Assembly (NCBI GenBank): GCA_036480595.1
Contig: JAZGGS010000494.1
Coordinates: 1-43,525, forward strand
DNA: 43,525 bases
Direction: 5' to 3'
Source of the DNA: Ignavibacteriaceae bacterium
Lineage (GTDB): Bacteria > Bacteroidota > Ignavibacteria > Ignavibacteriales > Ignavibacteriaceae
The position numbers and the translations under genes are program-made. Below the pieces are notes generated by a model. It saw only the letters and a list, made by a program, of their open reading frames with translations. It made no database searches and was not told the origin of the DNA. Below are positions 1 to 43,525 of this stretch, piece by piece. Positions within the stretch are counted from its first letter, which is position 1; each line of letters starts with the position of its first letter.

Positions 1-127
1 GAGAAGACCAAAAAAAGATGAATACATCCAATACATGGGACATTTTTCAGGCGTTAAAATGGTTCAAGATATGACTGGACTTTATTGGTTAGGACAAAAG
101 GAACTCGCTCAAAGTATTCCACCTCAA
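1..127. repeat. 127-nt terminal overlap identical to 43399-43525 (circular closure or terminal redundancy of the contig)
   Basis: Both ends read gagaagaccaaaaaaagatgaatac...agtattccacctcaa with no mismatch. One ORF runs straight across the junction. Confidence 0.95.
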
Positions 128-199
128 TACACCAAATTTATAGGAGAACAGTTAAAAATAAATAATATAAATAATCAAGATAAACTTACATTAGTGTGA
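2..199 (+). CDS. dcm: C-terminal part of DNA cytosine-C5 methyltransferase (continues 42941-43525 across the junction)
   Basis: Frame 2 is open from position 2 to TGA 197-199 and is the frame that leaves the window at 43525. The tail ...ELAQSIPPQYTKFIGEQL resembles the motif X region of C5-MTases. Confidence 0.8.
   Translation, partial: RRPKKDEYIQYMGHFSGVKMVQDMTGLYWLGQKELAQSIPPQYTKFIGEQLKINNINNQDKLTLV
154..192 (+). repeat. AT-rich repeat AAAAATAAATAATATAAATAATCAA-n-AAACTTACATT, copy 1 (copy 2 at 42698-42735)
   Basis: 25 nt are identical, then 11 nt are identical after a divergent spacer of 2-3 nt. This copy lies inside the 3' end of dcm; the other copy is intergenic. Confidence 0.85.
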
Positions 200-216
200 T
201 TGTGCAAAAATAGTAC

Positions 217-247
217 TTGATTAATAATATTAATTGTATTACCTTTA
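217..247 (+). promoter_or_regulatory. Candidate early promoter with embedded operator-like palindrome
   Basis: TTG (217-219), a 20-nt spacer, then TACCTTTA (240-247, close to TAnnTTTG). The spacer holds GATTAATAATATTAATT (219-235) with the dyad TTAATA-A-TATTAA (221-233). The same 17-mer recurs at 2609-2625 and 42741-42757. Confidence 0.45.
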
Positions 248-279
248 TTTCATAATTAGAAACAAACATAAAAATTAGC

Positions 280-474
280 ATGGAAGATTTACAATTAGAA
301 CTCGAAGAATTACAGTCACAAGGTTTTTATCTTGGTGAGTGCCAATGTTGCGGAGACGGTGAGGTTGAATATTTATTACATGATCAGGATGACGATCATG
401 TTGGATATGTTTTAATGTCAAACGGTCAACGATACGGTGAAGAAGCCGGAACTATTCATTCTATAAACTATTAG
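280..474 (+). CDS. Hypothetical small, very acidic early protein (64 aa)
   Basis: Track ORF and first gene after the promoter-like element. It has 15 Asp/Glu, one Arg, no Lys and a CQCC motif. It is preceded by the conserved leader AAACATAAAAATTAGCA. Confidence 0.7.
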   Translation: MEDLQLELEELQSQGFYLGECQCCGDGEVEYLLHDQDDDHVGYVLMSNGQRYGEEAGTIHSINY

Positions 475-497
475 CAGATCGCTAATAGTTTTTTTAT
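467..497 (+). terminator. Rho-independent terminator candidate
   Basis: A 9-bp perfect stem ACTATTAGC (467-475) / GCTAATAGT (481-489) with a 5-nt loop, followed by a T-run. The stop codon sits inside the stem. Confidence 0.6.
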
Positions 498-531
498 TGT
501 CAAAATTAAAGTAAACATAAAAATTAGCAAG

Positions 532-714
532 ATGATTATTGAAACTATTGCAGATAATTTTGGGATGAAAGTAAACATTGTGGACGGTGAAAACGGAAAA
601 TATAACGCTGTTTTGATTGATGCAGATTGCGAAATGATGGTAGCTGCTAAGTGTGGTTATGTTTCTGTTGAAGATGCAAAAGTGTCCGCAAAAAAAATGC
701 TGAATATTGATTAA
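532..714 (+). CDS. Hypothetical small early protein (60 aa)
   Basis: Track ORF. The same AAACATAAAAATTAGCA leader (513-529) precedes the ATG. Confidence 0.65.
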   Translation: MIIETIADNFGMKVNIVDGENGKYNAVLIDADCEMMVAAKCGYVSVEDAKVSAKKMLNID

Positions 715-748
715 TCCTGTCAGTTTCTGCTAATTCTGGCAGAGATAG

Positions 749-793
749 CCCGGCCAGGTTTCGACCTCCGGGCTTTTGGTAGTAAAAAGTATT
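749..793 (+). repeat. 45-bp hairpin-containing repeat, copy 1 (terminator-like)
   Basis: CCCGGCCAGGTTTCGACCTCCGGGCTTTTGGTAGTAAAAAGTATT. The stems are CCCGG/CCGGG plus AGGT/ACCT around a TTCG loop, followed by CTTTTGG. An identical copy lies exactly 250 bp downstream. Confidence 0.85.
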
Positions 794-817
794 AACAATT
801 AAAAAGGTGCTTATCAA

Positions 818-1048
818 ATGAAAGTGATGATAAATAACACATTAGAGGCATTTCAAAAATGGAATGATATTACAGATTATGAAAGTGATGAAATAACAGT
901 AACATTAATAAATAATGAAGGAAAAAAAGAGGCTGAATTTAATTATCCAAAATTCACTAAGGCCGATTTTGAATATTTTAAAGCAGTAAAAAATTTAACC
1001 CGGCCAGGTTTCGACCTCCGGGCTTTTGGTAGTAAAAAGTATTTATAA
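818..1048 (+). CDS. Hypothetical protein (76 aa); the C-terminal 15 residues are encoded by the 45-bp repeat
   Basis: Track ORF. The tail ...RPGFDLRAFGSKKYL is read from repeat copy 2. Confidence 0.6.
   Translation: MKVMINNTLEAFQKWNDITDYESDEITVTLINNEGKKEAEFNYPKFTKADFEYFKAVKNLTRPGFDLRAFGSKKYL
999..1043 (+). repeat. 45-bp hairpin-containing repeat, copy 2
   Basis: Identical to 749-793. It lies inside the 3' end of ORF 818-1048. Confidence 0.85.
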
Positions 1049-1061
1049 TTAAAAATTAGCT

Positions 1062-1277
1062 ATGAAAAGATTAACAGAATTGCATCCTTTAATGAAAAAG
1101 TTAAGAGCATTGGAGGCATATATGGATCAACAGAAAATATCCGTTGAATGGAATGGTTATGATATGCAAGTCACTGATACCGAAACAAATGAAGCTGCGT
1201 ATTTAAAAGATTGTGATAACGGTGAAGCCCTTACAGAATTGCCATATATGATGGAAACGAAACTTATTAGATATTAA
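1062..1277 (+). CDS. Hypothetical protein (71 aa)
   Basis: Track ORF, preceded by AAAAATTAGC (1051-1060). Confidence 0.65.
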   Translation: MKRLTELHPLMKKLRALEAYMDQQKISVEWNGYDMQVTDTETNEAAYLKDCDNGEALTELPYMMETKLIRY

Positions 1278-1287
1278 ATCAAATACA

Positions 1288-1389
1288 ATGAAACCAACAA
1301 AAGAGCTTTTCAAAACCCGGATAAAGCATTTAATTGCGGTGAGTACCTTAGTCGCATTATTTATTGTAGCTGTAAATTATTTGACATGA
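1288..1389 (+). CDS. Hypothetical small membrane peptide (33 aa)
   Basis: Hand translation gives MKPTKELFKTRIKHLIAVSTLVALFIVAVNYLT. It has one hydrophobic span and its stop overlaps the next start (ATGA at 1386-1389). It is below the 60-aa cutoff of the track. Confidence 0.45.
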   Translation: MKPTKELFKTRIKHLIAVSTLVALFIVAVNYLT

Positions 1390-1694
1390 AATACAATTAT
1401 ATAAATTCAGAACCCGGATTGTGGACGGTTGGATTTTATAATCCAGATGGAAAATGGAAACCTGAAAGTGATCACAATATCAGGGAGGAAGCAGCAAAAA
1501 GAATAGCTTGGTTAAATGGATCTGGTGAAAATCCTATGAATGTTAAAATGCATGAGGCTTTGAAGGGATTATGGAAAATAAGAGATTTATTATGTTATCC
1601 ATTAGATGTTCCATTTGAACACATTGAAGAAGCTAAAGCAGTTAGTGAAGCATTATCAGCAATCGAATATATCCTTATAGATTTAGAATCATGA
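1386..1694 (+). CDS. Hypothetical protein (102 aa)
   Basis: Track ORF with ATGA overlaps at both ends. Confidence 0.7.
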   Translation: MKYNYINSEPGLWTVGFYNPDGKWKPESDHNIREEAAKRIAWLNGSGENPMNVKMHEALKGLWKIRDLLCYPLDVPFEHIEEAKAVSEALSAIEYILIDLES

Positions 1695-2035
1695 AATACG
1701 ACATAATGAGTATGGCTCACAGAGTAGCCAGAAGAATGCAAGCCTTGGATAAAAGAAATTACAGGCAATTGCCTTCACTTGCTCTAAAAGTTGAGCACAT
1801 GAAAAAGAGATTAATAACCGTCATGGATATAAACTGGTTAATGGCAAACCATCCAGAGGTTGATTTAACGCTCGTCACACGATTACATAAGTCTGATAGG
1901 TTCGTAATCACGGGAGGTTATTATCTTACAATACAGCACTATGTCAGGCCCCGTACAGAGGAGGAAGATACTTACTGTATCGGCGTAATGATTGAATCAG
2001 AAATTAAAAGTGGAATTAAACCAAAATTAGACTAA
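1691..2035 (+). CDS. Hypothetical protein (114 aa)
   Basis: Track ORF with an ATGA overlap to the upstream gene. Confidence 0.7.
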   Translation: MKYDIMSMAHRVARRMQALDKRNYRQLPSLALKVEHMKKRLITVMDINWLMANHPEVDLTLVTRLHKSDRFVITGGYYLTIQHYVRPRTEEEDTYCIGVMIESEIKSGIKPKLD

Positions 2036-2046
2036 TAATAACGAAT

Positions 2047-2265
2047 ATGAAAGCGCAAACAAAAGCAGTAAAAACACCAGTAGGTTTATTCCCATTTCCA
2101 ATGAATCCTGGATTCACAAAACAACTTGGGAATTGTGTAACTAATGAAGATTTATTTAAGCTCGTTGAAGAAAATGGTTTTATAAATCCTGATGCTTTTA
2201 CGGAATTGAATAGCAGAAATTTATATTATGAGTACAAAAACTGGAAACAATCTAAAACGACCTAA
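2047..2265 (+). CDS. Hypothetical protein (72 aa)
   Basis: Track ORF. Confidence 0.65.
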   Translation: MKAQTKAVKTPVGLFPFPMNPGFTKQLGNCVTNEDLFKLVEENGFINPDAFTELNSRNLYYEYKNWKQSKTT

Positions 2266-2269
2266 AATC

Positions 2270-2437
2270 ATGACCCCGGAATTAAAAAAGAAATTACAGC
2301 AATCAATTGATTCATTCCTTCCAATTGGTGAACGGATCTCCCATCAAACAAGGTGTGCAAAATTAGGCCGGTTAATGGCATTGCAAAATGATAGCTACAT
2401 GAAATATTTAATTTATAATGAATTTAAAAGAACATGA
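2270..2437 (+). CDS. Hypothetical protein (55 aa; internal start of track ORF 2228-2437)
   Basis: ATG 2270 lies 4 nt after the upstream stop (2263-2265). Starting at 2228 would overlap the upstream gene by 38 nt. Confidence 0.55.
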   Translation: MTPELKKKLQQSIDSFLPIGERISHQTRCAKLGRLMALQNDSYMKYLIYNEFKRT

Positions 2438-2610
2438 AAAACACACACGGAGGAAAAAGAGAAAATGCAGGAGCCCCAAAAAAACCCAAAGGACAGCACA
2501 AAAAGTTAGTCTGGTTTTATTTCGAGCAGGATTATATAAAAAAGCTTGGAGGTTTAAAAAAAATGCAAGACGACATAAAAAAATGGCTGTATTCCAAGAT
2601 AAAAATTTGA
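2434..2610 (+). CDS. Hypothetical small basic protein (58 aa), MKNTHGGKRENAGAPKKPKG...
   Basis: Hand translation verified codon by codon. The ATG overlaps the upstream stop (ATGA 2434-2437). The N-terminal GGKRxxAGxPKK pattern is one I recall in small phage and plasmid proteins. It replaces the Lys/Arg-rich track ORF 2418-2654, which is in another frame. Confidence 0.55.
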   Translation: MKNTHGGKRENAGAPKKPKGQHKKLVWFYFEQDYIKKLGGLKKMQDDIKKWLYSKIKI

Positions 2611-2636
2611 TTAATAATATTAATTTTGTATCTTAC
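2606..2636 (+). promoter_or_regulatory. Candidate promoter with second copy of the 17-bp operator-like element
   Basis: TTTG (2606-2609), GATTAATAATATTAATT (2609-2625) and TAATTTTG (2621-2628), which is an exact TAnnTTTG. The spacing to the TTTG is short at 11 nt. Confidence 0.4.
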
Positions 2637-2658
2637 ATAAAAGTTAAACGATAAAGAC

Positions 2659-2835
2659 GTGAATACTAGTAAATATTTAGATCAATGGTTAAAATCGTGG
2701 GGGATGGACACCGACCGATCTCAAAAATTTAGATTTGAAAAAGAAGCATTAATATTGTTTTCTGAATATCACAACACAAAACTAATTGAAGAAATAACAA
2801 ACTTGAAAAAGCAATTAAAATCACTTAAACTATAA
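2659..2835 (+). CDS. Hypothetical protein (58 aa, GTG start; alternative ATG at 2704)
   Basis: It is the only open frame filling the 2611-2840 gap. The hand translation ends ...KLIEEITNLKKQLKSLKL. Confidence 0.4.
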   Translation: MNTSKYLDQWLKSWGMDTDRSQKFRFEKEALILFSEYHNTKLIEEITNLKKQLKSLKL

Positions 2836-2840
2836 ATATC

Positions 2841-3095
2841 ATGTCTAAAGAATTAGAACAAACTGAAATAAAAGTGCAGAAGATCATAAAATCAGCTGAC
2901 GAATCTTTTGAAACGAATAACTATCACTTAAAAGACGCTATGTCCTTGAGGTACTATAAGGAAAATATGAGATGCAATTTTTTGAAAATCCATCTAAAGG
3001 CCGCTTTTGAAACCATTGAGCATATGAAGCGAATGGAAAAGGCAAACAATGAGTTTTATACAAAGCTTTTACAATGCAAGGAAAATGAAAGCTAA
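2841..3095 (+). CDS. Hypothetical protein (84 aa)
   Basis: Track ORF. Confidence 0.65.
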   Translation: MSKELEQTEIKVQKIIKSADESFETNNYHLKDAMSLRYYKENMRCNFLKIHLKAAFETIEHMKRMEKANNEFYTKLLQCKENES

Positions 3096-3299
3096 ACCAC
3101 GCATTTTAAGACACCTTCGCCGCTATAAGACGATGACGGTGATAACTTACAGGGGTGGGGATTAATCAATCTGCATGCACGCATAACGGAGCTTATAAAT
3201 GTAGGTCACAATATCTCAAGAGATGAAAAACTCAAGATTTATTCACGAGGTAAATTCATAAAGCAATATACAAAATATAGATTAATACAAGACAAATGA
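3085..3299 (+). pseudogene. Winged-helix/HTH (HTH_39-like) gene split over two frames; a -1 shift near 3150 is needed
   Basis: Frame A (3085-3165) reads MKAKPRILRHLRRYKTMTVITYRGGD*. The -1 frame from 3150 reads QGWGLINLHARITELINVGHNISRDEKLKIYSRGKFIKQYTKYRLIQDK*, ending at 3297-3299 in an ATGA overlap with the next gene. That second frame has no start codon after its upstream stop. Joined, the two parts give the IL..L....T.......G...L.ARI.EL...G..I......Y.L pattern. Confidence 0.55.
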
Positions 3300-3493
3300 T
3301 TTTTACACTAAAACACATAGGTGCATATGGAGGATTCGCATCTAAGATAATTGAATTAACAGTAGAGAGTAACGGATCTACAATTATAGAAGACATTACA
3401 GGTCTAAACAGCAAAGTTGAAGAAACTTTAATTATTGAGTTAAGGCAAATTGCTGATGAGTTGGAAGAACACAATATAAAGCTAAAAGACTGA
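3296..3493 (+). CDS. Hypothetical protein (65 aa)
   Basis: Track ORF. The antisense ORF 3256-3588 is judged a shadow. Confidence 0.6.
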   Translation: MIFTLKHIGAYGGFASKIIELTVESNGSTIIEDITGLNSKVEETLIIELRQIADELEEHNIKLKD

Positions 3494-3517
3494 TCAAAAA
3501 CTTTTAAATCAGATAAA

Positions 3518-4468
3518 ATGAGCGATTTACAAAAAATCAAAACAGAAACATTAGAGCCTGTTAAGCCAATAATGACAAAGATGGGCATTTCGTCAGAACG
3601 CTTTTACAAAGAAGCTGGATTTGTGTGTCAAATTTGGAATGATCCTAAAAATAGCTATTTAAGAAATTCAACCAAAGAAAGCTTATTAAGCGCCGTTGCT
3701 TCGATAGCACAAACAGGATTAACATTAAATCCGGTCGCAAAACAAGCTTATCTTATTCCCAGGAAAATAAAAGATGGTAAAAACTGGATTACACAGGCAC
3801 ATCTTGAGCCCTCATATATTGGATTAATGAAGTTGCTCACAGATGCCGGTCAGGTTTTAAATCTTCAAACCAATTTGGTTTATGAAGGAGATGAATTTGA
3901 TGTTAATTTAGGCATGGAAACCCATATTACTCATAAACCACATTACATAACAGGCCAGAAAAAAGGAGACATAAAAGGCGTTTATTCCATTGCTAATATC
4001 AAAGGAGGATTAAAGCAATTTGAATATATGACAATTCAGGAAATCCATGAAATCAGAGGGACATCCGAAAGTTATAAAGTCTGGGAAAAGAATCATGATA
4101 TACCATGCGTATGGATAAAATACGAAGGTGAGATGATTAGAAAGACTTGTATTAAAAGAATTTCAAAACACTTACCAAGGTCAGAACAATTTGATTACGC
4201 GGATAATTTAAGTAATAAGGATTTTGAAATGACCTTCAGTCAAATTACATATATTGAAGCTTTATTACATTCATCTTCATTGCCGGAATCGATGAAAGAA
4301 GACCTTGAAAATCAACTTGGTGCAATGACATACGCGGACGCTAAAAAGACGATTGAATATTTAAAAGAAAATCAAAATATAAAGATTTTAGATGACATCA
4401 ACAGGCCGGCTCATTTGGGCCCCACTGAAGCGACAAAAGAATTTGACCGTAAATTACAGGAGGATTAA
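3518..4468 (+). CDS. recT: RecT-family single-strand annealing recombinase
   Basis: 316 aa. The protein contains ...SLLSAVASIAQTGLTLNPVAKQAYLIPR..., EPSYIGLMKLL, VYEGDEF, IKGVYS and MIRKTCIKRISKHLP, which match my recollection of the RecT family pattern. Confidence 0.8.
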   Translation: MSDLQKIKTETLEPVKPIMTKMGISSERFYKEAGFVCQIWNDPKNSYLRNSTKESLLSAVASIAQTGLTLNPVAKQAYLIPRKIKDGKNWITQAHLEPSYIGLMKLLTDAGQVLNLQTNLVYEGDEFDVNLGMETHITHKPHYITGQKKGDIKGVYSIANIKGGLKQFEYMTIQEIHEIRGTSESYKVWEKNHDIPCVWIKYEGEMIRKTCIKRISKHLPRSEQFDYADNLSNKDFEMTFSQITYIEALLHSSSLPESMKEDLENQLGAMTYADAKKTIEYLKENQNIKILDDINRPAHLGPTEATKEFDRKLQED

Positions 4469-4500
4469 TATTTAAACCAGAATAACACAAATCAAATAAT

Positions 4501-4914
4501 ATGCTTTACGATTTCAAAAAGGATTTTGATATTGAAATGTATAATAAGCGATCAAAAGAACTTATTGAAAAAAAAGCTATTGTCGATCTGAGGCAAAAAA
4601 GAGGGAAAAGAACTTTATCACAAAATTCATACCTTCATGTCTGCATAAATATGTACGCAATATTTGTAGGTGAAACATTGAACAGAACTAAAACAGATTT
4701 AAAGCGTGATTGTTCATTTATGGTTGAAGAATACAAAGGAAAAAAATACTTGATTAGTTCATCTGATTTGAATACTAAAGAATTGACTAATTGGATCGAA
4801 TGGATTAGAAACAAAGCTTCGGTAGATGGTGTATTTATCCCTTCACCTGATGATTACAGAAGAAATTGGGCTAAATATGAAAAAGAAATACAATCCTGTA
4901 AACCTTATTTATAA
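4501..4914 (+). CDS. ninB: NinB/Orf-like recombination mediator (putative)
   Basis: RTLSQNSYLHVCI resembles lambda NinB RSLDQNRKLWACL. The gene sits between recT and rusA. Confidence 0.5.
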   Translation: MLYDFKKDFDIEMYNKRSKELIEKKAIVDLRQKRGKRTLSQNSYLHVCINMYAIFVGETLNRTKTDLKRDCSFMVEEYKGKKYLISSSDLNTKELTNWIEWIRNKASVDGVFIPSPDDYRRNWAKYEKEIQSCKPYL

Positions 4915-5309
4915 TGAAAACTATGAGAACGATAACAGGAAAAATATATATTCATCCTATACCAGCATCCAGGCCAAGAGTTGTGAAAAAACGAGCCTAC
5001 ACAGAACCAAAATATTCAACATACAAAATAGCCTTGACGTATTTACTGAAGAATGAAAGAATACCAAAACAAGACTATGAAAGCATAAAAGTAGTTTTTG
5101 CAATTCCATACTCAAAAGGCATAGCTAAAAAACGAAAGATCCAAGGTAAAGCACACCGACAAAAACCTGACATTGATAATTTTATAAAAGGTTTTATGGA
5201 TGCTTTAGAGCAGTCCGGGATAATTCAAAACGATTCACAAATATGCAATGTACACGCTTTTAAGTTATTTGACTGTCAACAGGGTTACATTGAGTTTGAA
5301 TTAAAATAG
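4914..5309 (+). CDS. rusA: RusA-family Holliday junction resolvase
   Basis: IPASRPRV near the N-terminus, KPDIDNFIKGFMDAL and IIQNDSQI fit the catalytic Asp pattern of RusA. The start overlaps the upstream stop (TAATG). Confidence 0.8.
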   Translation: MKTMRTITGKIYIHPIPASRPRVVKKRAYTEPKYSTYKIALTYLLKNERIPKQDYESIKVVFAIPYSKGIAKKRKIQGKAHRQKPDIDNFIKGFMDALEQSGIIQNDSQICNVHAFKLFDCQQGYIEFELK

Positions 5310-5364
5310 GTCTAAAATCAAGGTAAAACAACTTTCAAAATCTAAAATGTTTAAAGTATAAATC

Positions 5365-5742
5365 ATGAATACACTAACTCAGTTAAGTAGAAAAATTAAT
5401 GAATTTGTAAAGTCAATCGGATTCGATAATAATGATGTTCCCTTAAGAATAGCATTAATTCATACTGAAATATCAGAAGCATTTGAAGCATTTAGAAAAG
5501 ATAAATATGCCGATACAAAGCAATTTAAGGATGAGATAAAAAATTGGTCACAACATGATGAAGATTACAAGGGCATTTTTGAAAGCAATATTAAGGATAC
5601 GTTTGAGGATGAAATTGCAGACAGTATTATTCGTCTGTTAGATTTATGTGGAAAACGAAATATCGATATTGATTTTTTCATTGAGCAGAAAATGAAATAT
5701 AATTCAATGAGAGGTTACAAATATGGAGGCAAAAAATTCTAA
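5365..5742 (+). CDS. MazG-like nucleoside triphosphate pyrophosphohydrolase
   Basis: ALIHTEISEAFEAFRK ... EDEIADSIIRLLDLC ... KMKYN is the EExxE/D all-alpha NTP-PPase pattern. Confidence 0.7.
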   Translation: MNTLTQLSRKINEFVKSIGFDNNDVPLRIALIHTEISEAFEAFRKDKYADTKQFKDEIKNWSQHDEDYKGIFESNIKDTFEDEIADSIIRLLDLCGKRNIDIDFFIEQKMKYNSMRGYKYGGKKF

Positions 5743-5744
5743 TC

Positions 5745-5909
5745 ATGAATACACTATCTATTATATTCTTCATCCTTATTGGTTTTATCTTTGGCGCTTT
5801 TGCCGGAATAGTTTTAGCTTATTTGTTAGTAAAGTGGCATGATGAGGAAAGAATTAGCGCTGAAGATGTTGATCAGTGGATGAAAGAAGAAACATTTTAC
5901 GATAATTAA
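5745..5909 (+). CDS. Hypothetical small membrane protein (54 aa)
   Basis: Hand translation MNTLSIIFFILIGFIFGAFAGIVLAYLLVKWHDEE... shows one transmembrane span. It fills the 5743-5919 gap. Confidence 0.5.
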   Translation: MNTLSIIFFILIGFIFGAFAGIVLAYLLVKWHDEERISAEDVDQWMKEETFYDN

Positions 5910-5919
5910 AACAAAAATC

Positions 5920-6288
5920 ATGACAACAAAATTTCGCGCCTGGGATAAGAAAGAAAAAAGATTTATTCAGCATGTTCATTTAAACGACGATGGATCTGTT
6001 AGCTTTTTAAATTCAGAAGCATTATGGCAATTTGATGAAGATGAACGGCTCATTATTCAATTTTATATCGGACTAACGAGTTCTAATAATGAAGAATGGT
6101 ATGTCTCTGATATTGGTGAATTTCCAAATGGTGATAAATTTATTTTAAAAGAAGAAGATTGGTTAGAAGTTTTTGCGGACTGGATTGGTGATCCTGAATG
6201 TGAAGAACAAACAAAGGAGTTATATAGAATTGAAAATGCAAAAAAAATAGGCAATTATTTTGAAAACAAAAACTTACTTGAATCATGA
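5920..6288 (+). CDS. YopX-like protein
   Basis: The N-terminal KFRAWDKKEKRF and the segment IQFYIGLTSSNNEEWYVSDIGEF resemble the YopX family. Confidence 0.55.
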   Translation: MTTKFRAWDKKEKRFIQHVHLNDDGSVSFLNSEALWQFDEDERLIIQFYIGLTSSNNEEWYVSDIGEFPNGDKFILKEEDWLEVFADWIGDPECEEQTKELYRIENAKKIGNYFENKNLLES

Positions 6289-6512
6289 AAAACTCAACAC
6301 TTAACAGTTTAGATGAAATCTATGATATAATCAAACGACCTCCAGAACAGGAATCAATCAGAATACTCTCGCCTTATAAGCAGCGGATCTTTACAGAACT
6401 ACATGGATTATCCGGGGAGGCTGACCAGGACAAATTGAAAGAAGCCAGACCGGAACAATTAAAAAAAGTTAACTGGGTTATGAAAACAAAACTAACCTCG
6501 GATGATTCGTGA
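6285..6512 (+). CDS. Hypothetical protein (75 aa)
   Basis: Track ORF with ATGA/GTGA overlaps at both ends. Confidence 0.65.
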   Translation: MKNSTLNSLDEIYDIIKRPPEQESIRILSPYKQRIFTELHGLSGEADQDKLKEARPEQLKKVNWVMKTKLTSDDS

Positions 6513-7258
6513 TCTTACGAAGACTTGGAAATAAATCAAAGTTAGCTGAGAAGATACAGTATTATTTTCCTCCGCACAAAATTTATATTGAACCATTTTT
6601 TGGTGCCGGTGGCATGTTTTTTAATAAGCCAAAAGCAAAATACAATATTGTTAATGATTTGGATTCGGATGTATTTAATTTATTCCAAGTTGTCATGAAT
6701 CAAAAAGAAGAATTAGAAAAAGCGTTTTATATTATGCCTATCCATTCGGACTTACTGGAGTATTGGAAAAAGAACAAGGAAATAGATCCGATAAAAAAGG
6801 CTTTGAGATTTTTGTTTTTAAGTAATTTTACTTTTATGGGCACTGGCGAACAAATGAGAACTAGAGGCGATAACGTAAAGATAGATTTTTACAAATATAT
6901 CAACTCCACTTTTGAACTATTATCTGACGTGAATTTTTCAAATAAGGATGCAGGTATATTTTTAGGGTCTATTGAATATAGGGGCGGCGAATTTATTTAT
7001 AACGATGGCCCTTATCTCGGAACAAACGATAACTATTCAAATTCATTCACAGAACAAGACTCTTTTGACCTATTCGAAGCAAACCAGAAAACAGGCTGTA
7101 AATGGGCTATGTCAGAGTTTAACCATCCATTTATTTTAGATCAGGCAAAGCAAAGAAACCTTAATGTGATTATTATTGGAGAAAGGCAGAATCTAAAAAA
7201 TCGTAGAATTGAAATATTAGTAACTAATTATGAAAATAATCAATTGAATATATTTTGA
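6509..7258 (+). CDS. dam: Dam-like (D12 class) DNA N6-adenine methyltransferase with atypical DGPY catalytic tetrad
   Basis: GTG start overlapping the upstream TGA. GNKSKLAEKI, YIEPFFGAGGMFFNK (FxGxG) and IVNDLDSDVFNLF are present. Motif IV reads NDGPY (7011-7025) instead of DPPY. Confidence 0.75.
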   Translation: MILRRLGNKSKLAEKIQYYFPPHKIYIEPFFGAGGMFFNKPKAKYNIVNDLDSDVFNLFQVVMNQKEELEKAFYIMPIHSDLLEYWKKNKEIDPIKKALRFLFLSNFTFMGTGEQMRTRGDNVKIDFYKYINSTFELLSDVNFSNKDAGIFLGSIEYRGGEFIYNDGPYLGTNDNYSNSFTEQDSFDLFEANQKTGCKWAMSEFNHPFILDQAKQRNLNVIIIGERQNLKNRRIEILVTNYENNQLNIF

Positions 7259-7300
7259 TCAATGGATGAACAAATTAAAAGGTAAACAAAACCGGATAAA

Positions 7301-7320
7301 CTTTTTTGGTAAGTAAATAA
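7301..7320 (+). repeat. 20-nt direct repeat CTTTTTTGGTAAGTAAATAA, copy 1
   Basis: An identical copy lies at 7654-7673. Together they bracket ORF 7328-7651. Confidence 0.9.
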
Positions 7321-7327
7321 AAAGTCT

Positions 7328-7651
7328 ATGAAAAAAATAGGAGTCATAAAATCAAATGCAATAATCAGACAAATTCAAGGATTTGGATACAATTATTCAA
7401 AACAAAGAATTATCTGGGATAGCAAAACCTGTGCCTGGAATTGGATTATTATTAAATGGGGAATACGAAATTCAGATAAACTACAAAGATTTCCAATACG
7501 GAATATGAGTAATAATTGTAAGAGGTCGTTAATATTTGGTTTAGGATTATGGTATTTTCAATTAACATATCATAGAAAAAAATCATTTAATCAGAATAGA
7601 AAATTGTTATTCCGAAAAAAATTATGGAAGGTTTATCAATTAATTAGTTAA
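7328..7651 (+). CDS. Doubtful ORF (107 aa; basic, rich in Trp, Ile and Lys)
   Basis: It is the only long ORF between the two repeats, but its composition looks like an off-frame product. Another frame gives the more protein-like stretch ...GIAKPVPGIGLLLNGEYEIQINYKDFQYGI*, which has no start codon. Confidence 0.3.
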   Translation: MKKIGVIKSNAIIRQIQGFGYNYSKQRIIWDSKTCAWNWIIIKWGIRNSDKLQRFPIRNMSNNCKRSLIFGLGLWYFQLTYHRKKSFNQNRKLLFRKKLWKVYQLIS

Positions 7652-7653
7652 AC

Positions 7654-7673
7654 CTTTTTTGGTAAGTAAATAA
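7654..7673 (+). repeat. 20-nt direct repeat CTTTTTTGGTAAGTAAATAA, copy 2
   Basis: Identical to 7301-7320, starting 3 nt after the stop of ORF 7328-7651. Confidence 0.9.
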
Positions 7674-7686
7674 TGTTTAATAATTG

Positions 7687-7717
7687 TTTGATAGTAAGTT
7701 TACATTGTGTACATTTG
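7687..7717 (+). promoter_or_regulatory. Bacteroidota-type promoter candidate overlapped by a dyad operator
   Basis: TTTG (7687-7690), a 19-nt spacer, then TACATTTG (7710-7717, an exact TAnnTTTG). The dyad TACAttgTGTA (7701-7711) overlaps the box. The ATG at 7722 lies only 4 nt downstream. Confidence 0.5.
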
Positions 7718-7721
7718 ATCT

Positions 7722-7868
7722 ATGGAAGGGTTTAAAAATTATATGACAATTCAGGAATATATGAAATTTCATAAGATTTCAAGGCAGACAGTTTATAATA
7801 AAATTAACGCCGGTGAATTGATCGTTAAAAAGTGGCTTACTAGAACTTTGGTTAAAAAGGCTGCTTAA
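7722..7868 (+). CDS. Small helix-turn-helix DNA-binding protein (excisionase/MerR-like HTH, 48 aa)
   Basis: Hand translation MEGFKNYMTIQEYMKFHKISRQTVYNKINAGELIVKKWLTRTLVKKAA. ISRQTVYNKINAGEL is a typical HTH recognition segment. The ORF is below the track cutoff. Confidence 0.65.
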   Translation: MEGFKNYMTIQEYMKFHKISRQTVYNKINAGELIVKKWLTRTLVKKAA

Positions 7869-7889
7869 TATTTTTTTCTCTAACATATA

Positions 7890-7900
7890 TACAATGTGTA
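7890..7900. promoter_or_regulatory. Second copy of the TACAnnnTGTA dyad
   Basis: TACAATGTGTA differs by one base from TACATTGTGTA at 7701-7711. It lies just downstream of the HTH gene and upstream of ORF 7920. Confidence 0.4.
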
Positions 7901-7919
7901 AAAATTTAAACATGAAACA

Positions 7920-8204
7920 ATGGAAGAAACAATTTGGAAATTTGAATTAGAAACAACAGAGGATCAAAAAATTGAAATGCCTGTAAATGCGAAAATACTA
8001 ACAGTGCAATCTCAAGATGAAATACCTTGTTTGTGGGCATTAGTTGACCCATCAGCAAAGAAAGAAATAAGACTTTTTGAGGTGTTTGGTACTGGACACC
8101 CTGTCGGTTATGACATGGGAGTGAATAGAAATTATATAGGCACTTACCAATTGCAAAATGGAGCTTTAGTATTTCACGTTTTTGAATATACGGGCAATTT
8201 GTAA
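7920..8204 (+). CDS. Conserved hypothetical phage protein (94 aa)
   Basis: Track ORF. The KFEL...MPVNAKILTVQ...LWALVDP...FGTGHPV...YIGTYQ...VFHVFE pattern is one I recall from a widespread phage family of unknown function. Confidence 0.7.
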   Translation: MEETIWKFELETTEDQKIEMPVNAKILTVQSQDEIPCLWALVDPSAKKEIRLFEVFGTGHPVGYDMGVNRNYIGTYQLQNGALVFHVFEYTGNL

Positions 8205-8231
8205 TGACCTATTCGGATAAACTAAAAGACC
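8203..8231 (+). repeat. 29-nt boundary repeat AATGACCTATTCNGATAAACTAAAAGAYC, copy 1 (mini-ORF 8204-8236, MTYSDKLKDQ)
   Basis: It starts in the upstream stop (TAATG). The mini-ORF stop overlaps the next ATG (AATGA). Confidence 0.9.
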
Positions 8232-8232
8232 A

Positions 8233-8574
8233 ATGAAAGAATCATTAGAGCCGGTTTATAGATGTGATCATTGTAATAAGGCAATGAGAAGTAAAGGTGC
8301 AATGGCATTACATGAAAGAATGTGCAAAAGCAATCCTAAAAATGATCATAAATGCTTTCAATATTGCGTATTTTTAAATAAGGGGATTGATAATTCAAAT
8401 GGATCAAGATATTTTGATTGCGGAAACGTAAAATCTAAATTTTATTCAAATGATTTATATAGCTATAAATTAGAGCGTTTCTGTTTTAACCAAGAAAGAA
8501 TCAGTAAAATGACTAGGATGCCATTAAAATGTGATCATTATCAAATTGAAAATGGACATGAACCTTTTGATTAA
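8233..8574 (+). CDS. Zinc-finger protein (C-x2-C-x12-H-x3-C), 113 aa
   Basis: YRCDHCNKAMRSKGAMALHERMC, plus further Cys/His residues downstream. Confidence 0.65.
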   Translation: MKESLEPVYRCDHCNKAMRSKGAMALHERMCKSNPKNDHKCFQYCVFLNKGIDNSNGSRYFDCGNVKSKFYSNDLYSYKLERFCFNQERISKMTRMPLKCDHYQIENGHEPFD

Positions 8575-8601
8575 TGACCTATTCAGATAAACTAAAAGAT
8601 C
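8573..8601 (+). repeat. 29-nt boundary repeat, copy 2 (mini-ORF 8574-8606, MTYSDKLKDQ)
   Basis: It differs from copy 1 only at TCG>TCA and GAC>GAT. Both are synonymous third positions of the mini-ORF. Confidence 0.9.
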
Positions 8602-8610
8602 AATGAAGCC

Positions 8611-8838
8611 ATGAAAATCAAATTAATATTTAAAACATACGACACGTGGATAGGGACATTTGATAAATATGATAGAGCATATAATAGGTGTTACGTATTC
8701 ATCTTTTTTATTCCCTGGCTTGGATTAGAGGTTAGTTACCCTAAAAAGGGTTATATGTTGCTTTTTTGGAAAGTATGGCCAGCTTTAACAGGGATATTGA
8801 TCTGGGTTGGGTGGATGTATTTAATGTGGCGTATTTAA
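8611..8838 (+). CDS. Hypothetical membrane protein (75 aa)
   Basis: Track ORF with two hydrophobic, Trp-rich segments. Confidence 0.6.
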   Translation: MKIKLIFKTYDTWIGTFDKYDRAYNRCYVFIFFIPWLGLEVSYPKKGYMLLFWKVWPALTGILIWVGWMYLMWRI

Positions 8839-8867
8839 AATGACCTATTCCGATAAACTAAAAGACC
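8839..8867 (+). repeat. 29-nt boundary repeat, copy 3 (mini-ORF 8840-8881, MTYSDKLKDPRWQ)
   Basis: Same 29-mer, with TCC at the Ser codon. It sits immediately upstream of the HNH gene but in a different frame. Confidence 0.9.
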
Positions 8868-8882
8868 CCAGGTGGCAATAAA

Positions 8883-9164
8883 ATGACATTACCGAGAACA
8901 ACATTTAATAAAAAATTCAATACACAGCATGGTAGATGTTTATATTGTGGCTGCAATTTGAATAATTGTAGAATAGAGATTGATCACAAAATACCATTCT
9001 CAAAATCAAAAGACGGTAGAAATTCAAATTTGTGGTTAGTTTGTTATGACTGCAATAGACAAAAATCTGATAAATATATTTATGAATTTAAGATATTTAT
9101 TGATGAGAATCATCCAGAAAAATTAATACGTGGTATGTTTTATTTTGAATTTATTGGCATATAA
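8883..9164 (+). CDS. HNH endonuclease
   Basis: CLYCGC...IEIDHKIPFSKSKDGRNSNLWLVCYDCNRQKSDK carries the HNH / CxxC...H...N...CxxC signature. Confidence 0.85.
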   Translation: MTLPRTTFNKKFNTQHGRCLYCGCNLNNCRIEIDHKIPFSKSKDGRNSNLWLVCYDCNRQKSDKYIYEFKIFIDENHPEKLIRGMFYFEFIGI

Positions 9165-9166
9165 AA

Positions 9167-9835
9167 ATGGCTAAAGACGCTTACTATTTTTCTCATGATA
9201 GTAACTCAAGAAACGATGAGAAAATATTGTCATTGCGGATGAAATTAGGCATGGAGGGATACGGAATATATTGGGCAATCATTGAGATGTTGAGAGATTC
9301 AACTGATTACAGAATGCAATTGCAATGCGAACGCATAGCATTCGAATTGCACACGGATAACGAAACTATAAAAAGCGTAATAAATGATTTTAATTTGTTT
9401 GATAATGATACTGAATATTTTTGGTCAGAAAGTCTTTTAAGAAGAATGGAAATAAGAGAGCAAAAGTCAAATAAAGCACGTGAGAGCGCAAAAGTAAGAT
9501 GGGATAAAGCGAAAGCAATGCGAACGCAAAGCGAACGCAATGCAAAGAAAGGAAAGGAAATTAAAGAAAAAGAAATAAAAGGAAATAAAAAAACAGAAAA
9601 TAATATACCCGATTTTGAAGAGTTTTTAATTTATGCAAAAACAATAGAAATATATCATTCAAGTTTCGACTTTCAAATTAAAACAAAATATGATACTTGG
9701 GTGGACGATAAATGGAAAACAGGAGTAGGAAAAAAAATAATTAATTGGAAAAATACATTAAGAAGTACAATGCCGTATTTTCAAAAAGATTTATCTCAAA
9801 TTGAAAAACAAGATTATACTCAAAAAGTATTATGA
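9167..9835 (+). CDS. DUF4373-type (Lin1244/Lin1753-like N-terminal domain) replication-associated protein
   Basis: AYYFSHDSNSRNDEKILSLRMKLGMEGYGIYWAIIEMLRD is the N-terminal signature of that family. The centre of the protein is rich in Lys and Glu. Confidence 0.65.
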   Translation: MAKDAYYFSHDSNSRNDEKILSLRMKLGMEGYGIYWAIIEMLRDSTDYRMQLQCERIAFELHTDNETIKSVINDFNLFDNDTEYFWSESLLRRMEIREQKSNKARESAKVRWDKAKAMRTQSERNAKKGKEIKEKEIKGNKKTENNIPDFEEFLIYAKTIEIYHSSFDFQIKTKYDTWVDDKWKTGVGKKIINWKNTLRSTMPYFQKDLSQIEKQDYTQKVL

Positions 9836-10017
9836 AGGGAATAAAAATAATTTATAAGAACAATAAACCTTATGGTATTAGAGATACTGGAGGATTTTTA
9901 TTTTTTTTCACAAAAATATCAAAATGGACAGGTCAGGAGGAAAGATACAGAAAAGAAATTGAAGAACAATTTAAACTTGCCGACTATTTATGTGAGTCTT
10001 TAAAAACAAGATTATGA
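9832..10017 (+). CDS. Hypothetical protein (61 aa)
   Basis: Track ORF with ATGA overlaps at both ends. Confidence 0.6.
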   Translation: MKGIKIIYKNNKPYGIRDTGGFLFFFTKISKWTGQEERYRKEIEEQFKLADYLCESLKTRL

Positions 10018-10718
10018 AACAAGCGCACCAACATTTACAATCAGGGAACACATATTATGATTTGATTAATAGTCATATCAATACTTTAGTCGAGCGATGG
10101 AACGCATCCCATACCAGGCAAACAGATCCTAAAATAATAGGCGAAGCTTTCAAAAGAATTTTTGAATATCACAAATGGATTTCAATTGATGACATTAAGC
10201 CGGCTATTGACCTGGGATTGATGGGTAAGTTTGGAGAAAACAAAGGATTAAATTCTGAAACTATTTTCAAATGGTTTACCGGATATTCAAATTCAATCAG
10301 AAGTCAGGAATTAAAAAGCCATTCTGCCTACCATACCAAAGATACTTTTATTCCTCATGAACAAAGAAGGCAAACCAGGAAAGAACTTATTGAAATCTTC
10401 ATGACATTTTATAAAGAATATCAAGAGACGCAAGTTTTCAACAGCAAAATGAATCATTATGTGCCTGTATTTTTCCGATGGTTCCGTAAGTTAAAATTCA
10501 TTGAAATAAGTGATGAAAAAGAATTGAGGTTAGCTGAAAGTGAAAGTGAATCACTAAGAAGCTTGAGAACTTTGTTTAGTAAGAAACCAGATTCAAAAGC
10601 GACCCATACAATCAGAAGATTATTTTTAGACGCCTTCAAATTGGCAGCAAATAATGATTACGAAATTGAAGAACAATTAAACTCACTTAGTCATGGTTTT
10701 AAAAGAAGTATTTTATAA
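10014..10718 (+). CDS. Hypothetical protein (234 aa), possibly replication-associated by position
   Basis: Track ORF following the DUF4373 gene. No motif recognised. Confidence 0.7.
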   Translation: MKQAHQHLQSGNTYYDLINSHINTLVERWNASHTRQTDPKIIGEAFKRIFEYHKWISIDDIKPAIDLGLMGKFGENKGLNSETIFKWFTGYSNSIRSQELKSHSAYHTKDTFIPHEQRRQTRKELIEIFMTFYKEYQETQVFNSKMNHYVPVFFRWFRKLKFIEISDEKELRLAESESESLRSLRTLFSKKPDSKATHTIRRLFLDAFKLAANNDYEIEEQLNSLSHGFKRSIL

Positions 10719-10872
10719 GAAACCGAAAATAAAATATGTGGATGAGAAATGTCCTAATTGTAAAACTAAAACATTGGTACAAGGACAGATACCATGTCCA
10801 GATAATAAAGCAGGTTGCTCGGTATTACATTGGGGATTACGATGCATGAAATGTGGTAAGATATATTCATAA
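10693..10872 (+). CDS. Zinc-ribbon protein (59 aa)
   Basis: Hand translation MVLKEVFYKKPKIKYVDEKCPNCKTKTLVQGQIPCPDNKAGCSVLHWGLRCMKCGKIYS shows two CxxC pairs. It is preferred over the antisense track ORF 10713-10901. Confidence 0.55.
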   Translation: MVLKEVFYKKPKIKYVDEKCPNCKTKTLVQGQIPCPDNKAGCSVLHWGLRCMKCGKIYS

Positions 10873-10908
10873 TGAAAGAAATTATTTCCATATAAACTCA
10901 CTTAAATT

Positions 10909-11115
10909 ATGAAACCTGAAGAAGTAAATAATAAAACGGTACGGGAACTGAGGAATGAATATGCAGAATTAAATATTAAAATGCTTGATATTTTAAATAA
11001 ATTTAAAGACCAGAATGAATCAATTTTACAATTTCCAACAGAAATAAGATTCTATTTATCGGAAACGGATAATTATGAAAGATACTATATGTATTTTAAG
11101 TTAGAATTGAAATGA
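10909..11115 (+). CDS. Hypothetical protein (68 aa)
   Basis: Track ORF. Confidence 0.6.
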   Translation: MKPEEVNNKTVRELRNEYAELNIKMLDILNKFKDQNESILQFPTEIRFYLSETDNYERYYMYFKLELK

Positions 11116-11324
11116 GAACCAACAAAGCAATAGAGGCAATGTTTTACGAGCCTGAAACTTTACACTTTTGGGAAAAGCTGTTCAAAGAAAACAGAAAGGA
11201 AAAGCTAAAGGATAGATTGCATTTTCAGAAAAAGTATTTTATATGGGAAAAGTTAGCTAAATTCTATGACAGGATTAATCACTTAGAATTTGTAAAAACG
11301 AAAACAGAAAAAAGTAAAATGTAA
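11112..11324 (+). CDS. Hypothetical protein (70 aa)
   Basis: Track ORF with an ATGA overlap. Confidence 0.6.
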   Translation: MRTNKAIEAMFYEPETLHFWEKLFKENRKEKLKDRLHFQKKYFIWEKLAKFYDRINHLEFVKTKTEKSKM

Positions 11325-11329
11325 AAATA

Positions 11330-11557
11330 ATGAAAAGGCCTGACATAAAATCCTATTTAAAAAAGAGGTTAACGGAAACAGGGACCTCATATAAATTAAC
11401 AAATTTGAGGCTAAAAAATTATTCAGCTGATCAGGATAACTATATTGATCATTTAGAATTCCAACGCAAAGAACTGATTAATGAGAATGATTTATTAAAA
11501 AAAGGATACAAGCAGATAAGTGATTTTATGAATAATAATCTTAAAAACAAGTTATGA
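11330..11557 (+). CDS. Hypothetical protein (75 aa)
   Basis: Track ORF. Confidence 0.6.
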   Translation: MKRPDIKSYLKKRLTETGTSYKLTNLRLKNYSADQDNYIDHLEFQRKELINENDLLKKGYKQISDFMNNNLKNKL

Positions 11558-11631
11558 ATTCAGAAATGATTGGAATAATATTTTGGTGCTTGGCTATTGT
11601 ACTGTTTATAATAAAAACAAACAAGGAATGA
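11554..11631 (+). CDS. Possible 25-aa membrane peptide
   Basis: MNSEMIGIIFWCLAIVLFIIKTNKE, with ATGA overlaps to both neighbours. Confidence 0.3.
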   Translation: MNSEMIGIIFWCLAIVLFIIKTNKE

Positions 11632-11975
11632 AAACTGAAAGACCTGAAAAATCCGTATTACAATGGGACGAAGATAAAGAGCAATTAAAAGATATAATCA
11701 CAACTTTATTATCCCAAAACAAAGAACTGATTGAATCAGTAAAAAACATGAATAGAGTTATCGGTGAACAAAAGGAAACTATTGACTTATTCAGAAATCA
11801 AAACAAAGAACTGATTGAAGACATTTTAGAATTTACTGAATTTCTTTTACAGGATTATGAAATGGATACATTTGATGGTTTTGTATTGTGTTGGGTATTG
11901 TCTGGAACTGAACAAAAATATTCTACGAAAAAGATATATGAAATTTGGAAAGAACTCAAAAACAATAAGAAATGA
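11628..11975 (+). CDS. Hypothetical coiled-coil protein (115 aa; ATG start inside track ORF 11583-11975)
   Basis: The track ORF begins at a TTG. The in-frame ATG at 11628 overlaps the stop of the upstream mini-ORF. The QNKELIES / QNKELIED segments form an internal repeat. Confidence 0.6.
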   Translation: MKTERPEKSVLQWDEDKEQLKDIITTLLSQNKELIESVKNMNRVIGEQKETIDLFRNQNKELIEDILEFTEFLLQDYEMDTFDGFVLCWVLSGTEQKYSTKKIYEIWKELKNNKK

Positions 11976-12025
11976 AAGAGCCTCATTAGTACTTTAATCA
12001 TTTAAATACGTAAATTTGTTTAACA

Positions 12026-12175
12026 ATGGATAGTTTAGTGTACACCGTTAATGAATATATCGAACTGAAAAAGCTTCATGCTCTTGCAATACGAGCAAAG
12101 GAAAATCTAGTGCCTAAATTTGCAAACAAAATAATTAAGAAGTTACCAAAGAAAACGCCAATATTAATTAAATGA
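12026..12175 (+). CDS. Hypothetical protein (49 aa)
   Basis: Hand translation MDSLVYTVNEYIELKKLHALAIRAKENLVPKFANKIIKKLPKKTPILIK. TAAATTTG (12011-12018, an exact TAnnTTTG) lies 7 nt upstream. The stop overlaps the next ATG. Confidence 0.45.
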   Translation: MDSLVYTVNEYIELKKLHALAIRAKENLVPKFANKIIKKLPKKTPILIK

Positions 12176-12540
12176 AACCTATAACAGAAGAGTACCTTAT
12201 CGAACTCAAGTTTCCAAAGAGAGTGGTTTTATCGGAATCAATTTCTTACAATGAGTATTCAATTCGGGACAACTTTAATATTTATTGCTATATGGATACA
12301 TCAAGCAATTGCCGATTCTGGGTCGAAAAGAAATCAGAGCATTCGCGAGAGTCCATGTTCATCGTGAAATGTGATACTGTTCAAGTATTTCAGAAAATTT
12401 ACGAAGCTTTAACTGGGAATAAATTAGTGATCAGAGAACTTGTAAAAGAGGGAAAGGAGATTATTGACAAACAAATAAAGAAAAACAAAGACATGCAGAT
12501 GACCAAAGAGGAAATGAGGAAAACCATAATCACAATATAA
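12172..12540 (+). CDS. Hypothetical protein (122 aa)
   Basis: Track ORF. Confidence 0.7.
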   Translation: MKPITEEYLIELKFPKRVVLSESISYNEYSIRDNFNIYCYMDTSSNCRFWVEKKSEHSRESMFIVKCDTVQVFQKIYEALTGNKLVIRELVKEGKEIIDKQIKKNKDMQMTKEEMRKTIITI

Positions 12541-12559
12541 TATTAAAATTAGTAATCAA

Positions 12560-12856
12560 ATGAAGGGCAGACCGATTAATTTTAAAGATTTTAAAAAAGA
12601 CTGGTGCGACGCTATGGTTTATAAACCAAAAGATTTTGATAGTTTTGATCAATTCATGCAAGATCAATATGTGATTTATAAAGAAGATGATCCAGACGCT
12701 GGATGTTTTGAAGAAATGTATAATGTAAAAGAATTTTGTGAGTTTTTCTATCCTGATGCAGATTTGGACACACATCCGTATATGATTAAATCAAAAGCGT
12801 TCAATTCTAAACACGTAAAAGGATTGATTGATCTCATTAATAGACAAATAAATTAG
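12560..12856 (+). CDS. Hypothetical protein (98 aa)
   Basis: Track ORF. The antisense ORF 12530-12775 is judged a shadow. Confidence 0.65.
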   Translation: MKGRPINFKDFKKDWCDAMVYKPKDFDSFDQFMQDQYVIYKEDDPDAGCFEEMYNVKEFCEFFYPDADLDTHPYMIKSKAFNSKHVKGLIDLINRQIN

Positions 12857-12875
12857 TAAAATAAACTATAAAAGT

Positions 12876-13073
12876 ATGAAACGAATATTCAATTTATTTA
12901 TGAAAGAGAAAGCCCCGATATATCGAGGGCCGGGACATTTAACAATCCTATTCAACAAATGGGTTATGAATGCTGAGAATGAAAAAGGATTAAAAAGATT
13001 TCAATTCAAAGCATATACGAATAAATTCATGGTAATGAAGTGGATGAGATTAAAAGGAGGACTGCCATTTTAA
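12876..13073 (+). CDS. Hypothetical protein (65 aa)
   Basis: Track ORF. Confidence 0.55.
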   Translation: MKRIFNLFMKEKAPIYRGPGHLTILFNKWVMNAENEKGLKRFQFKAYTNKFMVMKWMRLKGGLPF

Positions 13074-13083
13074 ATGAAAACCC

Positions 13084-13269
13084 GTGAGCAAGATTGAAAA
13101 ATATTTAGTACTCAAAGAAAAAGAAACCGGCGTATTATGGGTATTAATAGAGAAAAAAGATTTACATAATTGTCGTCTTGAGCCTGTAAATATTGAGGGA
13201 TCTTGGCTTGCATGTTTAGATAAAGATTGTCCTGATAATGACCTGAAAGTAATTGAATTTATGTCATGA
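13084..13269 (+). CDS. Hypothetical protein (61 aa, GTG start)
   Basis: Track ORF. The first codon is GTG. Confidence 0.5.
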   Translation: MSKIEKYLVLKEKETGVLWVLIEKKDLHNCRLEPVNIEGSWLACLDKDCPDNDLKVIEFMS

Positions 13270-13364
13270 AAACCCTAAAACAGCTTTGTAAAATGGTTAT
13301 ATTAGCTATCCTGATTGCCCTTTACTATACGTTCATGAGAACCGAAAACGCTAAATTTAAATAG
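13266..13364 (+). CDS. Possible 32-aa membrane peptide
   Basis: MKTLKQLCKMVILAILIALYYTFMRTENAKFK, with an ATGA overlap upstream. The next gene starts immediately after its stop. Confidence 0.4.
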   Translation: MKTLKQLCKMVILAILIALYYTFMRTENAKFK

Positions 13365-13670
13365 ATGAAAGCATTAAACTTTAAACACCAAACAGTTGTT
13401 TTTGCAGAAGATCAACCAGGATATCTACCGCTTCCAGCGTTAAAATTGGAAGGAAAAGAAGGGTATGTAATATTTTGCAGGGGATTGACATTTTGGGAAC
13501 GATTGAGAGTTTTATTCTTAGGTAAAATATGGGTCTCATTAATGACCTTCAACAAACCATTAACACCTTCCTTTTTATCAACAAATAGAAAAGATTGTTA
13601 TTCGCATCCAGACGATAAAACATCAGTTATTTCAGAGCTCATTAAAAAATTTAAAATCAATTATAATTAA
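13365..13670 (+). CDS. Conserved hypothetical phage protein (101 aa)
   Basis: Track ORF. The pattern ...DQPGYLPLPAL...ERLRVLFLGKIW...KPLTP... recalls a recurrent phage protein of unknown function. Confidence 0.65.
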   Translation: MKALNFKHQTVVFAEDQPGYLPLPALKLEGKEGYVIFCRGLTFWERLRVLFLGKIWVSLMTFNKPLTPSFLSTNRKDCYSHPDDKTSVISELIKKFKINYN

Positions 13671-14008
13671 TGAACAATCAAACTCAAGTACTCAAAAATA
13701 GTGTTTTCAAATCACTATCTGCCATTAACGCAGCAAGCAAGAAAGTCAGCAAGGATTGGGATAAAAAAGCAATCACAATTCCAATTCAGCTTTACTCTGA
13801 AGTTATCAAGGCTGCTAAATGGGAAAAGCATCCGACAAACAAAATAGCAAATGATTATATTGGCAATTATAACCTTATGCTAGATTTGCTTTTCAAGGCT
13901 GCAAAAGAATCCGCTTTTAAATTTGGAGTAGAATCTGTACCTTTAGAATTCATAGCAATAACAATCAATGAGGTTAAAGATGCGTTTTTAAAAGGAATGA
14001 AGAAATGA
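13670..14008 (+). CDS. Hypothetical protein (112 aa)
   Basis: Track ORF with a TAATG overlap. Confidence 0.65.
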   Translation: MNNQTQVLKNSVFKSLSAINAASKKVSKDWDKKAITIPIQLYSEVIKAAKWEKHPTNKIANDYIGNYNLMLDLLFKAAKESAFKFGVESVPLEFIAITINEVKDAFLKGMKK

Positions 14009-15033
14009 TACTCTATAAAAAAGATGAGTTTATTTATTACGATTTTGGAACCGGAAACCCCAGTGATAAAGCATATGGCAATGACCTGAAGGTGAATTTT
14101 TTCGATCATGGATCAAATGTTATTCAAATAGTAATAGATATAAAAACAGGTCATGACTTTGAGCACATTATAACCAGGTTAGTACCGGCAACTGAAATTC
14201 AAGACAGACTTGGGGTTGCTTATGGGTCAACTTTAGAGGAAGTAATATTTGGTTTCAATAAAGGGACTGACGTAAACCAACAAGATCAGACAACTGATGC
14301 AATAATAGCCCATTTCAATCAGGTATCAAATAGTACTATATTAGTGGTTGCTGCTGAGATAGGCGAAGGATTAAATTATACAATTACAGTTGATGATGAT
14401 ACCGGAGTTATAGCCGGAAGTATGATTATTCTTTTTCATCCCGCAAGTGAACGGTTTTCAAATTTTCATGCTTTGAGCGCAACCGATGACGTAATAACAC
14501 TTGATAGGCCAATAGATTTTGATTATCCCATTGGGACATTTGTTGATATAGCAAGCAATGAAATGGCAGTTGATGGAAGTAGCACACCGCAAGTATTTGG
14601 ATTAAGAGGAACCGGAGCGCCGCCTGGAGTTGACATAGCTTTCGATATGACAAGGATTATATTTAAATGTAAGACAGCGACCGCAGTTGATTTAGCTAAG
14701 TTCGGAGATTTAGATGCCTTGATAAATGGATTAGTATTTAGAACTAGAAATAACCGTTTTCATAATATATTTAATATTAAATCAAATGGTGAATTAGCCG
14801 GAATTATGTATGACTGGACACCATATGCGGCTGACAATCCGGTACAAGGTCAAAACGGGTTTGTCGCTAGATTAACATTTGCTGGTATGGATAAAATGGG
14901 CGTGGCGATTAGACTACCAATAGGGACAGATGCGGAGTTCGTGATACAAGATGATTTAGTGTCAGCTCAATCAGGTAGCAGACAAATAACCTCATTAATA
15001 GTTACAGCTGAAGGACACATAGTAGAACCGTAA
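14005..15033 (+). CDS. Hypothetical protein (342 aa); composition resembles the structural genes
   Basis: Track ORF with an ATGA overlap. Its amino-acid composition (rich in Gly, Thr, Ala and Val) resembles the virion genes rather than the early genes. Confidence 0.75.
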   Translation: MILYKKDEFIYYDFGTGNPSDKAYGNDLKVNFFDHGSNVIQIVIDIKTGHDFEHIITRLVPATEIQDRLGVAYGSTLEEVIFGFNKGTDVNQQDQTTDAIIAHFNQVSNSTILVVAAEIGEGLNYTITVDDDTGVIAGSMIILFHPASERFSNFHALSATDDVITLDRPIDFDYPIGTFVDIASNEMAVDGSSTPQVFGLRGTGAPPGVDIAFDMTRIIFKCKTATAVDLAKFGDLDALINGLVFRTRNNRFHNIFNIKSNGELAGIMYDWTPYAADNPVQGQNGFVARLTFAGMDKMGVAIRLPIGTDAEFVIQDDLVSAQSGSRQITSLIVTAEGHIVEP

Positions 15034-15497
15034 TGAAAAGAAGAAACTTTATAAAGAATTTAGCCGCTATCGCTGTTGTATCTCAAATAGACATTACAGA
15101 GGCCAAATCAGGTGATCCTATAAAAGTGGCTGCAAATGAGTTCAACGAAGATGGAACTCCTAAAATTTGTTTAACTTTACAATCAGGCAATGAGAAAATA
15201 GAAATTAATTGCAGCGGTCTAACCCTAGAAATGACTCCTATAATTAACAAATATATTTCTAGCTCATGGGAGCCTTTAGATTACAAACAAGACCTTATCT
15301 TTACCTCCAAATTAACCGAAAAGCAACATGAGTTTATTGATGATGCAGTAGAAAGTATGTATGAAAAAATACAATTTGCTTTCCATGTTGATGATTTAAT
15401 TTATTCAGGGAAAGGATTGTTATATGATTATGAAATTGATTTAGCTACTAATGAATGTGATGTGAAATTGAGAATAAATAACTGTAATGTAATTTAA
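15033..15497 (+). CDS. Hypothetical protein with twin-arginine-like signal peptide (154 aa)
   Basis: The N-terminus MKRRNFIKNLAAIAVVSQIDITEA has an RRxFxK motif followed by a hydrophobic stretch. Confidence 0.7.
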   Translation: MKRRNFIKNLAAIAVVSQIDITEAKSGDPIKVAANEFNEDGTPKICLTLQSGNEKIEINCSGLTLEMTPIINKYISSSWEPLDYKQDLIFTSKLTEKQHEFIDDAVESMYEKIQFAFHVDDLIYSGKGLLYDYEIDLATNECDVKLRINNCNVI

Positions 15498-15501
15498 AGT
15501 G

Positions 15502-15867
15502 ATGGCTAAAAAAGGATCATATGAAGAGGCTATTTTAGAAGTCATAAAAGACAATAAGCTTTATGTAATTACTGATATATTTGCCTTTTATACAGGGTGT
15601 TCACGAAAGACTTTTTATGATCATGAGTTGCACAAAAGTGACAATATTAAAAAGGCTATTGACGATAACAAAATAAAAACATGCCAAAGTCTTAAAAAAA
15701 AGTGGTTTGAATCGGATAATCCAACATTGCAAATAGCATTGTTTAAAACCATTTGCAGCGATGATAATTTGAAAAAGCTGTCGCAATCCTTCCATAATCT
15801 AAATCCTGACGGCGAACCTATAAAATACGAAGTAAATTGGGGCAAAAATGAAAAAGGTAAAGATTGA
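15502..15867 (+). CDS. terS: Terminase small subunit (putative)
   Basis: It lies immediately upstream of, and overlaps, the large terminase gene. It encodes about 120 aa. The assignment rests on position plus weak motif memory. Confidence 0.5.
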   Translation: MAKKGSYEEAILEVIKDNKLYVITDIFAFYTGCSRKTFYDHELHKSDNIKKAIDDNKIKTCQSLKKKWFESDNPTLQIALFKTICSDDNLKKLSQSFHNLNPDGEPIKYEVNWGKNEKGKD

Positions 15868-17146
15868 CATAAGCCCGGCTTATCAGTTTTTAAAACATCC
15901 ACATAGATACAAAGCAGCATGGGGAGGAAGGGGAGCCGCCCGGTCGTGGTCATTTGCCAGAGCCTTATTACTTCGAGGTGTCAATGAGAAAATAAGAATC
16001 CTTTGTACCCGTGAATTCCAGAAATCAATTAAAGACAGTGTACATAAATTACTTTGCGATCAGATCGACTTATGCAATATGCATTCAATCTATGACATTA
16101 AAAGAGATAATATCACAAGTAAAACCGGGACTGAGTTTCTATTTGCCGGATTAAAGCATAATGTAACGAATATCAAATCAATGGAGGGTATTGATATTTG
16201 TTGGGTAGAAGAAGCAGAAAAAGTAAGTGAGGATAGTTGGGATATTCTTATTCCGACAATCAGGAAGGAAGGTTCTGAAATATGGGTATCGTTTAACGCA
16301 GACCTGGAAACAGATCCGACATACAAGCGGTTAGTCTTGCACCCTCCACCTGACAGTGTAATTAAGAAAACCTCATGGAGAGATAACAATTGGTTCCCTG
16401 ACGTACTCCGGAAAGAAAAGGACTATATGTACACGGTTGATCCCGAACGTGCAGCCTGGATATGGGAAGGTGAATGCAGAAGCCACTCAGACGCTCAGAT
16501 AATGAAGAATAAATGGGTAGTTGATGTATTTGAACCTCCATATGATAAGATGGGTAATTCGTGGTGGTATGGTCCTTATTACGGCTGTGATTGGGGCTTT
16601 GCCGTTAGCCCATTGGCATTGATTAGATTTTGGATTCAACCTTTCAATGATTACTTTGATTTGATGATTGAGTATGAAAAGTGGGGTATTCGTGTTGATT
16701 TGGATGACCATAAAGAGTTTTTTAACGATATGCCTGGTATTAAGAACGCAGAAATAAAGCCTAGCCATTTCGGTATGCCCATAACAGGTAAACCTAAAAT
16801 ATATGCAGATTCAGCCAGGCCGGAAACAATTAATATGATGATTAATCTAGGATTTAATGTTGTTGCATCACCTAAATGGCCGGGCTGTGTTGAGGATGGC
16901 ATCACATGGATAAGAAGTGCTCGCAAGATAGTTATACATGAACGATGCAAACACACTATTGACGATGCACGTAATTATTCATATAAGATTGATCCATTGA
17001 CGGGGGATGTTCTGCCAATAATTATTAAAAAGCATGATGATACCTGGGATTCAATCCGGTACGGTGCAACTCCATTTATTCATGGTGTTGAGGGTTACGG
17101 AGAAACAGTTGTTTTAGATGAACAAGTAAATATTAGTCCGGTATAA
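15848..17146 (+). CDS. terL: Terminase large subunit (PBSX/Terminase_3-like)
   Basis: 432 aa. It has a Walker-A-like WGGRGAARSWSFA, WVEEAE (Walker B-like) and a C-terminal nuclease-like region ending ...HDDTWDSIRY. Confidence 0.85.
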   Translation: MKKVKIDISPAYQFLKHPHRYKAAWGGRGAARSWSFARALLLRGVNEKIRILCTREFQKSIKDSVHKLLCDQIDLCNMHSIYDIKRDNITSKTGTEFLFAGLKHNVTNIKSMEGIDICWVEEAEKVSEDSWDILIPTIRKEGSEIWVSFNADLETDPTYKRLVLHPPPDSVIKKTSWRDNNWFPDVLRKEKDYMYTVDPERAAWIWEGECRSHSDAQIMKNKWVVDVFEPPYDKMGNSWWYGPYYGCDWGFAVSPLALIRFWIQPFNDYFDLMIEYEKWGIRVDLDDHKEFFNDMPGIKNAEIKPSHFGMPITGKPKIYADSARPETINMMINLGFNVVASPKWPGCVEDGITWIRSARKIVIHERCKHTIDDARNYSYKIDPLTGDVLPIIIKKHDDTWDSIRYGATPFIHGVEGYGETVVLDEQVNISPV

Positions 17147-17313
17147 TGTATGTCTCATTGGACAACTATCGGTGGCAGGCGAGCGAAAACTCACCGAATA
17201 CATTTTACTAAAATAAGTTGAATAAAGTTAATCCGGTATGATGAAAACTAAAATAGTAAAAGTAAAAGGCAGGCCTGTTAGAGATTTAGTCAGAGAGTTC
17301 AAAAAAGCAGATA

Positions 17314-17469
17314 ATGAAGGGTATGAGTTCAGGAGATTATGTTGATTTACGTACAGAAGAAATACTGGATAAGATTTTGCGTAAAGCCGTAAAAGAGTAC
17401 GATTCTAAGAACTGGTATCAGAAAATAAGGGATTATATCAAAATGTATATAAATATTCTAAGATTATGA
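17314..17469 (+). CDS. Hypothetical protein (51 aa)
   Basis: Hand translation MKGMSSGDYVDLRTEEILDKILRKAVKEYDSKNWYQKIRDYIKMYINILRL. The stop overlaps the next ATG (ATGA at 17466). Confidence 0.4.
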   Translation: MKGMSSGDYVDLRTEEILDKILRKAVKEYDSKNWYQKIRDYIKMYINILRL

Positions 17470-17669
17470 GTGAAAAACAAGGAATAATATACGCTAATAA
17501 TTATAAATCAGGTACTACCTGGACACGCACAAATCGATTAAGATGGAAGAAAACCGGCAAAGCAATTTTTAATTTTGAATCTTTTGCTAAACCTGAGCTT
17601 GAATTATATCAAGCATGGATAAATGATTTAGGAGAAATAAAATGGGAAGCAGTCGAAATTGTAGAATAA
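17466..17669 (+). CDS. Hypothetical protein (67 aa)
   Basis: Track ORF. Confidence 0.6.
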   Translation: MSEKQGIIYANNYKSGTTWTRTNRLRWKKTGKAIFNFESFAKPELELYQAWINDLGEIKWEAVEIVE

Positions 17670-17673
17670 GATT

Positions 17674-17880
17674 ATGATTTATTACTTCATTAGATTAACA
17701 ATCATTTCAAGCAGATATAAAAATCCGTTTCCATTTCAATGTGTGTCTAATGTCCATCCTTTTCAATGGGTATTTGATAACAAAAGATCAGGAGAAACAA
17801 TAATGATTGAAGATTGGAAAGAAATTACACTTGCAGAATATAATTTAGGCAGGTCAAAACTAGAAAATGTCAGATCATGA
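17674..17880 (+). CDS. Hypothetical protein (68 aa)
   Basis: Track ORF. Confidence 0.5.
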   Translation: MIYYFIRLTIISSRYKNPFPFQCVSNVHPFQWVFDNKRSGETIMIEDWKEITLAEYNLGRSKLENVRS

Positions 17881-18200
17881 AAATACCTGAATATGCATTA
17901 AATTATTTAGACAGAATGAATGATATCTTATTTATATTGTCATGTGAATCAATGACAATAAAAGAAACATCTTTATATTTTGGTTGGAAATACCAAGCAA
18001 CAAAAAACGATATCTATGCTCTAATGCCTTGCGAATATAAAGAAGCAGACGGATTTGTTGAATTTGTTAGTAATATTGATTGGATAGATGATGATAAATA
18101 TTCATATCGAAGAAAAGTAAACCGAAAATTAGTATTAACTCAAAAAGGCAAAGATTACGTAAAATTACCCGATAAAAAACTTCTGTATTATAGAGATTAA
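17877..18200 (+). CDS. Hypothetical protein (107 aa)
   Basis: Track ORF with an ATGA overlap. Confidence 0.65.
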   Translation: MKIPEYALNYLDRMNDILFILSCESMTIKETSLYFGWKYQATKNDIYALMPCEYKEADGFVEFVSNIDWIDDDKYSYRRKVNRKLVLTQKGKDYVKLPDKKLLYYRD

Positions 18201-18211
18201 AAAATTAAATC

Positions 18212-18625
18212 ATGAAAAAGGTATTGTTTACAATTATCATTTTAAGCTTATTGAGTTGTTCAAAAGAAACCACACTCATAAGCGAATACGATATTAGCGG
18301 AGTATGGACAGGTAGTGGAGATTATTCATTGTCTTATTTACCGGAACCTGTAAACATGGATATTGAATTTGTTTTCAATAACAATGAGTTCATAAAGTTC
18401 TATCATGATGTAGTTGGAACTATTGAAACTTTAACCGATGGAAAATTAATAAGAACCGGGAACGAAATCTATATTGAGATATTCAAAACGAGTGCGGACG
18501 GGACAAACCAATCATTATTATATACCTTTACAGGCAATATATTGAATGAAAGTACTATTGTGGGATCATTAGTATTAGTATGGCGGGATATTGGGGATAA
18601 CGGAGACTTTATATTAAGAAAATAA
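18212..18625 (+). CDS. Predicted lipoprotein (137 aa)
   Basis: MKKVLFTIIILSLLSCSKE carries a signal peptide and a lipobox Cys. Confidence 0.7.
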   Translation: MKKVLFTIIILSLLSCSKETTLISEYDISGVWTGSGDYSLSYLPEPVNMDIEFVFNNNEFIKFYHDVVGTIETLTDGKLIRTGNEIYIEIFKTSADGTNQSLLYTFTGNILNESTIVGSLVLVWRDIGDNGDFILRK

Positions 18626-18629
18626 TATC

Positions 18630-20249
18630 ATGAAACTATTAACAAACAAACAAGAGCAGGAAAGGGAATCACAGATTGAAACCCTGATAAAAGAAATTGC
18701 CGTTGAATCACATGTTAATCGTGAAAACGAGGATGAGTTCAAAGAAAGGATTGCAGCCCTTGAGATAGCACTTGAAGATCAGGACTGGTTAAAATTAGAT
18801 TTCAGTAACAATAAGCAATTAGGGAGGGATTCACTTCAAAAGATAAATGACAGGGCACGTATGTTCTGGCTTAAAAATCCTCTTATCAGGCGGGCCACGC
18901 TTACCCAAGCTAATTATGTATTTGGCCAGGGAGTTGAAATCAATTCAGAGAATGAGAATGTAAACAAGGTCATCCAGGCATTTATTGACGATCCTAAGAA
19001 TAAAGCCGAATTGACAGATCACGAAACTAGAATGATAAAGGAAATAGAATTACAGCTATTTGCAAATATTTATTTTGTTTTCTTCACCGATGCATCAACA
19101 GGGAAGGTGCTTGTAAGGACTATCCCAGAATATGAGATTCAAGACATTGTAACCGAACCTGAAGATAGCAAAACTCCTGTATGGTATAAACGCGTTCATA
19201 GTAAAAGTAAATTTGATTTTGGATCGGATTCACAAGGGCCCGGTGAGCAGGCGACGACTTATTACAAAGATTGGAAAAGTGACAATACAGATATAAAACC
19301 ACCACAAAAGAAAATTGCCAAAGACGCCGTAATATATCATGTGGCCGTCAATAAACTATCCGATATGAAATTTGGTGTATCAGAGGTTTACAGCGCACTT
19401 GATTGGAGTAAAGCTTACACCAAGTTCTTAGAGGACTGGAGCACGATCACTAGGTCATATGCGATGTTCGCTTGGAATATGGTGAGTAAGAATAAAACCG
19501 GATTATTGGCCGCTAAAGCAAAATTATCCACTACGTTGTCTCAGAGCAATACGGAGACAAATCCGAAGCCGGTTACTGGATCCACTTTGCATGTAACTGA
19601 AGGATCGAAAATGGAGCCTATAAAAACAGCCGGGGCGACTACCAAAGCAGAGGACGGAGACAAAATAGTACACATGGTTAGTGCAGCAACCGGAATATTT
19701 TTTCATTATCTGACGGGTGACCCAAGCACTGGTAATCTGGCCACTGCAAAAGCAATGGAGCTGCCCATGCAATTACAATTTAAGAACAGACAAAAGCTTT
19801 GGGTCGGAATTTATACTAACATTCTCAATTACGTTATCGATCAGAGTATGGCAGCTACAGGCGGCAAATTAACAGGCGCAAGAAACAAAGAAACAGGTAA
19901 TTTTGAGCTTGTTGGCAATGAGGATTTGCTTTTAAATATTTCATTTCCTGATATACTTGAAAAGGATACCACTAACCGGATTGATGCAATTATAAAAGCA
20001 TCGACACTGGACGGCAAGCAGTTATCCAATATGATTGAAGCGCCTGTAGTGGCTCGTATGTTATTGGAAGCACTAGGAGAAAAAGACATTGACGAAATGA
20101 TTAAGAAAATGTTTCCTGATGGACAACCAATTGAAAGCATTCAGCAAACAATGGAAGAGGCATTTAAGGAACTCAAAGAAGTCATTAAGGATTTAAAGCC
20201 TAATGGTAAGTATCGTGAGTATAAAATAAAGGGAGGTGATTTGACATGA
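18630..20249 (+). CDS. Portal protein (putative)
   Basis: 539 aa, located between the terminase and the Mu-F-like head morphogenesis gene. The assignment rests on size and synteny. Confidence 0.7.
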   Translation: MKLLTNKQEQERESQIETLIKEIAVESHVNRENEDEFKERIAALEIALEDQDWLKLDFSNNKQLGRDSLQKINDRARMFWLKNPLIRRATLTQANYVFGQGVEINSENENVNKVIQAFIDDPKNKAELTDHETRMIKEIELQLFANIYFVFFTDASTGKVLVRTIPEYEIQDIVTEPEDSKTPVWYKRVHSKSKFDFGSDSQGPGEQATTYYKDWKSDNTDIKPPQKKIAKDAVIYHVAVNKLSDMKFGVSEVYSALDWSKAYTKFLEDWSTITRSYAMFAWNMVSKNKTGLLAAKAKLSTTLSQSNTETNPKPVTGSTLHVTEGSKMEPIKTAGATTKAEDGDKIVHMVSAATGIFFHYLTGDPSTGNLATAKAMELPMQLQFKNRQKLWVGIYTNILNYVIDQSMAATGGKLTGARNKETGNFELVGNEDLLLNISFPDILEKDTTNRIDAIIKASTLDGKQLSNMIEAPVVARMLLEALGEKDIDEMIKKMFPDGQPIESIQQTMEEAFKELKEVIKDLKPNGKYREYKIKGGDLT

Positions 20250-20410
20250 ATGAAAAAATAAAATTCGAAATATTATCATCACATGACGTTTATTTTAAAA
20301 CGAGAGTTGAGGCGTGGTTAAATGATGATGATATTCAAATAATGTCTATTTCATATGAGGCTAAAGAAAATAACTGGTATATCGCTTATATAACATATAG
20401 AGAAATTTAA
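20246..20410 (+). CDS. Hypothetical protein (54 aa)
   Basis: Hand translation MNEKIKFEILSSHDVYFKTRVEAWLNDDDIQIMSISYEAKENNWYIAYITYREI, with an ATGA overlap to the portal stop. Confidence 0.5.
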   Translation: MNEKIKFEILSSHDVYFKTRVEAWLNDDDIQIMSISYEAKENNWYIAYITYREI

Positions 20411-20411
20411 T

Positions 20412-20555
20412 ATGATAAATGAAATCTTACAATGGATTGTAATTGTATGGGCTGTGTGGGCAATACATACTGAAGGGAAAGCTATAACAGCCGTTTGTGA
20501 TAGTTTGGCTGAAATAGCGAAATGGCGGGATAAGGAAAGACCAGATGAAAAATAA
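20412..20555 (+). CDS. Hypothetical membrane peptide (47 aa)
   Basis: MINEILQWIVIVWAVWAIHTEGK... fills a gap below the track cutoff. Confidence 0.4.
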   Translation: MINEILQWIVIVWAVWAIHTEGKAITAVCDSLAEIAKWRDKERPDEK

Positions 20556-20718
20556 ATCTAAAATATTAATGAACAATAAAGATAATGCAAAGATTGATTG
20601 TGTTAATTGTAAATCATTCCGAACTACTACCTTACATTATCCTAGTGGAAGATGTGAAATATTAGATGAACTTTGTGGACTTGGACATTATTGCAATGAA
20701 TTTGAAATAAGGAAATGA
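20545..20718 (+). CDS. Hypothetical Cys-rich protein (57 aa)
   Basis: MKNKSKILMNNKDNAKIDCVNCKSFRTTTLHYPSGRCEILDELCGLGHYCNEFEIRK. Confidence 0.4.
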   Translation: MKNKSKILMNNKDNAKIDCVNCKSFRTTTLHYPSGRCEILDELCGLGHYCNEFEIRK

Positions 20719-20724
20719 ACAGAT

Positions 20725-20946
20725 ATGATTCTATTTAAAAGAATACGTGAACGCTTAATCTTATTGGAGTATGAAAATAAGCGAATGGCAAAAAGAATAA
20801 AAGAAATTGAGAAACAATTAAAACCAATACCTCCAATGCGTCCAGAAGTCAGGACAATAATAGAGCCTTATAAATGGGATATATCATATAGCACGTTACG
20901 GAAGAAATACAGGGATTATAAAGAGATATTTGAAAATGAAATTTGA
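20725..20946 (+). CDS. Hypothetical protein (73 aa)
   Basis: Track ORF. Confidence 0.55.
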   Translation: MILFKRIRERLILLEYENKRMAKRIKEIEKQLKPIPPMRPEVRTIIEPYKWDISYSTLRKKYRDYKEIFENEI

Positions 20947-21235
20947 TATGAAAATAAAAAATATTGAGTTCGATGAGAAAAGTTTATCTTCATTTACACT
21001 AAATAAAGATAAGTATAATAGTCCAGTAGCGACTGGCAATGTAATTTGGTTCTTAAACCTATACTTTGAGATATTGGACGATTTTAATTTTAAAGTCAAT
21101 GAATCAAAAATTGTACAATATGATGAATTTGATTTTAGCAATATTGAGCAAATGGATGCTTATATTGAGTATTTAAAAACCAAACTAAATACAATCATAG
21201 AAAAAAATGGCAGAAACATTAATACAAAAGTTTAA
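20936..21235 (+). CDS. Hypothetical protein (99 aa; ATG inside track ORF 20930-21235, which starts at TTG)
   Basis: Track ORF. The first ATG is at 20936. Confidence 0.55.
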   Translation: MKFDMKIKNIEFDEKSLSSFTLNKDKYNSPVATGNVIWFLNLYFEILDDFNFKVNESKIVQYDEFDFSNIEQMDAYIEYLKTKLNTIIEKNGRNINTKV

Positions 21236-22028
21236 TAGAATATTCTCCAGGATAATCAGTGCAATGTCCCGGAACAAAAAGGACAATGCTTTGGCCGCCG
21301 CTCAATCCAAACTGCAAAAAGAAATCGCTAAGATATTCATTAAGCAAGGCAAATTATTTATTGAACAATTTGATGTATTTCAAATCCGGTTTAAAGAATC
21401 GATTACAGGCGATGAATTGAACAGGCTATTTAACAATGTGGAAGCCATAACTAACGAGTCATTTATTGATCCCCTCAATACAGCTTATCAATCATCTTTA
21501 TTCCAGGGCGCAAATGAGATCAGTAAATTGCTTGGTGAGGATGTCATAAGTTTTAATCTAAGCAATCAGCGTGCAAACGATTGGATAATTGATAACGGTG
21601 CTAAGTTGGTTACCAATGTAAATGAAACTACACGATTTCGAATTAAAACAGTTGTCAGAAATGGAGTTAAAGAAGGTCTTAGTTATGATAAGATTGCCGC
21701 AAATATTACTAAACGCTATAAAGAATTCGCTATTGGTAAACCGCAATTACATATCCGGTCCCGTGCTCACTTAGTCGCAATCACAGAAACAGGTAATGCA
21801 TATGAGGCAGGCGCGCGCGAAGGGGCAAAACAGGCTAACGATGCAGGATTGACAATGGAGAAGAAATGGAGTACCACCGGTGACAATCGAGTAAGCGAAT
21901 TATGCCTGGTCAATGAGGATGAATCATGGATTGGATTAGATCAGGTATTTGCCAGTGGACATGACAGGCCGTTAAGATTTCCAGGTTGTCGGTGCGCTGC
22001 TTTGTATAGGAGGAGAAAAACTAATTGA
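21207..22028 (+). CDS. Head morphogenesis protein (Mu F / SPP1 gp7 family)
   Basis: RAHLVAITETGNAYEAG ... WSTTGDNRVSELC ... RPLRFPGCRCA is the C-terminal signature of that family. Confidence 0.8.
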   Translation: MAETLIQKFNRIFSRIISAMSRNKKDNALAAAQSKLQKEIAKIFIKQGKLFIEQFDVFQIRFKESITGDELNRLFNNVEAITNESFIDPLNTAYQSSLFQGANEISKLLGEDVISFNLSNQRANDWIIDNGAKLVTNVNETTRFRIKTVVRNGVKEGLSYDKIAANITKRYKEFAIGKPQLHIRSRAHLVAITETGNAYEAGAREGAKQANDAGLTMEKKWSTTGDNRVSELCLVNEDESWIGLDQVFASGHDRPLRFPGCRCAALYRRRKTN

Positions 22029-22030
22029 TT

Positions 22031-22150
22031 ATGAAAAATACTTTATATTCTGATGTTGAAACATTGCGGCAAGCAATTTTAAATTTGTTTCATGAAATAG
22101 AGAAATCAATAAAAACACTAATCAATCATGGCAAACCTAAAAAGAATTGA
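22031..22150 (+). CDS. Possible small protein (39 aa)
   Basis: Hand translation MKNTLYSDVETLRQAILNLFHEIEKSIKTLINHGKPKKN. Confidence 0.35.
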   Translation: MKNTLYSDVETLRQAILNLFHEIEKSIKTLINHGKPKKN

Positions 22151-22223
22151 ATTAAGCAATGAGTTAGTACTTTCGTTTTTAAAAGAAATGAACATACCTA
22201 ATGATTTTGTCAGAGGGGTGTGA
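22128..22223 (+). CDS. Possible small protein (31 aa)
   Basis: MANLKRIELSNELVLSFLKEMNIPNDFVRGV. Confidence 0.3.
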   Translation: MANLKRIELSNELVLSFLKEMNIPNDFVRGV

Positions 22224-22245
22224 ACCAGATAATATATAATTAATT

Positions 22246-22326
22246 ATGAATTTAGCTGGATTAGTAGTGGTATGGTTTGTCGTAATTATAAGTTTGATGC
22301 TTATAAGCAATCTAAGAAATAAATGA
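22246..22326 (+). CDS. Possible 26-aa membrane peptide
   Basis: MNLAGLVVVWFVVIISLMLISNLRNK. The stop overlaps ATG 22323. Confidence 0.3.
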   Translation: MNLAGLVVVWFVVIISLMLISNLRNK

Positions 22327-22922
22327 TTACCCTCCTTTCATATCCACGATCAGGTCGTAACCTATTAAGCCATATGCTTAGTAAAATAGAAGTAAGCGTA
22401 TTTACTACACACCGAACCATTATCTGGCAGGAATGGCCGCTAAAAGAGTCGGATAAACTCATTCTATTAATCCGGGATTACAAGGAATGCATACCTAGAC
22501 ATTTATACACTGAAAAGATAGTTAGCGCTGAAATGGTTACTAAAATGTTTGGCCGGGAATTTGGAATTAGAGATCGTGCCAGCCAATACTTTGAGAATAT
22601 AGTTTTATACGATGTTTGTCCGATCCCAAAGTATCTGATTTATTATGAGGACATAATGAAGGACGGCAAAAAGGAATTTATGAAATTAGTTGAATCCTTA
22701 TGGGGACACACATATTCACAGTATAAAAACAAAACTAAGGATTTACAATGGGCGAAAGAGTTTAAGGAATCATTAATCAAATATGATGCTCCGGCCTTAT
22801 CCGATGGTAAAATTGATTACCACAAAAAAAGAATTGAAGATATTAAGCACATGGAAAGGATTATGTATTCGACTAATCCAGGTATTCATGATAAATATTT
22901 GAAGAGGTATGAACAAAATTGA
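22323..22922 (+). CDS. Sulfotransferase-fold protein (putative)
   Basis: SYPRSGRNLL resembles the 5'-phosphosulfate-binding loop (PKSGTTW / PRSGST). LLIRDYKECIPRH resembles the 3'-phosphate-binding RDP-type motif. YYEDIMKDGKKEFMKL resembles the C-terminal YEDL motif. Confidence 0.55.
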   Translation: MITLLSYPRSGRNLLSHMLSKIEVSVFTTHRTIIWQEWPLKESDKLILLIRDYKECIPRHLYTEKIVSAEMVTKMFGREFGIRDRASQYFENIVLYDVCPIPKYLIYYEDIMKDGKKEFMKLVESLWGHTYSQYKNKTKDLQWAKEFKESLIKYDAPALSDGKIDYHKKRIEDIKHMERIMYSTNPGIHDKYLKRYEQN

Positions 22923-23109
22923 AAGCCAGTTGAAAGAAAGAAAACAATTTGTCAAACTCAGTATTGACGATCCACAAAAAGCATCCGTCCAGCTTATGGA
23001 AATGGCAGGCAGGTTATCGATTGCAAAACGGGCAAAAGAAAAAGTAGAAATCATATCAGAAATTCTTCGTTTATCACACCGAACCATTTACAGAGACTTT
23101 TCAAATTAA
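22909..23109 (+). CDS. Small HTH protein (66 aa), possible late-gene regulator
   Basis: The C-terminal ISEILRLSHRTIYRDFSN is a resolvase/sigma-region-4-like HTH. An intergenic region and the head genes follow. Confidence 0.55.
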   Translation: MNKIESQLKERKQFVKLSIDDPQKASVQLMEMAGRLSIAKRAKEKVEIISEILRLSHRTIYRDFSN

Positions 23110-23191
23110 TTGACACTACGGTTTTACACAAGCTGTATTTTTTCAAATTATCCCAAATGTTTCAAACTTGTAACAACTTTCATGTGCAAGT

Positions 23192-24586
23192 ATGGACAAA
23201 TATAAAAGTTATCTCAAAAAACTTCGTGAATTAAAAGACCCTGAAAAGGCAAAAGATACCATCCAACTTCTGGAAAGCATCGACACGGAAACGCCGGAAC
23301 TACAAAAAAGGGAAGCTACCGAGCAGGCAATTGATCTAATCGAGGCCGATCTAACGGCAAATGACACACGTGAAATCTTACGCAATGCACTCAAGGATAA
23401 ACACCTTCAGGAATTTGGGCCGTTCATAATTGACTGGACAGACACATGGGTTGTGTTTGAACTTGAATCTGACCAAGCATGGAAAGCTGATTACTCAATT
23501 AAAGATGGTAAAGTCGTATTTGGTGATGCTATTAAGGTAATAATGAAAACAATCCCCGTACCTGTCATGGAAACTAAAAAAGACATTAACGGTCAATATG
23601 ATCTATTCCAAAAGGAGAAAAAGGAACCCATTATTGGTGATTTTATGCAGCTTATTGAGGCAGATACTAGCGAAGATGGAACTATTCCCATTAAGATTAT
23701 TCAGCCAGGCTGGGGCTCATCAGGCTACTATTCAGAGGAAGTACTCGAGCGTGATGCCAACATATATAAGGAAGGGACTAAGATGTACTGGAATCATCCA
23801 ACAGCATCAGAAGCAATCGAGAGACCGGAAAGAGATTTAAATGATTTGGCGGGAGTGCTTGTTGAGGAAGGTATTTATAACCCAGATGGAATACAGGGAG
23901 CCGGTGTTTACGCGAAAGCCAAAGTCTTCAATCAGTATAATAACATACTCTCAGAAATGGCCCCGCACATAGGATTATCCCATATAGCATTAGGAAAGGC
24001 AACAATAGGCGAAGCTGAAGGCGAAAAAGGGACAATTATAGAAAGTCTCAATTTAGCTCAAAGTGTTGATTTTGTAACAGAGGAAGGGGCCGGAGGGCAA
24101 GTAGTTCAACTATTTGAAGCGGCAAGAAATAATAAACCAATTAATAAAATGGCAGAAAAAAAAGACGGCGAAAGCCAGGAAATCAATCAGCTAAAGGAAA
24201 GTAACACAGCCCTTACTGATGAATTGAAACGACTAAAGGAAAAAGCATTGTTAACAGATGCTAAGGAATTTGTCGAAAAAGCACTGAAAGATTCTGAATT
24301 GCCCGACATAACCAAAGTCAGGTTGAAAGAATCATTATCCAGGAATCCAGTCGTAAATAACAAAGGCGAAATGGATGAATTGAAATATTTGGAAACCATC
24401 AAAGCAGAGGTGAAAAAAGAATCTGAATATTTAGCTAGTCTTTCAGAATCAGGAAAGATTACCGGAATGGGTGGAGGCGAACCTGAAAGTGATGATAAGC
24501 AGTTGACGGAATCGCTTGTAAACTCTTTTGAGAATCTTGGATATTCTGAAGATCAGGTAAAAATTTTAGTTAAAGGAAGAAATTAA
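23192..24586 (+). CDS. Prohead protease/scaffolding-type protein (putative)
   Basis: 464 aa, between the Mu-F-like gene and the capsid genes. The C-terminal third is a Lys/Glu-rich coiled coil. The assignment is mainly positional. Confidence 0.45.
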   Translation: MDKYKSYLKKLRELKDPEKAKDTIQLLESIDTETPELQKREATEQAIDLIEADLTANDTREILRNALKDKHLQEFGPFIIDWTDTWVVFELESDQAWKADYSIKDGKVVFGDAIKVIMKTIPVPVMETKKDINGQYDLFQKEKKEPIIGDFMQLIEADTSEDGTIPIKIIQPGWGSSGYYSEEVLERDANIYKEGTKMYWNHPTASEAIERPERDLNDLAGVLVEEGIYNPDGIQGAGVYAKAKVFNQYNNILSEMAPHIGLSHIALGKATIGEAEGEKGTIIESLNLAQSVDFVTEEGAGGQVVQLFEAARNNKPINKMAEKKDGESQEINQLKESNTALTDELKRLKEKALLTDAKEFVEKALKDSELPDITKVRLKESLSRNPVVNNKGEMDELKYLETIKAEVKKESEYLASLSESGKITGMGGGEPESDDKQLTESLVNSFENLGYSEDQVKILVKGRN

Positions 24587-24592
24587 TAAATC

Positions 24593-25363
24593 ATGGCAGA
24601 TAATAGAATAAAAGAAGTCGGACGAAAATTAAGTCTTACCTGCACTCATCCTGCATCACCTTCAAGTGGTGATCCTGTACGAATAGGCAATCTCATTGGT
24701 GTAGCGTTAACCGATGAAAGAACAGCGGGAGACACCACAGTTGATCTTGAGGGTGTCTATGATCTAAGCGTAAAAGGTGAAGACGATGACGGCAACTCAG
24801 CGGTAGCGGTAGGCGATAAGCTGTACTATGTTGATGCTGATGTAGATGACGGCACCGGGTATTTAAATAAAAAAGTAACTGGTTATTTTGCTGGTATTGC
24901 TTTGGAAGTCGTAACAAGTGGAAGCACTACCACAATCAATGTCAGGGTAGGGTCAGCTATTGGACTAGGTGACGCCTCATTACCGAGAGTCAGCGTAACA
25001 TCTCAATCAGTTGCTTTTGGTGATTTCACAGATGTGGATACCACGGGTTATGTTGATCTTGACACAGACATGCCAGCCGGAGCAATTCCAATTGGATGTA
25101 AATTTGTCGTTTCAACTGGATTCACAGGCGACACTACCGCAATAGTTCAGGCCGGTATCGCAGGAACCTTGGATATGTTTACAGAAAACACCGATCAATC
25201 TGTATTGGCGGCAGCCACAGTTGGCTCAACACCAACGCCGGATTGTGCAGATGGAATGAATGCAGCGAAAACAATACGCGTAACAGTAACCGGAGGGGCA
25301 GACTTCACAAGTATTTCAGCGGGTGTAATGGTTGTGTATGTTTATTACTTAGCAACAGTTTAA
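24593..25363 (+). CDS. DUF2190-like head decoration/cement protein with a C-terminal extension
   Basis: The N-terminal ...SSGDPVRIGNLIGVALTDERTAGDTTVDLEGVYDLSV...AVAVGDKLYY resembles DUF2190. Confidence 0.5.
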   Translation: MADNRIKEVGRKLSLTCTHPASPSSGDPVRIGNLIGVALTDERTAGDTTVDLEGVYDLSVKGEDDDGNSAVAVGDKLYYVDADVDDGTGYLNKKVTGYFAGIALEVVTSGSTTTINVRVGSAIGLGDASLPRVSVTSQSVAFGDFTDVDTTGYVDLDTDMPAGAIPIGCKFVVSTGFTGDTTAIVQAGIAGTLDMFTENTDQSVLAAATVGSTPTPDCADGMNAAKTIRVTVTGGADFTSISAGVMVVYVYYLATV

Positions 25364-25373
25364 ATAAAATATA

Positions 25374-26510
25374 ATGGCAGAATTTTTAGAATTAATTGAA
25401 AACATAAAGCAGGAGTCCGATGGATTCGGAGTGAGGAATGCAAAGAAAGGATCAAATTATCCTCAAAGGTTAGCTGAGGCTGCAAAGTTGATTTCTGATG
25501 TATATAGCGGAAGAAAACCCGCGTATAGGTTTACGGAAGCAATGACAACAGACGACTTTCCTTTCTTATTTGGGGACGTGTTAGATCGTCAATTGCTTGC
25601 TAATTACATGGAATATCCATCTACATTCAGAAACTTCTGTAAGATTGGCACTGTAAATGATTTTAGAACAGTTAGAAGGTTAACAACTTCCGGAAGTGAG
25701 GGATCATTAAGTGTCGTTAATGAGCAGGCAGAATATCCTGAAACTGGAATTGGTGAAGCGCGTTATTCTTACGCCGTAAAGAAATATGGTCGTAGAATAC
25801 CATTTTCATGGGAAACTATGATTAATGATGATCTGGACGCACTTAAAGATATGCCAGCACGACTGGGAAGAGCGGCGCGAAGAACTGAACAGAAATTCGC
25901 GACTGATTTATATTGTGGAACCGCCGGTCCTGATGGAACATTTTATGCATCAGGAAACAGTAATATTGTAACCTCTAATCCAGCACTTTCTACAAGTGCC
26001 TTACAGACTGCAATGACTGTACTTGCGGCTCAAACAGATTCTGACAGCGAACCAATTTTCATAGATGCTATTCATTTAGTTGTACCTCCTGCTTTGGAGA
26101 TCACAGCTTTGAACATCATGAATGCACTTGAAATCAGGCTACAGACTTCAGGCGGTGGTATTTCAGCTCAACAACTTGACGCTGTAAACTGGATGAAAAA
26201 CAGGGTTAAGCTTAGTGTTGATCCTTATATTCCAATTATTGCATCGAGTTCAAACGGTAGCACTTCATGGTTCTTGTTTGCTGATCCTGGTAATGGCCGC
26301 CCTGCAATTGAAGTTGGTTTCCTTCGCGGACATACTACACCTGAAATATTTATTAAGTCACCAAACGCTCAAGCAGTCGGAGGCGGTGCAGTTAATCCAA
26401 TGTCAGGCGATTTTGATACCGATTCAATTCAGTACAAAGTAAGACACGTTTTAGGCGGCACTTTATTAGATCCTAAAATGAGTGTGGCAAGTAATGGATC
26501 AGGTTCATAA
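25374..26510 (+). CDS. Major capsid protein (putative)
   Basis: 378 aa, positioned after the scaffold and decoration genes, with typical size and composition. Confidence 0.75.
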   Translation: MAEFLELIENIKQESDGFGVRNAKKGSNYPQRLAEAAKLISDVYSGRKPAYRFTEAMTTDDFPFLFGDVLDRQLLANYMEYPSTFRNFCKIGTVNDFRTVRRLTTSGSEGSLSVVNEQAEYPETGIGEARYSYAVKKYGRRIPFSWETMINDDLDALKDMPARLGRAARRTEQKFATDLYCGTAGPDGTFYASGNSNIVTSNPALSTSALQTAMTVLAAQTDSDSEPIFIDAIHLVVPPALEITALNIMNALEIRLQTSGGGISAQQLDAVNWMKNRVKLSVDPYIPIIASSSNGSTSWFLFADPGNGRPAIEVGFLRGHTTPEIFIKSPNAQAVGGGAVNPMSGDFDTDSIQYKVRHVLGGTLLDPKMSVASNGSGS

Positions 26511-26845
26511 TGGATGACAAACTGACAAAGCTATTCAATGAGTTTTGCAAGTTAAAAGACGAATTGAATACAAGCAATGTTTCTGAAAAGACGGTCAATA
26601 TAATTGGCCGTTTAGGTAAAGCTATAAGAAGTGCTGAAGACATTGTTTTAGATCCGCCGAAAAGGGACACTTATTTTGATCCTGAATTGCATTTGAAAAC
26701 AGGCACTTACGCTCCTTTACCGAAAGAGGAAGCTAAGGACTGGGCAAAGCCTGTTGAAAAAGTAGTGGCGCAAGCAGTCAAAAAAGTAAGGAAACCATCA
26801 CTACCAAAGCCGCCAAAAGCAAGGACTATTAAATCTAAGAAATAA
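26510..26845 (+). CDS. Hypothetical head-associated protein (111 aa)
   Basis: Track ORF with a TAATG overlap and a Lys/Pro-rich tail. Confidence 0.65.
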   Translation: MDDKLTKLFNEFCKLKDELNTSNVSEKTVNIIGRLGKAIRSAEDIVLDPPKRDTYFDPELHLKTGTYAPLPKEEAKDWAKPVEKVVAQAVKKVRKPSLPKPPKARTIKSKK

Positions 26846-27228
26846 TGGCATTTACCTATGATCCGTCAACGGAAGCAGGGAAAGTTCGGTTGCTTATAAC
26901 CGATACGGATCATGATAATGAAATATTTTCGGATAGTGAGGTAAGCACGTTTCTAAGTCTTACGGCTGTTGACGGGTCAAATGATATTAACCTGGCAGCG
27001 GCAATGGCTTTGGAAACCATCGCAGCAAGTGAGGCATTAGTTCAGAAGAAAATCAAGCTTTTAGACTTGACAACGGATGGACCGGCGGTTGCAACTTCAT
27101 TAAGAGCGGCTGCAAAGATTTTACGCGAACAGTCAGACAATGAAAGTTATATCGATTGGTCAGAAATAAGTTTGAATGATTTTGCGGCAAGGGATATTAT
27201 TTTGAACGATGCATTAAGAACACAATGA
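26845..27228 (+). CDS. Head-tail connector/adaptor (putative)
   Basis: Assigned by position. It contains the pattern GKVRLLITDTD...FSDSEV..FL...AAAMALETIAAS. Confidence 0.45.
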   Translation: MAFTYDPSTEAGKVRLLITDTDHDNEIFSDSEVSTFLSLTAVDGSNDINLAAAMALETIAASEALVQKKIKLLDLTTDGPAVATSLRAAAKILREQSDNESYIDWSEISLNDFAARDIILNDALRTQ

Positions 27229-27590
27229 TACAGCGATTAATACATCCGGGATTAATGACAAACCTGTTCAGGTTTTTTAATTCTGTATGTGCTATTCAAA
27301 ACCCGACAATACCCACTGATGGTGAAACGGAGCCTTCAGCTTGGACAAATCAGGATATTGATATTGATTGTGTAATTAGCCGAATTAAGGGAGGTAGCGC
27401 GGGAAATGAAATCAGGCGAAAGGATAAAACAATTGTATTGCATCCTTACGGAATAATCCTGGACGGTGTATTTACGGTAACTGAAAAAGACCGGATTTTA
27501 TCTGATAGTGTGGCTTATGATATTCTAACATTTGATTACGATTCGAAAAGTACTTATACAAGTTTAATCTGTGAGCGAATTATAATATAA
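27225..27590 (+). CDS. Head closure / head-tail adaptor (putative)
   Basis: Positional assignment, with an ATGA overlap. Confidence 0.4.
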   Translation: MIQRLIHPGLMTNLFRFFNSVCAIQNPTIPTDGETEPSAWTNQDIDIDCVISRIKGGSAGNEIRRKDKTIVLHPYGIILDGVFTVTEKDRILSDSVAYDILTFDYDSKSTYTSLICERIII

Positions 27591-27949
27591 TGGTAACAAT
27601 TCAAGTAACTGATGAAGGTGTTATTTCTGGATTACGAAGTATGAAGGGAAAAGCTTTTGAGAGATCAAAGGCTGGTTTAAAGTCAGGTGCTTTATTGATC
27701 ACAAATGAGGCAAAAGAATTGGTTCCGGTATTAAGTGGAAATTTAAAAAGAAGCATCCATGATGAGCCAGTAGAAGTTAAGCTAAATGAATTGTCGTCAA
27801 AAATCGGAACTAATGTAGAGTATGGCCCCAAAATAGAATTTGGAGGATCCAGAAAAGCTGCACAGGGTTATTTGAGACCGGCACTTGACGAAAAAGGAGA
27901 CGAGGCAATAAACGAGATAAAAGAATCATTAATGATTGTATTTAGATGA
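27590..27949 (+). CDS. HK97 gp10-family tail-component protein
   Basis: ...EAKELVPVLSGNLKRSI...VGTNVEYGPKIEFG...YLRPALDE. Confidence 0.7.
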   Translation: MVTIQVTDEGVISGLRSMKGKAFERSKAGLKSGALLITNEAKELVPVLSGNLKRSIHDEPVEVKLNELSSKIGTNVEYGPKIEFGGSRKAAQGYLRPALDEKGDEAINEIKESLMIVFR

Positions 27950-28335
27950 GTTTAGAAAGCGACATAAGAACGTATATGAAAACCAGAACGGCAATTACTG
28001 ATATTGTCGGGAGTCGTATCTATTTCATGAAACTACCTCAAGACGCTACATTTCCTTCATTGGTTAGCAACCGGATTTCAACAACAAGGACTTATTCTCA
28101 TAGCGGAGATTCAAGTATGACAACTCCGAGGATTCAGTATTCATGCTTTGCAGAAACATATTCAGATGCAAAAGACCTGGCCGAACAAATAGTAAGTGAA
28201 ATGTCAGGCTTTAAAGGCACTGCAGGGAGTTCGACTATTTACTCATCATTTGTTGAAAATGAACTTGACTTGTTGGACCCGGAATCAAAACTTTATTTTA
28301 TACCAGTTGATTTAATGGTGACCTATAATGGATAA
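27946..28335 (+). CDS. DUF3168-like tail terminator/completion protein
   Basis: ...ITDIVGSRIYFMKLPQDATFPSLV...PRIQYSCFA...AKDLAEQI. Confidence 0.6.
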   Translation: MSLESDIRTYMKTRTAITDIVGSRIYFMKLPQDATFPSLVSNRISTTRTYSHSGDSSMTTPRIQYSCFAETYSDAKDLAEQIVSEMSGFKGTAGSSTIYSSFVENELDLLDPESKLYFIPVDLMVTYNG

Positions 28336-28582
28336 AGAAAAAAAAATAGCGGTTAAAAAACCTGAAGTAAAGAAGGTAAAAACTGTAAAGGATTATTACA
28401 CACTTGGAAAGTGGAAAAAATTTACACAGTACAAATGTAGTCTTTGTCCCTTCGATAGTTTGGATGAAAAAAAGATCATAGCACATATAATCGAAAGGCA
28501 TATGCCAAAACCGCCTAAACCAGTGGTTGAGGTTCAGTTATTTGATCGGTTTAACAGACCAGTAATTAAAAAAGATAAATAA
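28328..28582 (+). CDS. Small basic protein with a classical C2H2 zinc finger (84 aa)
   Basis: YKCSLCPFDSLDEKKIIAHIIERH follows C-x2-C-x12-H-x4-H. Confidence 0.65.
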   Translation: MDKEKKIAVKKPEVKKVKTVKDYYTLGKWKKFTQYKCSLCPFDSLDEKKIIAHIIERHMPKPPKPVVEVQLFDRFNRPVIKKDK

Positions 28583-28929
28583 TGGCAGAAACAGCATTAA
28601 CGCCGACAACAGCCCCAGGGGCTTATGCGAGCGCACTAACAGTCGTAACGATGGACGCCGCTGATGTAGGCAACGGAAACAGCTTTGTAGGTACTAATGA
28701 AGATTTAATATTAGCCTGGAATGATAGTGCGACACCTTATACGGTGACTATTACAAGTCAGACAAGTGATAAAGGAAGGCTTGGAACGATTACAACCCAG
28801 GCAATAGCAGCGGACGCACATTTGATATTGGGTCCAATGCTTAACAATGGATGGGCAGATTCAGGCGGTTTAATTAATGTAAGCGCGAGTAATGCTTCAG
28901 TAAAATTTGGAATTATAACTTTAAGATAA
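28582..28929 (+). CDS. Hypothetical tail-module protein (115 aa)
   Basis: Track ORF with a TAATG overlap. Confidence 0.65.
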   Translation: MAETALTPTTAPGAYASALTVVTMDAADVGNGNSFVGTNEDLILAWNDSATPYTVTITSQTSDKGRLGTITTQAIAADAHLILGPMLNNGWADSGGLINVSASNASVKFGIITLR

Positions 28930-28930
28930 T

Positions 28931-29362
28931 ATGAGCAACGCAGTCAGTAGTTTTGGATCTCTATTAAAAATCGGTGATGGAGCCGGAACAGAAGTATTTA
29001 CAACCATTGCGGAAGTGATGGATATCACCGGGCCTTCTATTTCATTGGATACGGAAGAGGTAACCAGCCAAACATCAACCAATGGATATGATGAGCACAT
29101 AGGAACCATTCTAAGAGGCGGAGACGTAACCTTTGATATTAATTACGGTCCGACCGATGGGACACATGATGAAACCACTGGATTAATTTCTGTAATGAAC
29201 GCCAAATCATTGAACAATTTTCAATTAGTTATGACCGATGCCGGTACAACTACATGGTCATTTGCTGCTTTGGTTACCGGATTTGAGCCTGCAATGCCAG
29301 TGGCGGGTGCTTTGAGGGCTTCATGCACTTTGAAAATCAGCAGTAAGCCAACATTAGCATAA
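28931..29362 (+). CDS. Major tail (tube) protein
   Basis: 143 aa. ...FGSLLKIGDGAGTEVFTTIAEVMDITGPSISLDTEEVTS... fits the N-terminal pattern of siphovirus major tail proteins. It lies upstream of the chaperone and tape measure genes. Confidence 0.75.
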   Translation: MSNAVSSFGSLLKIGDGAGTEVFTTIAEVMDITGPSISLDTEEVTSQTSTNGYDEHIGTILRGGDVTFDINYGPTDGTHDETTGLISVMNAKSLNNFQLVMTDAGTTTWSFAALVTGFEPAMPVAGALRASCTLKISSKPTLA

Positions 29363-29673
29363 TGACAGAAACGGCTATTTTAAAACTTGATAAGGATTAT
29401 ACTATCTCATTAGGAGTAAATGAGTGGGTTGAGTTCGAGAAAATAAGCGACAAAAATGCGCTTATGGATAATATCTTTGCAAATATATCCATGACCACAA
29501 TTGTACAGCTTGTTTATTCCTGTTTGAAATATTGTGATGAATGCAATTATACTATTGAGGAATGTGGCAGCTTACTAAATTGGGACAACCTAAAAGATGT
29601 GACTAAAACATTAGCTGAATTACATGCGGCTGGAATACCTGAAGCAAAGAAAGGAGCTATAAAAAAAAAGTAG
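29362..29673 (+). CDS. Tail assembly chaperone (gpG-like)
   Basis: 103 aa, between the major tail protein and the tape measure. It ends in a slippery A-run. Confidence 0.75.
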   Translation: MTETAILKLDKDYTISLGVNEWVEFEKISDKNALMDNIFANISMTTIVQLVYSCLKYCDECNYTIEECGSLLNWDNLKDVTKTLAELHAAGIPEAKKGAIKKK

Positions 29674-29993
29674 ATTATATAACTATAAAAGATGATCTAT
29701 GGCCGGTTGCAATTTATGATTTAGGATTAACTAGCGATGAATTTGGGCGTTTAACTTTTCGGCAATTTGACCATTTAGTTAAGCGCTTTTCTATTTCAAT
29801 AGATAGGAAAGAATTTCAGGTAGCAAAATTATGCTCAAGTATTTACAATGCAAATGGAGTTAAGAAGAAAAATAAGCAATCATTTTCACCTGATGATTTT
29901 TTACCAAGAGAAGAAATCGAGCCAGGTAGAATATTACAAAAAGTTGAACTATTAAATAAAATGTTTGGCGGTTTAGATAAAAGGCAAAATTAA
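29362..29993 (+). CDS. Tail assembly chaperone frameshift product (gpGT-like; -1 shift at 29664-29670)
   Basis: After A_AAA_AAG the -1 frame stays open for 107 codons (VDYITIKDDLWPVAIYDLGLTSDEFGRLTFRQF...). It stops at 29991-29993, overlapping the tape measure ATG. Confidence 0.75.
29664..29670 (+). promoter_or_regulatory. Programmed -1 ribosomal frameshift heptamer A_AAA_AAG
   Basis: A run of nine A residues (29661-29669) followed by G. The heptamer is in the X_XXY_YYZ register of the gpG frame, one codon before its TAG. Confidence 0.75.
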
Positions 29994-32320
29994 TGGCACA
30001 AGCGGGTAGTTTATGGGTAAAATTAGGACTTAGAGATAAAGAATTTAATTCTAAGCTTACCAAGGCGCAAGCAAAGACAAAAACGTTCACCTCTCAGGTG
30101 GGAAAATTAGGGGCTGCTTTAGGGGCCGGATTGGGTATTATCGCCGTTGTCAATCTCACTAAAAAAATAGTAACACTGCAAGCTGAATTTTCAAGTATGC
30201 TATCCAGGGTAAATGCCTTGACTAATGCAACTTCTGAAATGTCGGCTGCTTTAAGAATACAAGCCCAGGTATTAGGCCGTGAAACCCAATTCACAGCTAC
30301 ACAGGCAGCTGAGGCAATGACTTTCTTGGCTCAAGCAGGGCTTAACGTCAATGAGATTTATACAGCCATGCCTAACACGTTAGAGCTTGCAGCGGTTGGT
30401 CAAATAAGTTTAGCTGAAGCGGCAGATATTTCAACCAATGTAATGAGTGCATATGGTTTACAGGCCGAGGATTTAGGTCGTGTAAATGATATAATCGCAA
30501 ATACATCAACGAAGGCAAATACAAACGTAAGAGAATTTGCAGAGGCTTTTAAAATGGTCGGGCCTGTTGCTAAATCAGCAAAACAAAAATTAGTAGATAT
30601 ATCAGCCCAAATTGGATTATTAGCAAACGCAGGCATAAAGGGAACAATGGCAGGTACGGCTTTACGTACTATGATTTCAAAACTAATTAATCCAACTGGG
30701 GACGCGGCTGATATATTAGAGGATTTTAATATACAAACTCAAAATTTAGCCGGTGACGGGATACGACCTTTAAATGACATTCTTAGTGAAATGAGGGAGA
30801 AGGGTGTCGGATTAAAGGAAATGTTTGAAATCTTTGATTTGAGAGCCGCTGGATCAGCCGATGTATTAAAAGCATTAAGCGGAGATTTTGAAGAATTTGC
30901 TGAAACTGTTGGAGTTTCGGGCACCGCTGCAAGAGTAGCCGCAGAGCAGATGGATAATTTAAAGGGTGATTTATTGCGGGTTACCTCCGCGTGGGAAGGT
31001 GCTCTGTTGTCATTAGGACAAAGTAATGATGGTTTTATGCGATCAGTAGCACAAGCGGCTGCAGGTGTGTTAAATTGGATTACACCGCAAGAGAAACTTA
31101 GTGAGACATTGATGAAGACCCGCATTCAATTGAATGCAGAAATTGACGCTTTAAAATCCGGCAATATTACAGGCGATGCAAGGGTAGGATTAATTGATGA
31201 GATAAACCGAAAGTATAAAGATTATTTACCAAACCTGATTACTGAAACAGCATCCATAGAGGATTTAAATAAATTACAAGCCAAAGCAAATGAGTTATTA
31301 TTTGACAGGATAAAATTAAGAGCGCAAGAAGAAATTTTAGCAGAGGAGCTTGAGAAAGTTTTTGTTATTGAAAAGAAACTTAAACTAGAAGCTATCAAGT
31401 TAGAGAAAATGCGTAATACTGAAATCAGTAAATACGCTACTTCATTGGCTGGTATGCAAACTCCTTTAGAGGCTCATAATCTTGCAACAGGAATCCAGTC
31501 TGGTAAAGTTGAAAAATTAGTCGGAAATTTACAGGAAGCAAAAACAGCTTTTGAGGAATTAAAATCATCAATGACATTTACAACTGACGTGCCAACTGAT
31601 GCACCAAGCGGCGGCGGTGGTGGCGGTGGTGGCGGTGGTGATACCGATGTTTTATTAGAGCAATTAAAAGCAATAGAAGAAGAGGCCGCTGCACTTGACG
31701 AAGTAATTGATGAGATAACACAGCCTTGGGAGTTTGGCGAAGTAACTGAAAGTATTGCAGATCAATATTTTCCGATCATTGATGAAATGATTGAAAAAAA
31801 TGATGAGGTACGCAGATCATTTGTAAGCATAGAAGCCGCGTCAAAAGTTGCTTTTGCTACAATGTTGGAAAATTCAAAAGCGTGGGCAGAAGGTTTAGCA
31901 GAGGCGACTGCAAGATCAGGCGCAGGATTAGCAGAATTTGGAAATGAACTTCGCAGAGCGATCAAAGAATCTATTGCACTTTATTTAAGCCAGGCAGTAG
32001 CGGCAATGGTTACAGGTGCTATAAGAGATACAGCTTTAGCGTCCGGCCCATTTGGTTTTTTACTTGCTCCATTAGCGGCAGCAGGAGCGGCGGCTTTAGC
32101 CAATTCCGCGTTCGATGCTTTAATCCCATCCTTTCAAACAGGAACAGACTTTGTGCCTTTCACCGGAATGGCTCAACTGCATAGGGGTGAGGCTGTTATT
32201 CCGGCTTCAGAAAATAGAGCAGGCAGAAATATACACATCACAGGTGAGCTAGTAGCAAGGGGTGATGATTTAGTATTTATCTTTGATGAAGAAATGCGTA
32301 AAATAGGAAATACTCAATAA
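29993..32320 (+). CDS. Tail tape measure protein
   Basis: 775 aa. It carries the TP901-type core pattern ...FAEAFKMVGPVAKSA...LLANAGIKGTMAGTALRTMISKL..., is rich in Ala and Leu, and contains a Gly10 tract. Confidence 0.9.
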   Translation: MAQAGSLWVKLGLRDKEFNSKLTKAQAKTKTFTSQVGKLGAALGAGLGIIAVVNLTKKIVTLQAEFSSMLSRVNALTNATSEMSAALRIQAQVLGRETQFTATQAAEAMTFLAQAGLNVNEIYTAMPNTLELAAVGQISLAEAADISTNVMSAYGLQAEDLGRVNDIIANTSTKANTNVREFAEAFKMVGPVAKSAKQKLVDISAQIGLLANAGIKGTMAGTALRTMISKLINPTGDAADILEDFNIQTQNLAGDGIRPLNDILSEMREKGVGLKEMFEIFDLRAAGSADVLKALSGDFEEFAETVGVSGTAARVAAEQMDNLKGDLLRVTSAWEGALLSLGQSNDGFMRSVAQAAAGVLNWITPQEKLSETLMKTRIQLNAEIDALKSGNITGDARVGLIDEINRKYKDYLPNLITETASIEDLNKLQAKANELLFDRIKLRAQEEILAEELEKVFVIEKKLKLEAIKLEKMRNTEISKYATSLAGMQTPLEAHNLATGIQSGKVEKLVGNLQEAKTAFEELKSSMTFTTDVPTDAPSGGGGGGGGGGDTDVLLEQLKAIEEEAAALDEVIDEITQPWEFGEVTESIADQYFPIIDEMIEKNDEVRRSFVSIEAASKVAFATMLENSKAWAEGLAEATARSGAGLAEFGNELRRAIKESIALYLSQAVAAMVTGAIRDTALASGPFGFLLAPLAAAGAAALANSAFDALIPSFQTGTDFVPFTGMAQLHRGEAVIPASENRAGRNIHITGELVARGDDLVFIFDEEMRKIGNTQ
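31610..31639 (+). repeat. GGY triplet repeat encoding Gly10 inside the tape measure
   Basis: ggc ggc ggt ggt ggc ggt ggt ggc ggt ggt. Confidence 0.9.
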
Positions 32321-35300
32321 TGGCATACGTAGAAGTACATTATGGGCAATGGGACGACGATGGAGGCACTGAACACCAAATAAAACTATTGCAGGAAGGT
32401 GGAAGCGGCCCCAGTGTTCGGATTGCTCTTTTAGCCCCTACGCCGTGTACTATTAGAAGACGCGGAGGCAAAAAAATACAACTAGAAAACCATATTTACG
32501 GAAGTGAATTAAAATTTAATTTTTTCGTTCACGATGACGACATAGCAACCTTTGACGCAATCTTCGAAAGTGAATATAAAGAATGGAAAATTGAACACTA
32601 CTATGACTCAGTCCTTGATTGGGTCGGGTGGTTATTGCCTGAGAATCATTCCCGTGGATGGATAAAGAAAGGAGATCATTACCCTATTTCTTTGAGTGCC
32701 ACAGATGGACTTGCGAAGCTGAAAGAAATTGAATTTGTTAATTTTTCAACCGGCGCACAATATACCGACCGTGTATCCATAATGACAACTCTTAAAAGGG
32801 CTTTGGAGCATGTGGGTCATGATCTTGATTTTAGGGTGCAGCTTGGGACTAATTGTACCAATGATACCTTAATGGCTGATACTGATTGCGCACTTGATAA
32901 AGTTACGGTAGATAGTGGCAGGTATGCAAAAGAAAAAGACGGGAGGCAAGTAAATGAGGATTGTTATACTTTAATTGAAAAAACTTTAAAAGATTTCAAT
33001 TGCTATTTAATCCAGGAAGACGGTCTTTACTGGATTGTTAATCCACAGGAAAAAGATAGTTTTTATTTTACTATTCAATGGGCTACGATTACAACAGTCG
33101 ATTCAAGAACAGCCCAAGATTTAGCAGTCAGTTTATCAGGTTACAAATATAATGGGTACGGTGAAAAACAAAAAATCCGTCCATTTGAATTAGTCGAGGC
33201 TACATTTAGGGATCGTAATGTTCAGGATAGTTTATTAGATAATGGTGATTTCGCAGTAGCAAATACCGATGAATGGACTAACGGTGGTGACTTTGGATAT
33301 TTTTCCGCTGATGCCTATGCAGAAAATAATGAGTTAGTAACACAGGTAAGGGTTGATATTGACGGCGTACCTTCAGCTACTCCAAATTTTTATTCAGACG
33401 CTCAATCTATTTCAGTACGCGGTGAATCCGATCAAATACAGATTAAATTTAAATTACGCTGTACTGACATTGATATGGACGTCGGTTTTGGCGGGCCTAG
33501 TCATTTAGAGCGAACAGTTGTAACTTGTCGATTGAGAAAAGGAAGTCCGACCGGGGCAATACTTACGGCGGGAATACCTATTACATTAGGCCAGTCAGAC
33601 TCAACTTATACGGAATACGTTTTATTATTTAATTTATCTGAAACCGATGATTATCATATTGAATTTTTAGTTGACAGCGAAGTGGTAACCGAATCATGGG
33701 CTGACTTTGATCTTATTGAGGTACGCTTTGATGACATAAGTATAACCGCTCTTTATACAGATGGGCCGGATATTACTTTTGATGCATTCTATAAAATTAC
33801 TAATACAGATAGTGATTTCATTGATAAGTTTGAACATGAAATGTTTTTCGGTGATTCCGTCCAGGATAATGACATAGGCAGTTTTCAGATTAGCGGAACC
33901 CGTACAGAAACATGGGATAGATTTGGAAAAACTGAGGACACATCAATACAGATTTTATCTGCTCAAAATATAATTGAGAATTTTGGTCAATATAAAGATT
34001 ATTTAAGATTTCAAATATTAGATCCTGATCACAGTATAAAGGCTTATAATCTCTTAAATACAGACAGTAAAGATTACCAGATTCTTAGTCATACTATTGT
34101 TTTTGCAAAGTCTGAAAAGAAACATATAAAAACAGAAGTAGCGGAGGTTTTAAATGCTGCTGTGGGCACTTCAGTTACTCAACAATTACTTACTACTATT
34201 GACGGGAAAATAAGTTCGGCTTCGACTGTAATTAATTATTCGCCAGTATCAATACCAAGCAAACAGGATTTACAAAGTGTGACTAATGAAGGATCAACTA
34301 CAACATTAAGTAAGAATGTAAGTTTTTCATTAATTGGGAATAAAACATTTTTACAAAATGTCTTGGACGATAGCGTTAATTATGAATATGGTTTTTTATC
34401 TCTTCAAAAAGGTAAATTATGGTTATTATCAAATTACTCATCTGATATTGGTCAGTCCGATGGTTATTATGGCGAAATCACTTTAAATTCAAGCTCGTCT
34501 GATGGTAGTGTTATACTAACCGCCCGAGATATAAGTGGAGCACTTAGCAAAATAATAACAATAGACAAAACATCAATAAAAATAAATAGTAATAATGCGG
34601 CAAGTACTTCTACAGTTGAATTTGATGGTGAGTTTATAGAAATACGTGGAACAGGAAATTTCAAAGGAGGTAGATATGATGCTGATTATTCTGCTAACTG
34701 GGGCGCAATAGATGCAAGCAATTTATATATTCCTCATGTAGGATGGATAGTTTCTAATTTTACAGGGGCCGGTGCATTGGAGGATTTAACGGACGTTACA
34801 ATTACATCAATCGCATCCGGGGAAGTACTTAAATGGAATGGGTCTGCATGGGTTAATAACACATTATTGGAAGCATTAATTGAGGCCGCATTAGGAAACC
34901 CCGGTACTAATGGCTATATATTATCCTCTTTAACAAACGGGACCAGGTCGTGGGTTCCTCCGTCAGCGACAACATTAGCCGCATTAACCGATACTAATAT
35001 AAGTTCATTAGCAAGTGGCGATGTCTTTAAATATGATGGGGCAAATTGGATAAACGTAACAATACCCAATTCAGGATTGGAGGCCAGTTTGGGCAATCCC
35101 GGAACAGATGATTTTCTATTATCATCAAAAGCAGATGGAACCAGATCATGGGTAGGCCCTCATAGCACACTGACAAAAATAGTTGATATTGATGATTGGA
35201 ACATGGATGGCACATCATCAATAACGGTTGCACACGGGGTTACACTAGCTAAAATCCGGAAAGTATATGCATTAATCCGAAACGATGCTAATGATACATA

Positions 35301-35472
35301 TTATCCATTGGATACGGTTGCGGTTGGCGCAAGTGCTTCGGCTGGAGGTGTAATCAGTATGAACGCAAGTAACATAACAATTGGAAGGACTACCTCCGGT
35401 TTATTTGATTCAACAGATTTCAATGCAACATCATATAATCGTGGGTGGGTAACAATTGAATATATACCATAA
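32320..35472 (+). CDS. Large distal tail / host-recognition protein (1050 aa)
   Basis: It lies immediately after the tape measure (TAATG overlap) and contains a tandem 66-aa duplication near the C-terminus. Confidence 0.75.
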   Translation: MAYVEVHYGQWDDDGGTEHQIKLLQEGGSGPSVRIALLAPTPCTIRRRGGKKIQLENHIYGSELKFNFFVHDDDIATFDAIFESEYKEWKIEHYYDSVLDWVGWLLPENHSRGWIKKGDHYPISLSATDGLAKLKEIEFVNFSTGAQYTDRVSIMTTLKRALEHVGHDLDFRVQLGTNCTNDTLMADTDCALDKVTVDSGRYAKEKDGRQVNEDCYTLIEKTLKDFNCYLIQEDGLYWIVNPQEKDSFYFTIQWATITTVDSRTAQDLAVSLSGYKYNGYGEKQKIRPFELVEATFRDRNVQDSLLDNGDFAVANTDEWTNGGDFGYFSADAYAENNELVTQVRVDIDGVPSATPNFYSDAQSISVRGESDQIQIKFKLRCTDIDMDVGFGGPSHLERTVVTCRLRKGSPTGAILTAGIPITLGQSDSTYTEYVLLFNLSETDDYHIEFLVDSEVVTESWADFDLIEVRFDDISITALYTDGPDITFDAFYKITNTDSDFIDKFEHEMFFGDSVQDNDIGSFQISGTRTETWDRFGKTEDTSIQILSAQNIIENFGQYKDYLRFQILDPDHSIKAYNLLNTDSKDYQILSHTIVFAKSEKKHIKTEVAEVLNAAVGTSVTQQLLTTIDGKISSASTVINYSPVSIPSKQDLQSVTNEGSTTTLSKNVSFSLIGNKTFLQNVLDDSVNYEYGFLSLQKGKLWLLSNYSSDIGQSDGYYGEITLNSSSSDGSVILTARDISGALSKIITIDKTSIKINSNNAASTSTVEFDGEFIEIRGTGNFKGGRYDADYSANWGAIDASNLYIPHVGWIVSNFTGAGALEDLTDVTITSIASGEVLKWNGSAWVNNTLLEALIEAALGNPGTNGYILSSLTNGTRSWVPPSATTLAALTDTNISSLASGDVFKYDGANWINVTIPNSGLEASLGNPGTDDFLLSSKADGTRSWVGPHSTLTKIVDIDDWNMDGTSSITVAHGVTLAKIRKVYALIRNDANDTYYPLDTVAVGASASAGGVISMNASNITIGRTTSGLFDSTDFNATSYNRGWVTIEYIP
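34777..35172 (+). repeat. Tandem in-frame duplication, 2 x 198 nt (66 aa)
   Basis: Unit 1 reads LEDLTDVTITSIASGEVLKWNGSAWVNN...LGNPGTNGYILSSLTNGTRSWVPP. Unit 2 reads LAALTDTNISSLASGDVFKYDGANWINV...LGNPGTDDFLLSSKADGTRSWVGP. Confidence 0.85.
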
Positions 35473-35490
35473 AAGAAATATATTTGTATT

Positions 35491-35832
35491 ATGGCAACTT
35501 TAAAACTAAAAAGCGGGGACGATAATCCAGTTAAATTTGTAATTACAGATTCGGACGGGGATGCTGTAAATTTAACAGGCGGAACAATTAAATTTAAGAT
35601 TGCGAAAACCAGATCGACAACTGATGCAAACGCAGAATATTTTGGTGAATATACATCCTTTACAAGTGCGGTAACAGGTACACATATTGAAACAATACCG
35701 GACGCAACATCAAAAGACTGGACGCCGGATAACTATATATTTCAATCCAGGTTTGAAGATTCTGAAGGATTGGTTCAGAGTGAGGATGTTGACATTTGTG
35801 AGATTGAAGAAAATGCTATTGACGATGAGTAA
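35491..35832 (+). CDS. Hypothetical tail protein (113 aa)
   Basis: Track ORF. Confidence 0.7.
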   Translation: MATLKLKSGDDNPVKFVITDSDGDAVNLTGGTIKFKIAKTRSTTDANAEYFGEYTSFTSAVTGTHIETIPDATSKDWTPDNYIFQSRFEDSEGLVQSEDVDICEIEENAIDDE

Positions 35833-36007
35833 TATTAGTACGGAAGTTTTAAAATATAATATTGTAACTTCGTTAAATGAGGATGCAAGTTTGGATTTAC
35901 AAATCCCATTTACAATCCCGTTTACAATCCCTGGAACAAAAACGGATACAATAAAAAATATTTCAACCACTGTGTTAAAGTATAACATTTCAACAACACT
36001 GGCATGA
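35825..36007 (+). CDS. Small repeat-containing protein (60 aa; ATG inside track ORF 35687-36007)
   Basis: MSNISTEVLKYNIVTSL...IPFTIPFTIPG...NISTTVLKYNISTTLA. The start overlaps the upstream gene end, and the stop overlaps ATG 36004 (ATGA). Confidence 0.5.
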   Translation: MSNISTEVLKYNIVTSLNEDASLDLQIPFTIPFTIPGTKTDTIKNISTTVLKYNISTTLA

Positions 36008-37773
36008 GTAAAAATATAACATGGGATGATCGGGCAGATAATAGCACGCCAACGAACGAAACAACGGAGGCGGCGGCTACCATCTTCAATACAATGAAAG
36101 CGTTTCATAATAACCCATCTCAAGATTTATCTACATTTGATGGATTGACATTGGTCATTGATGGAACCGGATCATATACGAATTTCACAATGGCCGCACA
36201 TCTTAGTATTACCTTTGCTGAAAGTGCTCATGAAAAGGGAAATATTCACATTGTAAAAATTACAACGGATGGGAGTTATAATTTAACCTTTGTCAAACCG
36301 GCGGGGATAGTACTTACTAATTTTACCGGACTGACAAATGGCGCTCAATTAGCGAGCGGTGTATATATGCTTATGTTTTTCTTTGATGGAACAAATATAA
36401 ATATTAGCAAGTTATCGGGATCAAATATAACAAACGCGGGGCCGACCCTAGACAGTATTGCGGTTAATTCTGATAACACAGCCGTTACACTTACATTCAG
36501 CGTTGGCAGCTATGCAAACAACAACGGAACCGGTGATTTACTGGTAAATGATTTTACAGCACAATTAGCAAGTGGCACGGCTACCAATCCGGTATTAAGC
36601 GTTCCGACTCATAGTGCGGGAGATAGTACCGCCGCATTTACATTAAGCTATACAGGGACGGCCAACGGAGCCGAGGTCTTGACGATAACACCCGCTAACG
36701 ATGCAAGTGTTTACGAAGTTGGGGGGACTGCAATGGACTCAGGCGAAACAGCAAACGACAATTTAAAAGACCAAACCGCACCCACCTTAATAAGTGCAAC
36801 GATTGAAAATGCTACCGATGATATACTAGATTTAGTTAAGTCAGAATCTGTAAATATTACAATTACAGGATGGGGCATCGATACTGACGGAGCCGCATTA
36901 AGTATTATTAGTGTAGCTTCAGGAGACGGAACGAGTACACCAAAATTGCAGCTTTCAAGATCAGTATTGAATACGGAAACATTAAATATAGATTATGATT
37001 CTGGGGTAGGAGATACAACAGATACAGCGACTATACCAAACACACTTGCAAGTATAACTGATGAAGCAGTTGTTAATAACGTTGCATCCGGTTATACGTT
37101 CGCTAATACTCATTCAATGGTCACAGGAGGCAGTGATGGCGCCGAAATAACAGCAGATACATTTTGGCCTAAAAATGGAGGTGAACAACCATTTTCGTGG
37201 GGCTTATGGGTGAAAACACCTAACAGTTTCGATTCTACTAAAGTTATTGAATTGGAGAACGGGGATAGTGCTAGGACGTTTAATTTTACAATAACCACGG
37301 GGGCAGCGTTGAGAGCAAAAATAAGAAATACTGACACAAATTGGTTCCAAAAAGGTACGGCTAATTCATTCCTCACAACAAATACATGGTATCATATTGT
37401 TGTAACGTATGACGGTGATTATACAGGCGGTACAGCAAGTTTAAATATGTATGTAGATGGTTCAGTACAAGGATCATTTACAAGTGGAGGTACATTTGTT
37501 GGAATTGATGATTTGGCGGCAGGGTCAAAATTGATAATTCCAGAACTGGGTGATGATGGATGGAAATTTAACTTTAGTCGATTTTATGATGCTGATATGT
37601 CGGCTAATATAGCCACTATATACAATAGTGGTGTAGTTCCTGATTTATCAGGAGAAGGATATTTTAGTAACATAAAATCAGAGATGCCATTTAATAATGA
37701 TTTAACGGCTTTAGTTGGCCCAGATGGATCAACGGTAGGTAGTCCGACATTTGACACAGATTTACCAACGTGA
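36004..37773 (+). CDS. Tail fibre / receptor-binding protein with a C-terminal LamG (concanavalin-like) domain
   Basis: 589 aa. ...FSWGLWVK...TWYHIVVTYDG...LNMYVDGSVQG... is a typical Laminin_G_3-like pattern. Confidence 0.6.
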   Translation: MSKNITWDDRADNSTPTNETTEAAATIFNTMKAFHNNPSQDLSTFDGLTLVIDGTGSYTNFTMAAHLSITFAESAHEKGNIHIVKITTDGSYNLTFVKPAGIVLTNFTGLTNGAQLASGVYMLMFFFDGTNINISKLSGSNITNAGPTLDSIAVNSDNTAVTLTFSVGSYANNNGTGDLLVNDFTAQLASGTATNPVLSVPTHSAGDSTAAFTLSYTGTANGAEVLTITPANDASVYEVGGTAMDSGETANDNLKDQTAPTLISATIENATDDILDLVKSESVNITITGWGIDTDGAALSIISVASGDGTSTPKLQLSRSVLNTETLNIDYDSGVGDTTDTATIPNTLASITDEAVVNNVASGYTFANTHSMVTGGSDGAEITADTFWPKNGGEQPFSWGLWVKTPNSFDSTKVIELENGDSARTFNFTITTGAALRAKIRNTDTNWFQKGTANSFLTTNTWYHIVVTYDGDYTGGTASLNMYVDGSVQGSFTSGGTFVGIDDLAAGSKLIIPELGDDGWKFNFSRFYDADMSANIATIYNSGVVPDLSGEGYFSNIKSEMPFNNDLTALVGPDGSTVGSPTFDTDLPT

Positions 37774-38927
37774 TAAGAAGAAATTTTATTAAATGGGTAT
37801 CCCTATGTTTAATCAGTTGTAAAGAAGAAATGAATTTATTTAATTTTTCTGGTAGCATAACGAATTTAAAAATATGGATTTCAGGAGATCCTCATCTTGC
37901 TCAATCTGTTTCACAGATAGATTATAATTCAATATCTGAACCTATGCAAGATTTGGAAGATATTAATTTTAATTATGATTTAGCTTTAAGTATTGGTGAT
38001 TTTGGAAGTGAACAAGCTCCGCCAGTTCAGGGAGATTCTGAAGCAGGGGAGCAAGTTTCAACAGCCTTAAACAGTCAATCAAACAGGAATAAAATATACA
38101 CAATTCCTGGTAATCATGATGCAGGTGATGGTGAATTTGAATGGTTTGAAAGATATATTGATATAAAAGGCGACAATACTGCTTTTAGCGGCGTTAATAA
38201 TGCAAACAGACCTTTTCTAATCACATATTTAAACCCATCAGTATGGCAGGATGGATATTATATTACAATAGGTAATTTATTAATATTGATGATCCCAGAT
38301 AGGAATGAATTGCCTATTCAATATGGCCGTGGCGGGTTATCAGTAAATGGAGGTTATCCATCAGGCGCAATTACGCTGAATACTTGGAATTTAATAAAGA
38401 CTTTTATTTTAGCAAATACAGACAAAAATATTTTTGTTTGTACACATCAAAATCCAAGAAATACAACAATAGGAACTCCTGATGATGATGGTGTAAATGG
38501 AAACTTTCACTCTTCAAATACTGGAATAAGTGCGGGTGCTGGATCAATTTATTCAATTTATGATGAAGGAATACCCGCGAACACAGACAATGCTACGGAC
38601 GAAATATTAAATTTTTTTTCTACTAATCCAACGCATTCAGTGAGTTTATGGATGGCGGGACATACTCATACATATGTGGGCCAAACTTATAATGGCAAGA
38701 GTCATAAATTTACATCTAACGGAGTTCAATTTCTTAATATTGCAGCATTAACTAAAACCTTTGTAAATACTGCAGATATTGATTCGAGAAGTTGGACTAT
38801 TGAAATAAACAATAGTAATGTTAATTTAAAATGCTATGTTCATAATCCTGAAACTAGCGGAGTAATAAAGGGGTACAGGGGAGATCATGAGTTTGACATA
38901 ACATTAAATAGACCGTTTGAAATATAA
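37770..38927 (+). CDS. Calcineurin-like metallophosphoesterase with a twin-arginine/lipoprotein-type signal
   Basis: The N-terminus is MIRRNFIKWVSLCLISCKEE. The motifs GDPHL, GDFG, GNHD, THQNP and GHTH occur in the canonical order. Confidence 0.75.
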   Translation: MIRRNFIKWVSLCLISCKEEMNLFNFSGSITNLKIWISGDPHLAQSVSQIDYNSISEPMQDLEDINFNYDLALSIGDFGSEQAPPVQGDSEAGEQVSTALNSQSNRNKIYTIPGNHDAGDGEFEWFERYIDIKGDNTAFSGVNNANRPFLITYLNPSVWQDGYYITIGNLLILMIPDRNELPIQYGRGGLSVNGGYPSGAITLNTWNLIKTFILANTDKNIFVCTHQNPRNTTIGTPDDDGVNGNFHSSNTGISAGAGSIYSIYDEGIPANTDNATDEILNFFSTNPTHSVSLWMAGHTHTYVGQTYNGKSHKFTSNGVQFLNIAALTKTFVNTADIDSRSWTIEINNSNVNLKCYVHNPETSGVIKGYRGDHEFDITLNRPFEI

Positions 38928-38974
38928 TGTAAGAAATAAAATACGTTAGCGAAGTAGTTTTTAATTAAAACAAA

Positions 38975-39094
38975 ATGAAAGACAAAGAACAAAAAGAAGC
39001 GCAAAAATTAATTGAACGGATTGAAAAGGATCTGGGTAAATTAAAAGCAATAGTAGCATCTCAACCAGGCGGAGGAGGACAAAAACCTCCATGA
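38975..39094 (+). CDS. Possible small protein (39 aa)
   Basis: MKDKEQKEAQKLIERIEKDLGKLKAIVASQPGGGGQKPP. Confidence 0.4.
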   Translation: MKDKEQKEAQKLIERIEKDLGKLKAIVASQPGGGGQKPP

Positions 39095-39095
39095 A

Positions 39096-39455
39096 ATGAT
39101 GACTAAAAAGATTATTATTAGTCTGTTTTTGATTTTATTATCACTGTCAATATTTGATAAAGCCGTAAAATATACAGATGAATTTTCTGTAAATTTAAGT
39201 GTGCAGTATAATGGTTCATGGATGTTATTTGCTGCAATAGTCGCTTATATAGGGTATTCGGCAACCAGAAAGCGATTAGAAAAGCGATTATTAATAATAT
39301 TAGTTATGCCTTTTTTACTAAGATTTGGATTAAATTTGATAGCGATTAATAAAAGTTATGATATGTATTCAAAAATAGTAAACAATGACTATGTTGATTT
39401 ATTTACTTGGATATTCTTGGCAATGTTCTTAATCATAGCATTATGCACAAAATAA
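39096..39455 (+). CDS. Membrane protein (119 aa, about 4 hydrophobic segments); holin-like candidate
   Basis: Track ORF. The hydrophobic spans are visible by eye. Confidence 0.65.
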   Translation: MMTKKIIISLFLILLSLSIFDKAVKYTDEFSVNLSVQYNGSWMLFAAIVAYIGYSATRKRLEKRLLIILVMPFLLRFGLNLIAINKSYDMYSKIVNNDYVDLFTWIFLAMFLIIALCTK

Positions 39456-39868
39456 GAACGCATAGTATATTATTTGCATTGACCATCATTTTTATATTGA
39501 TTGTCTTAACAGTAATTTTATACCCGTTTGATTTCGCAAGCAGAGATATAAATAAGATTTATACGGATAATTCCGGGGTCGTCTGGTTGCTTGGTATCAT
39601 TATTGGTTTGGTTATAATGGGTTTCCAGTATTTTAATTTTTTAGTGTTAGCCCTGGTAAAGCGATTATCAAAAGACAATGAACAAAAAAATACTGAAATA
39701 ATAGAAAATCAAAAAGATTCATTTACTCAATTTGAAGAATTAACACAATCTATTACGGACATGGATAAATTTTACATCGAAAAATGGAAAGAAGTTAAAA
39801 CGGATATTAGTAGTATTGAGAAAAGATTAGACAGTCATAGTGATAGAATCGCAAATTTAGAAGGATGA
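39443..39868 (+). CDS. Membrane protein with a C-terminal coiled coil (141 aa; track start 39407 is the alternative)
   Basis: Two hydrophobic spans are followed by a Glu/Lys-rich tail. Starting at ATG 39443 minimises overlap with the upstream gene. Confidence 0.6.
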   Translation: MHKIRTHSILFALTIIFILIVLTVILYPFDFASRDINKIYTDNSGVVWLLGIIIGLVIMGFQYFNFLVLALVKRLSKDNEQKNTEIIENQKDSFTQFEELTQSITDMDKFYIEKWKEVKTDISSIEKRLDSHSDRIANLEG

Positions 39869-40203
39869 ATTTTGAAACCATTATAGATAACGAATTTGTT
39901 ATGTCATTCGTGGGAATGCTTGTATGGTTTGGATTATCATTTGGAAGTCAATCGAAATTAAAATTTCCAGCCTGGTTTAACCGAAATTCAAAGCATATAC
40001 TAATCGGGTGTTTTGTTGCTTTTGCAATAGTTGCATATGATGACGACATAATCGAAGGGTATAATGATCTTCCAATTGAAGATATTGAACAAAAAAAATA
40101 CTGGTATTTATTAGGAGGCGTATGGTTAAATCTTTTGTATAAAATAGCCTCAAATATAAGCGCATTAATAAATTATATTACAAATAAATTTACACTAAAA
40201 TAG
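39865..40203 (+). CDS. Membrane protein (112 aa)
   Basis: Track ORF with an ATGA overlap and hydrophobic spans. Confidence 0.65.
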   Translation: MNFETIIDNEFVMSFVGMLVWFGLSFGSQSKLKFPAWFNRNSKHILIGCFVAFAIVAYDDDIIEGYNDLPIEDIEQKKYWYLLGGVWLNLLYKIASNISALINYITNKFTLK

Positions 40204-40204
40204 C

Positions 40205-40795
40205 ATGAAGATATTAATTATATTGTTATTTTTATTTTCATGCACTACTCAGGATAACACATTATTGTCTATTTCTGAAAAAGAGAAAAGTTCATATGTG
40301 GTTTTAAACCGACCTGCATTTCCAGACGATTATCATCAAATCGAATATATAGGAGATTGGACCCACATGAATCATAAGCCTGGTAGTTATGCCAATACTA
40401 AAAATGATACTGCCAGGTTTGTATTTTGGGGTTATGGAATTCAGATACGAACTGAATTAATGAGACATCATAAAGCATATCAGGTGATAATTGATGGTAA
40501 ATACATTGAAAGTATTAACGTTGAAAATCCTATTAATACAACACATAATTTGACTTATTCAAATATGGATTTAACTACCGGTAATCATATCATGGAATTA
40601 GTGCCTGATAGCGGTTATTTTGTATTGAATACCTTGACTATTCATTATTTTGTCGATCCAAAACCAGATGAAGATTGTATTCCAGACACGGTTTATTTAC
40701 CTTCTGATCCAGTAATAATTTATCGCTTTAAACCTGACACCCTAGATTTAAAAATATTTATACTAGAAGATTCACTTTATTTTGAACTTAAATAA
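40205..40795 (+). CDS. Predicted lipoprotein (196 aa), beta-sandwich-like
   Basis: MKILIILLFLFSCTTQDN carries a lipobox Cys. Confidence 0.7.
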   Translation: MKILIILLFLFSCTTQDNTLLSISEKEKSSYVVLNRPAFPDDYHQIEYIGDWTHMNHKPGSYANTKNDTARFVFWGYGIQIRTELMRHHKAYQVIIDGKYIESINVENPINTTHNLTYSNMDLTTGNHIMELVPDSGYFVLNTLTIHYFVDPKPDEDCIPDTVYLPSDPVIIYRFKPDTLDLKIFILEDSLYFELK

Positions 40796-40801
40796 AACAA
40801 A

Positions 40802-41083
40802 ATGGAAAATTTAACAATTGTCACCCAAATAATAGGAATTGGCTTTGTTCTTGGTCTTGGTTTAATTTTGGTCTGGAGTATGACAAAGGACGGTAAGCTA
40901 ACCGCAAACGAAGCAAGTAAAGTAATTATCATGGTAGGTTTTGCTTATGCGATGATTACAAACGGAACCAGATTACCAGATACACAGCCAATTTTTGATT
41001 CAAGTATTATTTTGATATTGCTTGGATCAGTTTTAACAATGGCCGGACTTGACGCATACAAGATGATCAAAAAAAGTGAATGA
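40802..41083 (+). CDS. Membrane protein (93 aa, 3 hydrophobic spans); holin-like candidate
   Basis: Track ORF. Confidence 0.65.
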   Translation: MENLTIVTQIIGIGFVLGLGLILVWSMTKDGKLTANEASKVIIMVGFAYAMITNGTRLPDTQPIFDSSIILILLGSVLTMAGLDAYKMIKKSE

Positions 41084-41222
41084 TTTACTAGCCGGCCAAA
41101 TTCAATTATTCGATAAGAAAGCTATTCAGTGGTTTTGGAAATCGTATGATTTGGATTATTGCCGGATAACATATTATTACGCCACAAAAGTTAGACCCGT
41201 ACGGAATACAATTTATAGTTAG
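41076..41222 (+). CDS. Possible small protein (48 aa, GTG start)
   Basis: VNDLLAGQIQLFDKKAIQWFWKSYDLDYCRITYYYATKVRPVRNTIYS. It is the only open frame before the terminator. Confidence 0.25.
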   Translation: MNDLLAGQIQLFDKKAIQWFWKSYDLDYCRITYYYATKVRPVRNTIYS

Positions 41223-41246
41223 GTTGTGGGTTTTATGGACTGAAAG

Positions 41247-41274
41247 AGCCTTGTATATTGCAGGGCTTTTTTTA
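41247..41274 (+). terminator. Rho-independent terminator ending the late/lysis operon
   Basis: AGCCTTG (41247-41253) pairs with CAGGGCT (41261-41267) over 7 bp including one G-U pair. A T-run of seven follows. Confidence 0.7.
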
Positions 41275-41297
41275 TTTGATTAATTTGTTTATATTTG
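41275..41297 (+). promoter_or_regulatory. Promoter candidate, module copy 1
   Basis: TTTG occurs at 41275-41278 and 41284-41287. TATATTTG at 41290-41297 is an exact TAnnTTTG. The terminator-plus-promoter block is duplicated at 42557-42591. Confidence 0.45.
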
Positions 41298-41307
41298 TTT
41301 TATGATA

Positions 41308-41383
41308 CCGTGCATATCTAAAAATATAAGTTTTATAATATTACCACCTGAAGAGATGCACGGCTCTGATGGTGGTTTTTTTA
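41308..41383 (+). promoter_or_regulatory. Promoter-proximal leader with overlapping hairpins, one terminator-like
   Basis: Helix 1 pairs CCGTGCAT-A-TCT (41308-41319) with AGA-G-ATGCACGG (41352-41363). Helix 2 pairs ACCACC (41343-41348) with GGTGGT (41371-41376) and is followed by a run of T residues. The 5' arm of helix 2 lies inside the loop of helix 1. Confidence 0.45.
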
Positions 41384-41651
41384 TGGAGTTTATGTTGAAA
41401 ACGTTTCCTTTCTCCCAGCCAAAGCAGATCAGGCCAAAAAAGAAATCTTTAAATAAAATCCACCTCTTTGAATTCAAAACCCTGGCAATGTTATCGAGGT
41501 TACAACCAGGTCGAAATGCAAGATGTTACCGAATCATAAAGAGATTGAGTTGTAGGTCTATTATTGGGTTAGACTGACTTGGCAATTAGTGGTACTGTCA
41601 ACATGCCTACCCTTGCATGTAATAATCTAGTTATGTTTAAATATCAATAAT

Positions 41652-42431
41652 ATGGCAGAAAATAGCAAAATAGAATGGTGCGATCATACCGTAAATTTAT
41701 GGTGGGGATGCTCAAAAGTACACGCGGGTTGTAAAAATTGTTATGCAGAAAGTTTATCAATAAGGTATGGAAATGATATTTGGGGAGAAGATAAACAAAG
41801 AAAATTAATACAGTCTGCATTCAAAGATTTAAATAAATATCAAAAGCAAGCACAAAAAGAAAACAAGGTTGTTAAAGTTTTCATGGGATCAATGATGGAT
41901 ATATTTGAGGAATCAAAACCATTAATTGGGTTACGTGAGAGATATGTTTGTACGGGAACCTTAAGGGAACTTTTATTTACAGAAATATTACAAGATAAAT
42001 ACCCAAATTTGATTTTCTTATTCTTAACAAAAAGACCTAAAAATATTATTGATCTCATTCCTTACGAATGGAAAAACAATACTCCTGGCAATGTTTGGTT
42101 TGGAACTTCTATTTCTGATCAGGACACTAAAAAATATGTAGAAAAGTTAAAGCTTGTATTAGGTTCTAATTTATTTCTTTCAATTGAGCCACAAATTGGA
42201 TTAATTGATAATATTGATTTAAATGGTATTGATTGGGTAATTCAAGGCGGCGAAAGCGGCAATAAAAAAAGACCTTTTCAAATTGAGTGGGCCGAGCGAA
42301 TGAAACAAATATGTTATGAACAAAATACACCTTTCTTTTTCAAACAAATTGATAAAGTTCAGTCAATACCGGATAATTTAATGATTAAACAATACCCTGA
42401 TTTTAATGGCAGACAGGGGATATCGCAGTAA
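41652..42431 (+). CDS. DUF5131 (phage Gp37/Gp68 family) protein
   Basis: The N-terminal KIEWCDHTVNLWWGCSKVHAGCKNCYAE is the hallmark Cys-cluster start of this family. A GGESG motif lies near the C-terminus. Confidence 0.8.
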   Translation: MAENSKIEWCDHTVNLWWGCSKVHAGCKNCYAESLSIRYGNDIWGEDKQRKLIQSAFKDLNKYQKQAQKENKVVKVFMGSMMDIFEESKPLIGLRERYVCTGTLRELLFTEILQDKYPNLIFLFLTKRPKNIIDLIPYEWKNNTPGNVWFGTSISDQDTKKYVEKLKLVLGSNLFLSIEPQIGLIDNIDLNGIDWVIQGGESGNKKRPFQIEWAERMKQICYEQNTPFFFKQIDKVQSIPDNLMIKQYPDFNGRQGISQ

Positions 42432-42523
42432 AGGGTGAGGTCTATTAAAAAATGATTATCTTTGAATTAACAGTACTTGCAACGCTACCCATAAGAACAG
42501 CGTCCCAGTGCAAGGCTTTTAAA

Positions 42524-42540
42524 AAACTATCAGATAGTTT
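42524..42540. promoter_or_regulatory. 17-bp perfect palindrome AAACTATC-A-GATAGTTT
   Basis: 8 + 1 + 8 dyad read directly from the sequence. It abuts the terminator at 42544. Confidence 0.4.
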
Positions 42541-42543
42541 TGG

Positions 42544-42566
42544 GCCTCATTATGTGGGGCTTTTTT
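42544..42566 (+). terminator. Rho-independent terminator after the DUF5131 gene
   Basis: GCCTCA (42544-42549) pairs with TGGGGC (42555-42560) over 6 bp including one G-U pair. A run of six T residues follows. Confidence 0.55.
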
Positions 42567-42567
42567 A

Positions 42568-42591
42568 TTTGGTATAATTTGTTTACATTTG
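42568..42591 (+). promoter_or_regulatory. Promoter candidate, module copy 2
   Basis: TTTG occurs at 42568-42571 and 42578-42581. TACATTTG at 42584-42591 is an exact TAnnTTTG. Confidence 0.45.
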
Positions 42592-42596
42592 ATATA

Positions 42597-42689
42597 TAAA
42601 AACGGAGATGATAAGCCCTAAAAAGGCGCTTTGCTAGACACATAGTTTATTTGATGAATTAGGGATGCCGCCTTGGCTCCCTTTTTTTT
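42597..42689 (+). ncRNA. Candidate small non-coding RNA (about 95 nt, promoter to terminator)
   Basis: The segment lies between the TAnnTTTG box and a strong terminator. The only ORF inside is 9 codons (MISPKKALC). Confidence 0.35.
42662..42689 (+). terminator. Rho-independent terminator
   Basis: GGGATGCC (42662-42669) pairs with GGCTCCC (42675-42681) with one bulged T. A run of eight T residues follows. Confidence 0.7.
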
Positions 42690-42697
42690 GTCCACTC

Positions 42698-42735
42698 AAA
42701 AATAAATAATATAAATAATCAAAAAAACTTACATT
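42698..42735 (+). repeat. AT-rich repeat, copy 2 (see 154-192)
   Basis: AAAAATAAATAATATAAATAATCAA-AA-AAACTTACATT. Confidence 0.85.
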
Positions 42736-42740
42736 CACAT

Positions 42741-42766
42741 GATTAATAATATTAATTATACTATTT
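42741..42766 (+). promoter_or_regulatory. Third copy of the 17-bp operator-like element, with a weak -7-like box
   Basis: GATTAATAATATTAATT (42741-42757), then TACTATTT (42759-42766). The leader AAACTAAAAATTAGCA (42787-42802) follows. Confidence 0.4.
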
Positions 42767-42804
42767 TTACTTAACAATTAGGAATTAAACTAAAAATTAG
42801 CAAG

Positions 42805-42948
42805 ATGGAAACTCAAATTATTAAATTATCAGATTTAAAAGCCGGATCATTTATTTATAGGCTTGCAAAATCACACATCAAATTTCACGGATTTTATACT
42901 TGTACTTATAAAGGTGTAAAAACAAGAATAGTAGAAGGTCATGAATAA
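42805..42948 (+). CDS. Hypothetical protein (47 aa)
   Basis: Hand translation METQIIKLSDLKAGSFIYRLAKSHIKFHGFYTCTYKGVKTRIVEGHE. It overlaps the dcm start by 8 nt. Confidence 0.45.
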   Translation: METQIIKLSDLKAGSFIYRLAKSHIKFHGFYTCTYKGVKTRIVEGHE

Positions 42949-43525
42949 ATTACTTGATTTATATTGTGGAGGTGGAGGATCTTCGTATGGATATGAACTT
43001 GCTGGTTGGGATGTTACAGGCGTTGACATCATTCCACAATCAAAATATAAGGGTAGGTTTATACAATCCGATGCAATAGAATATTTGCGTAATAATTACA
43101 ATATGTTTGATGTAATCAGTGCCAGTCCTCCATGCCAGCAATATAGTACTTCATCAATGCAATTTAGAATAGACGGCAAAAGATATGATGATTTGATAGG
43201 TATTACAAGAATAGAATTAATTAAAACAAAACTCCCTTATGTTATTGAAAACGTCCCGGGAGCACCATTAATAAATCCTATTATATTATGTGGTTCAATG
43301 TTTGGGTTGAAAACATACCGTCATAGATTGTTTGAAAGCAATATTAATTTAAAGGCCCCGGCACATCCGAAACATGAAAATATTAATGCAAAAATGGGGA
43401 GAAGACCAAAAAAAGATGAATACATCCAATACATGGGACATTTTTCAGGCGTTAAAATGGTTCAAGATATGACTGGACTTTATTGGTTAGGACAAAAGGA
43501 ACTCGCTCAAAGTATTCCACCTCAA
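42941..43525 (+). CDS. dcm: DNA cytosine-C5 methyltransferase, N-terminal part (continues at 128-199 after the junction; about 218 aa in total)
   Basis: DLYCGGGGSSYG is motif I, SASPPCQQYS is motif IV (PC) and VIENVPG is motif VI (ENV). The ORF is open to the window end and is not in the track because it is truncated. Confidence 0.85.
   Translation, partial: MNKLLDLYCGGGGSSYGYELAGWDVTGVDIIPQSKYKGRFIQSDAIEYLRNNYNMFDVISASPPCQQYSTSSMQFRIDGKRYDDLIGITRIELIKTKLPYVIENVPGAPLINPIILCGSMFGLKTYRHRLFESNINLKAPAHPKHENINAKMGRRPKKDEYIQYMGHFSGVKMVQDMTGLYWLGQKELAQSIPPQ
43399..43525. repeat. Second copy of the 127-nt terminal overlap
   Basis: Identical to 1-127. Confidence 0.95.

Follow-up and report, generated by a model that had tools for sequence, protein, structure and literature searches.

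What are the short direct repeats that separate the small genes of this locus, and how did they come to lie at gene boundaries? The 29-mer AATGACCTATTCNGATAAACTAAAAGAYC was found on the forward strand at 8203-8231, 8573-8601 and 8839-8867 of the window (the whole 43,525-nucleotide stretch of DNA that was analysed), that is, in exactly the three copies originally described. The original prediction took the repeat to be the 5' end of the neighbouring HNH endonuclease gene, duplicated with each inserted cassette in an integron-like array in which the nuclease stands in for an integrase; alternatively, the mini-ORFs opened by the repeat were to act as couplers between translation termination and reinitiation. 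The features of the locus are collected in Table 1.

Table 1. Features of the repeat locus. HNH1 and HNH2 are two types of HNH gene, described in the text.
Feature	Coordinates	Strand	Description
Possible fourth, decayed stub TTCAGATAAACTAcAAAGAT	7471..7490	+	Within a doubtful 107-aa ORF
DUF7352 gene, upstream flank	7920..8204	+	Its stop codon shares a base with the stub 1 ATG
Stub 1	8203..8231	+	An A, then nucleotides 1-28 of an HNH1-type gene, with its ATG at 8204; whole spacer between the DUF7352 and Zn-finger genes
Mini-ORF 1	8204-8236	+	MTYSDKLKDQ, stop
Cassette gene 1 (Zn-finger gene)	8233..8574	+	113-aa Cys/His-rich (zinc-finger-like) protein
Stub 2	8573..8609	+	Same 28 nt, then CAATGAAG, which duplicates the Zn-finger start region
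Mini-ORF 2	8574-8606	+	MTYSDKLKDQ, stop
Cassette gene 2 (membrane gene)	8611..8838	+	75-aa hydrophobic protein
Stub 3 (terminal)	8839..8881	+	Homologous to the HNH1 5' end over 40 nt, up to TGGCAA (codon 13), with TAA following
Mini-ORF 3	8840-8881	+	MTYSDKLKDPRWQ, stop
HNH2, resident HNH endonuclease gene	8883..9164	+	PF13395/PF01844, PHROG 2118
Lin1244_N-type replication initiation gene, downstream flank	9167..9835	+	

No further copy of the 29-mer was found in the window with up to three mismatches allowed, and 100 shuffles gave no match, none being expected by chance. The possible fourth stub consists of an exact 13-mer and AAAGAT with one inserted base; by a composition-based estimate for the 13-mer alone, about 0.007 occurrences would be expected in the window, and relatives gave no confirmation of this candidate. 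An assembly artefact is very unlikely to be the source of the copies, because they differ from one another, their flanks are unique, and their length falls far short of the 127-nt overlap at the ends of the assembly. The copies are also related to each other, since codon 2 is ACC in all three, while it is ACA, ACG or AAA in relatives.

The stop/start arrangement around each copy was confirmed as it had been described. At the left edge of copy 1, the mini-ORF ATG shares a base with the DUF7352 stop (TAATG), and at its right edge the stop of mini-ORF 1 overlaps the ATG of the Zn-finger gene (ATGA). The stop of that gene in turn overlaps the ATG of mini-ORF 2 (TAATG), which is followed by a vestigial three-codon ORF (MKP and a stop, 8603-8614) whose stop overlaps the membrane-gene ATG. 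At copy 3, a single base separates the membrane-gene stop from the ATG (TAAAATG). Contacts of the relay type are present on both sides of every copy: TAATG and ATGA at copy 1, TAATG and two successive ATGA at copy 2, TAAAATG twice at copy 3. The intergenic spacers, of 28, 36 and 44 nt, are made of repeat sequence throughout, each copy filling the entire gap between two genes. In the run from 7920 to 9835 every ORF is linked stop-to-start, neighbouring genes being otherwise joined by 4-nt overlaps. Differences between the copies are limited to TCG/TCA/TCC and GAC/GAT/GAC, all of them synonymous, as had been pointed out; under a uniform neutral model, the probability that all three differences are synonymous is about 0.006.

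Folding of the spacers is no better than that of shuffled sequences (z = +0.8, -0.15 and +2.1), and they can be considered unstructured; no inverted repeat was found in or around the stubs, and hence no attC-like palindrome, hairpin or stem-loop. A promoter and terminator scan gave no enrichment and no such site in the stubs, with a sigma-70 consensus that may not fit a Bacteroidota host. Rfam returned nothing in the window, nor in the related loci L102 (SDBT01670519.1), L254 and L109; a conserved non-coding element of these three loci has no more than a marginal folding advantage over shuffles (z = -1.9).

From which gene does the repeat derive? Small HNH endonucleases do have MTYSDKLKDPRWQ as their N-terminus, in agreement with the original description: metagenomic phage contigs contain about 20 full-length genes, 104-190 aa in length, that start identically, and so do two genes of cultured phages. 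We use 'HNH1' for the type that starts MTYSDKLKDPRWQKKRLEI... (also given as MTYSDKLKDPRWQKKR...) and carries CxxC...HVHH...CxxCH. It is assigned to the HNH nucleases by PHROG 119 'HNH endonuclease' (E 1.7e-15 to 2.9e-12) and by the presence of the CxxC...HH...CxxCH motif; Pan5 gp49 carries an HNH annotation, and Pfam matches of HNH1 were below threshold. Copies 1 and 2 are identical to intact HNH1 genes over the first 9 codons, and copy 3 over 13 codons, its homology to real HNH genes covering 40 nt and reaching 8878. HNH1 is sporadic among close relatives, and apparently mobile: a single one of 17 Obolenskvirus genomes (Abp95) has it, and there homology ends exactly at the HNH1 start.

The repeat is thus the 5' end of an HNH gene, as proposed, but the parent is not the gene next to it. 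The resident gene, HNH2, matches other profiles (Table 1), gives E = 0.97 against HNH1 by BLASTP, and has relatives (58% identity) that sit directly upstream of a replication-type gene, without a stub. As these relatives have no stub upstream, the idea that stub 3 and HNH2 form one old unit was rejected. Mini-ORF 3 is indeed out of frame with HNH2, as stated earlier, and no HNH1 body was found anywhere in the window.

The Zn-finger gene has no Pfam or PHROG match, and its protein has 41 homologs with invariant C11, C14, H27, H39, C41, C45, C63 and C100. The membrane protein, also devoid of Pfam or PHROG matches, matched only itself in a word-indexed search; an exhaustive HMMER search of 1.84 billion representatives gave three remote homologs (51%, 41% and 53% identity, the last partial). 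We rejected the possibility that its ORF is a decayed HNH1 body or a duplicate of the Zn-finger gene, as tblastn finds three stubs and one Zn-finger gene only, and the remote homologs also speak against it. A resemblance of the membrane protein to an ORF of L102 was not significant. The genes at 6285-11115 encode a methyltransferase, a helix-turn-helix protein, DUF7352, HNH, a replication protein and unknowns, with no integrase or tyrosine recombinase found among them, and RecT and RusA are encoded upstream of the locus. Exact-protein look-ups of the window genes returned the source contig alone (GCA_044344285.1).

If genes are gained and lost at the repeats, one would expect related loci to differ there, and this was the check that the original prediction had suggested. 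The Zn-finger gene is the synteny anchor with L106 (SRR24269683), L108 (ERR13063745) and L254 (ERZ940452), its protein being 73-77% identical between the window and L254 or L106. The close relatives are all short contigs of 0.9-2 kb, so that arrays are visible only in part. In L108, the Zn-finger gene is followed by an intact HNH1 gene, with a stop/start overlap, and then by a homolog of the replication gene; the C-terminal 80 aa of the window replication protein are 55% identical to the product of this last gene. In L254, a 16-codon stub lies downstream of the Zn-finger gene and a decayed one upstream (p < 0.0005). In L106, decayed stubs flank the Zn-finger gene on both sides (p = 0.0015 and 0.001), followed by a different small gene and then by an intact HNH1; the slot of stub 2 reads ...ATAAA-TAAAAGATCAA there. 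The upstream stubs of L254 and L106 are decayed orthologs of stub 1. The interval between the stub and the HNH1 5' end holds the membrane gene in the window, a helix-turn-helix gene in L106, and nothing in L108. Beside the Zn-finger gene, HNH1 may be present, truncated or absent (L108, L254, L107, L255 and L109). The contents of the slot downstream of the Zn-finger gene differ in L108, L254 and L106; therefore, gene content varies at the repeat boundaries, and gain or loss of genes was seen where it had been anticipated.

The relatives also inform on the origin of individual stubs. Intact HNH1 genes in L108 and L254 start in the preceding stop codon or 1 nt after it, as each stub does. In stub 2, the 22 nt TATTCAGATAAACTAAAAGATC are identical (22/22) to the live L108 gene. 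Copy 3 has 31 identities with the intact L108 gene over the 33 nt from TATTC to TGGCAA, and 38 with the L254 stub over the first 40 aligned nt, this second alignment continuing beyond the breakpoint. The sequence CAATGAAAG next to the stub belongs natively to the Zn-finger gene as its 5' flank, as found in L108, which lacks a stub at this position; stub 2 is therefore a duplicate of stub 1 together with the start of the Zn-finger gene. On the same ground we dropped the idea that an in-frame loss of 9 nt (PRW) had turned copy 3 into copies 1 and 2. Copies 1 and 2 have in common a stretch of 36 nt, through CAATGAA, which includes the cut point and the next 8 nt. Internal stubs end at nucleotide 27-28 of HNH1, be it in window copies 1 and 2, in L102, upstream in L254 or downstream in L106; terminal stubs, at which HNH1 was destroyed, end elsewhere, at nucleotide 40 in the window and about 48 in L254.

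The exact 29-mer core and the decayed-junction pattern CATTCAGATAAANAAGACTATG had no match in IMG/VR, and the full-length pattern had none in the species genomes. A shorter degenerate pattern gave at least 120 matches in 185,579 species genomes, all of them in unrelated YSDKLKD proteins (for example, M3 peptidases) and none in HNH1. Neither the DPRWQ motif nor stubs were present at 87 loci related via DUF7352 or replication genes, and the DUF7352 relatives in IMG/VR (L081-L087) have other genes downstream, with no stub. Likewise, there were no stubs at the 27 IMG/VR loci matching the shorter pattern, nor at the 33 with Zn-finger homologs, one of which has an HNH1 gene 2.3 kb away. We conclude from these last two sets that the phenomenon is confined to one small clade.

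Our analysis leads us to propose that the repeats are probably 5' stubs of a free-standing HNH1 gene, recombination scars that were multiplied by repeat-mediated duplication and cassette replacement. The stubs are the chopped first 28-40 bases of an apparently mobile HNH gene that is still intact at this position in relatives, which argues for scars and not for an integron-like machine or a site dedicated to recombination. The ancestor would have had HNH1 between the Zn-finger and replication genes, as L108 still does, and its body would have been lost in the window. In the two internal stubs, 28 nucleotides of the gene would have been retained and fused to the region where the following gene starts; in the terminal stub, the break would come after codon 13, at the point of attachment of a module with a different HNH gene and the replication gene. 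In the order that we infer, illegitimate recombination in the HNH1 5' end would have produced the first stub, which would then have formed, with the 5' end of the live HNH1, short direct repeats around the Zn-finger gene. Recombination between these would have duplicated the unit, and the duplicated gene copy would have been replaced by small genes, the membrane gene in the window and the helix-turn-helix gene in L106; HNH1 itself would have been truncated last. The RecT protein could act in such events, recombining copies within one genome or with co-infecting relatives. In this genome the stubs are now also complete, unstructured, A-rich spacers linked stop-to-start, and this linkage may help explain why they are intact.

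Several points weigh against reading the repeats as scars. The pristine state of the window stubs, compared to their decayed orthologs in L254 and L106, would require recent gene conversion or selection. The synonymous-only differences could reflect selection on the mini-ORF rather than neutral scars. The recurrent end at nucleotide 27-28 would be explained more directly by a site-specific break than by a single ancestral stub. Finally, TCA...GAT of stub 2 is the live L108 allele over 22 nt, and would not easily result from a simple unequal crossover with stub 1.

The second of these points leads to a translational explanation, which we consider unlikely. The mini-ORFs would be kept for termination-reinitiation, the A-rich unstructured stub being a portable leader in a Bacteroidota host lineage that would make little use of Shine-Dalgarno sequences. 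Between 8204 and 8883, all junctions show an overlap or a 1-nt gap, those of the vestigial ORF among them, and both the 4-nt overlaps elsewhere in the run and the absence of structure in the spacers are consistent with a relay, as is the synonymous-only pattern. This pattern, however, is also expected if the differences arose within a live HNH1 gene. Moreover, the mini-ORF is not conserved in relatives: in L106 it is reduced to MTY and a stop or, at the upstream stub, has merged with the gene before it; in L254 the upstream copy has lost its ATG; and in L102 it overlaps the next gene by 14 nt. The proposal of termination-reinitiation couplers stands as far as the geometry in this genome is concerned, but not as a conserved function, since the mini-ORF is broken in L106 and L254.

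The recurrent end point would be accounted for by a nuclease-driven, integron-like capture, which we hold to be quite unlikely. HNH1 or another nuclease would introduce a double-strand break into the HNH1 gene near nucleotide 28; the left end, terminated by the 28-nt stub, would invade a stub or HNH1 5' end of a co-infecting relative, copy the upstream neighbour with the HNH1 5' end, and re-anneal, so that with each event HNH1 would gain a further gene and a further stub immediately upstream. The HNH1 5' end would then be a dedicated gene-capture site, anchoring an integron-like cassette array with no recombinase or attC; the window would be an array that later lost its anchor gene, and the L106 array would still be attached to a live HNH. 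Internal stubs do end alike across the window, L102, L254 and L106 while terminal stubs do not, a variable cassette does lie between stub and live HNH1 in L106 where L108 has none, and HNH1 is as sporadic as a homing endonuclease gene. Yet the common end may be explained by descent, the upstream stub of L254 being orthologous to window copy 1, and the ...GAYCAA junction is common to the window and L106. The absence of stubs at the 27 and 33 IMG/VR loci also counts against capture, and the window has no live HNH1. HNH1 cleavage is putative; no solved structure of the subtype was found in the PDB, and its PRWQKKR motif appeared in no paper of the literature searched. For an HNH nuclease replacing the integrase, as originally suggested, we found nothing in support, given that there is neither an attC-like palindrome or hairpin nor a recombinase among the neighbouring genes.

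Three independent HNH invasions of adjacent intergenic sites, each decaying down to its 5' end, are decidedly improbable. The sporadic, free-standing nature of the HNH1 type is in keeping with repeated invasion, as are the different HNH1 states of the same slot in different relatives and the position of stubs at or 1 nt after a stop codon, like that of the intact L108 and L254 genes. Independent events, however, should not yield the cut point and 8 further nucleotides shared by copies 1 and 2, nor the window-specific ACC codon in all copies, and clean cuts with no degraded gene body are unlike gradual independent decay. It is scarcely credible that the repeats are DNA-binding sites (origin iterons, or operators, for the adjacent replication, helix-turn-helix or Zn-finger protein): three direct repeats do adjoin a replication initiator gene, but their spacing of 370 and 266 bp is unlike that of clustered iterons, their sequence is wholly accounted for as HNH1 coding sequence, they decay in relatives, and the GCGAACGCA repeats inside the replication gene (9313-9555) are better iteron candidates.

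Returning to the scars of HNH1, the joints of phage mosaics are rarely visible, and here three clean stubs mark where small genes were duplicated, replaced or added, with relatives that preserve earlier states of the locus. This suggests that the 5' end of a free-standing HNH gene, being short, highly conserved and widespread, can serve as a portable homology patch, at which otherwise unrelated phages could exchange modules; about 28 nt would be roughly the length needed by RecT-type recombinases. Similar arrays may be searched for by a simple signature, a gene spacer in which HNH N-terminal codons run into a premature stop. Should the site-specific variant be true, it would constitute a new viral route of gene acquisition.

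How does this locus compare with known systems? As in integron arrays, single promoterless genes follow each other in tandem, with a repeated boundary element and a cassette content that varies between relatives. Unlike integrons, which have intI, attI and attC, the genes around the locus (6285-11115) include no tyrosine recombinase, and the boundary element is a 28-nt direct repeat without the imperfect palindrome of attC, which folds into a hairpin at the 3' end of a cassette; the repeat is placed 5' of each gene and consists of a gene fragment. The PeSL 'mobile regulatory cassettes' of T4-type phages are made of a promoter and a stem-loop terminator, and recombination between them is a proposed means by which single-gene modules are shuffled, deleted, duplicated and circularised (Arbiol et al. 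2010, PMC2839356; PMC4122927). Here, as in PeSL regions, short repeats bound small, mostly ORFan genes in a plastic region, the content of which differs between relatives at the repeats. The stubs differ from PeSLs in having neither promoter nor stem-loop terminator, in lying within one tightly coupled transcription unit, and in deriving from coding sequence. Elsewhere in the window, repeats at 215-1055 and 42.5-42.8 kb look more like PeSLs than the stubs do.

Termination-reinitiation is known from phage operons, in which overlapping genes are coupled in translation and short ORFs act as relays, and here too each ORF of the run is tied to the next by TAATG and ATGA overlaps. The difference is that the relay ORF is the fossil of another gene, not conserved in relatives, with coupling being putative. 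The SAS/ESAS of cluster K mycobacteriophages are short conserved sequences located just upstream of several start codons, genome-wide, regulatory and of non-coding origin; the stubs resemble them in being conserved short repeats immediately upstream of start codons, but occur as three local copies whose source is the 5' end of an HNH gene.

Phage homing endonuclease genes of the free-standing kind, such as the seg and mob genes of T4-type phages, go through a cycle of invasion, fixation, degeneration and loss. HNH genes are counted among the variable or mobile genes of phages (PMC7468147). The HNH1 parent fits this picture: it codes for a small HNH nuclease, has been inserted between genes such that stop and start codons overlap, is present in some close relatives and absent from others, and has left truncated remnants. 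Its homing is putative, and the outcome differs from the decay of a homing gene: instead of a single pseudogene, three clean and nearly identical 5' stubs, two of which share their cut point, occupy tandem slots, and each of them forms a gene boundary.

The pattern AATGACCTATTCNGATAAACTAAAAGAYC matched the window three times, at 8203, 8573 and 8839, always on the + strand; no further copy was found there with up to 3 mismatches allowed, and no match occurred in 100 dinucleotide-preserving shuffles. The three 29-nt copies of the original prediction are thus present, and the reading frames and stop/start overlaps described for them were the same on re-examination. Likeness between the first two copies (stubs 1 and 2) spans 36 nt, as far as CAATGAA; after the second mini-ORF comes a 3-codon ORF whose stop overlaps the following gene's ATG. 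The intergenic spacers at the repeats (28, 36 and 44 nt) consist of repeat sequence throughout; elsewhere in this run, adjacent genes have 4-nt overlaps or 2-nt gaps. Neither secondary structure or palindrome nor promoter or terminator signal was found in these spacers. The window comes from a single metagenome contig, and its DNA resembles that of Cellulophaga and Olleya phages only weakly; its 127-nt terminal repeat indicates that a phage-like genome of about 43.4 kb was assembled as a circle.

The LKDPRWQ motif had been taken for the N-terminus of small HNH endonucleases. A tblastn search with that N-terminus matched the start of an annotated HNH endonuclease of Pseudanabaena phage Pan5 (MALTYKEKLLDPRWQKKRLEI...) and of an unannotated ORF of Acinetobacter phage Abp95. 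With a codon-degenerate repeat pattern, 12 viral or metagenomic loci were obtained, 11 of which carry a full-length gene (10 complete, 104-190 aa; one leaves its contig end) starting exactly with MTYSDKLKDP(R/K)WQ and continuing CxxC...LH(V/I)HH...CxxCH, which bears this assignment out. A shorter pattern yielded 8 additional genes of this type, called HNH1 here. PHROGs classes their proteins as HNH endonuclease (phrog_119, E about 1e-15); Pfam matches were sub-threshold, and no sequence relatives were found in PDB. The resident HNH gene of the window, HNH2, belongs to PF13395/PF01844 and PHROG 2118 and shows no pairwise relationship to HNH1 (BLASTP, E = 0.97). When seven full-length HNH1 proteins were compared with the whole window by tblastn, only the three stubs were hit. 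Because the HNH1 N-termini match the repeat and nothing else of the gene is found, we conclude that the repeat represents the 5' terminus of a since-lost HNH gene. The observation is confirmed and its interpretation partly supported: the HNH 5' origin was right, but the parent is HNH1, not the adjacent gene to which it had been assigned.

The Abp95 ORF has a small gene on one side and a replication initiation gene on the other. Among 17 close relatives, Abp95 alone has an HNH1-type gene, 16 related Obolenskvirus genomes being without this ORF, and homology ends exactly at the gene start, a distribution that would be expected for a free-standing mobile gene. A GC-rich, terminator-like hairpin with a T-run immediately precedes full-length HNH1 in high-GC contigs (L091, L094, L097, L098 and L099); unrelated phages therefore also have HNH1 at the boundaries between transcription units.

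Of 41 homologs of the 113-aa Cys/His-rich (Zn-finger) protein, the closest were compared slot by slot for their gene context (see table). Cassettes differ at the stub boundaries; the ancestral state is seen in relatives, and the stubs of the window are pristine, whereas orthologous stubs in relatives are decayed. One further locus, L102, lacks the Zn-finger gene: an intact 27-mer begins there in a gene's stop codon and breaks off behind GAC, where the next ATG follows at once, and a decayed copy lies one gene upstream. No stubs were found in 87 loci related via flanking genes, in 33 IMG/VR loci with Zn-finger homologs, or upstream of HNH2 relatives, and among the loci compared they are confined to one small clade. 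Neither Pfam nor PHROGs recognizes the phage family of the 113-aa protein; only in the clade closest to the window is it found next to an HNH1 gene or stub. In alignment A3 of this family C11, C14, H27, H39, C41, C45, C63 and C100 are invariant and C31 nearly so, which suggests a putative multi-zinc-binding fold.

Features of the window and of compared loci (identity is that of the Zn-finger protein)
Locus	Identity	Position	Feature
Window		1-127, 43399-43525	exact 127-nt direct repeat
Window		215-280, 493-529, 42737-42802; 746-805, 996-1055; 41263-41310, 42557-42604	boundary-type repeats round small genes (60-76 aa)
Window		about 3900-5400	RecT and RusA genes
Window		7259-7721	463 nt; sole ORF a doubtful 107-aa one
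Window		about 7297-7320, 7649-7673	bounding direct repeat of ~24 nt, TAAAC(C)TTTTTTGGTAAGTAAATAA
Window		7471-7490	possible fourth decayed stub
Window		5' of Zn-finger	stub 1 (28 nt)
Window		8233-8574	Zn-finger gene (113 aa)
Window		3' of Zn-finger	stub 2 (28 nt + CAATGAAG), membrane gene, stub 3 (40 nt), HNH2, replication gene
Window		8603-8614	3-codon ORF
Window		8883-9164	HNH2
Window		9313-9351, 9506-9555	clustered GCGAACGCA-type repeats
L108	68%	5' of Zn-finger	no stub, native flank ...AAACAATGAAAG
L108		3' of Zn-finger	intact 123-aa HNH1 overlapping Zn-finger stop; next gene, C-terminal 80 aa 55% identical to window replication protein
L254	77%	5' of Zn-finger	decayed stub ATTCAGATAAAAAAGACTATGAAAG (p < 0.0005)
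L254		3' of Zn-finger	16-codon stub MTYSDKLKDPRWQKKR|RAKFLFK*, overlapping Zn-finger stop
L106	73%	5' of Zn-finger	partial stub fused into preceding gene (...KIYSDKL*; p = 0.0015); second stub one gene further up, ATG ACA TAT TAA
L106		3' of Zn-finger	ATAAA-TAAAAGATCAA (p = 0.001), 53-aa helix-turn-helix gene, intact HNH1
L107 / L255 / L109	72% / 73% / 69%	5' and 3' of Zn-finger	no stub
L102; L254; L109		630-830; about 60-260; about 740-960	conserved non-coding element, ~190 nt
Abp95 (L089, MZ618622.1)		about 1495-2060	unannotated DPRWQKKR-type HNH ORF, about 185 aa

Two classes of stub can be told apart. Internal stubs (window copies 1 and 2, L102, L254 upstream, L106 downstream) break off at nucleotide 27-28, right against the start region of the gene that follows; terminal stubs end at nucleotide 40 (window) or about nucleotide 48 (L254) and are places where HNH1 itself was destroyed. 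A ...GAYCAA junction is common to the window and L106, and the genes after it differ. Since in the stub-less L108 the sequence CAATGAAAG forms the native 5' flank and start of the Zn-finger gene, stub 2 reproduces stub 1 together with the opening Zn-finger bases. Such a make-up is the signature of a stub-plus-gene duplication in which the duplicated gene body was afterwards replaced. Stub 2 is identical at 22 of 22 positions to the live L108 HNH1 allele. Codon 2 is ACC in all three window copies (ACA, ACG or AAA in relatives), so that these derive from one resident allele or were homogenised. The claim of synonymous-only variation between copies holds, for all 3 differences are synonymous (15 of 81 possible changes are; P about 0.006). 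This pattern fits selection on the mini-ORF, and fits equally well changes that arose inside a live, selected HNH1 gene.

The stubs are most likely scars left by recombination of an apparently mobile HNH gene, one that formerly occupied the slot before the replication gene. In the order of events that we infer, a truncation-fusion would have produced the first stub upstream of the Zn-finger gene; this stub and the live HNH1 5' end would then have formed 28-nt direct repeats, and recombination at these repeats, inside one genome or with that of a co-infecting relative, would have duplicated or exchanged the unit. Other small genes would have overwritten the duplicated copies, and HNH1 would finally have been cut at codon 13 and joined to the HNH2-replication module. 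HNH2-type genes directly precede replication-type genes in other loci too. The phage has its own recombination functions, as RecT and RusA are encoded upstream of the array, and RecT-type recombinases can act on homologies of about stub length (~28 nt).

As to what present-day function the stubs may have, their retention as a translational relay is improbable: the stop/start geometry fits, as the suggestion of reinitiation couplers had it, but the mini-ORF is not kept in relatives (MTY*, lost ATG). A site-specific break at nucleotide 28 driving cassette capture would account for the common end point of internal stubs and for the L106 order of stub, cassette and live HNH1; however, that end point may simply be inherited, and the phenomenon is limited to one clade. 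We allow it a slight chance because the window stubs are pristine relative to their decayed orthologues and the internal stubs share one end point. That the repeats are iterons or operators is unlikely: their spacing does not suit such a role, and they originate from coding sequence. The replication gene itself contains better candidates for iterons, in the form of clustered repeats that may mark an origin. The clean cuts, the cut point in common and the ACC codon present in every copy contradict a series of independent HNH1 invasions, each ending in decay.

Elsewhere, the segment upstream of the array that is bounded by ~24-nt repeats could be either a degenerate cassette or a non-coding element. 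The ~190-nt element of L102, L254 and L109 lies just upstream of genes and has a 12-bp closing helix (AATAATTACCTG...CAGGTAATTATT); it had no Rfam match, and shuffled sequences fold almost as well (z = -1.9). In L254 a stub-like piece flanks it on each side, which makes the element look like a cassette in its own right.

The array does not qualify as an integron: no integrase was found among neighbouring genes, attC structure is absent, and each gene has the repeat on its 5' side. The integron-like mechanism proposed for the HNH enzyme is thus unsupported. A limited literature search found neither tandem HNH 5' stubs as cassette boundaries nor papers with the motif. Among described systems, the closest in behaviour are the PeSL mobile regulatory cassettes of T4-type phages, in which short boundary repeats recombine, shuffle single ORFan genes and yield mini-circles (PMC2839356). 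The stubs, however, lack the promoter and stem-loop that define PeSLs and derive from coding sequence. More PeSL-like are the other boundary repeats of the window, of which one is a promoter-like unit ending in AAACATAAAAATTAGCA just 5' of ATGs and another a 60-nt, 95% identical, terminator-like unit with a GC-rich hairpin and T-run. The parent HNH1 matches the pattern of a free-standing homing endonuclease, with putative activity, and the array is a new form of known things: homing-endonuclease remnants combined with boundary-repeat shuffling.
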